DNA of 47,149 bases from an uncultured bacterium (GCA_905214245.1 CAJMLO010000001.1:80427-127575); one strand, 5' to 3'; shown: positions 1 to 47,149, counted from the stretch's first letter. Translations and numbers: made by a program. Notes: a model not told the origin generated them from the sequence alone.

Positions 1-1346
1 TCTCCATTTTCGTTAGGATTATCAATTTTAAGTTCTGCATCAACAACAGCCTTTCCTGCTGAGCCTATTTTTGTTTGAAAATCTGGTGTTAGAGCTGCAA
101 TTGGTGCAGTTTCTGTTAGTCCATATCCTTGAAGGAATGTAATTCCTATATCTTCAAGCCATTTACCAATTTTTGCATCAATTGGTGCTGCTGCAGAAAC
201 TATTATTCTTATTCTTCCACCTAAATTGTCATAAATTTCTGCAAATACCTTTCTCTTTATATCTACTCCAACTGCTTTTAAAGCATTTGTAACATGAATC
301 ATAGAATTAACTACGCCATCTTTTTTACTCTTTTTGATGTTTGCATTAATCTTTTTATATAAATTTTCTACTAAAAGTGGTACTGTTAGTAATGCTGTTG
401 GATTTGTTTCTTTTAAATCTGGAACTATATATTTTAGACCTTGGCAAATGCTTACTGAAGCGCCCATTGCAAATGGATATAAAAATCCGATTGATGATTC
501 ATATGTATGGTGAAGTGGTAATATTGACATTAGTCTATCATCTGGTCTTAGGTCAACATACGCTGATGCAGCATTTATATTTTGTGCTAAATTTCTGTTA
601 CATAGCATAACACCTTTTGCATTTGAAGTTGTTCCTGATGTAAATAAAAGCACTTTAAATTCATCTGGATCAATTTCTATTTTCATATAGCTGTCATCAC
701 CATTTTTTACTAATGTTTTACCTTCTTCTATTAAATGCTCAATTCCAACAAATCTATCTTCTAATGAACTATCAGAATTCATTTCAATAAAATATTTTAC
801 ATCTGGCAAATTTGGTGCAACTCTTTTTATTACTTCTTCCTTCTTTTTAGAAAAAATAACTGCAGATGCTTTTGACCTTTTAAGTACATTTTCTATTTCA
901 TTTTCTGGAAGTTCTTTATCAATTGGAACTGCAATGCCAACACCACAAAGCATTGTCATATATGCTGTATACCAATAGTGTGTGTTTTCTCCAATTATTG
1001 CAATTCTTGTATCTTTTAGTCCAAGTTTTCTAATTAAAGCTGTTCCAAGTCCAATAACTTCATCTTTAAATTCAGAATATGTAGTCTCAATCCATTTTCC
1101 TTTATGGTCTGTTTTTTCAAGTAAAAATGTATTGTTTGCAAATTTTTCTGTACTATATTCAAAGGCTTCTTTTATTGTATTATAATGAGTTCCTTCATAA
1201 TTTTTGTGTTCCTTCTTTTTTTGATTTTCTTCAGCTTTTTTCACTGCTTCATAATCAACTTTTACTTCATCAATTTCTGATATTTCTTTCATTTTGAATT
1301 TTGGAAATTTAAAATCTGGTATTTTAAAATCTTTTAATATTCTCAT
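1..1346 (-). CDS. Long-chain fatty-acid--CoA ligase (AMP-forming); N-terminal about 448 aa only, C-terminus lies beyond the window start
   Basis: Absent from the ORF track because it runs off the window. My translation from the ATG at 1346-1344 gives MRILKDFKIPDFKFPKF... It contains the AMP-binding signature LFTSGTTSNAKGVML and GYGLTETAP. A GGAGTG SD lies just upstream, 13 nt after the TetR stop. Confidence 0.85.
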   Translation of the reverse strand, partial: MRILKDFKIPDFKFPKFKMKEISEIDEVKVDYEAVKKAEENQKKKEHKNYEGTHYNTIKEAFEYSTEKFANNTFLLEKTDHKGKWIETTYSEFKDEVIGLGTALIRKLGLKDTRIAIIGENTHYWYTAYMTMLCGVGIAVPIDKELPENEIENVLKRSKASAVIFSKKKEEVIKRVAPNLPDVKYFIEMNSDSSLEDRFVGIEHLIEEGKTLVKNGDDSYMKIEIDPDEFKVLLFTSGTTSNAKGVMLCNRNLAQNINAASAYVDLRPDDRLMSILPLHHTYESSIGFLYPFAMGASVSICQGLKYIVPDLKETNPTALLTVPLLVENLYKKINANIKKSKKDGVVNSMIHVTNALKAVGVDIKRKVFAEIYDNLGGRIRIIVSAAAPIDAKIGKWLEDIGITFLQGYGLTETAPIAALTPDFQTKIGSAGKAVVDAELKIDNPNENG

Positions 1347-1359
1347 TGTAATTTCACTC

Positions 1360-1926
1360 CTATTTCATCATCTTTTTTAAAAAGGTATTATCAACTTCAT
1401 AAAACAATTTTTGTACATCTATTTCACCTTCATGCCTCATTTTGTAAATAAAGCTTGATGATATAAATCCAAAAATCCCTGATGCTAGTACATTACTATC
1501 AGCATCTACTATTTCGCCTTTTTCTTGCCCTTCCTTTACTATTTCCTCTATCATTTGTATATATTCAAAAACATGCTTTTTGCATAATTGACTACGTTCG
1601 TCATTTCCCCAAATTTGGCTTAATATAATTGTCATAAAACTTTCATATTTAAAAAGTACCTTTATTTGTATTAATACAATTGCTCTTATTTTATCTATCG
1701 AATTTTTTAAATTGTCTGTTTTTATACTAATACTGTTTTTAAGTAACTTTACGCCCTCCTCAACAAGGAACTCAAAAATTTCTTCCTTGCTAGAAAAGTG
1801 ATAATAAAGCGTTCCTTTTGCCACACCAACTGTTGCTGTTATTTCTTCAATGCTTGTTGCATCATATCCTTTATCTGCAAACAATTTCATTGAAGTTTCA
1901 AATATTTTTCTTTTGGTTTTGTTCAT
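1360..1926 (-). CDS. TetR/AcrR family transcriptional regulator, probably co-transcribed with the acyl-CoA ligase
   Basis: N-terminal HTH resembles TetR (ATSIEEITATVGVAKGTLYYHFSSKEEI). 188 aa. AAGGTGA SD upstream. Confidence 0.85.
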   Translation of the reverse strand: MNKTKRKIFETSMKLFADKGYDATSIEEITATVGVAKGTLYYHFSSKEEIFEFLVEEGVKLLKNSISIKTDNLKNSIDKIRAIVLIQIKVLFKYESFMTIILSQIWGNDERSQLCKKHVFEYIQMIEEIVKEGQEKGEIVDADSNVLASGIFGFISSSFIYKMRHEGEIDVQKLFYEVDNTFLKKMMK

Positions 1927-2068
1927 TTATTTCACCTTTTAAACATAATAATTCACGATTAATTATATAATTTATTTTTAAATTATGCAAGATTTTTTTG
2001 CTAATTTGTACCGTTTGGTCTATTACTAAAATAGATTTTGCAAAATTGGGTTGATATTTTTTTAAACG

Positions 2069-2125
2069 TGTAATATAATTGTAACGAAATTGTAATAATA
2101 ATGAAATAAAACTGTAATATATAAT
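2069..2125 (+). promoter_or_regulatory. Five hexamers TGTAAT/TGTAAC/TGTAAT/TGAAAT/TGTAAT spaced exactly 11 bp apart, abutting a TATAAT -10 box upstream of mreB
   Basis: Hexamers start at 2069, 2080, 2091, 2102 and 2113. TATAAT is at 2120-2125. There is no good -35 at the expected position (AATAAT). Confidence 0.5.
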
Positions 2126-2147
2126 TTTATTGAAAGGAAGATGCAAA

Positions 2148-3152
2148 ATGTTTAAATGGGGACAAGATATAGGTATAGACTTAGGAACTGCAACAGTTAT
2201 AGCATATGTTAAAGGAAAAGGAATAGTACTTAGAGAACCATCTGTAGTTGCTGTAGATAATAACACTGGTGAGGTTTTGGCTGTTGGAAAGGAAGCAAGA
2301 CGTATGCTTGGAAGAACCCCAGGAAATATTGTTGCAACAAGACCTCTTCGTGATGGAGTTATATCAAATTACACAGTTACAGAAAAAATGCTTAAATACT
2401 TCATAAGCCATGTTTGTGGTAAGTTTGTATTTTCTCCACGAATTATGATTTGTATACCTTCAAGAGTAACAGAAGTTGAAAAAAAAGCTGTTATAGATGC
2501 AGCATCACAGGCAGGTGCTAGAAAAGTATATTTAATAGAAGAGCCAATCGCTGCTGCAATTGGAGCTGGAATTGATATTTCTAAACCTTGCGGAAATATG
2601 GTTGTAGATATTGGCGGTGGAACAACTGATATAGCAGTTATTTCTCTTGGTGGTTCTGTTGTAAGTGAATCTTTAAAAGTTGCAGGAGATAAATTTGACG
2701 AAGCAATTGTTAAATATATCAAAAGAAAATATAATGTAATGATTGGAGAAAGAACTGCAGAAGATTTAAAAATTAATATCGGATGTGTTTACCCTAAAAT
2801 ACAAGATTCAGAAATGGATATTAGAGGAAGAGACTTAATTACTGGGCTTCCTAAAACTATAACTATTCATTCTAGTGAAATGCTTGAAGCACTGATTGAA
2901 CCAGCTATGATGATTGTTGATTGTGTTCACACAGTTCTTGAAAAAACTCCACCGGAGCTTGCAGCTGATATAAGCGACAGAGGTATATATATGACAGGTG
3001 GCGGATGTTTAGTAGATGGGCTAGATAAATTAATAGAATCTAAAACTGGAATACATGTTATGATTGCAAATGATGCAGTTTCATGTGTAGCTCTTGGTAC
3101 TGGAAAAGCACTTGATAATCTTGACTCATTAGATGGAAAGAAAAAATATTAA
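2148..3152 (+). CDS. mreB: Rod-shape-determining actin homologue MreB/Mbl
   Basis: MFKWGQDIGIDLGTA..., DIGGGTTDIAV and GGGCLV are actin-fold phosphate motifs. Start moved to the ATG at 2148, which has an AAAGGAAG SD, rather than the track's TTG at 2130. Confidence 0.93.
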   Translation: MFKWGQDIGIDLGTATVIAYVKGKGIVLREPSVVAVDNNTGEVLAVGKEARRMLGRTPGNIVATRPLRDGVISNYTVTEKMLKYFISHVCGKFVFSPRIMICIPSRVTEVEKKAVIDAASQAGARKVYLIEEPIAAAIGAGIDISKPCGNMVVDIGGGTTDIAVISLGGSVVSESLKVAGDKFDEAIVKYIKRKYNVMIGERTAEDLKINIGCVYPKIQDSEMDIRGRDLITGLPKTITIHSSEMLEALIEPAMMIVDCVHTVLEKTPPELAADISDRGIYMTGGGCLVDGLDKLIESKTGIHVMIANDAVSCVALGTGKALDNLDSLDGKKKY

Positions 3153-3164
3153 TTATTCTTACAA

Positions 3165-3194
3165 AAAAACGGAAATTTTAAAATTTCCGTTTTT
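3165..3194. terminator. Bidirectional intrinsic terminator shared by mreB and the convergent gene at 3202-3639
   Basis: Perfect palindrome AAAAACGGAAATTTT/AAAATTTCCGTTTTT with A/T runs on both sides. Confidence 0.8.
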
Positions 3195-3201
3195 CTTTGT
3201 A

Positions 3202-3639
3202 TTATTTTGTATTAGAAATTGTTACTACAAATCTTTCTACATTAGGATATTTGAACTTAGCCTCATATGTTTTTTCCTCTCCTGCATCAAGAGTACCTAT
3301 TTCAACATATTCTTTTCCTATTTCTACATTATTTTTTGTATAAAAATCAAACTCAATATATTTTCCCTTTATTTCTGCATCAGTATTATTTTTTACAGTT
3401 CCTTTTATATATCCATTTGCATTAGTTTGTTTTGCTTCCTGTACCGTAATAGCTGGGCTTTTTGCCTTTATTTCATATGACTCAATTGGTCTATAAAAAG
3501 ACTTAACACATACAGCTGTTGCGACTGCACAAAAAACGACTAATAAAACTGACCATAAAATCCATCTTTTAAGATTTGTTGTTTGCACTCTTGTATTTGC
3601 AAACCAAATTTCATTATAGTCTCCCATAACATCCTCCAT
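3202..3639 (-). CDS. Single-pass membrane protein with an extracytoplasmic beta-rich (FxLYD-like) domain, co-transcribed with lexA
   Basis: One TM segment (WILWSVLLVVFCAVATAVCV). The C-terminal domain GTVKNNTDAEIKGKYIEFDFYTKNN...GEEKTYEAKF resembles FxLYD-type domains. It begins 3 nt after the lexA stop. The true start may be the second ATG at 3627, which has a GGAGG SD. Confidence 0.6.
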   Translation of the reverse strand: MEDVMGDYNEIWFANTRVQTTNLKRWILWSVLLVVFCAVATAVCVKSFYRPIESYEIKAKSPAITVQEAKQTNANGYIKGTVKNNTDAEIKGKYIEFDFYTKNNVEIGKEYVEIGTLDAGEEKTYEAKFKYPNVERFVVTISNTK

Positions 3640-3642
3640 AAA

Positions 3643-4311
3643 TTACATTTTTCTAAATACTCCTATTACCTTGCCTAGTATCTCACAGTTTGGAACGATT
3701 ATTGGATCCATTGTACTATTTTCAGGTTGTAATCTTATGTAATCTTTTTCTTTGTAAAATGTTTTTACTGTTGCTTCATCTTCAATTAATGCAACAACAA
3801 TTTCACCATTTTCTGCTGTATTTTGTTTTCTAACTAAAATATAATCTCCACTTAAAATACCAGCTTCAATCATACTTTCTCCTCTTACAGTAAGCATAAA
3901 GCTTTCACTGTTTCCAACAAAATCAATAGGAATAGGAAATGTATCTGTAACATTTTCCACTGCAAGAATTGGTTCTCCTGCTGTAATTTTTCCAATAACA
4001 GGAACTTCTACCATCTCTCTACTTGCATAAAAATCTTTTGATTCTTTTCTTTTCTTTTTAGCTACATTTTCCCCATTTTCATCTTTGATTAATTTTAGAG
4101 TTCTACCCTTTTGATTTTCTTTTCTTATATATCCTTTTTCCTCTAATCTTTTAAGATATCCATGTACTGTTGCAGTTGAACTTAAACCTACAGCTTTTCC
4201 AATTTCTCTAACTGATGGTGGATATCCTTCTTTTTCTATTTGTTTTGCAATAAATTTTAATATTGATTTTTCTCTTTTGTTTAGTCCGTCCTTTAATATT
4301 TTATGTTTCAA
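3643..4311 (-). CDS. lexA: LexA SOS repressor (S24 peptidase)
   Basis: Winged-helix N-terminus ([32 protein letters not shown]). S24 domain with [11 protein letters not shown] (Ser nucleophile) and VKTF (Lys). TTG start with an AGGAG SD. Confidence 0.93.
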
Positions 4312-4345
4312 AAAACATCACTCCTATTTCCCTCTATTTGGTCAT

Positions 4346-4374
4346 ATCATATCACACAAACAAAAAAATGTCAA
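4346..4374 (-). promoter_or_regulatory. Candidate sigma-A promoter for lexA (TTGACA-17-TATGAT)
   Basis: On the minus strand, TTGACA lies at 4374-4369 and TATGAT at 4351-4346, 17 nt apart. It overlaps the 3' arm of the obg terminator. Confidence 0.45.
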
Positions 4375-4395
4375 ACAAATTTTTGACATTTTTTG
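4362..4395 (-). terminator. Intrinsic terminator after obg
   Basis: Inverted repeat AAAAAATGTCAAA/TTTGACATTTTTT followed by a T-run on the minus strand. Confidence 0.7.
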
Positions 4396-4412
4396 TGTTG
4401 GATTATCAAAAT

Positions 4413-6702
<2,290 letters not shown>

Positions 6703-6711
6703 AGCTTCCTC

Positions 6712-7545
6712 CTATTTTCTCTTTGCAAGTAATGTTACAAAGTAAATTGTTCCTGATATTAGTACTATCATAGGTCCTGCGCCTATATTAAAGTAATATG
6801 AAATTATTAGTCCTGCTATTCCAGAAAACATTGAAATTATTATTGCAAACAAATGATATGTTCTCATATTTTTTGTAATATTTCTACTTGATGCTGCAGG
6901 TAATATAAGTAATGAATTTATTAATAAAATTCCTACCCATCTTATTGAAATCATTACCATTATTGCAATAAGTACAACAAAAATATTGTCTATTTTTTTT
7001 ACATTTATTCCTTTACTTTTTGCAAGTGTACTATTTATACTAATTACATTTAATTTGTTAAATGTAAAATACCAAAATGCTATAACTGCTATTGTTGCAA
7101 TAAAAGCATATAAAATTTCAGAATTTGAAATACTTAAAATATCTCCAACTAAATAACTTGAATATTTGTTAAAATTACCACTTTGTGCAAGTATTGCAAG
7201 TCCTAAAGCAATTGCAATTGACGAAAATACACTTATAATTGTATCTGCTCCATATGTTGTTTTGTTTTTAACATAATTTAATAAAAGTGCAAATATTATT
7301 GCAAATATTATCATTCCAATATTTATATTTGTTATTCCAAGTACCATTCCAATTGCAATTCCTGTTAATGCAGAATGACCTAGCGCATCTGAAAAAAACG
7401 CCATCTTATTATTAACTATCATTGTACCAAGTATCGCAAACGCAGGTGTTATAAGAAGTATAGCAACTAATGCATTTTGCATAAATGGATAACTTATAAA
7501 TTCAAATGGTATTACTTTCTGTAAAATGCTACCTATTAATTCCAT
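6712..7545 (-). CDS. Metal (Zn/Mn-type) ABC transporter permease
   Basis: Polytopic membrane protein of the ZnuB/MntB/TroC type, adjacent to a matching ATPase and SBP. Start moved to MELIGS (7545), which has a TTGGAGGAAAAG SD. Confidence 0.85.
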   Translation of the reverse strand: MELIGSILQKVIPFEFISYPFMQNALVAILLITPAFAILGTMIVNNKMAFFSDALGHSALTGIAIGMVLGITNINIGMIIFAIIFALLLNYVKNKTTYGADTIISVFSSIAIALGLAILAQSGNFNKYSSYLVGDILSISNSEILYAFIATIAVIAFWYFTFNKLNVISINSTLAKSKGINVKKIDNIFVVLIAIMVMISIRWVGILLINSLLILPAASSRNITKNMRTYHLFAIIISMFSGIAGLIISYYFNIGAGPMIVLISGTIYFVTLLAKRK

Positions 7546-7558
7546 CTTTTCCTCCAAT

Positions 7559-8290
7559 TTATTTTTGTAATTGACCAAATCTATTTTTAAATTCTAAGCT
7601 ATTAAATACTTGCTCTGGTTCTCCTTCTTTTATTACCTCTTTATCAAGTAATATAATTTTATCAGCATACTGTCTTGCAAGTTCTAAATCATGTGAAACC
7701 ATTATAATTGACATGTCGTACTCACTCTTAAGTCTGCTAATTGTCTCATAAAATTCTCTCGTTCCATTTTCATCTATTCCAGAAACTGGTTCATCTAAAA
7801 TAAGTAAATTGGGAATTGGCTTTGTCGCAATACTAATTAATACACGTTGAAGCTCTCCACCAGATAAATCCCCTATACTTTTATCAATTAATTTTTCTGC
7901 TCCAAATTTTCTTAAATGTTCTATTATTTCTTTTTCTATCTTTTTATCTTTTTTTAGCCAAACTGGTACATGGCAAATACATGAAGCAAACATATCATAC
8001 ACAGTTGTAGGCATATGTCTTTCTATATTTATACTTTGAGGCACATAACCTATTTTTATTCTTTTCGTTAAATTATCTTTTTTATCTACAAAAGTAATTT
8101 TCCCAGTGTGTGGAATTTCTCCAAGTATTGCTTTTAAAAGTGTACTCTTACCTGCGCCATTTCGACCTATAATAACTGCAAGTTCACCACAATGAACATG
8201 AATATTTACATTTTTTAATATTACATCTTTTCCAAACTTTACGCCTATGTTGTTAATTTTTGTGCAGTGAAGTCCACATACTTTTTCCAT
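7559..8290 (-). CDS. Metal ABC transporter ATP-binding protein
   Basis: Walker A GRNGAGKST, signature LSGGELQR, Walker B LLILDEP. Confidence 0.9.
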   Translation of the reverse strand: MEKVCGLHCTKINNIGVKFGKDVILKNVNIHVHCGELAVIIGRNGAGKSTLLKAILGEIPHTGKITFVDKKDNLTKRIKIGYVPQSINIERHMPTTVYDMFASCICHVPVWLKKDKKIEKEIIEHLRKFGAEKLIDKSIGDLSGGELQRVLISIATKPIPNLLILDEPVSGIDENGTREFYETISRLKSEYDMSIIMVSHDLELARQYADKIILLDKEVIKEGEPEQVFNSLEFKNRFGQLQK

Positions 8291-8310
8291 ATATTACTGT
8301 TTCCTTTCTT

Positions 8311-9210
8311 TTATTTTGCTTTTAATATTTCTAAATTTTGTTTCATTGCATTTATATACGCATCTTTGTCTAAACTACCTGTTGTAGCAGAATCAAGTAC
8401 AAAAATATTTGCCCCTGTTTCTTTTGAAATTGTCTTAGCTGTTCTTGTATCTTCATCAATATCAACTAAAATTATTTTTCCATTTGAGGATTTCATCTCA
8501 TCAATTACATTCTTTAGAGTTTCTCCTGAAAGAGCTGTTTCTTCATGTGATGTATGTATTAGTTTTAAATTGAGTCCAATTTCCTTTGCAAAATATGCAA
8601 AATTTTCATTTAATGTTACTGCTTTTTCTCCTTTTAAGTCCAATTCCTCTTCATATTCTTTTTTTAGATTTTCTAATTTTTCAACATATTTATTACAATT
8701 TTTTTCATAGATATCAGCATTTTCCGGATTTTTTTCTTTTAAAGCATTTGTTATATTCTTTACCTGCTGAATATTTTTTGATATGCTTGTCCATATATGA
8801 GGATTTGTTTCATCTTCGCCCTCATCTTCTATTAAATCACTCATTTGACTACTTGAATCAATTATTTCAAGATTCGGCTTGCTCTCAACTATTTTATTAA
8901 AACTATCTTCAAGTCCTAATCCATTTTCTATAAATACATTTGCTTTTTCTATCTTTTTCATATCAGATGTTGTTAATGTATAATTATGAACACATCCAGT
9001 ATTTGCTTCTGTCATATTATCAAGTGTAACATTTTTAGCACCATCTACAATATTTGCTGTCATAACATATATAGGATAAAAAGATGTTACAATTTTAAAA
9101 TTATCATCTTCTTTAATCTCTTTGTTTTTTCTTGTATATGCTACAATAATTCCAGCCATTATGCTAAGTACCATAATAGCTATTACGATATATTTTATAT
9201 ATTTTTTCAA
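8311..9210 (-). CDS. Metal ABC transporter substrate-binding protein (cluster A-I, ZnuA/TroA-like)
   Basis: N-terminal TM/signal anchor. Acidic loop DLIEDEGEDETNPHIW is typical of Zn-type SBPs. TTG start after GGGAGG. Confidence 0.85.
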   Translation of the reverse strand: MKKYIKYIVIAIMVLSIMAGIIVAYTRKNKEIKEDDNFKIVTSFYPIYVMTANIVDGAKNVTLDNMTEANTGCVHNYTLTTSDMKKIEKANVFIENGLGLEDSFNKIVESKPNLEIIDSSSQMSDLIEDEGEDETNPHIWTSISKNIQQVKNITNALKEKNPENADIYEKNCNKYVEKLENLKKEYEEELDLKGEKAVTLNENFAYFAKEIGLNLKLIHTSHEETALSGETLKNVIDEMKSSNGKIILVDIDEDTRTAKTISKETGANIFVLDSATTGSLDKDAYINAMKQNLEILKAK

Positions 9211-9270
9211 ATCTCATTTCCTCCCATTTGTACATATATAATGATACCATTTTTTGCCTTTATTTTCAAG

Positions 9271-10125
9271 CTATTTCAAAATTTGTTTTATTTCTTCCAA
9301 ATTCTCTATCACAGCATTATATCCATACTCAAAACATTTATCTAAATTTTCCATTTCTAAAAGTCCTGTTTTATCTGTTTTAACATTTAAAATATAATCA
9401 CTTTTTTCTAAATTCGACTCTGCAATTTTGCTTCCCATTATATCAATTGTTTTCATAACAATATCCATAACATTACTATCCTCGTTTATCTCATCACTGT
9501 CAAATTTTACAGCAATAACTTTATCAGCACCTTGTCTTTTTACTTCCTCAACAGGAACATTATCAAGAGCTCCTCCATCCATAAATGCATGCTTTTGAAC
9601 ACTGCACAAATCAAAAACAGCTGGAAAGCTACTGCTTGCCCTCACTGCTTTTCCTATGCTTATATCATTTATATATTCTATAGATTCATTTCTTTTTTGT
9701 GGTATTTTATTTGTAAAAATGTATTCCTTTGATTCCATAATATCAACCGATGGAATTACAAGTGGCATCTTAATTTGTTTTATATTATCTACACCTTTTT
9801 GTTTTGCAATATTATCATATAGTTCCTCTATATTTTTTCCATTTCTAAAGCCTTTTATTGTTTTTTCCTTTCTTCCAATAAAAGTTTTTATTCCAGATAT
9901 AATTGGAAAAGTGTTGCTTCCAATTATTTTTCTTGCATTTTTTCTGAAAAGCATATATATTTCTTCAGGAGAATACCCCATAGCATACAAACTTGCAACC
10001 ATACTACCTGCACTTGTACCACCAATCACATCAACATTTATTCCATTATTTTTTAATGCTTGCAATACTCCCGCATGTGCTATTCCTCTAATTCCACCAC
10101 CGGACAAAGCTATCCCTAGTTTCAT
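9271..10125 (-). CDS. Patatin-like phospholipase
   Basis: GGGIRG oxyanion motif, GTSAGS nucleophile elbow (GxSxG), DGG catalytic Asp motif. Confidence 0.9.
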   Translation of the reverse strand: MKLGIALSGGGIRGIAHAGVLQALKNNGINVDVIGGTSAGSMVASLYAMGYSPEEIYMLFRKNARKIIGSNTFPIISGIKTFIGRKEKTIKGFRNGKNIEELYDNIAKQKGVDNIKQIKMPLVIPSVDIMESKEYIFTNKIPQKRNESIEYINDISIGKAVRASSSFPAVFDLCSVQKHAFMDGGALDNVPVEEVKRQGADKVIAVKFDSDEINEDSNVMDIVMKTIDIMGSKIAESNLEKSDYILNVKTDKTGLLEMENLDKCFEYGYNAVIENLEEIKQILK

Positions 10126-10222
10126 TTATACCACTCCCTGTAATTTATTATATGAACATTATTAGCAGTTTGTATAAATTTTAATCATAGCATAAAAGAA
10201 AATTATAGCATATTTTTAGCAC

Positions 10223-10272
10223 AAAAGAACTCAAATTATTAAACTAATTTGTCTAATAATTTGAGTTCTTTT
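10223..10272 (-). terminator. Intrinsic terminator after the rpsF-ssb-rpsR operon
   Basis: 18-bp inverted repeat AAAAGAACTCAAATTATT/AATAATTTGAGTTCTTTT, 15 nt downstream of the rpsR stop. Confidence 0.65.
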
Positions 10273-10287
10273 TATTAAAATTCATTA

Positions 10288-10569
10288 CTATTCAGCTGTG
10301 TATGGAAGTATAGCAATTTGTCTTGCTCTTTTTACTGTTAAAGTAATATCTCTTTGATGTTTTGCACAAGCACCTGTTGCTCTTCTTGGAAGTATTTTTC
10401 CTTTATCATTAATGAATTTTCTTAATTGATCAGCATTTTTATAATCTAAAACAAGATTCTTGTCTGCACATAATGGGCAAACTTTTTTTCTCATTTTTCT
10501 GAATTTTGGATTATAATCATCTTGATTATTGTTTCTATTATTTCTTTTATTTTTCTTATTATCTGCCAT
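10288..10569 (-). CDS. rpsR: 30S ribosomal protein S18
   Basis: [50 protein letters not shown]. Confidence 0.95.
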
Positions 10570-10616
10570 TATCGTTTTCCCCCTTTCTTGAATACATGTA
10601 TATCTCTTTTACCATT

Positions 10617-11045
10617 TTAGAATGGTAAATCATCTCCTGAAGATATTTCAAAGTCAGAATTTTGTGTGTTTGCAGATGGCATTGCACCAAATGTAGCATC
10701 AAAGTTTCCACTTGATTCTCCATCTCTTCTTCCTTCTGCAAAATATGCTTCTTCAGCAACAACTTCTGTTACATAGTGTTTTTGACCTTGGTCATCATCC
10801 CATGTTCTTGTTTGAATTCTTCCTACAATTCCAACTTGTTGTCCTTTTTTGAAATATTTGCTACAAAATTCTCCCAGTTTTCCCCAAGCAACAATATTAA
10901 TAAAATCTGCTTGTCTTTCTTCTCCTTGTCTTACAAATCTTCTATTAACAGCCAAAGAAAATGAAGCAACTAATGTATTGCTTGTTTGAGTATATCTTAC
11001 CTCTGGATCTCTTGTTAATCTTCCCATTAGAATTACTTTGTTCAT
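10617..11045 (-). CDS. ssb: Single-stranded DNA-binding protein
   Basis: OB fold begins MNKVILMGRLTRDPEVRY. Acidic C-terminal tip DDLPF. Confidence 0.95.
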   Translation of the reverse strand: MNKVILMGRLTRDPEVRYTQTSNTLVASFSLAVNRRFVRQGEERQADFINIVAWGKLGEFCSKYFKKGQQVGIVGRIQTRTWDDDQGQKHYVTEVVAEEAYFAEGRRDGESSGNFDATFGAMPSANTQNSDFEISSGDDLPF

Positions 11046-11088
11046 ATTTAAACTACCATCCTTTCTATATTAAAAAGGCCCCCTAAAA

Positions 11089-11367
11089 TTATTTTTTTAT
11101 TACGATAAATTTGATAACTTCATCTGTAATTCTATAATTTCTCTCTAATTCTTTGATTAGACTTGGGTTTGCTTCAAAGTCAAATACAACATAGTATCCT
11201 TCTTTGTTCTTAGCGATTTCGTAAGCTAATTTCTTTTTACCTACTTCATCAACTTTTTCAACTTTACCATCATTATTAATCAATGCTGTAAATCTCTCGA
11301 TTAAACCTTTTATGATTTCCTCGCTAGAATTTGGATTAATAATGATAACACTCTCGTACTTATTCAT
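11089..11367 (-). CDS. rpsF: 30S ribosomal protein S6
   Basis: MNKYESVIIINP...YYVVFDFEA, in conserved rpsF-ssb-rpsR synteny. Confidence 0.93.
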   Translation of the reverse strand: MNKYESVIIINPNSSEEIIKGLIERFTALINNDGKVEKVDEVGKKKLAYEIAKNKEGYYVVFDFEANPSLIKELERNYRITDEVIKFIVIKK

Positions 11368-11435
11368 TATTTTTTCACCTCCTTGTGGATATATAACCTA
11401 TATTTTTTATATAGGTAAGGAAACTATTTTTATCT

Positions 11436-11470
11436 AAAAAATAGTAACGCTATTTCTAACGTTACTATTT
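11436..11470 (-). terminator. Intrinsic terminator after the gene at 11533-12057
   Basis: AATAGTAACG/CGTTACTATT stem followed by a T-run on the minus strand. Confidence 0.65.
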
Positions 11471-11532
11471 TACCACGTTTTTCCTTCATTTGCAAGGAAA
11501 ATAGAAAAATTTTGTGTTACACATATTTATTT

Positions 11533-18641: not shown

Positions 18642-21017
18642 CTAAATGCTTATCTTTATTTCATTTTTCTTTCTTATCTTATTTAACAATTTACTTGATA
18701 CCGTATTTGATATTATAAAATTACATACAGCTATTCCAGAAAGCAATATCATTAAACCTACATATTCTTTTGTAAGTTCAACACAAAACCAATTTTTAAA
18801 TATTAAACAACAACCAGCAAAAATTGCTACAAGTGTTGGAAGCAAAATTCCTCTTAAAATATTAAATGGTCTTGATATTTTTATAATTAGCATAAAACCA
18901 GTAAGCACTGTAAGTATAACACATATTGTAGAATATATTTGTGATGGTAATTTTAAAAATATATTTAATATTAAAACAATAACTATATTTAGTATAACAG
19001 TTAATGCTGTAGGAATTGATTTGCTTATAACATTTCCTATAAATTTGCCCTTTACTCTTTCTTTGTTTGGCTCTAATGCTAGAATAAATGATGGAATTCC
19101 TATACATACAAGTGAGATTAAACTTAGTTGTATTGGCATAAATGGATATTCTGCTTTTACAAATACAAACAATATTGCAAGAATTGTTGAATATATTGTT
19201 TTTGATAAAAACAATGATGCAGACCTTTCCAGGTTGTTGATTGTACGTCTTCCTTCTGCTACTATTTTTGGCATTGATGCAAAGTTCGAATCAAGAAGTA
19301 CAAGTTGTGATACATTTCTTGCAGCATCTGAACCTGATGCAATTGCAATACTACAATCCGCTTCTTTTAACGCAATAATATCATTTACTCCATCACCTGT
19401 CATTGCAACAGTATGTCCTTGTTTCTTTAATGCTTGCACAATTTGTTTTTTTTGCTCTGGAGTAACCCTTCCAAATATTTTATATTTTTCTACTGCCTTT
19501 TCTAATTCTTCTTCACTTTTTATTGTTGTACAATCTATATAATTTTCGAAGCCTTCTACTCCAGCTTTTTTAGCAATCTTTGATACTGTGGCAGGATTAT
19601 CTCCTGATATTATCCTTATATCAACACCTTGTTTTTTAAAGTATTCTATCGTTTCTTTTGCATTTTCTCTTAATTTATCAGTTATAAGTACAAAACCTAA
19701 AACTTCAATATCTTGTGGAAGTTCTTTTTCTTCAAAATCATTATTTGAATGAACCAAAACTATCATTCTATAGTCTTTTGAATATTTTTCTATTATATTT
19801 TTGTAATCATTTATCTTTTCTTTTAATACAAATTCAGGTGCTCCTATCACATATGTTCCATGTTCTTTAAAGCTAATTCCTGACCACTTCTTGCTTGAAG
19901 AAAAAGCAATTTTTTGTTTAGCCTCCCATTTTTTTGCTTCATTGATATCAATAAATTTTTCTCTTATAGCTTCAATTGTTGCATTACTATCCTCTGAAGC
20001 CTTTCCAATTTGTTTAAGAATAATTTGCATTTCATCTTTTTTTGCATTTACTAAAACAATATCATTTACTTCCATTTTACCTTGTGTTATTGTTCCTGTT
20101 TTATCCAAACACAATGTATCAACACGTGCAAGAGTTTCTATACAAAATAATTCTTGAACAAGTACATTACTTTTTGAAAGCCTTATTACACTAACTGCAA
20201 GCACCGTACTTGTAAGAAGTATAAGCCCTTCTGGAATCATTCCAATTATTGCAGCAACAGTATGTATTACAGCATCTTTTAATATTCCTCCATCAAGGTT
20301 ATATTGGTTTAAAAATAATAAAGTTCCAACAGGTATAATTATAATTGACACTGTTTTGATTATCTTATTTAGTGAATTCATTATTTCTGAATTTACTTTT
20401 TTCACATATCTTGTTTGTTTTGAAATTTTTGAAGTAAAGTTATCTTCTCCGATATGTTCTACCTGAGCTCTACATTTACCACTTATTACAAAGCTTCCAG
20501 ATAAAATAATATCTCCTTCTTTTTTAGTAATTGCATTTGATTCACCTGTGATAAAAGATTCGTCTACCTCAATTTCTCCCTTTATTATTTTACAATCTGT
20601 TATAATTTGATTTCCTGTTTCAAATTCTAATATATCATCAAGTACGATTTCATTTATATCAATTTTTTCTTTTTTTCCATTTCTAATGCAGTTTACTTTT
20701 GTATTTGAAATTAAAGAAAGCTTGTCTATTACTCTTTTTGAATGTATCTCTTGAAATGTACTTATTGCAGTATTTATAACAACAAGACCTATAAATAGCA
20801 TATTTTTATATTCGCCAACTGCAAAAACTGCTAAAGCAAGTAGTAAATTCATAAGATTAAATATTGTAAAAAAATTGCTTATAATTATTGACTTTATGCT
20901 TTTAGTTGGAGAAGTTGTATCAAAATTAACAAGTCCTTCTTTTTTTCTTTTCTCAACTTGAATATTTGATAATCCTTCTTCAATATTTGGATTATATCTT
21001 TCTATATTTTCTTTCAT
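18642..21017 (-). CDS. Cation-translocating P-type ATPase (P2-like)
   Basis: DKTGTIT phosphorylation motif, PEGL in M4, TGDGVND hinge motif. 791 aa. Confidence 0.9.
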   Translation of the reverse strand: MKENIERYNPNIEEGLSNIQVEKRKKEGLVNFDTTSPTKSIKSIIISNFFTIFNLMNLLLALAVFAVGEYKNMLFIGLVVINTAISTFQEIHSKRVIDKLSLISNTKVNCIRNGKKEKIDINEIVLDDILEFETGNQIITDCKIIKGEIEVDESFITGESNAITKKEGDIILSGSFVISGKCRAQVEHIGEDNFTSKISKQTRYVKKVNSEIMNSLNKIIKTVSIIIIPVGTLLFLNQYNLDGGILKDAVIHTVAAIIGMIPEGLILLTSTVLAVSVIRLSKSNVLVQELFCIETLARVDTLCLDKTGTITQGKMEVNDIVLVNAKKDEMQIILKQIGKASEDSNATIEAIREKFIDINEAKKWEAKQKIAFSSSKKWSGISFKEHGTYVIGAPEFVLKEKINDYKNIIEKYSKDYRMIVLVHSNNDFEEKELPQDIEVLGFVLITDKLRENAKETIEYFKKQGVDIRIISGDNPATVSKIAKKAGVEGFENYIDCTTIKSEEELEKAVEKYKIFGRVTPEQKKQIVQALKKQGHTVAMTGDGVNDIIALKEADCSIAIASGSDAARNVSQLVLLDSNFASMPKIVAEGRRTINNLERSASLFLSKTIYSTILAILFVFVKAEYPFMPIQLSLISLVCIGIPSFILALEPNKERVKGKFIGNVISKSIPTALTVILNIVIVLILNIFLKLPSQIYSTICVILTVLTGFMLIIKISRPFNILRGILLPTLVAIFAGCCLIFKNWFCVELTKEYVGLMILLSGIAVCNFIISNTVSSKLLNKIRKKNEIKISI

Positions 21018-21046
21018 TTCATGCTTTCCCTTAGAATATTTTTCTA

Positions 21047-21640
21047 TTATTCTGACTCATTTAAAAATTTTTCTATTTCTTTCCATGCATCTTCTGTATA
21101 AATTCTTCTTTCAGCAGAAAATGGAATAAATGTAAAGTCATGCAATGGATTTAGACTATCCTGCAATTCTGCAACTGCATCATTTACTTTTGTTACAGCA
21201 ATTTTGTCTGCTTTATTTACAATTATTAAACATGGTTTTCCTGTACGAACAACATAATCATACATTAATCTATCATTTGCAGTAGGATCATGTCTTATAT
21301 CTATCAAAAATATTATAAGCGAAATCTTTTTACTTTTTGATAAATATTCCTCTATAAATGTACCAACCTTTGCTTGTTCTTGTTTTGACATTTTACTATA
21401 TCCATATCCAGGTAAATCTACAAAATAAAAATCATGATTTACATCATAAAAATTGATTTGTCTTGTTTTTCCCGGCTCACTACTTGTTCTTGCAAGTTTT
21501 TTTCTATTAAGCATTGTATTTATAAATGAAGATTTACCTACATTTGATTTACCTACCAAAACTATTTCTGGCATATCATCTTCAGGATATTGTTTTGGAC
21601 TTACTGCAGATATTTTAAATTCAGCATTTTTTATAATCAT
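21047..21640 (-). CDS. engB: Ribosome-biogenesis GTPase EngB/YsxC (YihA)
   Basis: GKSNVGKSSFIN (G1), DLPGYG (G3), NKADK (G4). Confidence 0.92.
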   Translation of the reverse strand: MIIKNAEFKISAVSPKQYPEDDMPEIVLVGKSNVGKSSFINTMLNRKKLARTSSEPGKTRQINFYDVNHDFYFVDLPGYGYSKMSKQEQAKVGTFIEEYLSKSKKISLIIFLIDIRHDPTANDRLMYDYVVRTGKPCLIIVNKADKIAVTKVNDAVAELQDSLNPLHDFTFIPFSAERRIYTEDAWKEIEKFLNESE

Positions 21641-21684
21641 ATTTATATTTTCCTTTCATTATATATCTTATCTTTATTACAAAT

Positions 21685-21716
21685 ACACACTCTAACTAAA
21701 ACAAATCAGAGTGTGC
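21685..21716 (-). terminator. Hairpin after serS
   Basis: CACACTCT/AGAGTGTG stem with only a weak U-tract. Confidence 0.45.
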
Positions 21717-21732
21717 ATTACTAGTTTAATAT

Positions 21733-23019
21733 TTATTTTTTTGGAACTATTTTTTCTGTTCCGCCCATATATGGACGAAGAACTTCTGGAACTGTTATGC
21801 TTCCATCTTCGTTATAATTATTTTCTATTACTGCTATTAGTCCTCTTGGTGTTGCAACAACAGTATTATTTAATGTGTGAGGATAATAATTTCCTTTTTC
21901 ACCTTTTACACGAATTCCAAGTCTTCTAGCTTGTGCATCTCCAAGTGTAGAACAACTACATACCTCAAAATATTTCTTTTGTCTTGGGCTCCATGCCTCT
22001 ATATCACAAGATTTAACTTTTAAATCTGCTAAATCTCCTGAACAACAATCAAGTTGTCTTACTGGAACATTGAAACTTCTAAACAAATCTACACTTAATT
22101 TCCACATTTTGTTATACCATGTCATAGAATCTTCTGGCTCACATAAAACAATCATTTCTTGTTTTTCGAATTGATGAACACGATATAGTCCTCTCTCTTC
22201 TAGTCCGTGTGAACCTATCTCTTTTCTAAAGCATGGAGAATATGATGTCATTGTAATTGGAAGCTCATTTTTCTTTAATATTTGATCTTTAAATCTTCCA
22301 ATCATAGAGTGCTCTGATGTACCAATTAAATATAAATCTTCTCCTTCAATTTTATACATCATGGCATCCATTTCTTCAAAGCTCATAACACCTGTTACAA
22401 CATCACTTCTAATCATAAATGGTGGGATAGCATATGTAAATCCATTATTTATCATATAATCTCTTGCATATGCAAGCATTGCTTCATGTAATCTTGCAAT
22501 ATCTCCAATTAGATAATAGAAACCTACACCACTTGTACGTCCTGCTGATTCTTTATCCATTCCATTTACTCTATCTATAATATCTGCATGATATGGAATT
22601 TCATATTCTGGAACTACTGGTTCTCCAAATCTTTGAACCTCCACATTTTCAGAATCATCTTTTCCAATTGGTACAGATTTATCCATAATATTTGGAATTT
22701 TCATCATTCTTTCTTTTATGTCTGCAGAATATTTTTCTTCTTGTTCTTCATTTTCTACAAGTTTTTCATTTATTTTTTTAACTTGCTCTTTTATATTTTC
22801 TGCTTCTTCTTTTTTTCCTTCTCTCATCAATTGTCCAACTTGCTCGCTTAGTGTTTTTCTTTGAGAACGAAGTTCATCTCCGTTTTGTTTTACCTCTCTA
22901 TATTTTTTATCAAGTTCAATAACTTCATCAACTAAATGTAACTTTTGGTCTTGAAATTTATTTTTGATGTTTTGTTTTACAACATCTGGATTTTCTCTTA
23001 AAAATTTAATGTCTATCAT
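21733..23019 (-). CDS. serS: Serine--tRNA ligase
   Basis: N-terminal coiled-coil arm and class II core (FRKE..., TLNNTVVATPR). Start moved to MIDIKFLRENPD (23019), with a GGAGGG SD. Confidence 0.93.
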   Translation of the reverse strand: MIDIKFLRENPDVVKQNIKNKFQDQKLHLVDEVIELDKKYREVKQNGDELRSQRKTLSEQVGQLMREGKKEEAENIKEQVKKINEKLVENEEQEEKYSADIKERMMKIPNIMDKSVPIGKDDSENVEVQRFGEPVVPEYEIPYHADIIDRVNGMDKESAGRTSGVGFYYLIGDIARLHEAMLAYARDYMINNGFTYAIPPFMIRSDVVTGVMSFEEMDAMMYKIEGEDLYLIGTSEHSMIGRFKDQILKKNELPITMTSYSPCFRKEIGSHGLEERGLYRVHQFEKQEMIVLCEPEDSMTWYNKMWKLSVDLFRSFNVPVRQLDCCSGDLADLKVKSCDIEAWSPRQKKYFEVCSCSTLGDAQARRLGIRVKGEKGNYYPHTLNNTVVATPRGLIAVIENNYNEDGSITVPEVLRPYMGGTEKIVPKK

Positions 23020-23192
23020 ATTTTTCCCTCCATAGCTTGTACCTAAAATATGGTACAATTATATCATTAATGGATTTTAAAATCAATACCGATACTTGAG
23101 TAAAAATTGCTAATATCATAATCAATATAATATTTTAATGAAACGCATATTTATATTTTCATTTGGCAATACTCTTTATGAGGTGAACCACT

Positions 23193-24011
23193 TTGTTTTT
23201 TGAATTTATAAAATTTATAGTTTATTCTATTTTAATTGTTTTAATTGCCAAATATGCTCTTGTAAAAATTTTAAGAAATATTAGCTCACAGCTTAATTTA
23301 AAACCTAAAACAATCGGATATATTGCAGGAATTGCAACATCTATCCCTGAACTTCTTACTGTATCTTTTTCTGCATTTACAGGACTAATTGAAACGAGTA
23401 CGTATAACATTATAAGTTCTAATATCATAAATGCTCTGCAATATAGTGCATCTGTATTTTTAAATAAAAATCAAAATGTTGTAAAAAATACAGCTATTAA
23501 AGTTGACTTATTCCTTGTACTTATAACAATATTAATTCCTATTTTTATTACAATTTTTGATATAGAACATAATTTTATTTTAGTTCCAATATTTATATTT
23601 CTATTTGTTTTGTTTTATAGGTTAAGTCATAATGCTCATAAACTATACATGAAAAAAAACGATACTAAAGTTGAAGAAAAAGAAAATTCTTCCGATAAAA
23701 GTACCTTTAAAGTCATACTTAATTTTTTACTATTAGTCATTACAAGTATTGTACTTTATTTTATTGGTGAACAATTAAGCAATGTCCTTGAATTGCTATG
23801 TAATACATTTAATATATCTCAAGTAGTTATAGGAATACTCTTAGGTGTTATTACAAGCCTTCCAGAATTAATCACATTTTTTGAATCTCAAAAACATCAT
23901 GAAGATGAAAAAGAAGGTGTTGTTGAAGCAACAAGTAATTTGCTTACTTCAAATATGATTAATTTATTTATAGTTGAATCCATAGGAATAACTCTTTATT
24001 TAATATCATAA
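23193..24011 (+). CDS. CaCA-family (sodium/calcium exchanger-type) membrane protein
   Basis: Two alpha-repeat motifs, GIATSIPELLT and GVITSLPELIT. TTG start 6 nt after GAGGTG. Confidence 0.8.
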   Translation: MFFEFIKFIVYSILIVLIAKYALVKILRNISSQLNLKPKTIGYIAGIATSIPELLTVSFSAFTGLIETSTYNIISSNIINALQYSASVFLNKNQNVVKNTAIKVDLFLVLITILIPIFITIFDIEHNFILVPIFIFLFVLFYRLSHNAHKLYMKKNDTKVEEKENSSDKSTFKVILNFLLLVITSIVLYFIGEQLSNVLELLCNTFNISQVVIGILLGVITSLPELITFFESQKHHEDEKEGVVEATSNLLTSNMINLFIVESIGITLYLIS

Positions 24012-24071
24012 TTTTAGAATATTTTTCTATTTTTGGAATATACTATTGTAAAAAATTAGTAAGGAGACACT

Positions 24072-24341
24072 ATGGCAGAAGATTATATAAAAGAACAAAT
24101 AATAAAAGATAAAACTGATGATGAGAAAGATTTAGAACTTGTTGTTAGTATTTTAAAGACAAAGCAAGAACTTGACTTAGCACACAAAAATTTTGAATTT
24201 GCAGAAGAAGGTCTGATTGACTATTTTTCATATCAAATAAAAGCTAATCAAACAAAACTTGATTATTTAATAAAAAAAGCACAAAGCAAAAATTTAACAC
24301 TTGACATGGCTTCTGAAATATATTTAAGCAAAGCAACTTAA
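24072..24341 (+). CDS. yaaL: YaaL family protein (DUF2508)
   Basis: 89-aa helical protein (LDLAHKNFEFAEEGLIDYFSYQIKANQTKLDYLIKKA). It lies immediately upstream of bofA, as in Bacillus yaaL-bofA. Confidence 0.7.
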   Translation: MAEDYIKEQIIKDKTDDEKDLELVVSILKTKQELDLAHKNFEFAEEGLIDYFSYQIKANQTKLDYLIKKAQSKNLTLDMASEIYLSKAT

Positions 24342-24483
24342 AGTCGCCCTTTGTTCAAATGCAATAGCGATTATATTAATTTTTATATACTATGAAATCA
24401 AAAAATTTCTAGCATATAAAAAACAACAAGACACAGTAATATTTGTCCAAGTAATATCATAAACTTTACCAGAGGTGATATAC

Positions 24484-24750
24484 TTGGACATTAATAATAT
24501 ACTTGCTTTTTTATCTTGTATTATTTTTCTATTTATTTTTGGAAAAATTTTTATTGTTCCATTAAAAAATATTTTTAAATTAATTTTAAATTCTATTTTT
24601 GGTGGAATTTTAATATTTATTATAAATATGATTGGAAGTAATTTTGCATTTCACATAGGACTTAATTTATTTACCTCAATATTAGTCGGATTTCTTGGTA
24701 TTCCAGGTGCTGGACTACTTGTAATTTTACAAATTATCCTTGGACATTAA
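24484..24750 (+). CDS. bofA: Pro-sigma-K processing inhibitor BofA
   Basis: Two-TM small protein with GGILIFIINMIG...GFLGIPGAGLLVIL. TTG at 24484 (6 nt after AGAGGTG) is preferred over the track's GTG at 24475. Confidence 0.8.
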   Translation: MDINNILAFLSCIIFLFIFGKIFIVPLKNIFKLILNSIFGGILIFIINMIGSNFAFHIGLNLFTSILVGFLGIPGAGLLVILQIILGH

Positions 24751-24830
24751 ATCTTTTACAACCAAAATTTTCAAAAACTTCGCCATAGTTTTAAAAAAGC
24801 TCCATCCCCTTTGACAACCATCAGTGTATT

Positions 24831-24880
24831 TTCGACAAAATTCGATTTATGTTGACTTTACATAGTATCTATTATATAAT
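24831..24880 (+). promoter_or_regulatory. Consensus sigma-A promoter preceded by two Spo0A-box-like heptamers
   Basis: TTCGACA (24831-24837, exact reverse complement of the 0A box TGTCGAA). TTCGATT (24841-24847). TTGACT (24852-24857), 17 nt, TATAAT (24875-24880). Confidence 0.6.
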
Positions 24881-24886
24881 AGATAC

Positions 24887-25266
24887 ATACACATTTCGTG
24901 TAAATAATTTAATAAGGAGGACAACATAATGTCCCACGGCACAAGTACACTTAAGAAACCTACGTACCTTTTTTCTTTTGATGAGGAAGCTCCGGCAAAG
25001 AAATTCTTCGAATTTGCACAAGGTTCAAAGGCCTCGCTTGTACAGCATCCCTTTGAAGAGGGATTTAATTGCAAGCAGAATTTGAAGCAGGTGTTGGTAA
25101 CTGGCGTAGGAAGTACAGTTTTTGACATTGCTCTTCTTGAGCTTCTCACAAACGAAGCAACTAGCTTAGGTGGACATTACGTACCTAAAAGATAATTTTG
25201 GGTAAACTAAAAAGTCTTTCAAAAAAAGAAGGAAATGCTTTCTAAAAGCATTTTCCTTCTTTTTTA
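24887..25266 (+). ncRNA. Unassigned GC-rich transcription unit: candidate structured RNA, or alternatively a foreign 88-aa ORF (24929-25195)
   Basis: Bounded by the consensus promoter and a strong terminator. About 42% GC by hand count, against an AT-rich background. Open on both strands. Long-range complementarities 24927-24937/25170-25179 and 24986-24992/25139-25145, and a hairpin at 25047-25064. No match to RNA families I can recall. Confidence 0.4.
25221..25266. terminator. Bidirectional intrinsic terminator (unit above and the convergent DUF951/gltX transcript)
   Basis: About 15-bp stem AGAAGGAAATGCTTT/AAAGCATTTTCCTTCT with one bulge. A-run upstream and T-run downstream. Confidence 0.8.
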
Positions 25267-25333
25267 TCCTTTTATATCACTACTATATCAGACTTGAACA
25301 TTGCATATTTGCAAGGCAAAACGCACCCACTCT

Positions 25334-25516
25334 TTACTCTTTTTCTATTTTCTTTACAATCATTTTCAAAGCCTTTGGCCTTTCAATCATAACTATGTGT
25401 CCACACCCTAAGCATTTTAGTTTAAAGTCTACTCCAACTCTTGTTATCTCCCAAAGCTTGCTTCCACATGGATGTTGTTTTTTTGTTTGTACTATATCTC
25501 CTATTTGGTATTCCAT
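25334..25516 (-). CDS. DUF951 family small protein
   Basis: 60 aa. IGDIVQTKKQHPCGSKLWEITRVGVDFKLKCLGCGHIVMIER matches the DUF951 pattern (CG...C.GC). Confidence 0.75.
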   Translation of the reverse strand: MEYQIGDIVQTKKQHPCGSKLWEITRVGVDFKLKCLGCGHIVMIERPKALKMIVKKIEKE

Positions 25517-25539
25517 TTTGTCCTACCTCCTATAAAATA

Positions 25540-27201
25540 CTATTCTTCCATTTTCTTAATTGCATTTTCAATTCTTTGCTTTGTTCTTTCTTCTCCAAGT
25601 GTCTGCATTATTTCGTACATATCAGGTGTGTTTGTTCTTCCTGTTAATGCCACTCTTATAACTGTACTGATATCTCCAACATGTCCTGGCCATTTCTCAG
25701 GCTCTTGTTTATACATTTTTACTTCTTTTGCATAACCAACTTCTTCTGCAAGCTCTTTTATCTTGTCAAACCAAGTTTGTTTATCATGGTTTATATCAAA
25801 ATATTTTTCAAGATATAATTTTAAAATTTTTGCAATTTCATTTTTATCTATGATTTTTGTGTCTACATATTCTAAATCTAATTTCTTAAATTTATCATCA
25901 TACATATAAATAATTGCATTTTTTACTTCTTTCCATTTGCTTATATCTTTTCTTGGTTTTGCATTTCCTCTTTCTATTGAAAATACCTTTAATGAATATT
26001 CTTTAGCTTTAAGCATTTCTTCAAGTTCACTGTCATATTCTTTAGCCCAAGTATATGCTTTTTCATATACTTCTTCTGCTGTCATCTTTGATATAACTGT
26101 TTTACCTATATCAAGTAATTTTACCATATCAAATAATGCTCCACTTACACTCATCTTGTTTAATTGAAAATCAAAGTCTTCTATTTTTTTATCTGGATTT
26201 GCTTTTTTCCAATTTTCAAATGAAGAATTTGCAATGTTAAGTAGATATTCTTTTACAGCTTCTGCGGGTACACCTTCTTCTTTGTAATAAGAAACTGCAG
26301 CTTCTGGATCTTTTCTTTTACTCAATTTACGTTTATTTCCATTGTCATTTTTCATAATTGGAGAAATATGTGCATATTTTGGTGCTTTAAATCCAAGTTC
26401 TTGAAATAGTTGCAAATGAAGTGGTACAGATGAAAGCCATTCATCACTTCTTATTACATGTGTTGTTCTCATTAAATGATCATCAACAGCATGCGCAAAG
26501 TGGTATGTTGGAAGTCCATCTGCCTTTATTATAACTATATCTTGATCATTCTCTGGGAAATCAACATTTCCTTTTATAATATCTTTATGTTTTATTTTTC
26601 TGTCTTCTCTTCCAGGTGATCTAAATCTAATTATATATTTTTCACCATTTTTTATTTTTTCTATCGCTTCATCTACTGGTAGGTTTCTGTATTTAGCCCA
26701 TACACCATAATATCCTGGTCTAATCTTTGCTGCTTCTTGTTTTGCTCTCATTTCTTCAAGCTCTTCTGGTGTTGCAAAACATGGATATGCTTTTCCTTGT
26801 TCTATCATATATTTTGCATAAGCTTCATATATGTCTTTTCTTAAACTTTGTTTATATGGTCCATAATTACCAATTTCTTCTGTATCGCTTATCATTCCTT
26901 CATCTGGAGCCATATCAAAATCTTGAAGTGAATTTACAATTCCTGTTACTCCATTTTCTACTTCTCTTTTTTGATCTGTATCTTCTACTCTTAAGAAAAA
27001 TACACCATGTGTTTTATTTGCAGATAATTTTGCAACTAATGCTTGATATAATCCTCCAATATGTACAAATCCTGTAGGACTTGGTGCAAATCTTGTAACT
27101 ATTGCTCCCTCTGGTAAATTTCTTTCTGGATATTTTTCTTCATAATAGCTGATGTCCTTTGCATTTGGGAATATTAAATCTGCTAAATCTTTATAATTCA
27201 T
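25540..27201 (-). CDS. gltX: Glutamate--tRNA ligase (long, 553 aa)
   Basis: RFAPSPTGFVHIGG (HIGH region) and KLSKRK (KMSKS). Bacterial GluRS-type catalytic core. Confidence 0.88.
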   Translation of the reverse strand: MNYKDLADLIFPNAKDISYYEEKYPERNLPEGAIVTRFAPSPTGFVHIGGLYQALVAKLSANKTHGVFFLRVEDTDQKREVENGVTGIVNSLQDFDMAPDEGMISDTEEIGNYGPYKQSLRKDIYEAYAKYMIEQGKAYPCFATPEELEEMRAKQEAAKIRPGYYGVWAKYRNLPVDEAIEKIKNGEKYIIRFRSPGREDRKIKHKDIIKGNVDFPENDQDIVIIKADGLPTYHFAHAVDDHLMRTTHVIRSDEWLSSVPLHLQLFQELGFKAPKYAHISPIMKNDNGNKRKLSKRKDPEAAVSYYKEEGVPAEAVKEYLLNIANSSFENWKKANPDKKIEDFDFQLNKMSVSGALFDMVKLLDIGKTVISKMTAEEVYEKAYTWAKEYDSELEEMLKAKEYSLKVFSIERGNAKPRKDISKWKEVKNAIIYMYDDKFKKLDLEYVDTKIIDKNEIAKILKLYLEKYFDINHDKQTWFDKIKELAEEVGYAKEVKMYKQEPEKWPGHVGDISTVIRVALTGRTNTPDMYEIMQTLGEERTKQRIENAIKKMEE

Positions 27202-27292
27202 TATATATCTCTCCCTTATTTAATTTATTTATGTATTATATCAAAATACTAAGCTCTTTACAATAGTATAAGTAACAAAAGGGTAACAAGCA

Positions 27293-27326
27293 ATTAATAC
27301 CAAGCATCAAAGCGCTTGGTATTAAT
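27293..27326 (-). terminator. Hairpin after RNase J
   Basis: ATTAATACCAAGC/GCTTGGTATTAAT 13-bp stem with a modest U-tract. Confidence 0.6.
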
Positions 27327-27334
27327 ACATTTGC

Positions 27335-29281
27335 TTAAACTTCCATAATAATTGGTAGTATCATAGGGTTACGTTTTGTTCTTTGGAATATATAGTCTCT
27401 TAAATTATCTTTTAATGTAGATTTTATTGTAGACCAATCACGTATTCCATTTTCTTCAAACATTCTTACTTCGTCCCTTATTACTCTTTTTACATCTTCC
27501 ATAAGGTTTTCAGATTCTCTAACATATACAAATCCTCTCGAAACTACATCTGGACCTGAAACAATTTCTCCTGTTGAAGAATCCATTGTCATAACTATTA
27601 CAATAAGTCCGTCTTGTGATAAGTGTTGTCTGTCACGAAGTACTATGTTTCCAACATCTCCAACTCCCAAACCATCAACAAGTATTCTTCCTGATGGAAC
27701 AGAAGTTGTAATTTTTGCCTCTTTTTTATTAAGCTCTAATACTCTACCATTATTAAGTAAGAATATATTCTCTGGTGGTATTCCCATTTTCTTTGCTGTT
27801 TCAGCATGTGCTCTTAGTTGTCTATATTCACCATGTACTGGAATAAAGTATTTTGGTCTTGCTAAAGCTAAAATCAATTTTTGTTCTTCTTGGCATGCGT
27901 GACCTGAAACGTGTATATCTTCTAGTGCACTATATACAACCTCTGCACCAATTTCCATTAAGTCGTTTATAACATTTGATACAAGTTTTTCGTTTCCTGG
28001 TATTGGTGTTGCAGAAATAATTACCATATCATTTGGTGTAATTACAACTTTTTTGTGTTCACCTGCTGCCATTCTTGTTAATGCAGACATTGTCTCTCCT
28101 TGACTTCCTGTTGTAATTATAACTAATTGATCATCTTCATAATTTTTTATCATGTCAATGTCGATAAATAAATTTTCAGGAGATTCTATATATCCTAGTT
28201 CTCTTGCTGTTTCAATCATATTTATCATACTTCTACCACATACAGCAATTTTTCTACCATATTTTACAGCTGAATTTACTATTTGTTGCACTCTATGCAC
28301 ATTTGATGCAAATGTTGCAACAACTATTCTTTTTGAATTATTTTGGAACAATCTATCAAAAACTTCTCCAACTGAACTTTCTGACATTGTAAATCCTTTT
28401 CTTTCAGCATTTGTACTATCAGAAAGAAGTGCTAAAATTCCTTTATTTCCAAGTTCTGCTATTCTTCCTAAATCCATTAGTTGATTATCAATTGGTGTAT
28501 AATCTACTTTAAAGTCACCTGTATGAAGCACAGTTCCTGCTGGTGTTGTAATAGCAAGCATTACAGAATCTGGAATACTATGGCTACTTCTTATAAATTC
28601 TACTTTTATGTTTCCAAAATTAACAGTTTGACCTTGTTCAACTGTTACAAGTTTTGTACTTGCTAAAAGCTTATGTTCTTCAAGTTTATTTTTTATTAAT
28701 CCCACTGTCAATTTAGTAGCATAAATAGGAACATTAATTTGTCTTAGTAAATATGGTATTGAACCAATATGATCTTCATGGCCATGTGTTATTACAAGTC
28801 CTTTTATTTTTTCCTTGTTTTTTTCAAGATACGTAATATCTGGAATAACTAAGTCTACTCCAAGCATATCATCTTCTGGAAATTCTAGTCCACAGTCTAC
28901 TAAAACAATTTCATTTCCATATTCAAAAACTGTTATGTTTTTTCCAATTTCATCTAATCCACCAAGTGGTATGATTTTTAAATTTTCTTTCTTAAATTCA
29001 AATTTGGGAGTGTTTGGTTTTCTTGGCATTCTTCTTCTCTCTTCTAAAGAAATATTACCTTTTATCATACCTTTCTCCATTTTTTCTGAAAGTTTTGCAT
29101 CTTTTTCAAAACTTTCAGAAGATTTTTTTGTACTTCTTCTTTTTCTTGTTTCAGTGTTTTGTGTTTTTGTGTTATTTTCTATTTTTGTATTTTTTCTTCT
29201 TGGCATTCTTTGTGCCTTTTGTTCTTTTTTCGGTATGTTTTTTTCTATTGTCTCTTTCATACCTGATGTTTCCTCTTTCAT
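27335..29281 (-). CDS. rnj: Ribonuclease J with an N-terminal extension of about 95 aa rich in Lys/Arg
   Basis: Metallo-beta-lactamase/beta-CASP core (IIPLGGLDEIGKN, ITHGHEDHIG, HVSGHA). The basic N-terminal tail carries the repeated motif RMPR(R/K)(K/P)NT. Confidence 0.92.
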   Translation of the reverse strand: MKEETSGMKETIEKNIPKKEQKAQRMPRRKNTKIENNTKTQNTETRKRRSTKKSSESFEKDAKLSEKMEKGMIKGNISLEERRRMPRKPNTPKFEFKKENLKIIPLGGLDEIGKNITVFEYGNEIVLVDCGLEFPEDDMLGVDLVIPDITYLEKNKEKIKGLVITHGHEDHIGSIPYLLRQINVPIYATKLTVGLIKNKLEEHKLLASTKLVTVEQGQTVNFGNIKVEFIRSSHSIPDSVMLAITTPAGTVLHTGDFKVDYTPIDNQLMDLGRIAELGNKGILALLSDSTNAERKGFTMSESSVGEVFDRLFQNNSKRIVVATFASNVHRVQQIVNSAVKYGRKIAVCGRSMINMIETARELGYIESPENLFIDIDMIKNYEDDQLVIITTGSQGETMSALTRMAAGEHKKVVITPNDMVIISATPIPGNEKLVSNVINDLMEIGAEVVYSALEDIHVSGHACQEEQKLILALARPKYFIPVHGEYRQLRAHAETAKKMGIPPENIFLLNNGRVLELNKKEAKITTSVPSGRILVDGLGVGDVGNIVLRDRQHLSQDGLIVIVMTMDSSTGEIVSGPDVVSRGFVYVRESENLMEDVKRVIRDEVRMFEENGIRDWSTIKSTLKDNLRDYIFQRTKRNPMILPIIMEV

Positions 29282-29350
29282 TATATCATTCCTTTCTTTT
29301 TGTAATTATTTATATATGTTTCAAAGGAAAATTTTACCTTTTCAAAATCG

Positions 29351-29383
29351 AAAAAAAGTAGTTTATCATAAACTACTTTTTTA
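29351..29383 (-). terminator. Strong intrinsic terminator 70 nt upstream of the rnj start and about 230 nt downstream of pilC
   Basis: Perfect 14-bp palindrome AAAAAAGTAGTTTA-TCA-TAAACTACTTTTTT with flanking A/T runs. Confidence 0.8.
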
Positions 29384-29564
29384 GGTTATATATCTTAAAA
29401 TACTATATAATGTTTTTAATTTTTCCGCACAAAATAAACATTGTTATCATATTAACAACTAATCAAAAATTTCTATTAAAAATATATAATCCGCTCTTCG
29501 TTTACAATTTAATTTTATCACATATAAATCTCATCTTTACCTATTTTGGTAACATCTGTTATAG

Positions 29565-29593
29565 ATTATACTATTTTTTTTATAATTTGTCAA
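29565..29593 (-). promoter_or_regulatory. Consensus sigma-A promoter (TTGACA-17-TATAAT) just downstream of pilC, reading toward rnj
   Basis: On the minus strand, TTGACA lies at 29593-29588 and TATAAT at 29570-29565, exactly 17 nt apart. Confidence 0.6.
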
Positions 29594-29614
29594 CTTAGTT
29601 GTTTTATGTTAATT

Positions 29615-30979
29615 TTATTTGAATTCTGGTGGTAAGTCAACTGAGTCGAATAACCAATCACCCATATATAGTTGTATACATGGTACAATGATTACAATTA
29701 CAAGGAATATTAATGCTGCACCAACAATTGCATATACAATTTGTGGTAACACGCTCATTACTTTTTGCATCTTGTTATTTATGTCTATTTCCATATACTC
29801 AACTAATTTTTCCATCATTCCTGATAAATCTGTTTGCATACCTATTTTCAACATCTCTGTTTCCATTGATGATGAAAGACCAGATTTTTCAAATGGTTCA
29901 ATCCATGAACCACCAATTAATATGTTGTTAATTGCTGTTTCAATAATAGAAAGCATAACATAATTTTTTACTACCGATTTACTAACTTCCAATGCTTCTT
30001 GAATTCTCATTCCATTTTCTAGGTTTAAAAGCATTGCTTTCATTAGTCTTTCAAAATCCATTGCATATATTAAGCTTCCAAATACAGGCATTTTATATTT
30101 AAAATAATGAAAGTTATATCTTCCCTTTGGAGTATTTATATATGCAATTATAACTGCTACTATTGCCCCAATTATTGCAGTTGGAATTGGCCAATACTGT
30201 GCAATTTTATTACAAAAATCAACAAACCAAAGTGTTATTGCTGGAAGCTGAGTTGTTGCGCCCGCTGCTGCAAATGATTCTTGTATTAATGGTATGATAT
30301 AGGCTACACCAAAGATTAATAATCCAACCAAAAGCACTAATTGAATTGCATTTGGTACAATAATTTTTCTAAGTTTTGCACTGGTATCTGTAGATGATTC
30401 CATATATTTTACAGCTTGCTCTAGGGATTGTGTTAGGTTTCCTGAAAGTTCTCCAACTTTTATCATATTTGTATAGATATATGGGAATACATTAGAATAA
30501 TATTCCATTGTAGTGTACATATATTCACCTGATTCAACACCTGCAAGTATATCTTCAAGCACACCTCTTAAAGACATGTTTTCTGTACTTTCTATTATAG
30601 TACTTAATGCGTGAATATTGTTGAAGTTAGCTTTTTTTAGCAAGTAAAAGTTCTGTGTAAAAATTATTATATCTCTTGGAGTTATTTTTTCTTCTCTTGA
30701 TAAGGCAAGATTAATTCTTTCTTTTAATTTTGGCTTTGTACTAATTCTTCCCTGCAAGATGTTAGCTGAATCCGCCTGTTTCATGATGTCATCAATATCC
30801 ATCATGTTTCTTTTATTTGCCTTTTTCCTTTTACTATTATATCCGACTTGTGTAATACTAATTGGTAACAAATTATTATTTTTTAACTTTTTTATTAGAG
30901 TATTTCTATTTACATCTTCCACTCTATTACGAACAATTTGTCCCTTTTCAGTTACAGCCCTATATATATACTCTGGCAT
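29615..30979 (-). CDS. pilC: Type IV pilus platform protein PilC (GspF family)
   Basis: Polytopic protein, 454 aa, with duplicated GspF-type cytoplasmic domains. It follows pilB-pilT. AAAGGAG SD. Confidence 0.85.
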   Translation of the reverse strand: MPEYIYRAVTEKGQIVRNRVEDVNRNTLIKKLKNNNLLPISITQVGYNSKRKKANKRNMMDIDDIMKQADSANILQGRISTKPKLKERINLALSREEKITPRDIIIFTQNFYLLKKANFNNIHALSTIIESTENMSLRGVLEDILAGVESGEYMYTTMEYYSNVFPYIYTNMIKVGELSGNLTQSLEQAVKYMESSTDTSAKLRKIIVPNAIQLVLLVGLLIFGVAYIIPLIQESFAAAGATTQLPAITLWFVDFCNKIAQYWPIPTAIIGAIVAVIIAYINTPKGRYNFHYFKYKMPVFGSLIYAMDFERLMKAMLLNLENGMRIQEALEVSKSVVKNYVMLSIIETAINNILIGGSWIEPFEKSGLSSSMETEMLKIGMQTDLSGMMEKLVEYMEIDINNKMQKVMSVLPQIVYAIVGAALIFLVIVIIVPCIQLYMGDWLFDSVDLPPEFK

Positions 30980-31007
30980 TTTCTTCTCCTTTCATTATTT
31001 ATATCTT

Positions 31008-32126
31008 TTATTGTTCTATTCTGTTTTGTCTTTCTTTTTTTATTTTTAATTGCATAATTGTTCTGTTTAAAATTTCAATATTTTTCTCTTCTATTTGTGC
31101 TTTAGCTTGCTCTAATGTTATTACATCATCAACAAACAATTCTGCAATTGAATTTATAAGTCCTATACTTCCTTTTTCACTATTACTTTGTATAGCATCT
31201 TCTATTTCAGAAACACTTATTTTTTCTTTTCTTATTATACCCGAAATAATGTTATCTACAACCATAACTTCAGGAACTAAAACTAATTTTCCTTTTCTAG
31301 ATTTTAACAATCTTTGTGAAATAACAAGTTTTAGTAATGAAGAAATCATGTATTTAACAGTTTGTTGATCTCTTATTTCATAGAAGTTTACCATTCTGTC
31401 TATTGTTTCAGCACATGATTTTGTATGCAATGTTCCAATTACCAAGTGTCCAGATTCTGCTGTTTCTATTGCTGCTTCCATTGTTTCTTTATCTCTTATC
31501 TCACCGATAACAAGAATATCACAGTCCTCTCTTAAAGAGTTCTTTACACCATCACTAAATGTTAAACAATCACGTCCAAGTCCAATTTCTTTTTGTACAA
31601 TTACAGATTTTTTTGATTTATGTTTAAACTCAACTGGGTTTTCCAATGTTAAAATCTTTTTATTTTGAGTTTCATTTATTTCATTAATCAAAGCATTTAG
31701 AGTTGTTGTTTTACCAGAGTTTGTTTTACCAGTTACAAGTATAAGTCCTTGTGGTTGGTATGTCATTCTTCTTACTATGTCTGGTACTCCTAGGTCTTCG
31801 TATTTTGGAAGTTGATTTTTTATAAGTCTTAAAGTAAATATTGGAATTTCATCAGAGTATGATATATTTACTCTTAAACGTATATCTTCAAATTCGTAAG
31901 AACAGTCTAATTTTCTTGTTTCCTTAAATACTTTATCTTTATACAAATTTCCACGAACAAAGTAATCATATGCATCATTCATATCATCTGGTGTTAGTTC
32001 TTCCATTTCTTCAATATGCACAAGTTCTCTCATTATTCTTAGTATTGGTTTCATTCCACATATTAAATGCACATCAGATGCATCTTTTTCTTTGGCTATA
32101 GTTAATATTGAATCAATATCTATCAT
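31008..32126 (-). CDS. pilT: Type IV pilus retraction ATPase PilT
   Basis: Walker A GKTNSGKTTT, Asp box, His box LVIGTLHTKS. 372 aa, no N-terminal GspE-N domain. Confidence 0.88.
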   Translation of the reverse strand: MIDIDSILTIAKEKDASDVHLICGMKPILRIMRELVHIEEMEELTPDDMNDAYDYFVRGNLYKDKVFKETRKLDCSYEFEDIRLRVNISYSDEIPIFTLRLIKNQLPKYEDLGVPDIVRRMTYQPQGLILVTGKTNSGKTTTLNALINEINETQNKKILTLENPVEFKHKSKKSVIVQKEIGLGRDCLTFSDGVKNSLREDCDILVIGEIRDKETMEAAIETAESGHLVIGTLHTKSCAETIDRMVNFYEIRDQQTVKYMISSLLKLVISQRLLKSRKGKLVLVPEVMVVDNIISGIIRKEKISVSEIEDAIQSNSEKGSIGLINSIAELFVDDVITLEQAKAQIEEKNIEILNRTIMQLKIKKERQNRIEQ

Positions 32127-32152
32127 TTGTTTTCCTCCTCTATTTTTATTTA

Positions 32153-33778
32153 TTAATAAAGCGCTAATTTATTATTTAATTCATCCAAGTTTGTTATCCC
32201 ATTTAGAACTTTATTTAATCCGTCTATAACAAGTGGTAAATATCCTTCTTCCACAGCTGCTTCTTTTATTTCAAGCACAGATGCATTATTTGAAATTAGT
32301 GTTCTAATTTTATCATTTAAAATTAATACTTCAAAAATACCAATTCTATCATAGTACCCACTATTATGGCATTTTTTACATCCTACAGCATCATATGTTT
32401 TTTTACCTTCAAAATCAAAAGTAACTCCTGATTTTTCGCCTATTTCTCTGATTATTTCTTTTTCCTCTACTGTAAAATCTCTTTCTTTTCTACAATTTGG
32501 GCAAAGTTTTCTTACAAGTCTTTGAGATACTGATGTTGCTAAAGTACTTGCAATATCATAATTTGAAATACCCATTTTTCTTAATCTTGTAACAACCTCT
32601 ATACTGTTGATTGTATGGATTGTAGAAAGAACATAATGTCCAGTTTGTCCAGCTTGCATTGCAATTTCTGCTGTTTCCTTATCTCTTATTTCTCCAACAA
32701 GAATAATATCTGGATCTTGTCTAAGAACTGTTCTTAATGCTCCAGCGAATGTTGTTTTATTATCTATTTCTATTTGGTTTAATCCATCGATACGAATTTC
32801 AACTGGGTCTTCAATTGTTGTAATATTTATTTCTGGTCTATTTAAATAATCTATAATACTGTATAATGTTGTTGTTTTACCTTCTCCAGTTGGAGCTGCG
32901 ATAACAGTAATACTATTTTTCTTGTTAAATGCGTCTTTTAATAGTTTTTCATCTCTTGGAAATCCAAGTGCAAATATTTCTTTTACATCTTCGTTTTTCT
33001 TTAATAATCTTAAAACAAATTTTTCTCCATAAATATTCTTTTGTGAAGAAACACGAATATTGTAATCAGGATACATTATAATTCTACCATCTTGTGATTC
33101 TTGTTTTTCCTGATGCATATTAGATATAGCTTTTAATCTTCCTATTATTTGACTTTGCTTTTCATTGTCTACAACAGTGGCTGTTATTAATTGTCCATCT
33201 ATTCTATATCTAATTCTAAGAGATTTTTGAAGTGGCTCTATATGAATATCGCTCGCTCTTTTCTCCATGGCAGATTTTATAACACTATCTATAAAGCCTG
33301 ATACATCTGCATTTACATCAATGCTTTCAGAATTGCCTTCTAGTGAAGATAAAATTTCCTCTATATTTGTTTCGAAAGTTATATATTTATCCATAATAAG
33401 ACCTTTATTAAGTAGTAAAAGTCTTATAGTTTCTACAGTTTTTCTATTTGAAGTATCAGCAAAACAAACCTTTATCTTTCCTCCGCCTACTTCAAAAGGT
33501 ATAGCTTTAGATGCTTTTGCTAAATCCATAGAAATATAGTCTAACATATTAACCTTTATATCAGCTTCACGAAGGTAAATTGCTTTTTCTTCAAGTATTT
33601 CTCCCATTGCATCTATAAGCACATATGGATCACATACTTTTAGAATATTTAATATATCGCCAATTTTCTTTCCTGGTTGTGTTTTTTGATAATCTAAAGC
33701 TCTTGCAATGTCTTCTTCTGTTACAATTCCTCTTTTTACAAGTTCAATTCCAAGTGGTTGTCTTTTTTTATCGCTCAT
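32153..33778 (-). CDS. pilB: Type IV pilus assembly ATPase PilB (GspE family) with an MshEN-like N-terminus
   Basis: Walker A APTGEGKTTT. Tetracysteine motif CPNC...CKKC. N-terminal LGIELVKRGIVTEEDIARALDYQ. Start moved to MSDKKRQ (33778), with an AAGGAG SD. Confidence 0.9.
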   Translation of the reverse strand: MSDKKRQPLGIELVKRGIVTEEDIARALDYQKTQPGKKIGDILNILKVCDPYVLIDAMGEILEEKAIYLREADIKVNMLDYISMDLAKASKAIPFEVGGGKIKVCFADTSNRKTVETIRLLLLNKGLIMDKYITFETNIEEILSSLEGNSESIDVNADVSGFIDSVIKSAMEKRASDIHIEPLQKSLRIRYRIDGQLITATVVDNEKQSQIIGRLKAISNMHQEKQESQDGRIIMYPDYNIRVSSQKNIYGEKFVLRLLKKNEDVKEIFALGFPRDEKLLKDAFNKKNSITVIAAPTGEGKTTTLYSIIDYLNRPEINITTIEDPVEIRIDGLNQIEIDNKTTFAGALRTVLRQDPDIILVGEIRDKETAEIAMQAGQTGHYVLSTIHTINSIEVVTRLRKMGISNYDIASTLATSVSQRLVRKLCPNCRKERDFTVEEKEIIREIGEKSGVTFDFEGKKTYDAVGCKKCHNSGYYDRIGIFEVLILNDKIRTLISNNASVLEIKEAAVEEGYLPLVIDGLNKVLNGITNLDELNNKLALY

Positions 33779-33865
33779 AGTATTTCTCCTTTCTTTTGTT
33801 AACCATAATATCATTATACTATATTACATCTTTTTTAAATAGTATTTTCTTCATTTTACATATAA

Positions 33866-34303
33866 TTACCAGTATTTAAGTACAAAGTCTACACTTCTTT
33901 GAATATTCGATTTACCATTTCCAAGTGTAACATCAACTCGTACTATTTTCTTAGTAAATCCATTTTTAGTATAGTCTGATACATTAAATTTCATTGCCTG
34001 AACATTTTTAGCAACTTCTGTACCATTTCTATATATTTTTTTGTTTTTGTACTCATACTTAGTTCCATCATCAAATTCAATACTTGTATCAGTATTTGAT
34101 TTTGTTGTTGAATTTTTCTTAACATCTGCTACAAAAAACATCGAAAACTTATTAAATTCTGTAACATATTTTGGAGCACTTTCAACTTTAGCAACATTTT
34201 TGTAAAAATGTGCTGATATTGCAGTAACCATACTAAGAATTATCATAAAAACACTTATATATGCTACTAATGCAGTTAAAGTTACACCTTTTTCAGTTTT
34301 CAT
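33866..34303 (-). CDS. Minor pilin (class III signal peptide MKTEKG|VTLTAL)
   Basis: Short basic leader ending in Gly, followed by a hydrophobic helix. Lies within the pilus operon. Confidence 0.7.
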   Translation of the reverse strand: MKTEKGVTLTALVAYISVFMIILSMVTAISAHFYKNVAKVESAPKYVTEFNKFSMFFVADVKKNSTTKSNTDTSIEFDDGTKYEYKNKKIYRNGTEVAKNVQAMKFNVSDYTKNGFTKKIVRVDVTLGNGKSNIQRSVDFVLKYW

Positions 34304-34322
34304 ATCTTTATCCTTCCCAAAA

Positions 34323-34730
34323 TTAAAGCTCTTTTACCTTAATTTTATTTACAACCAAGCTTTCAGTATTATTATCGAGTTTATATGTTATTGTAAGTTT
34401 AAAGTTTTTTATTAAATCTTCCTTATTTGTACCCTCATTATAATTCGTAACTTCTATTTTTAAGTCATAACTATTAGAAATTGAAAATATATCTCTATAG
34501 TGACTTTCCATTCCATTTACAACTTCATCATAGGTTATTTTATCAATATCTTCTAATATTTCAATTGCATAAAAATTAGCCTGTCCTGCTATTTTAGTTT
34601 GCAGCTCTGTTCTAAATGCTGTATACATAAGTGTACCTATTAAGCTTGCAAACATTGTAAATATAATTATAGCTGCTGCTAAATCTGTCATAGTAAATCC
34701 AGATTCAGATTTCACATTTATATCTTTCAT
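34323..34730 (-). CDS. Minor pilin (leader ...SESG|FTMTDLAAAII; Phe1, Asp5)
   Basis: Prepilin-like G|F junction and hydrophobic helix. Lies within the pilus operon. Confidence 0.7.
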   Translation of the reverse strand: MKDINVKSESGFTMTDLAAAIIIFTMFASLIGTLMYTAFRTELQTKIAGQANFYAIEILEDIDKITYDEVVNGMESHYRDIFSISNSYDLKIEVTNYNEGTNKEDLIKNFKLTITYKLDNNTESLVVNKIKVKEL

Positions 34731-34748
34731 TCTATACCTCTTTTCCTA

Positions 34749-35573
34749 TTAATTGTAAAAAATAAATATATTACTTACAATTAATGTAATTATGTTAGCA
34801 GTACATAGATCAAATCCAATTGGTAATTTTGTATATTCTTTTACTTCTGTTTTTACGCATTTGCTTTTTTTAGCAAGTATGTTTTTAATTATTAATTGTA
34901 ATGAAATTGCGATTAATGTAATTATAACACTGAAAATGCATACAAATTCATATGTAAAACTTAGCATAAATGTTAGTAATAAAAGTATGTCTATTGTATA
35001 ATTTCCTTTTGCGTTTTTTCTTAGAATAAATGTATTTATTATTGTTAAAATTCCAAATACAATTAAATATATAACATATCTATATACATTAGTATTAATT
35101 TCTACTATATATAGATAAATCATATAAATAGTAACACAAATAAAGCCAAACAAAAGTACTGGCTTTTCAATTTTTACATTTTCTTTATCTATTCCAGCTA
35201 TTATAAATAATGTAGCAATGTATAATAATCCTGTAATAAAATATGCAATTAATTGTTTATCTAAAAATATAATATCAAATATACTTAGTTTTACTGAAAT
35301 TGCAAATAAAACAAATACAATACCTGACATTACTTCAAGCATAAGATATCTTGGTCTAATCTTTTGACCACAATATCTGCATTTGCCTCCTAAAAAGACA
35401 TAACTTAAAATTGGAATCATATCCCAAAAAGAAAGTTTATGATTACACTTTGGACAATATGAACGTGTATGTGTTATATCTTGTCTAAGTGGAATTCTAT
35501 AAACAGCAAGCGTAAAAAAACTACCAAAAACAGTTCCGATACAAAAAATTAGTAAATATAATATATAGTCCAT
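34749..35573 (-). CDS. pilD: Prepilin peptidase PilD (A24 family)
   Basis: N-terminal CPKC...CRYC zinc motif. Polytopic. First catalytic Asp context IIAGID. Second Asp region is degenerate (KGNYTID instead of GxGD). Confidence 0.85.
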   Translation of the reverse strand: MDYILYLLIFCIGTVFGSFFTLAVYRIPLRQDITHTRSYCPKCNHKLSFWDMIPILSYVFLGGKCRYCGQKIRPRYLMLEVMSGIVFVLFAISVKLSIFDIIFLDKQLIAYFITGLLYIATLFIIAGIDKENVKIEKPVLLFGFICVTIYMIYLYIVEINTNVYRYVIYLIVFGILTIINTFILRKNAKGNYTIDILLLLTFMLSFTYEFVCIFSVIITLIAISLQLIIKNILAKKSKCVKTEVKEYTKLPIGFDLCTANIITLIVSNIFIFYN

Positions 35574-35600
35574 ATTTCCTCCATTATATAATTTAATAAA

Positions 35601-35650
35601 AGAGGTTACCTAAATATAATTATCATAAAATGATACCATATAGATAACCT
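35601..35650 (-). terminator. Imperfect long hairpin plus U-run between pilA and pilD (likely partial terminator or attenuator)
   Basis: GAGGTTA.../...TAACCTC outer stem with a TATCAT/ATGATA inner stem, followed on the minus strand by TTTTATT. Confidence 0.5.
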
Positions 35651-35701
35651 CATATTTAGTTTAAATTAATTTTAAACCGTTTAAAATAATTTTAATTGAC
35701 T

Positions 35702-35932
35702 TTATTTTGTTGTTTTAGCTTCATTTAAATATCCATCAATATATGTTACTGTGTTAGCTGTGAATTTGTTGAATTCATCGCCTTGTCCTTCATAGTATGT
35801 TTTAGCATCTTGTGCTTTACCAATTATTCCTCCGTTGATAGCAACTGAGATACTAATTGTAGCAAGAATAATTAAAACTACTATTGTAACAACTAAAGCT
35901 ACTAAAGTAATACCTTTTTGATTCTTTAACAT
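35702..35932 (-). CDS. pilA: Major type IV pilin, unusually short (76-aa precursor, 69-aa mature) and lacking Phe1/Glu5
   Basis: MLKNQKG|ITLVALVVTIVVLIILATISI. AAGGAGG SD. A hairpin follows the gene. No cysteines. Confidence 0.8.
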   Translation of the reverse strand: MLKNQKGITLVALVVTIVVLIILATISISVAINGGIIGKAQDAKTYYEGQGDEFNKFTANTVTYIDGYLNEAKTTK

Positions 35933-35990
35933 AAAAAATTCCTCCTTTTAAATATTTTGTATATATTTAAGTTAATAAATATAACCTATG

Positions 35991-36440
35991 TTATTTGATA
36001 CCTGTATCATTGAAGAATGTTCCTGTTGAATTTGGATCTGATTTTCCAGAGTTAGAGGTATCTTTGTTTTGATTGTTTCCATTATCACCATTTGATGTAT
36101 TTCCATTATTATTTTTGTTTCCATTTGTGCTTGAAGTATTTTCTACAGAAAGTGAAAATGGATCTTTCTTTCCAGGTTTATAACTAGATGATTGTTTGTA
36201 TATATTCAAATCTGCATCTGTTATTTCATATGATATTTCTGTCTTTTCGAGTTCAGTAATTGTTTCATTTATTTCTTCTTTTACTTCATTTGGAGTTATA
36301 TATGCCTCTTTGGCTGGTATCATTTTGTTTGTTGGAATATAATCATAAAATAATAATCCAAAAATCAATACAATTGCTATACAAAGTAATAACATAATTA
36401 GTATTTCTTTTATAACTGATTTTACCATTTTTTCCTCCAT
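35991..36440 (-). CDS. Single-pass membrane protein with an Asn/Gly/Ser/Thr-rich tail; pilus-operon accessory of unknown function
   Basis: TM segment ILIMLLLCIAIVLIFGLLF. Low-complexity C-terminus TNGNKNNNGNTSNGDNGNNQNKDTSNSG. The start may be the second ATG at 36428 (GGAGGAAAAA SD). Confidence 0.6.
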   Translation of the reverse strand: MEEKMVKSVIKEILIMLLLCIAIVLIFGLLFYDYIPTNKMIPAKEAYITPNEVKEEINETITELEKTEISYEITDADLNIYKQSSSYKPGKKDPFSLSVENTSSTNGNKNNNGNTSNGDNGNNQNKDTSNSGKSDPNSTGTFFNDTGIK

Positions 36441-36443
36441 TCT

Positions 36444-37181
36444 TTATTGTTGTGTATTTTCAGTTGGTGCCAAAGTATTATCAACAGCACCTGTTAATTG
36501 ATTTAATTTGCTTGTATCTTCTGTTGTTGTATTATTTGAAGCTTCGTTTGTTGTATCTGTCTCTTGAGTTGTTGTTTTTGTAGAAGAAGATTCTGTTGTA
36601 TTTTCTGTTTTAATTCTTATTCCTCTAACATTAAATGTTGCTGTTAGCAATTCTCCTTCTTGTACTAAATTAAAATTTTCTATTTTAAAATTTAATTTAT
36701 CATCATTCTCAAGTGAAGATACAAAATCCATAATTCCTACATAATAACCTTTTGCAGTAATTGTAAGATTTTTTACATTTGCTTCTCCTGCATCTCCAGT
36801 TTTAACATCAATTGTAAGGTTTACACCTTTTGATGTAGCATGATTTCCTATTCTTGTCCACAAATATTCAATATAATATGTTTCTTCTGTATTTGCCTTT
36901 GTTATTTCTTTATCAGAACTTAATTTTGCGGCTTTAAAATATTCTTCTTTTTTGCTTAGTAAGTCAGTTACTGATGATGAAAGTTCTTCTTTTTTTGATG
37001 GATAATCAATTTTTAACAAAGACTGTGCTTTTTGTATTTCACCATCTAATTGATTATTTGCATCAACAATTTCTTTTGCACTTAGAACTTTAAGTTCTCC
37101 AACAGTTAATCCTTTCACTATTGTGAAATATGCCAATACAACAAGCAATACAATCAAAATTGATATTAATACTTTTTTCAT
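36444..37181 (-). CDS. pilO: PilO-like pilus alignment protein
   Basis: N-terminal TM, coiled coil, and a C-terminal ferredoxin-like region (ITAKGYYVGIMDFVSSLEND). Its start overlaps the pilM/N stop (ATGA). Confidence 0.7.
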   Translation of the reverse strand: MKKVLISILIVLLVVLAYFTIVKGLTVGELKVLSAKEIVDANNQLDGEIQKAQSLLKIDYPSKKEELSSSVTDLLSKKEEYFKAAKLSSDKEITKANTEETYYIEYLWTRIGNHATSKGVNLTIDVKTGDAGEANVKNLTITAKGYYVGIMDFVSSLENDDKLNFKIENFNLVQEGELLTATFNVRGIRIKTENTTESSSTKTTTQETDTTNEASNNTTTEDTSKLNQLTGAVDNTLAPTENTQQ

Positions 37182-38803
37182 GGCAAATCCCCCTCTATTG
37201 TAACTTTAATGAAATCTCCGTCTCTTTCGCCTTGTGAAGATACAACTGTATTTTTCATAAGCACATTATCTTCTTTTATTTTTGCTTTAAAATAGCCAAG
37301 TTGTTCATACTTTCTAGATTGAGCTTTGATTACAATATGCTTTCCTGTTGTGTTTTCAATTTGTGTAACTTGTACATCTTTTGGAATTACTGTCATAATC
37401 TGCATTAATAAATCTGGTATCATATCTTTTGAACTTGCAGCATCTTCTATTTTAGTATTAATATTTTTTAAATTCTGTGTCATTTCAGAATATTTATTTG
37501 CTTTTTGTTTTACGCTTGAATTATCTTGCTCTACAAGTGCAATTTGCATGCTTGTATCAGTTTGAACATCTTTAGCTTCTGTAATTTTTTCGTTTATAGC
37601 TTGTTCTAAATACATAGAAAAACTTGTATAAATAACAGTTAGTAAAAATATTCCACCAGCTGTTCTAAGCATCCATCTTTCTGTAGCATCCATTTTTGAT
37701 TTTAAGTCACTAAAGTTCAATTTAAATTTGCTAGAGCTACTGCTTTTTTCTGTTTTTGGTCCAATCTCTATTTTTGCCCAGTCAGGTAATTTATCATAAA
37801 AACTTTGTTTCTTAAAGTTCATACTTTTAATTCCATAACCTAATCCTTGCATTGCAATAGCAATTGCTGAGTTGACCTCTATATAATCTTTTATATTTAT
37901 CTTTATATTTTCTGTAACAAAGTAAGGTTTTAACACTTCGCACTTTTCATTTTGAAAAAATTCTTGAAAATATAAATCAATATTATTTACAACCGACATT
38001 GTTCCAGTAATATATATTTTGTCAAATTTTGTAGTTGTATTTGCAACGTATTCTTGAATCTTTTGAACTATTTTGTATAATGTAGGCATAATATCATCAA
38101 GATACTCATTTCCTTCATCTTGAAGTTCTTTTCCTTCCATTGTATAAATAGTTGAATTTTTGCATACTTCATATGCTTTAGAATATGAATTTTCCTTAGC
38201 ATTTATTTGATTCAAAATATCTGCAGAACCTTCTTCTATTTTTTTAACATCATATACTTTTTGATCAATTATCGTTGTAATTGTTGTCTTTTCTTCTATA
38301 TTTACTATGATAATATTTTCTTTTTGTTTTACTTCTGCGACATTGGCTATACTTGTTCCTAAAGGTGTAACGCAAGACACTTTTGCATCTTCAATCAATT
38401 GCGTATCTTTATTTAAAGACGTTTTATTGGTTGAAACATATATTACTTTTATTTTATCCTTATCTTCTATCGAATTTGCAAGTGCATATCTTCCTTCAAA
38501 AGCATTCTTGTTTATATTTTTATCAAAACAATAAGATTCAAACTCTGTTTCAATAGCCTTTTTTAGGTCCTCTTTTTTTAGCAAGTTAAACATATAGAAA
38601 TAATTATATATTTCATCTGATAAGTTGATGCTAATTGGAATTTTAAAGCTGTAGGTTTCTGAAATAATTTGCTTTATTGCTTCATCAAGCTTATCATAGA
38701 ACTTAATTCCAAAAGATTCTATTTTAAGGATATCACGCTCTTTTGACACTTTTGCATATTTAATTATATTTGTTTCAATATATAATCCTAAACAGCTTGG
38801 CAT
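37178..38803 (-). CDS. pilM: PilM-PilN fusion protein (actin-like ATPase domain, TM, PilN-like domain)
   Basis: N-terminal PilM-type start CLGLYIETNIIKYAKV. Mid-protein TM GGIFLLTVIYTSFSMYL. PilN-like C-terminus. Start moved to MPSCLG (38803), with an AAGGAG SD. Confidence 0.75.
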   Translation of the reverse strand: MPSCLGLYIETNIIKYAKVSKERDILKIESFGIKFYDKLDEAIKQIISETYSFKIPISINLSDEIYNYFYMFNLLKKEDLKKAIETEFESYCFDKNINKNAFEGRYALANSIEDKDKIKVIYVSTNKTSLNKDTQLIEDAKVSCVTPLGTSIANVAEVKQKENIIIVNIEEKTTITTIIDQKVYDVKKIEEGSADILNQINAKENSYSKAYEVCKNSTIYTMEGKELQDEGNEYLDDIMPTLYKIVQKIQEYVANTTTKFDKIYITGTMSVVNNIDLYFQEFFQNEKCEVLKPYFVTENIKINIKDYIEVNSAIAIAMQGLGYGIKSMNFKKQSFYDKLPDWAKIEIGPKTEKSSSSSKFKLNFSDLKSKMDATERWMLRTAGGIFLLTVIYTSFSMYLEQAINEKITEAKDVQTDTSMQIALVEQDNSSVKQKANKYSEMTQNLKNINTKIEDAASSKDMIPDLLMQIMTVIPKDVQVTQIENTTGKHIVIKAQSRKYEQLGYFKAKIKEDNVLMKNTVVSSQGERDGDFIKVTIEGDLP

Positions 38804-38923
38804 TGTATTCTCCTTCGTTTTTTTATTATAAACATTATTATGTTTTGCAAAATAAAACAAATAATACTTGAATATTTTTCCTCATATTGCAAAAAATATT
38901 TAAAATTTATTTTTTCTTTAATT

Positions 38924-38951
38924 ATTTTATCTTTTTTTCATAAAAAGTCAA
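38924..38951 (-). promoter_or_regulatory. Candidate promoter of the pilus operon (TTGACT-16-TAAAAT)
   Basis: On the minus strand, TTGACT lies at 38951-38946 and TAAAAT at 38929-38924. Confidence 0.4.
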
Positions 38952-38977
38952 TATAAATAAGTTATATTTAATATAAA

Positions 38978-39010
38978 TGTAATATTTTTGTAATATTTTT
39001 GTAATATTTA
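38978..39010. repeat. Three tandem 11-bp repeats TGTAATATTT(T/A) upstream of the pilus promoter
   Basis: TGTAAT starts at 38978, 38989 and 39000. The first two units are identical and the third differs only at its last base. Confidence 0.8.
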
Positions 39011-39021
39011 CAAAATATGTT

Positions 39022-39052
39022 AAAAAAGGTGGCACTTTTTATGTACCACCTT
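39022..39052 (-). terminator. Intrinsic terminator after uppP
   Basis: AAGGTGGCAC/GTACCACCTT stem (one mismatch), then a T-run on the minus strand. Confidence 0.7.
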
Positions 39053-39062
39053 AAAAATTATC

Positions 39063-39866
39063 TTATTTAATAAAGTAACATATTATAATTATCACTCCAA
39101 AAATAACACGATATATAGCAAAAATTTTAAAGCTACCTTTTTTTAGATAATTTAGTAAAAATTTAATAACTAAAATACCTACAATAAAACTTGCAAGTAT
39201 TCCCACAAAAAATGGAATGCTAAATACAAAATCTTTCAATTTTAATATAGTAGCTGCAAGTACAATCGGAGCAGATAACATGAAAGAATATTTTGCAACA
39301 GATTTTCTCTCAATTCCCATTGCTCTACCAGCTGTCATAGTGATTCCAGATCTAGAAACTCCAGGAATAAATGCTAAACATTGTGAAAGTCCTATCAAAA
39401 AAGTCTGTTTAAAGCTCATTTGTTCATATTTAACATTTGATTTTGCATTTTTATCAACTAAATATAAAACAATTCCCATAACAATTAAGGCTGTTGCTAT
39501 AATTAGAGGTTGTTTTAATCCATCTCCTACAAATTTATCAAGTAATAGTCCAATTATTCCTCCTGGCAATGTTGCAGCAACAATATACCAAAACATTTTT
39601 CCTGCTCTTGTTTTTTTCTTCTTTATGGCTAAATCATATCCACCTTTTATAAGTTTAATCCAATCTTTAAAAAAGTATAGCCCAATTGCAAGCAATGTTC
39701 CAAAATGAAGTGCTACATCAAATCCTTCAAAAGCTATATTAAATGCTTCCGAATTAGTCCAACCAAATATCCATGGTAAGATGTCTAAATGAGCTGAGCT
39801 TGAAATTGGTAACAATTCTGTTAGTCCTTGTATAATTCCTAAAATTAAAGCTTGAAATACTGTCAT
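39063..39866 (-). CDS. uppP: Undecaprenyl-diphosphate phosphatase
   Basis: GIIQGLTELLPISSSAHL and PGVSRSGITM motifs. Polytopic, 267 aa. Confidence 0.93.
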   Translation of the reverse strand: MTVFQALILGIIQGLTELLPISSSAHLDILPWIFGWTNSEAFNIAFEGFDVALHFGTLLAIGLYFFKDWIKLIKGGYDLAIKKKKTRAGKMFWYIVAATLPGGIIGLLLDKFVGDGLKQPLIIATALIVMGIVLYLVDKNAKSNVKYEQMSFKQTFLIGLSQCLAFIPGVSRSGITMTAGRAMGIERKSVAKYSFMLSAPIVLAATILKLKDFVFSIPFFVGILASFIVGILVIKFLLNYLKKGSFKIFAIYRVIFGVIIIICYFIK

Positions 39867-39920
39867 AATAATTCCTTCCCTTCTATCAATAATTATATTA
39901 TCGTTTATAATATATAATTA

Positions 39921-41144
39921 CTAACCTATATCATCTCTTTGAATTTCAATGTTTCTTTCCTTTTTCTTTACATTATTCATTGTTTTTATATCATCATTAT
40001 TAAGGCTACTTACTAGAGTGCAAGTCCTAGCTAAATGGTCAATACATTTTTTCTCTTTATATTTCATTTTGTTCTTTCTTTCATTTTCTTTATCTGGCTC
40101 AATAATCATTTTTCTAATCGGCATAAAAATGTTATCTTTTTGCACTTTTTCATATAGCTTTGGTTCCAATTTTACCGCAATATTCATGTAATTTATGGCT
40201 TTGTCTTTATCTCCTTTTAGTAATGCAACCTGTGCCAAATAATAATAAGATCCAGATTCTGCATCTTCGCCTTTTATACTTTCATTAAAATATTGCTCTG
40301 CTTCATCTAAATCGCCATATATTAATGCAATTTGTCCTAAACTCAAATTTGCATTATATGCTAAACTATTAATTTGAGCCGCTTTATCGTAAAATTCTTT
40401 TGCCCTTTGAAAATCATTTAACATAGTACATGTCATCCCCATACTATAATAAATATTATAATCTCCAGGATGATATCTTAATGCTGTCATATAAATAGAA
40501 CTTGCTTCTTTATATTGTTCTGATTCAAACAATATATCTCCAAGTAGCATTGAATCATCATAAAGTTCAGGATTTTTCTTTAAATTTTCTTGTAATACTT
40601 TTATCGCTTCTTCTTTCTTATTAGCCTTATTTAATAAATTCGCAATATTGTAATTTATTTTCAAGTCTTTATTATTTATTTGTGTAACTCTTATATATTC
40701 ATCAATTGCATTTTCGTTTTTTCCTTCTTTTTCATAAAGTTTTGCAAGAGCTTTATGACCCAAATAACTTTCAGGATATTTATTTATAAGAGAAAAAAGA
40801 TAATCTTTTGCCTTATCGTATTTGCCCGAATCTTTGTATATCTTCGCCATTAAAAGTTTATACATTTCTGGAAAATCAATTTTCTTTTCCTTTTCTATAA
40901 TCAAAACTAAAGCTGGTATAAACACTGAAAATAAATACATAATCGTTTCAAAAAATGAATTTATTTTTGCACTAATAAACAATTCTATGAAATTAATTGC
41001 AATTCCTATAAACTCTAGTATCAATATATAAACATAACTTGTATCATTTTTCTTTATCATTTTCATAAAGACAACTGTAAAAAGTGTAAATGCTAATAAA
41101 TTAAAAATAATTTTTTCTGCTATCGCCAAATTTTTCACCACCAA
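39921..41144 (-). CDS. Membrane-anchored TPR repeat protein
   Basis: Three N-terminal TM segments, then multiple TPR units (YDKAKDYL, AIDEYIRV, AKEFYDKA...). Start codon uncertain (GTG at 41144 or TTG at 41132). Confidence 0.7.
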   Translation of the reverse strand: MVVKNLAIAEKIIFNLLAFTLFTVVFMKMIKKNDTSYVYILILEFIGIAINFIELFISAKINSFFETIMYLFSVFIPALVLIIEKEKKIDFPEMYKLLMAKIYKDSGKYDKAKDYLFSLINKYPESYLGHKALAKLYEKEGKNENAIDEYIRVTQINNKDLKINYNIANLLNKANKKEEAIKVLQENLKKNPELYDDSMLLGDILFESEQYKEASSIYMTALRYHPGDYNIYYSMGMTCTMLNDFQRAKEFYDKAAQINSLAYNANLSLGQIALIYGDLDEAEQYFNESIKGEDAESGSYYYLAQVALLKGDKDKAINYMNIAVKLEPKLYEKVQKDNIFMPIRKMIIEPDKENERKNKMKYKEKKCIDHLARTCTLVSSLNNDDIKTMNNVKKKERNIEIQRDDIG

Positions 41145-41213
41145 AAAATATTTTTATATAATATATCAAAAACTAACATATATTGCAATCATATATGTTA
41201 GTTTTTGTATTAA

Positions 41214-41744
41214 TTATTTATTAAATTTTTCTTCGTATTTCTTTAGACACTTTTCAATAATCGCCTTTGCTTCTTCCCTTCCAAGCATTTGGTCAACTGT
41301 TGTAGTCTTTCCTTCAAGTTGTTTATACACTTCAAAGAAATGCTTTATTTCATCAGAAACTTGTCTTGGAAGTTCAGAGATATCTTTATAACAATTTAAG
41401 TATGGATCTTTTTTGCATATTGCAATAATTTTTTCATCTTCTTCGCCGTTATCATTCATTACCAAAACTCCAATTGGATAACATTCAACCAAAGTTAGTG
41501 GTAAAATATTTTCTTGACATAGAATAAGCACATCAAGTGGATCATTATCATCTGCATATGTTCTTGGAATAAATCCATAATTAGTTGGATAATGTGTTGC
41601 CGTATACAAAACTCTATCAAGTTTAAGCATACCAGTTGCTTTATCAAGCTCATATTTATTACTTCCGCCCTTTGTAATTTCAACTACCCCTATAAAATCA
41701 TCTTTTGTAATTCTTTCTTTTTCAATATCATGCCATATGTTCAT
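41214..41744 (-). CDS. ppa: Inorganic pyrophosphatase (family I)
   Basis: YGFIPRT, DGDPLD-like DNDPLDVLIL, and the size (176 aa). Confidence 0.9.
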   Translation of the reverse strand: MNIWHDIEKERITKDDFIGVVEITKGGSNKYELDKATGMLKLDRVLYTATHYPTNYGFIPRTYADDNDPLDVLILCQENILPLTLVECYPIGVLVMNDNGEEDEKIIAICKKDPYLNCYKDISELPRQVSDEIKHFFEVYKQLEGKTTTVDQMLGREEAKAIIEKCLKKYEEKFNK

Positions 41745-43206
41745 TTATTTCTTCTTCTGCCTCCTTTACAGCCTTTCTCTCATCCCATGGATATTTTACG
41801 CCTTTAATTTCTTGATAATTTTCATGTCCTTTTCCTATCAAAAGAATTATATCTCCTTTTTGCGCATTTTCCATAGCATATTTTATAGCTTCTTTTCTAT
41901 CTTTTATAAAAATATATTTTCCATTATATTTATTAAGTCCTACTACAATATCATTATTTATTGATTCAATTTCTTCAAATCTAGGATTGTCCTCAGTTAA
42001 AATAGTTAAATCTGCCCATTTACCTGAAACTTCACCCATATCATATCTTCTTGATTTTGCACGGTTTCCACCGCCTCCAAAAATACATACTAATCTTTTT
42101 GGTTTATATTCAGAAATTGTATCCATTAAATTATCCATTTCGTCTCTATTATGAGCATAATCAATAATAAGTTTGTATTTATCATTTGAGCTTGCAAGTT
42201 CCATTCTTCCGATAACTTTAACTCTGCTAAGTGCTTTTTTCATGCTTTCAACATCAATTCCAAGCTCATATGCAACAGCAATTGCACAAAGTGCATTATA
42301 TACTGAGAATCTACCTGGTATATCAAGTTTAAATGTATCATTTATTTTACCACTAACATCAAATTGAACTCCAAAGAAATCATCTTCCATTATGAATTCA
42401 ATATTTGAGGCTTTCAAATCTGCATCATTATTGTTTAAGGCATATTTAACTATTGAACATGTATGGTCTTTTGTTACCTTTTCCCATTTATCTGAATCTG
42501 TGTTTATAATTCCAACTTTGCATTGTTTAAATAGTAAACTTTTGCAATACATATATTCTTCAAAACTTTCATGCTCATTTGGTCCAATGTGGTCCACAGA
42601 AAGATTAGTAAATACTCCATAATCAAAGTTAATTCCTGCAACTCTATCAAGTTTTAACCCTTGTGAAGATACTTCCATTACCGCATACTTACATCCCGCT
42701 TTCACCATTTGCGAAAATAATTTTTGTACCTCATAAGAATTAGGTGTAGTATTATGTGTTTCAATTTTCTCATCACCAATTAATGCACAAATAGTGCCAA
42801 TTAGTCCTACTTTATAACCAAATTCTTCAAGCATACTTTTTATAATATATGATGTAGATGTTTTACCGCAAGTACCTGTTATTCCAACTGTCGTAAGCTT
42901 CTTAACTGGATAATCAAAATAACTTGCAGACATATATGCAAGTGCTTTTCTTGAAGATTTTACCCTTATAACTGTAACATCTTCATCTATTTCTACATCT
43001 CTTTCTATTACAATTACCTTAGCTCCATTTTCAATAGCATTTGATATAAACTTATGTGAATCTGCTGTTGTACCAACAAGAGCAATAAATAAGTCGCCTT
43101 CTTCAACTTTTTGCGAATTATCTTTTATATCTTTTATCTCAACATCAATACTTCCTTTTATAAGTTCGTATTCTACATTTTCTAATATTTCTTTTAACTT
43201 TTTCAT
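41728..43206 (-). CDS. murE: UDP-MurNAc-L-Ala-D-Glu:meso-diaminopimelate ligase
   Basis: Mur ligase P-loop GITGTCGKTST. A DNPR motif (LTEDNPRFE) indicates DAP specificity. dapF is adjacent. Confidence 0.9.
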   Translation of the reverse strand: MKKLKEILENVEYELIKGSIDVEIKDIKDNSQKVEEGDLFIALVGTTADSHKFISNAIENGAKVIVIERDVEIDEDVTVIRVKSSRKALAYMSASYFDYPVKKLTTVGITGTCGKTSTSYIIKSMLEEFGYKVGLIGTICALIGDEKIETHNTTPNSYEVQKLFSQMVKAGCKYAVMEVSSQGLKLDRVAGINFDYGVFTNLSVDHIGPNEHESFEEYMYCKSLLFKQCKVGIINTDSDKWEKVTKDHTCSIVKYALNNNDADLKASNIEFIMEDDFFGVQFDVSGKINDTFKLDIPGRFSVYNALCAIAVAYELGIDVESMKKALSRVKVIGRMELASSNDKYKLIIDYAHNRDEMDNLMDTISEYKPKRLVCIFGGGGNRAKSRRYDMGEVSGKWADLTILTEDNPRFEEIESINNDIVVGLNKYNGKYIFIKDRKEAIKYAMENAQKGDIILLIGKGHENYQEIKGVKYPWDERKAVKEAEEEINEHMA

Positions 43207-43224
43207 AAATCAAGCTCCCTTCTA

Positions 43225-44079
43225 CTATGATAAAAATGGAACTTCAATTTCAGACTCAAATACTGTATGAGATGGACCTTTCATAAATACAGTATTGGTT
43301 GCTTCATCCCAATTAACTTCCAGATTTCCACCAATTTGCTCAACGGTAACTTCTCTGTCACATCTTCCTGTAATTACTGAAAATACAGCTGCAGTACAAC
43401 ATCCTGTACCACATCCTATGGTTTCACCTGTTCCTCTTTCCCACTCTCTCATTTTAATATATTTTCTATTAATAACTTGAGCAAAAGTTACATTAGTTTT
43501 ATTTGGGAATAAATCTGTCTTATGCTCAATTGCATTTCCATATTTATGAACATCAAAATTTGCAACATCATCAACAAATATAACACAATGTGGATTTCCC
43601 CAAGATAGTGCAGAAATTTTAAATATTTTATCAAGTACTTTTACTTCTTGTTCCACAAATTCGTCCAAATTTGTATTTACTGGTATAACCTTTGTGCTTA
43701 ATCTTGGCTCACCAATATTTGCTTCAATATTTACAACTTGTCCATTTTCCACAAAAAGCTTAACTTTCTGCATTCCTCCAAGTGTTTCTATTGTTAAATT
43801 TGTTTTATCTGTTAAATTATGTTCATACACATATTTGCTCATGCTTCTTAAAGCATTTCCACACATTTCCCCCTCTGTTCCATCTGGATTAAACATTCTC
43901 ATTCTAAAATCGCCTTTTTCTGATGGACAAATTAAAACCATTCCATCAGAACCAATAGCAAAATGTCTATCACTTACAAATCTTGCAAGTTCATCAAGTT
44001 TGCTAAGTTTTTGAGAAATAGCATTTATATATACATAATCATTTCCATATGCTTGCATTTTAGTAAATTTAATTTTCAT
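43225..44079 (-). CDS. dapF: Diaminopimelate epimerase
   Basis: NPDGTEGEMCGNA and GETIGCGTG catalytic cysteine motifs. Confidence 0.92.
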   Translation of the reverse strand: MKIKFTKMQAYGNDYVYINAISQKLSKLDELARFVSDRHFAIGSDGMVLICPSEKGDFRMRMFNPDGTEGEMCGNALRSMSKYVYEHNLTDKTNLTIETLGGMQKVKLFVENGQVVNIEANIGEPRLSTKVIPVNTNLDEFVEQEVKVLDKIFKISALSWGNPHCVIFVDDVANFDVHKYGNAIEHKTDLFPNKTNVTFAQVINRKYIKMREWERGTGETIGCGTGCCTAAVFSVITGRCDREVTVEQIGGNLEVNWDEATNTVFMKGPSHTVFESEIEVPFLS

Positions 44080-44103
44080 ATTATCTCTCCTCTATTTATA
44101 TGC

Positions 44104-44166
44104 AAATATTGCTAAGGTTAAACATCCCTAGCAATATTTAGGTTTACTAGGAAATTTCATTTCCTA
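44104..44166 (-). terminator. Two hairpins between the PLP enzyme gene and dapF
   Basis: AAATATTGCTAAGG/CCCTAGCAATATTT (44104-44139) and TAGGAAAT/ATTTCCTA (44148-44166). U-tracts are weak. Confidence 0.4.
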
Positions 44167-44171
44167 TATTA

Positions 44172-45350
44172 TTAATTTAAAGCTTGCTCTAAGTCAGCAA
44201 TTATATCATCTGCATCTTCAATACCAACAGATAATCTTAAAAATCTATCATTAATTCCAAGTTTTTCTCTTACTTCTTCTGGTACCTCGTGATGAGTAAC
44301 TATCATAGGATATGTTATAAGACTCTCTACTCCTCCTAAACTTCCAGCAAATAAAATCATATCAACTTTGTCAATAACCTTTAGTGCTGTTTCTTTACTA
44401 TCAACTTCAAAAGAAAGCATTCCTCCAAATCCTGTTGTTTGTTTTTTAGTTACATCATAATTTGGATGATCTTCAAATCCAACATAATATACTTTTTTTA
44501 CTTTTGGATGATTCCTTAAATAATTTGCAACTTTCATTGTATTCTCGTTGTGTCTTTGCATTCTAACTTCAAGTGTTTTAATTCCTCTTAAAGTTAACCA
44601 AGCATTTAATGGTGCTAAGCACGCACCTTGGTATTTTAAGAAATTTCTCATAGCAAGTCCAAGTTTTTCATCTTTTACAACAACAATTCCAGCCATTGTA
44701 TCATTATGTCCTTCTAAGTATTTTGTTGCACTATGAACAACAATATCTGCACCTAAATCTAATGGTTTTTGATAATATGGTGTAAGTAGTGTATTATCAA
44801 CAACTACTACTATTCCTTTTTCCTTTGCAATTTTACTAATTTCTGCAATATCTGCGACTTTCATCATTGGATTTGTTGGTGATTCAATAAATACCATTTT
44901 TGTATTTGGTTTTATCGCTGATTTAAACTCTTCTAATATACTTAAATCAACAAAGCTTGTCTCAATTTTATTGTCAGCAAGTGTTGTAAGTGCAATTTCA
45001 TATGTTCCACCATAAATATCATCTGATAAAATCACATGATCTCCTGGTTTTAATATAGAAAGTGCACACATTACAGCAGCCATACCACTACTTAATGCAA
45101 AGCCTTCTGTACCATGTTCAAGTATTGCCATTGTGCGCTCTAATTCTTCAATAGTAGGATTTTGACATCTTGTATAGTCAAATCCTAGAGAATCTCCAAG
45201 AGCTCTAAATCTAAAAGTTGCTGTTTGGAATATAGGAAAACTTACAGATCCTGTCATAGGATCGCTTCCTAATGCTCCATGTACTAATTTTGAACCTTCC
45301 TTCCAATTTTCTTTTTTGTCATAATCTACATAATTACTAAAATTTTTCAT
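44172..45350 (-). CDS. Cys/Met-metabolism PLP-dependent enzyme (cystathionine beta-lyase/gamma-synthase family)
   Basis: PLP-lysine context HSATKYLEGHND. 392 aa. Family-typical N-terminus (GS.SFPIFQT.TF). Confidence 0.85.
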   Translation of the reverse strand: MKNFSNYVDYDKKENWKEGSKLVHGALGSDPMTGSVSFPIFQTATFRFRALGDSLGFDYTRCQNPTIEELERTMAILEHGTEGFALSSGMAAVMCALSILKPGDHVILSDDIYGGTYEIALTTLADNKIETSFVDLSILEEFKSAIKPNTKMVFIESPTNPMMKVADIAEISKIAKEKGIVVVVDNTLLTPYYQKPLDLGADIVVHSATKYLEGHNDTMAGIVVVKDEKLGLAMRNFLKYQGACLAPLNAWLTLRGIKTLEVRMQRHNENTMKVANYLRNHPKVKKVYYVGFEDHPNYDVTKKQTTGFGGMLSFEVDSKETALKVIDKVDMILFAGSLGGVESLITYPMIVTHHEVPEEVREKLGINDRFLRLSVGIEDADDIIADLEQALN

Positions 45351-45456
45351 GTTTATCTCCTCAGTTTTATTTTATTATATAACTCAGTATACTCTTAATT
45401 AAGAAGTATAAGCCTGATGGTCTGAAAAACATTTCGCTGTTATTATATACCAAAAT

Positions 45457-45502
45457 AAAAAAATAAGCAAGAAATATTTGCTATATCATATACTCTTGCT
45501 TA
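45457..45502 (-). terminator. Intrinsic terminator after the hemolysin III gene
   Basis: TAAGCAAG/CTTGCTTA stem followed on the minus strand by TTTTTTT. Confidence 0.6.
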
Positions 45503-45514
45503 AATTTATCCATT

Positions 45515-47149: not shown

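Follow-up and report, generated by a model that had tools for sequence, protein, structure and literature searches.

Three of the four pilin-like proteins encoded in a 47,149-nucleotide window (the whole stretch of DNA analyzed, with positions counted from its first letter) carry the junction G|(I/V)TL.AL, where the bar marks the predicted cleavage site. Sequence evidence supports the view that this junction defines a distinct, very large, and unannotated pilin class and is not an artefact. One of the three proteins is PilA, the putative major pilin of a type IVa pilus locus found in uncultured gut Clostridia. The reading that we prefer, and consider moderately probable, is that the locus produces a retractile type IVa-type pilus made of pilins without Glu5 and displaying modular adhesins; neither cleavage, methylation, nor the fibre has experimental support.

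A type IVa pilus locus conserved among uncultured gut Clostridia

Positions 29615 to 38803 contain ten closely spaced ORFs, all on the minus strand, in the order originally predicted: a pilM-pilN fusion (pilMN), pilO, a gene for an N-rich membrane protein, pilA, pilD, two minor pilin genes, pilB, pilT, and pilC. The spacing bears out their description as co-directional and tightly coupled. pilMN and pilO overlap by 4 nt, 3 nt separate pilO from the N-rich gene, 58 nt separate the latter from pilA, and 128 nt, with a hairpin and then a U-tract inside, separate pilA from pilD; the other junctions of the operon are 18 to 51 nt. The predicted products identified with confidence are PilB, PilT, PilC, the N-domain of PilD, and the PilM-PilN fusion. 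The assembly ATPase PilB (32153 to 33778, 541 aa; the ORF extends to 33814) matched T2SSE (3.8e-102) and TIGR02538 (6.6e-125), and the platform protein PilC (29615 to 30979, 454 aa) matched T2SSF in two stretches (3.3e-28) and GspF (7.6e-52). The retraction ATPase PilT (31008 to 32126, 372 aa) scored 321.7 bits against the TIGR01420 cut-off of 319.1, with recognizable Walker A, Walker B, and His box motifs. The requirement of type IVa machinery for PilB, PilC, and PilT is thus met (T2SSE, T2SSF, TIGR01420), in agreement with the claim of a complete locus with PilT. No secretin was detected among the window ORFs by Pfam or further checks of those ORFs, as had been claimed for a monoderm.

The fusion protein PilMN (37178 to 38803) is 541 aa long from its ATG, with the ORF reaching a TTG at 38860, and comprises an N-terminal actin-like domain, a transmembrane helix, a long coiled coil, and a C-terminal PilN domain. 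The window copy had no Pfam or NCBIfam match at E<=0.1, its best signal for PilN (PF05137) being 0.14 at residues 465 to 524; the same model matched 13/20 orthologues (best, 5.2e-6). An AlphaFold2 (AF2) model was poor (pLDDT 47, shallow alignment), and the top Foldseek matches of this low-confidence model were PilM structures (3jc8_Ma, 5eox, and 2ych; E from 8e-8 to 2e-6). On these two grounds, the requirement for PilM and PilN was considered met and the predicted fusion borne out. The prediction of pilO (36444 to 37181, 245 aa) stood only in part. Gene position and topology fit, with an N-terminal transmembrane helix, a coiled coil, an alpha/beta domain, and a Thr/Asn-rich tail, and the assignment rests on these alone: significant support was absent from Pfam, PDB sequences, and profile-profile comparison. 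Pfam searches of 20 orthologues returned coiled-coil noise and one T2SSM match at 0.017, and hhalign, comparing the PilO and PilMN profiles, gave a non-significant probability of 21%. When profiles of PilMN, PilO, and PilD were run against PDB sequences, all matches were spurious. The third gene (35991 to 36428, with an ORF extending to 36440) encodes a small bitopic membrane protein of 145 aa, according to the gene callers, with an Asn-rich tail and no family match in Pfam or NCBIfam. It occupies the same position in 36 loci (32 to 69% identity); pilMN is kept in 36 loci and the PilO-position gene in 37.

The gene set is closest to the common core of monoderm type IVa pili (the pil loci of Clostridioides difficile and Clostridium perfringens and the type IV pili of Streptococcus sanguinis), namely PilB, PilC, PilD, PilM, PilN (fused in the window locus), and PilT. 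These systems likewise lack a secretin and carry minor pilin genes in the operon. The ComGA and ComGB models gave sub-threshold matches to PilB and PilC, minor pilin 2 has a weak ComGF-like match (E = 0.005), and the pilin is short, like ComGC, all of which could point to a competence (Com-type) DNA uptake pilus. We regard that identity as highly improbable and rejected it on the presence of PilMN and PilT, which are absent from Com operons, and on ComG model scores far below the cut-offs. PilB, moreover, scores much better with PilB/GspE models than with ComGA, ComGC possesses Glu5, and the window has no ComEA, ComEC, or other com genes.

Tad/Flp pili, including the Tad-type cluster described in TANB77 (Kim et al. 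2024, PMC11680825), resemble the window locus in having a very small all-helical main pilin. The TANB77 cluster also belongs to the same or a closely related clade and is likewise accompanied by surface "pilin-like" proteins; the study that described it, the one paper on pili in this clade, does not mention the pilus locus of the window. The gene sets differ, however, and the Tad cluster was rejected as the identity of the locus. CpaB is missing from the locus, neither the locus nor the rest of the window encodes CpaF/TadA, TadB/TadC, TadZ/CpaE, or pilins with the G|xxxxEY Flp motif, and PilT is present.

Some 40 genomes at species level, all from uncultured gut Clostridia (TANB77-like metagenome-assembled genomes), retain the same operon; in them PilB (59 to 83% identity), PilT (64 to 88%), and PilC (54 to 82%) are conserved together with the flanks. 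We infer that the source lineage is a low-GC, TANB77/CAG-508-like member of the uncultured gut Clostridia. A chromosomal, vertically inherited locus is the best reading; a mobile element or phage origin was rejected because the flanks contain housekeeping genes conserved together with the operon. A sequencing artefact was also rejected, since many metagenome samples independently assembled the same operon with an identical PilA.

PilA departs from canonical type IV pilins

PilA (35702 to 35932) is a 76-aa prepilin with a predicted mature pilin of 69 aa. It begins MLKNQKG|ITLVALVVTIVVLIILAT..., so that the leader MLKNQKG is followed by ITLVALVVTIVVLIILATISISVA, and its junction is KG|ITLVAL (MLKNQKG|ITLVALVV...). 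A short basic leader with Gly-1 and about 20 hydrophobic residues, as expected of type IV pilins, is present. Two other expectations are unmet: position +5 is Ala rather than Glu in PilA, minor pilin 2, and an orphan pilin-like protein encoded elsewhere in the window, and PilA does not reach the threshold of a curated model. PilA residues 3 to 27 align in register with positions 2 to 26 of the Pfam N_methyl profile (PF07963) with a score of 20.7 bits, just short of the gathering score (21.2), and the NCBIfam model TIGR02532 gave no match. Among 573 PilA homologues, the N-terminus is nearly invariant and far more conserved than the remainder, as in major pilins. The designation of PilA as the major pilin is nonetheless inferred from gene context only. 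In the AF2 model (pLDDT 81), PilA is all helical, with two helices (3 to 33 and 36 to 74) and no globular head, and a Foldseek search of this model against the PDB found no structural match.

Unlike those of monoderm type IVa pili, the pilins of the window locus lack Phe1, Glu5, Gly14, and Pro22, PilA lacks the beta-sheet head, and an acidic +5 residue occurs in one minor pilin only. Archaeal type IV pilins and archaellins, which have class III signal peptides, similarly combine a short basic leader ending in Gly with a hydrophobic helix and no Glu5. In contrast to the archaeal systems, the motor and platform of the window locus are bacterial (PilB, PilT, PilC, and PilMN) and not of the FlaI/FlaJ type, PilD has the bacterial A24_N methylase domain, and the organism is a bacterium. 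The +5 glutamate is also missing from the tip minor pilins GspK/PilK and S. sanguinis PilA (PMC10191384, PMC9934059). In those systems a single low-abundance tip subunit lacks Glu5. In the window clade, by contrast, Glu5 is missing from almost every paralogue and from the presumed shaft subunit itself.

Minor pilins retain a single conserved acidic +5 residue

Minor pilin 1 (34323 to 34730, 135 aa) has the junction SG|FTMTD, and its Asp is the sole acidic +5 residue among the four pilin-like proteins of the window. The original prediction that one minor pilin keeps Phe1 and an acidic +5 residue is exact for the window. Across orthologues the acidic residue held (D or E at +5 in every readable locus) and Phe1 did not, since +1 varies among F, I, V, M, A, and L. 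The retention of an acidic +5 residue throughout the clade in one predicted minor pilin inverts the canonical pattern and is a new observation. Minor pilin 2 (33866 to 34303, 145 aa) has the junction KG|VTLTAL, matches PilA by BLASTP (2e-7), and is non-acidic at +5 in its orthologues, with one exception. Pfam and NCBIfam returned nothing significant for either minor pilin.

The G|ITL.AL class is very large and includes modular proteins

The fourth pilin-like protein is the orphan, encoded at 12080 to 12571 on the minus strand (163 aa from MKENNNG|ITLIALV..., with an ORF extending to 12694). Its junction, NG|ITLIAL, is of the PilA class and is followed by an extra C-terminal region; by BLASTP the protein matches PilA at 6e-13, with 60% identity across the first 45 residues. 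The junctions of PilA, minor pilin 2, and the orphan thus agree with the prediction that three of the four proteins share G|(I/V)TL.AL. The orphan is one among many modular paralogues. Homologues with the G|ITL.AL N-terminus form 6,693 clusters at 50% identity and E<=1e-10 and 28,719 clusters at E<=1e-3. In the top 145 representatives, Gly-1 is present in 144, I or V at +1 in all 145, and Ala at +5 in 143. The near-invariance of the junction across thousands of homologues indicates that it did not arise by chance and, with the identical operons in many samples, favors the proposed distinct pilin subclass over an artefact.

About half of the top representatives are "modular" proteins of 120 to 700 aa with adhesin-like domains. 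The large paralogues align to the profile along some 70 residues, and the domains attached to this module are of the fn3, Listeria-Bacteroides repeat, GLUG, FGE-sulfatase-like, and DUF6273 types. Paralogues score 15.9 to 17.4 bits against Pfam N_methyl, again below the gathering score of 21.2. By the original prediction, the system would have counted as ordinary had this N-terminus already been a common, well-annotated class with characterized filaments. No source consulted names any member of the family, no paper describing G|ITL.AL proteins was found, and the motif strings were not found in papers. Because the class falls under the thresholds of the standard models applied (Pfam N_methyl and TIGR02532), thousands of surface proteins of abundant, uncultured gut Clostridia remain unnamed, probable adhesins among them. 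Dozens of paralogous modular pilins are scattered through the genomes of the window clade, which sets it apart from monoderm type IVa systems, although modular pilins with grafted adhesive domains are also represented there by S. sanguinis PilB and PilC (PMC9934059).

The abundance of large paralogues that share an N-terminal module and bear extracellular-type domains also suits a different arrangement, in which a short PilA pseudopilus, cycling under PilB and PilT, pushes or presents large G|ITL-anchored proteins through the thick wall in the manner of a type II secretion (T2SS)-like or surface display apparatus. The tiny modeled PilA without a globular head fits such a device, and secretion associated with type IV pili has been proposed in C. 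perfringens (PMC11580942). We nevertheless judge it quite unlikely: PilT is typical of retractile type IVa pili and not of T2SS, prepilin leaders are not found on T2SS substrates themselves, and modular pilins on true pili have a precedent (PMC9934059).

The PilD peptidase domain is degenerate

The PilD-like prepilin peptidase/N-methylase (34749 to 35573, 274 aa) matched A24_N_bact at 1.6e-30, and the expected Zn finger of its N-domain (PF06750) is present, with C40, C43, C65, and C68 invariant. Its predicted peptidase domain is unusually degenerate and undetectable by Pfam, which is a new point and distinguishes the clade from monoderm type IVa pili, where this domain is recognizable and retains GxGD. 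Peptidase_A24 (PF01478) matched 0/16 clade members at E<=1 and all 4/4 canonical controls, and none of 120 PilD family clusters carries it; a homology search with PilD yielded close relatives only. When the window PilD was aligned with four canonical A24 peptidases, taken from annotated plasmid records, D129 and D195 fell at both catalytic Asp positions, with YTID in place of GxGD. In 37 orthologues, position 129 is D31/E4/N2 and position 195 is D12/E6/Q6/N4/L4/S3/G1/C1, the latter being non-acidic in 19/37, whereas the second Asp of prepilin peptidases has been described as universally conserved (PMC10191384). With the domain so degenerate, cleavage after the Gly is a real open question.

The operon PilD could be a pseudo-peptidase kept for N-methylation or scaffolding, with the G|ITL proteins cut by an unlinked A24/TadV-type enzyme (e.g., of the clade's Tad cluster) or not cut at all, the large paralogues then being merely signal anchored. 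The loss of the second Asp in all but 12/37 orthologues, the absent PF01478 signal, and the lower mean identity of the peptidase domain (36%) than of the N-domain (65%) speak for this, and the TANB77 Tad cluster lists no peptidase of its own (PMC11680825). We hold it to be unlikely, because both Asp residues are kept in the window PilD, with D195 and its partner retained in 117/120 close relatives, and because pilD lies between pilA and the minor pilin genes in every locus. The almost invariant Gly-1 in thousands of proteins, moreover, implies cleavage by some prepilin peptidase.

Proposed assembly of a Glu5-independent pilus

Under the preferred reading of a retractile, adhesin-displaying pilus, prepilins would enter the membrane with the 7-residue basic leader on the cell interior side. 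The leader would be cut after Gly-1, probably by the operon PilD, in which both Asp residues are still present, after which the Zn-finger domain, which is strongly conserved, may N-methylate Ile1. PilB and PilC would polymerize the mature PilA, 69 aa long and all helical, into a thin fibre. Its core would rest on purely hydrophobic alpha1N packing, the arrangement seen in archaeal type IV filaments, with no salt bridge between Glu5 and the N-terminus. The two minor pilins, one with the sole conserved acidic +5 residue, may prime assembly, and PilT would retract the fibre. Genome-scattered proteins with the N-terminal module of about 70 aa would be modular pilins, mounted on the fibre or built into it and serving as adhesins or glycan binders. 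Both kinds of subunit, modular pilins and tip pilins without Glu5, have precedent (PMC9934059, PMC10191384).

Several points count against this reading. No partner is known for the N-terminal charge that would be buried in the absence of Glu5. The peptidase domain of PilD goes unrecognized by PF01478, its GxGD glycines are lost, and its second Asp position is non-acidic in 19/37 related species. PilO is unverified, PilA is the major pilin by inference only, and the PilA model has no structural counterpart in the PDB.

In current models of how type IV filaments assemble, Glu5 is central, both neutralizing charge and docking with the amine of the N-terminus (PMC10191384); the two Asp residues of the prepilin peptidase are likewise treated as universal. 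This large natural family, whose presumed shaft pilin has no Glu5 and whose cognate peptidase is degenerate, offers a natural test of both ideas. A bolder reading, which we hold to be less likely than not, is that the clade builds a bacterial type IVa pilus for which Glu5 and Phe1 are both dispensable, as is, in many species, a canonical two-Asp GxGD peptidase. If so, filament formation without the Glu5 salt bridge would extend beyond archaea, and pilins in these species would be processed through a rewired PilD active site or by a different enzyme. The 70-aa module would then be a universal ticket, putting dozens of different adhesin or enzyme domains per genome on a retractile fibre. TANB77 abundance and different pilin-like proteins have been linked to checkpoint immunotherapy response (PMC11680825). 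As the clade is apparently TANB77, a second pilus and a large modular pilin repertoire are relevant to host contact, and display on a retractile fibre would, if real, occur in a gut clade whose other pilin-like proteins have already tied it to immune effects in the host.

Candidate regulatory features and the pilA-pilD spacer

The N-terminus of PilB is MshEN-like (MshEN, 2.4e-5) and is possibly c-di-GMP sensing, with a score for the c-di-GMP motif NF053729 of 33.3 bits, under the cut-off of 38. In clostridia, both PilMN fusions and control of pili by c-di-GMP are known. Rfam searches of the window and of the region upstream of the operon yielded neither a riboswitch nor any other family, the window contains no tRNAs, and a sigma-70 promoter scan of this AT-rich DNA performed no better than on shuffled sequences. 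A strong ribosome-binding site, AGGAGG, precedes pilA. Directly after pilA, on the same strand, a stem-loop followed by UUUUAUU (35595 to 35651) resembles an intrinsic terminator or attenuator. The pilA-pilD spacer containing it (35570 to 35705) folds at -25.8 kcal/mol (z = -2.8). The strict hairpin-plus-U test was passed by 15 of 34 related loci that were folded, and a structured pilA-pilD spacer of 66 to 168 nt was present in 33 of them, the remaining spacer being 568 nt long.

Gene content of the pilus locus

An ORF map of the minus strand at 29615-38860 recovered ten co-directional ORFs and reproduced the order, shared direction, and tight packing of the original prediction: a PilM-PilN fusion, a gene called pilO, a small membrane protein, pilA, pilD, two minor pilins, pilB, pilT, and pilC. 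The PilM-PilN gene overlaps the next gene by 4 nt and the other spacers are 3 to 58 nt long, the exception being the 128-nt spacer between pilA and pilD. As had also been predicted, there is no candidate secretin among the ORFs of the window. Family HMM searches, which the original prediction had proposed, named four products: PilB (T2SSE, 3.8e-102; TIGR02538, 6.6e-125), PilT, which narrowly passed the TIGR01420 cut-off (321.7 bits; cut-off, 319.1), PilC (two T2SSF stretches; GspF, 7.6e-52), and PilD, in its N-terminal domain only (A24_N_bact, 1.6e-30).

The window copy of the 541-aa first gene product lacks a direct family match, with PF05137 (PilN) scoring 0.14 at residues 465-524; the same model matches the C-terminal domain in 13/20 orthologues (best, 5.2e-6). 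An AlphaFold model of the protein is poor (pLDDT 47, shallow alignment), and its top Foldseek matches are PilM of Myxococcus, Pseudomonas, and Thermus (E values of 8e-8 to 2e-6), with FtsA and MreB behind. The proposed PilM-PilN fusion is supported by the orthologue matches and by PilM being the best structural match, with the caveat of a low-confidence model. The gene called pilO lies where it was predicted to lie, but its identity was confirmed by none of the tests applied, and the name is a call by position only. Between this gene and pilA, the small membrane protein with an Asn-rich tail (35991-36440, minus strand) is kept at the same position in 36 related loci and matches no known type IV pilus component. 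The N terminus of PilB includes an MshEN-like segment (33600-33778, minus strand; RQPLGIELVKRGIVTEEDIARALDYQ) with a sub-threshold match to the MshE-related c-di-GMP-binding motif NF053729 (33.3 bits; cut-off, 38), and on these grounds c-di-GMP may regulate PilB and, with it, the pilus.

Pilins without Phe1 and Glu5

Pilin-like N termini were sought by a six-frame pattern scan of the window. The four that had been predicted were found again, three of them with G↓(I/V)TL.AL junctions (the arrow marks the inferred cleavage site): PilA (MLKNQKG↓ITLVALVV), minor pilin 2 (KG↓VTLTAL), and an orphan outside the operon (12080-12571; MKENNNG↓ITLIALV), which is 60% identical to PilA across the first 45 residues. 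The fourth, minor pilin 1, reads SG↓FTMTD, and the scan of the window returned no others. Residues 3-27 of PilA align to positions 2-26 of the Pfam N_methyl profile, the canonical register, in which Ile replaces Phe1 and Ala replaces Glu5; the score of 20.7 bits is slightly below the gathering score of 21.2. The pilins miss two formal criteria of type IV pilins, Glu5 and the model threshold, and their methylation, like their cleavage, is inferred. Gly14 and Pro22, the usual helix breakers, are also missing from PilA.

In minor pilin 1, position +5 is acidic (D, rarely E) in all readable orthologues and position +1 is variable (F, I, V, M, A, or L), whereas an acidic +5 is not conserved among the orthologues of minor pilin 2. 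In the canonical pattern, Glu5 is present in every pilin save one tip subunit (PMC10191384, PMC9934059). Because the acidic residue is conserved in minor pilin 1 and not in minor pilin 2, the pattern of the operon pilins is, as read from their alignments, an inversion of the canonical one.

An AGGAGG ribosome-binding site lies ahead of pilA, and a hairpin of the 22-bp class and UUUUAUU come after it. The pilA-pilD spacer containing the hairpin folds at -25.8 kcal/mol (z = -2.8), and a structured spacer of 66 to 168 nt occupies the same place in 33/34 related loci folded. Highly expressed major-pilin genes are usually marked by a ribosome-binding site with a downstream hairpin; this evidence is indirect, and the status of PilA as major pilin is inferred. 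The AlphaFold model of PilA (30-sequence alignment; pLDDT 81) consists of helices 3-33 and 36-74, with a break at a conserved NGG and no beta-sheet head, and matched no fold in the PDB. The 69-aa PilA is a minimal variant, since the operon pilin of some related species is ∼140 to 150 aa rather than ∼70 aa. Filament formation is inferred. A secretion or display piston instead of a long fiber is quite unlikely in our estimation; we prefer a fiber whose shaft would consist of helical PilA subunits packed, like those of archaeal filaments, through an alpha1N core that is hydrophobic throughout, and which PilT would retract.

Distribution of the operon and the pilin class

All 573 PilA homologues found at an E value of ≤1e-3 are from metagenomes or metagenome-assembled genomes (MAGs), and none is named or has a Pfam domain; their sequences barely vary over the first ∼30 residues and diverge thereafter. 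A genome scan with one genome per GTDB species confirmed at least 399 loci, nearly all in MAGs of uncultured gut Clostridia (hosts: human, mouse, rabbit, sheep, and deer) and including Clostridium sp. CAG:245 and CAG:452. The same operon was present in ∼40 of the 80 loci kept, often flanked by a TPR protein and UppP upstream and RNase J downstream, with identities to the window of 59 to 83% for PilB, 64 to 88% for PilT, and 54 to 82% for PilC. A PilA identical to that of the window, again encoded within this operon, was found on contigs from ∼100 blocks of the collection. Judged by this conservation, the locus is real and vertically inherited. In the related locus L066 (10019-12600), pilA is present as five tandem copies of ∼150 aa with identical N termini; in L046, L074, and L025 around 10019, as in L066, pilA is tandemly multiplied or the operon pilin is ∼140 to 150 aa.

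The remaining ∼40 loci encode proteins of 200 to 940 aa that open with the same G↓ITL(V/I)ALV...ILA segment and carry FGE-sulfatase-like, Listeria-Bacteroides repeat, fn3, DUF6273, or GLUG domains, with up to eight such loci from single MAGs. A profile search run exhaustively over 1.84 billion cluster representatives returned 28,719 clusters at an E value of ≤1e-3 and 6,693 at ≤1e-10. Of the 145 best-ranked new representatives, 144 have Gly-1, 143 have Ala at +5, and every one has I or V at +1; 76 exceed 120 aa, and the match usually covers ∼70 residues, the entire PilA-like module. Given these cluster numbers and the near-invariant Gly-1, +1, and +5 positions, the predicted distinct pilin subclass is borne out as a very large and coherent class at the sequence level, of which the orphan is one member. 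The class resembles a pilin module to which further domains have been attached, by analogy with the modular pilins described in Streptococcus sanguinis (PMC9934059); incorporation of the modular proteins into a fiber is inferred.

A degenerate prepilin peptidase

All 120 of the closest PilD family clusters match PF06750, the A24 N-domain, only. In a controlled scan of 16 clade PilDs and 4 canonical control peptidases, PF06750 matched 20/20 and PF01478, the Peptidase_A24 domain required of a prepilin peptidase, exactly 4/20 (best, 1.1e-24); by inference, these four are the controls, and the 16 clade PilDs all failed to match even at an E value of ≤1. The PilD family was aligned with canonical peptidases from annotated records (Acetoanaerobium, Salmonella, BfpP, and Pseudomonas). 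D129, in the motif GIDKE, occupies the first catalytic Asp position (D31/E4/N2 in 37 species-level orthologues). D195 occupies the second, to which universal conservation and a critical role have been ascribed (PMC10191384); here the GxGD context is YTID, and the 37 orthologues read D12/E6/Q6/N4/L4/S3/G1/C1. Pairwise identity averages 65% over the Zn-finger N-domain and 36% over the membrane domain.

Across the clade, the second catalytic Asp thus appears to be unconstrained, in contrast to the constrained Gly-1 of the substrates. Species without it would depend either on another, hypothetical peptidase or on a re-wired active site. PilD could accordingly be a pseudo-peptidase, with the pilins processed by a different enzyme or left unprocessed, an alternative that overlaps partly with the pilus model and that we consider unlikely without dismissing it: position 195 is D in the window and in 117/120 of its close relatives, so the window's own PilD may still cut, although cleavage is inferred. 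The related locus L087 (ENA contig_12887, 3300-5200) encodes an identical PilA and has no intact pilD or minor-pilin calls, the ORFs called in that region being short (62 and 85 aa); this gap is probably a long-read indel error, and natural decay is possible.

Relation to known systems

With PilB, PilT, PilC, and PilMN all present, the machine belongs by gene content to the type IVa kind; that its pilins function as type IV pilins do is inferred. We favor, with some reservation, a retractile type IVa-like pilus in which PilB would power assembly of a PilA shaft, the two operon minor pilins would prime it, and the scattered modular pilins would decorate it with adhesin-type modules. A competence pilus is very improbable. 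The only paper found in a literature search on pili of the clade reported a Tad-type cluster (CpaB, TadZ/CpaE, CpaF, and TadBC) in 122/129 TANB77 species, among which it places CAG:245; this cluster differs from the pilus locus of the window, and PilB, PilT, and a prepilin peptidase are not mentioned (Kim et al. 2024, PMC11680825). Membership of the window's organism in TANB77 is inferred from the occurrence of the pilin class in CAG:245 and from the low GC content. A literature search for the motif strings came up empty. The original interpretation is supported and extended, the inverted Glu5 pattern and the degenerate PilD peptidase domain being two findings beyond it. A standard type IVa motor set together with a very large, unannotated pilin class lacking Glu5 and Phe1 and a degenerate prepilin peptidase is a surprising combination for pilus specialists, resting at present on sequence alone.

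Genomic neighborhood

The non-pilus genes of the window are housekeeping genes, encoding MreB, LexA, Obg, a TrpS/TyrS-type synthetase, a Znu-type ABC transporter, ribosomal protein S6 (rpsF), SSB, ribosomal protein S18 (rpsR), NrdD, SerS, GltX, RNase J, UppP, a Mur ligase, and DapF. GC content is ∼28%, GC skew is uniformly negative, and the minus strand carries nearly all genes; no tRNA genes, and no Rfam families at gathering score, were detected in the 47 kb. Directly downstream of the orphan pilin, a 174-aa signal-anchored protein (11533-12057, minus strand) has no family match and has a V.QALD.LY motif in common with the C terminus of the orphan. Two minus-strand ORFs (13378-14248 and 12684-13337) make up a split M23 peptidase gene: a 239-aa ORF with the start of the M23 domain and a 72-aa ORF with the HLHFE end. 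The split suggests a frameshift or sequencing error. The gene immediately precedes that of an M50 site-2 protease, in an arrangement resembling SpoIVFA/SpoIVFB, and a DUF1256 (YyaC-like) gene is close to the pair (14804-15277).
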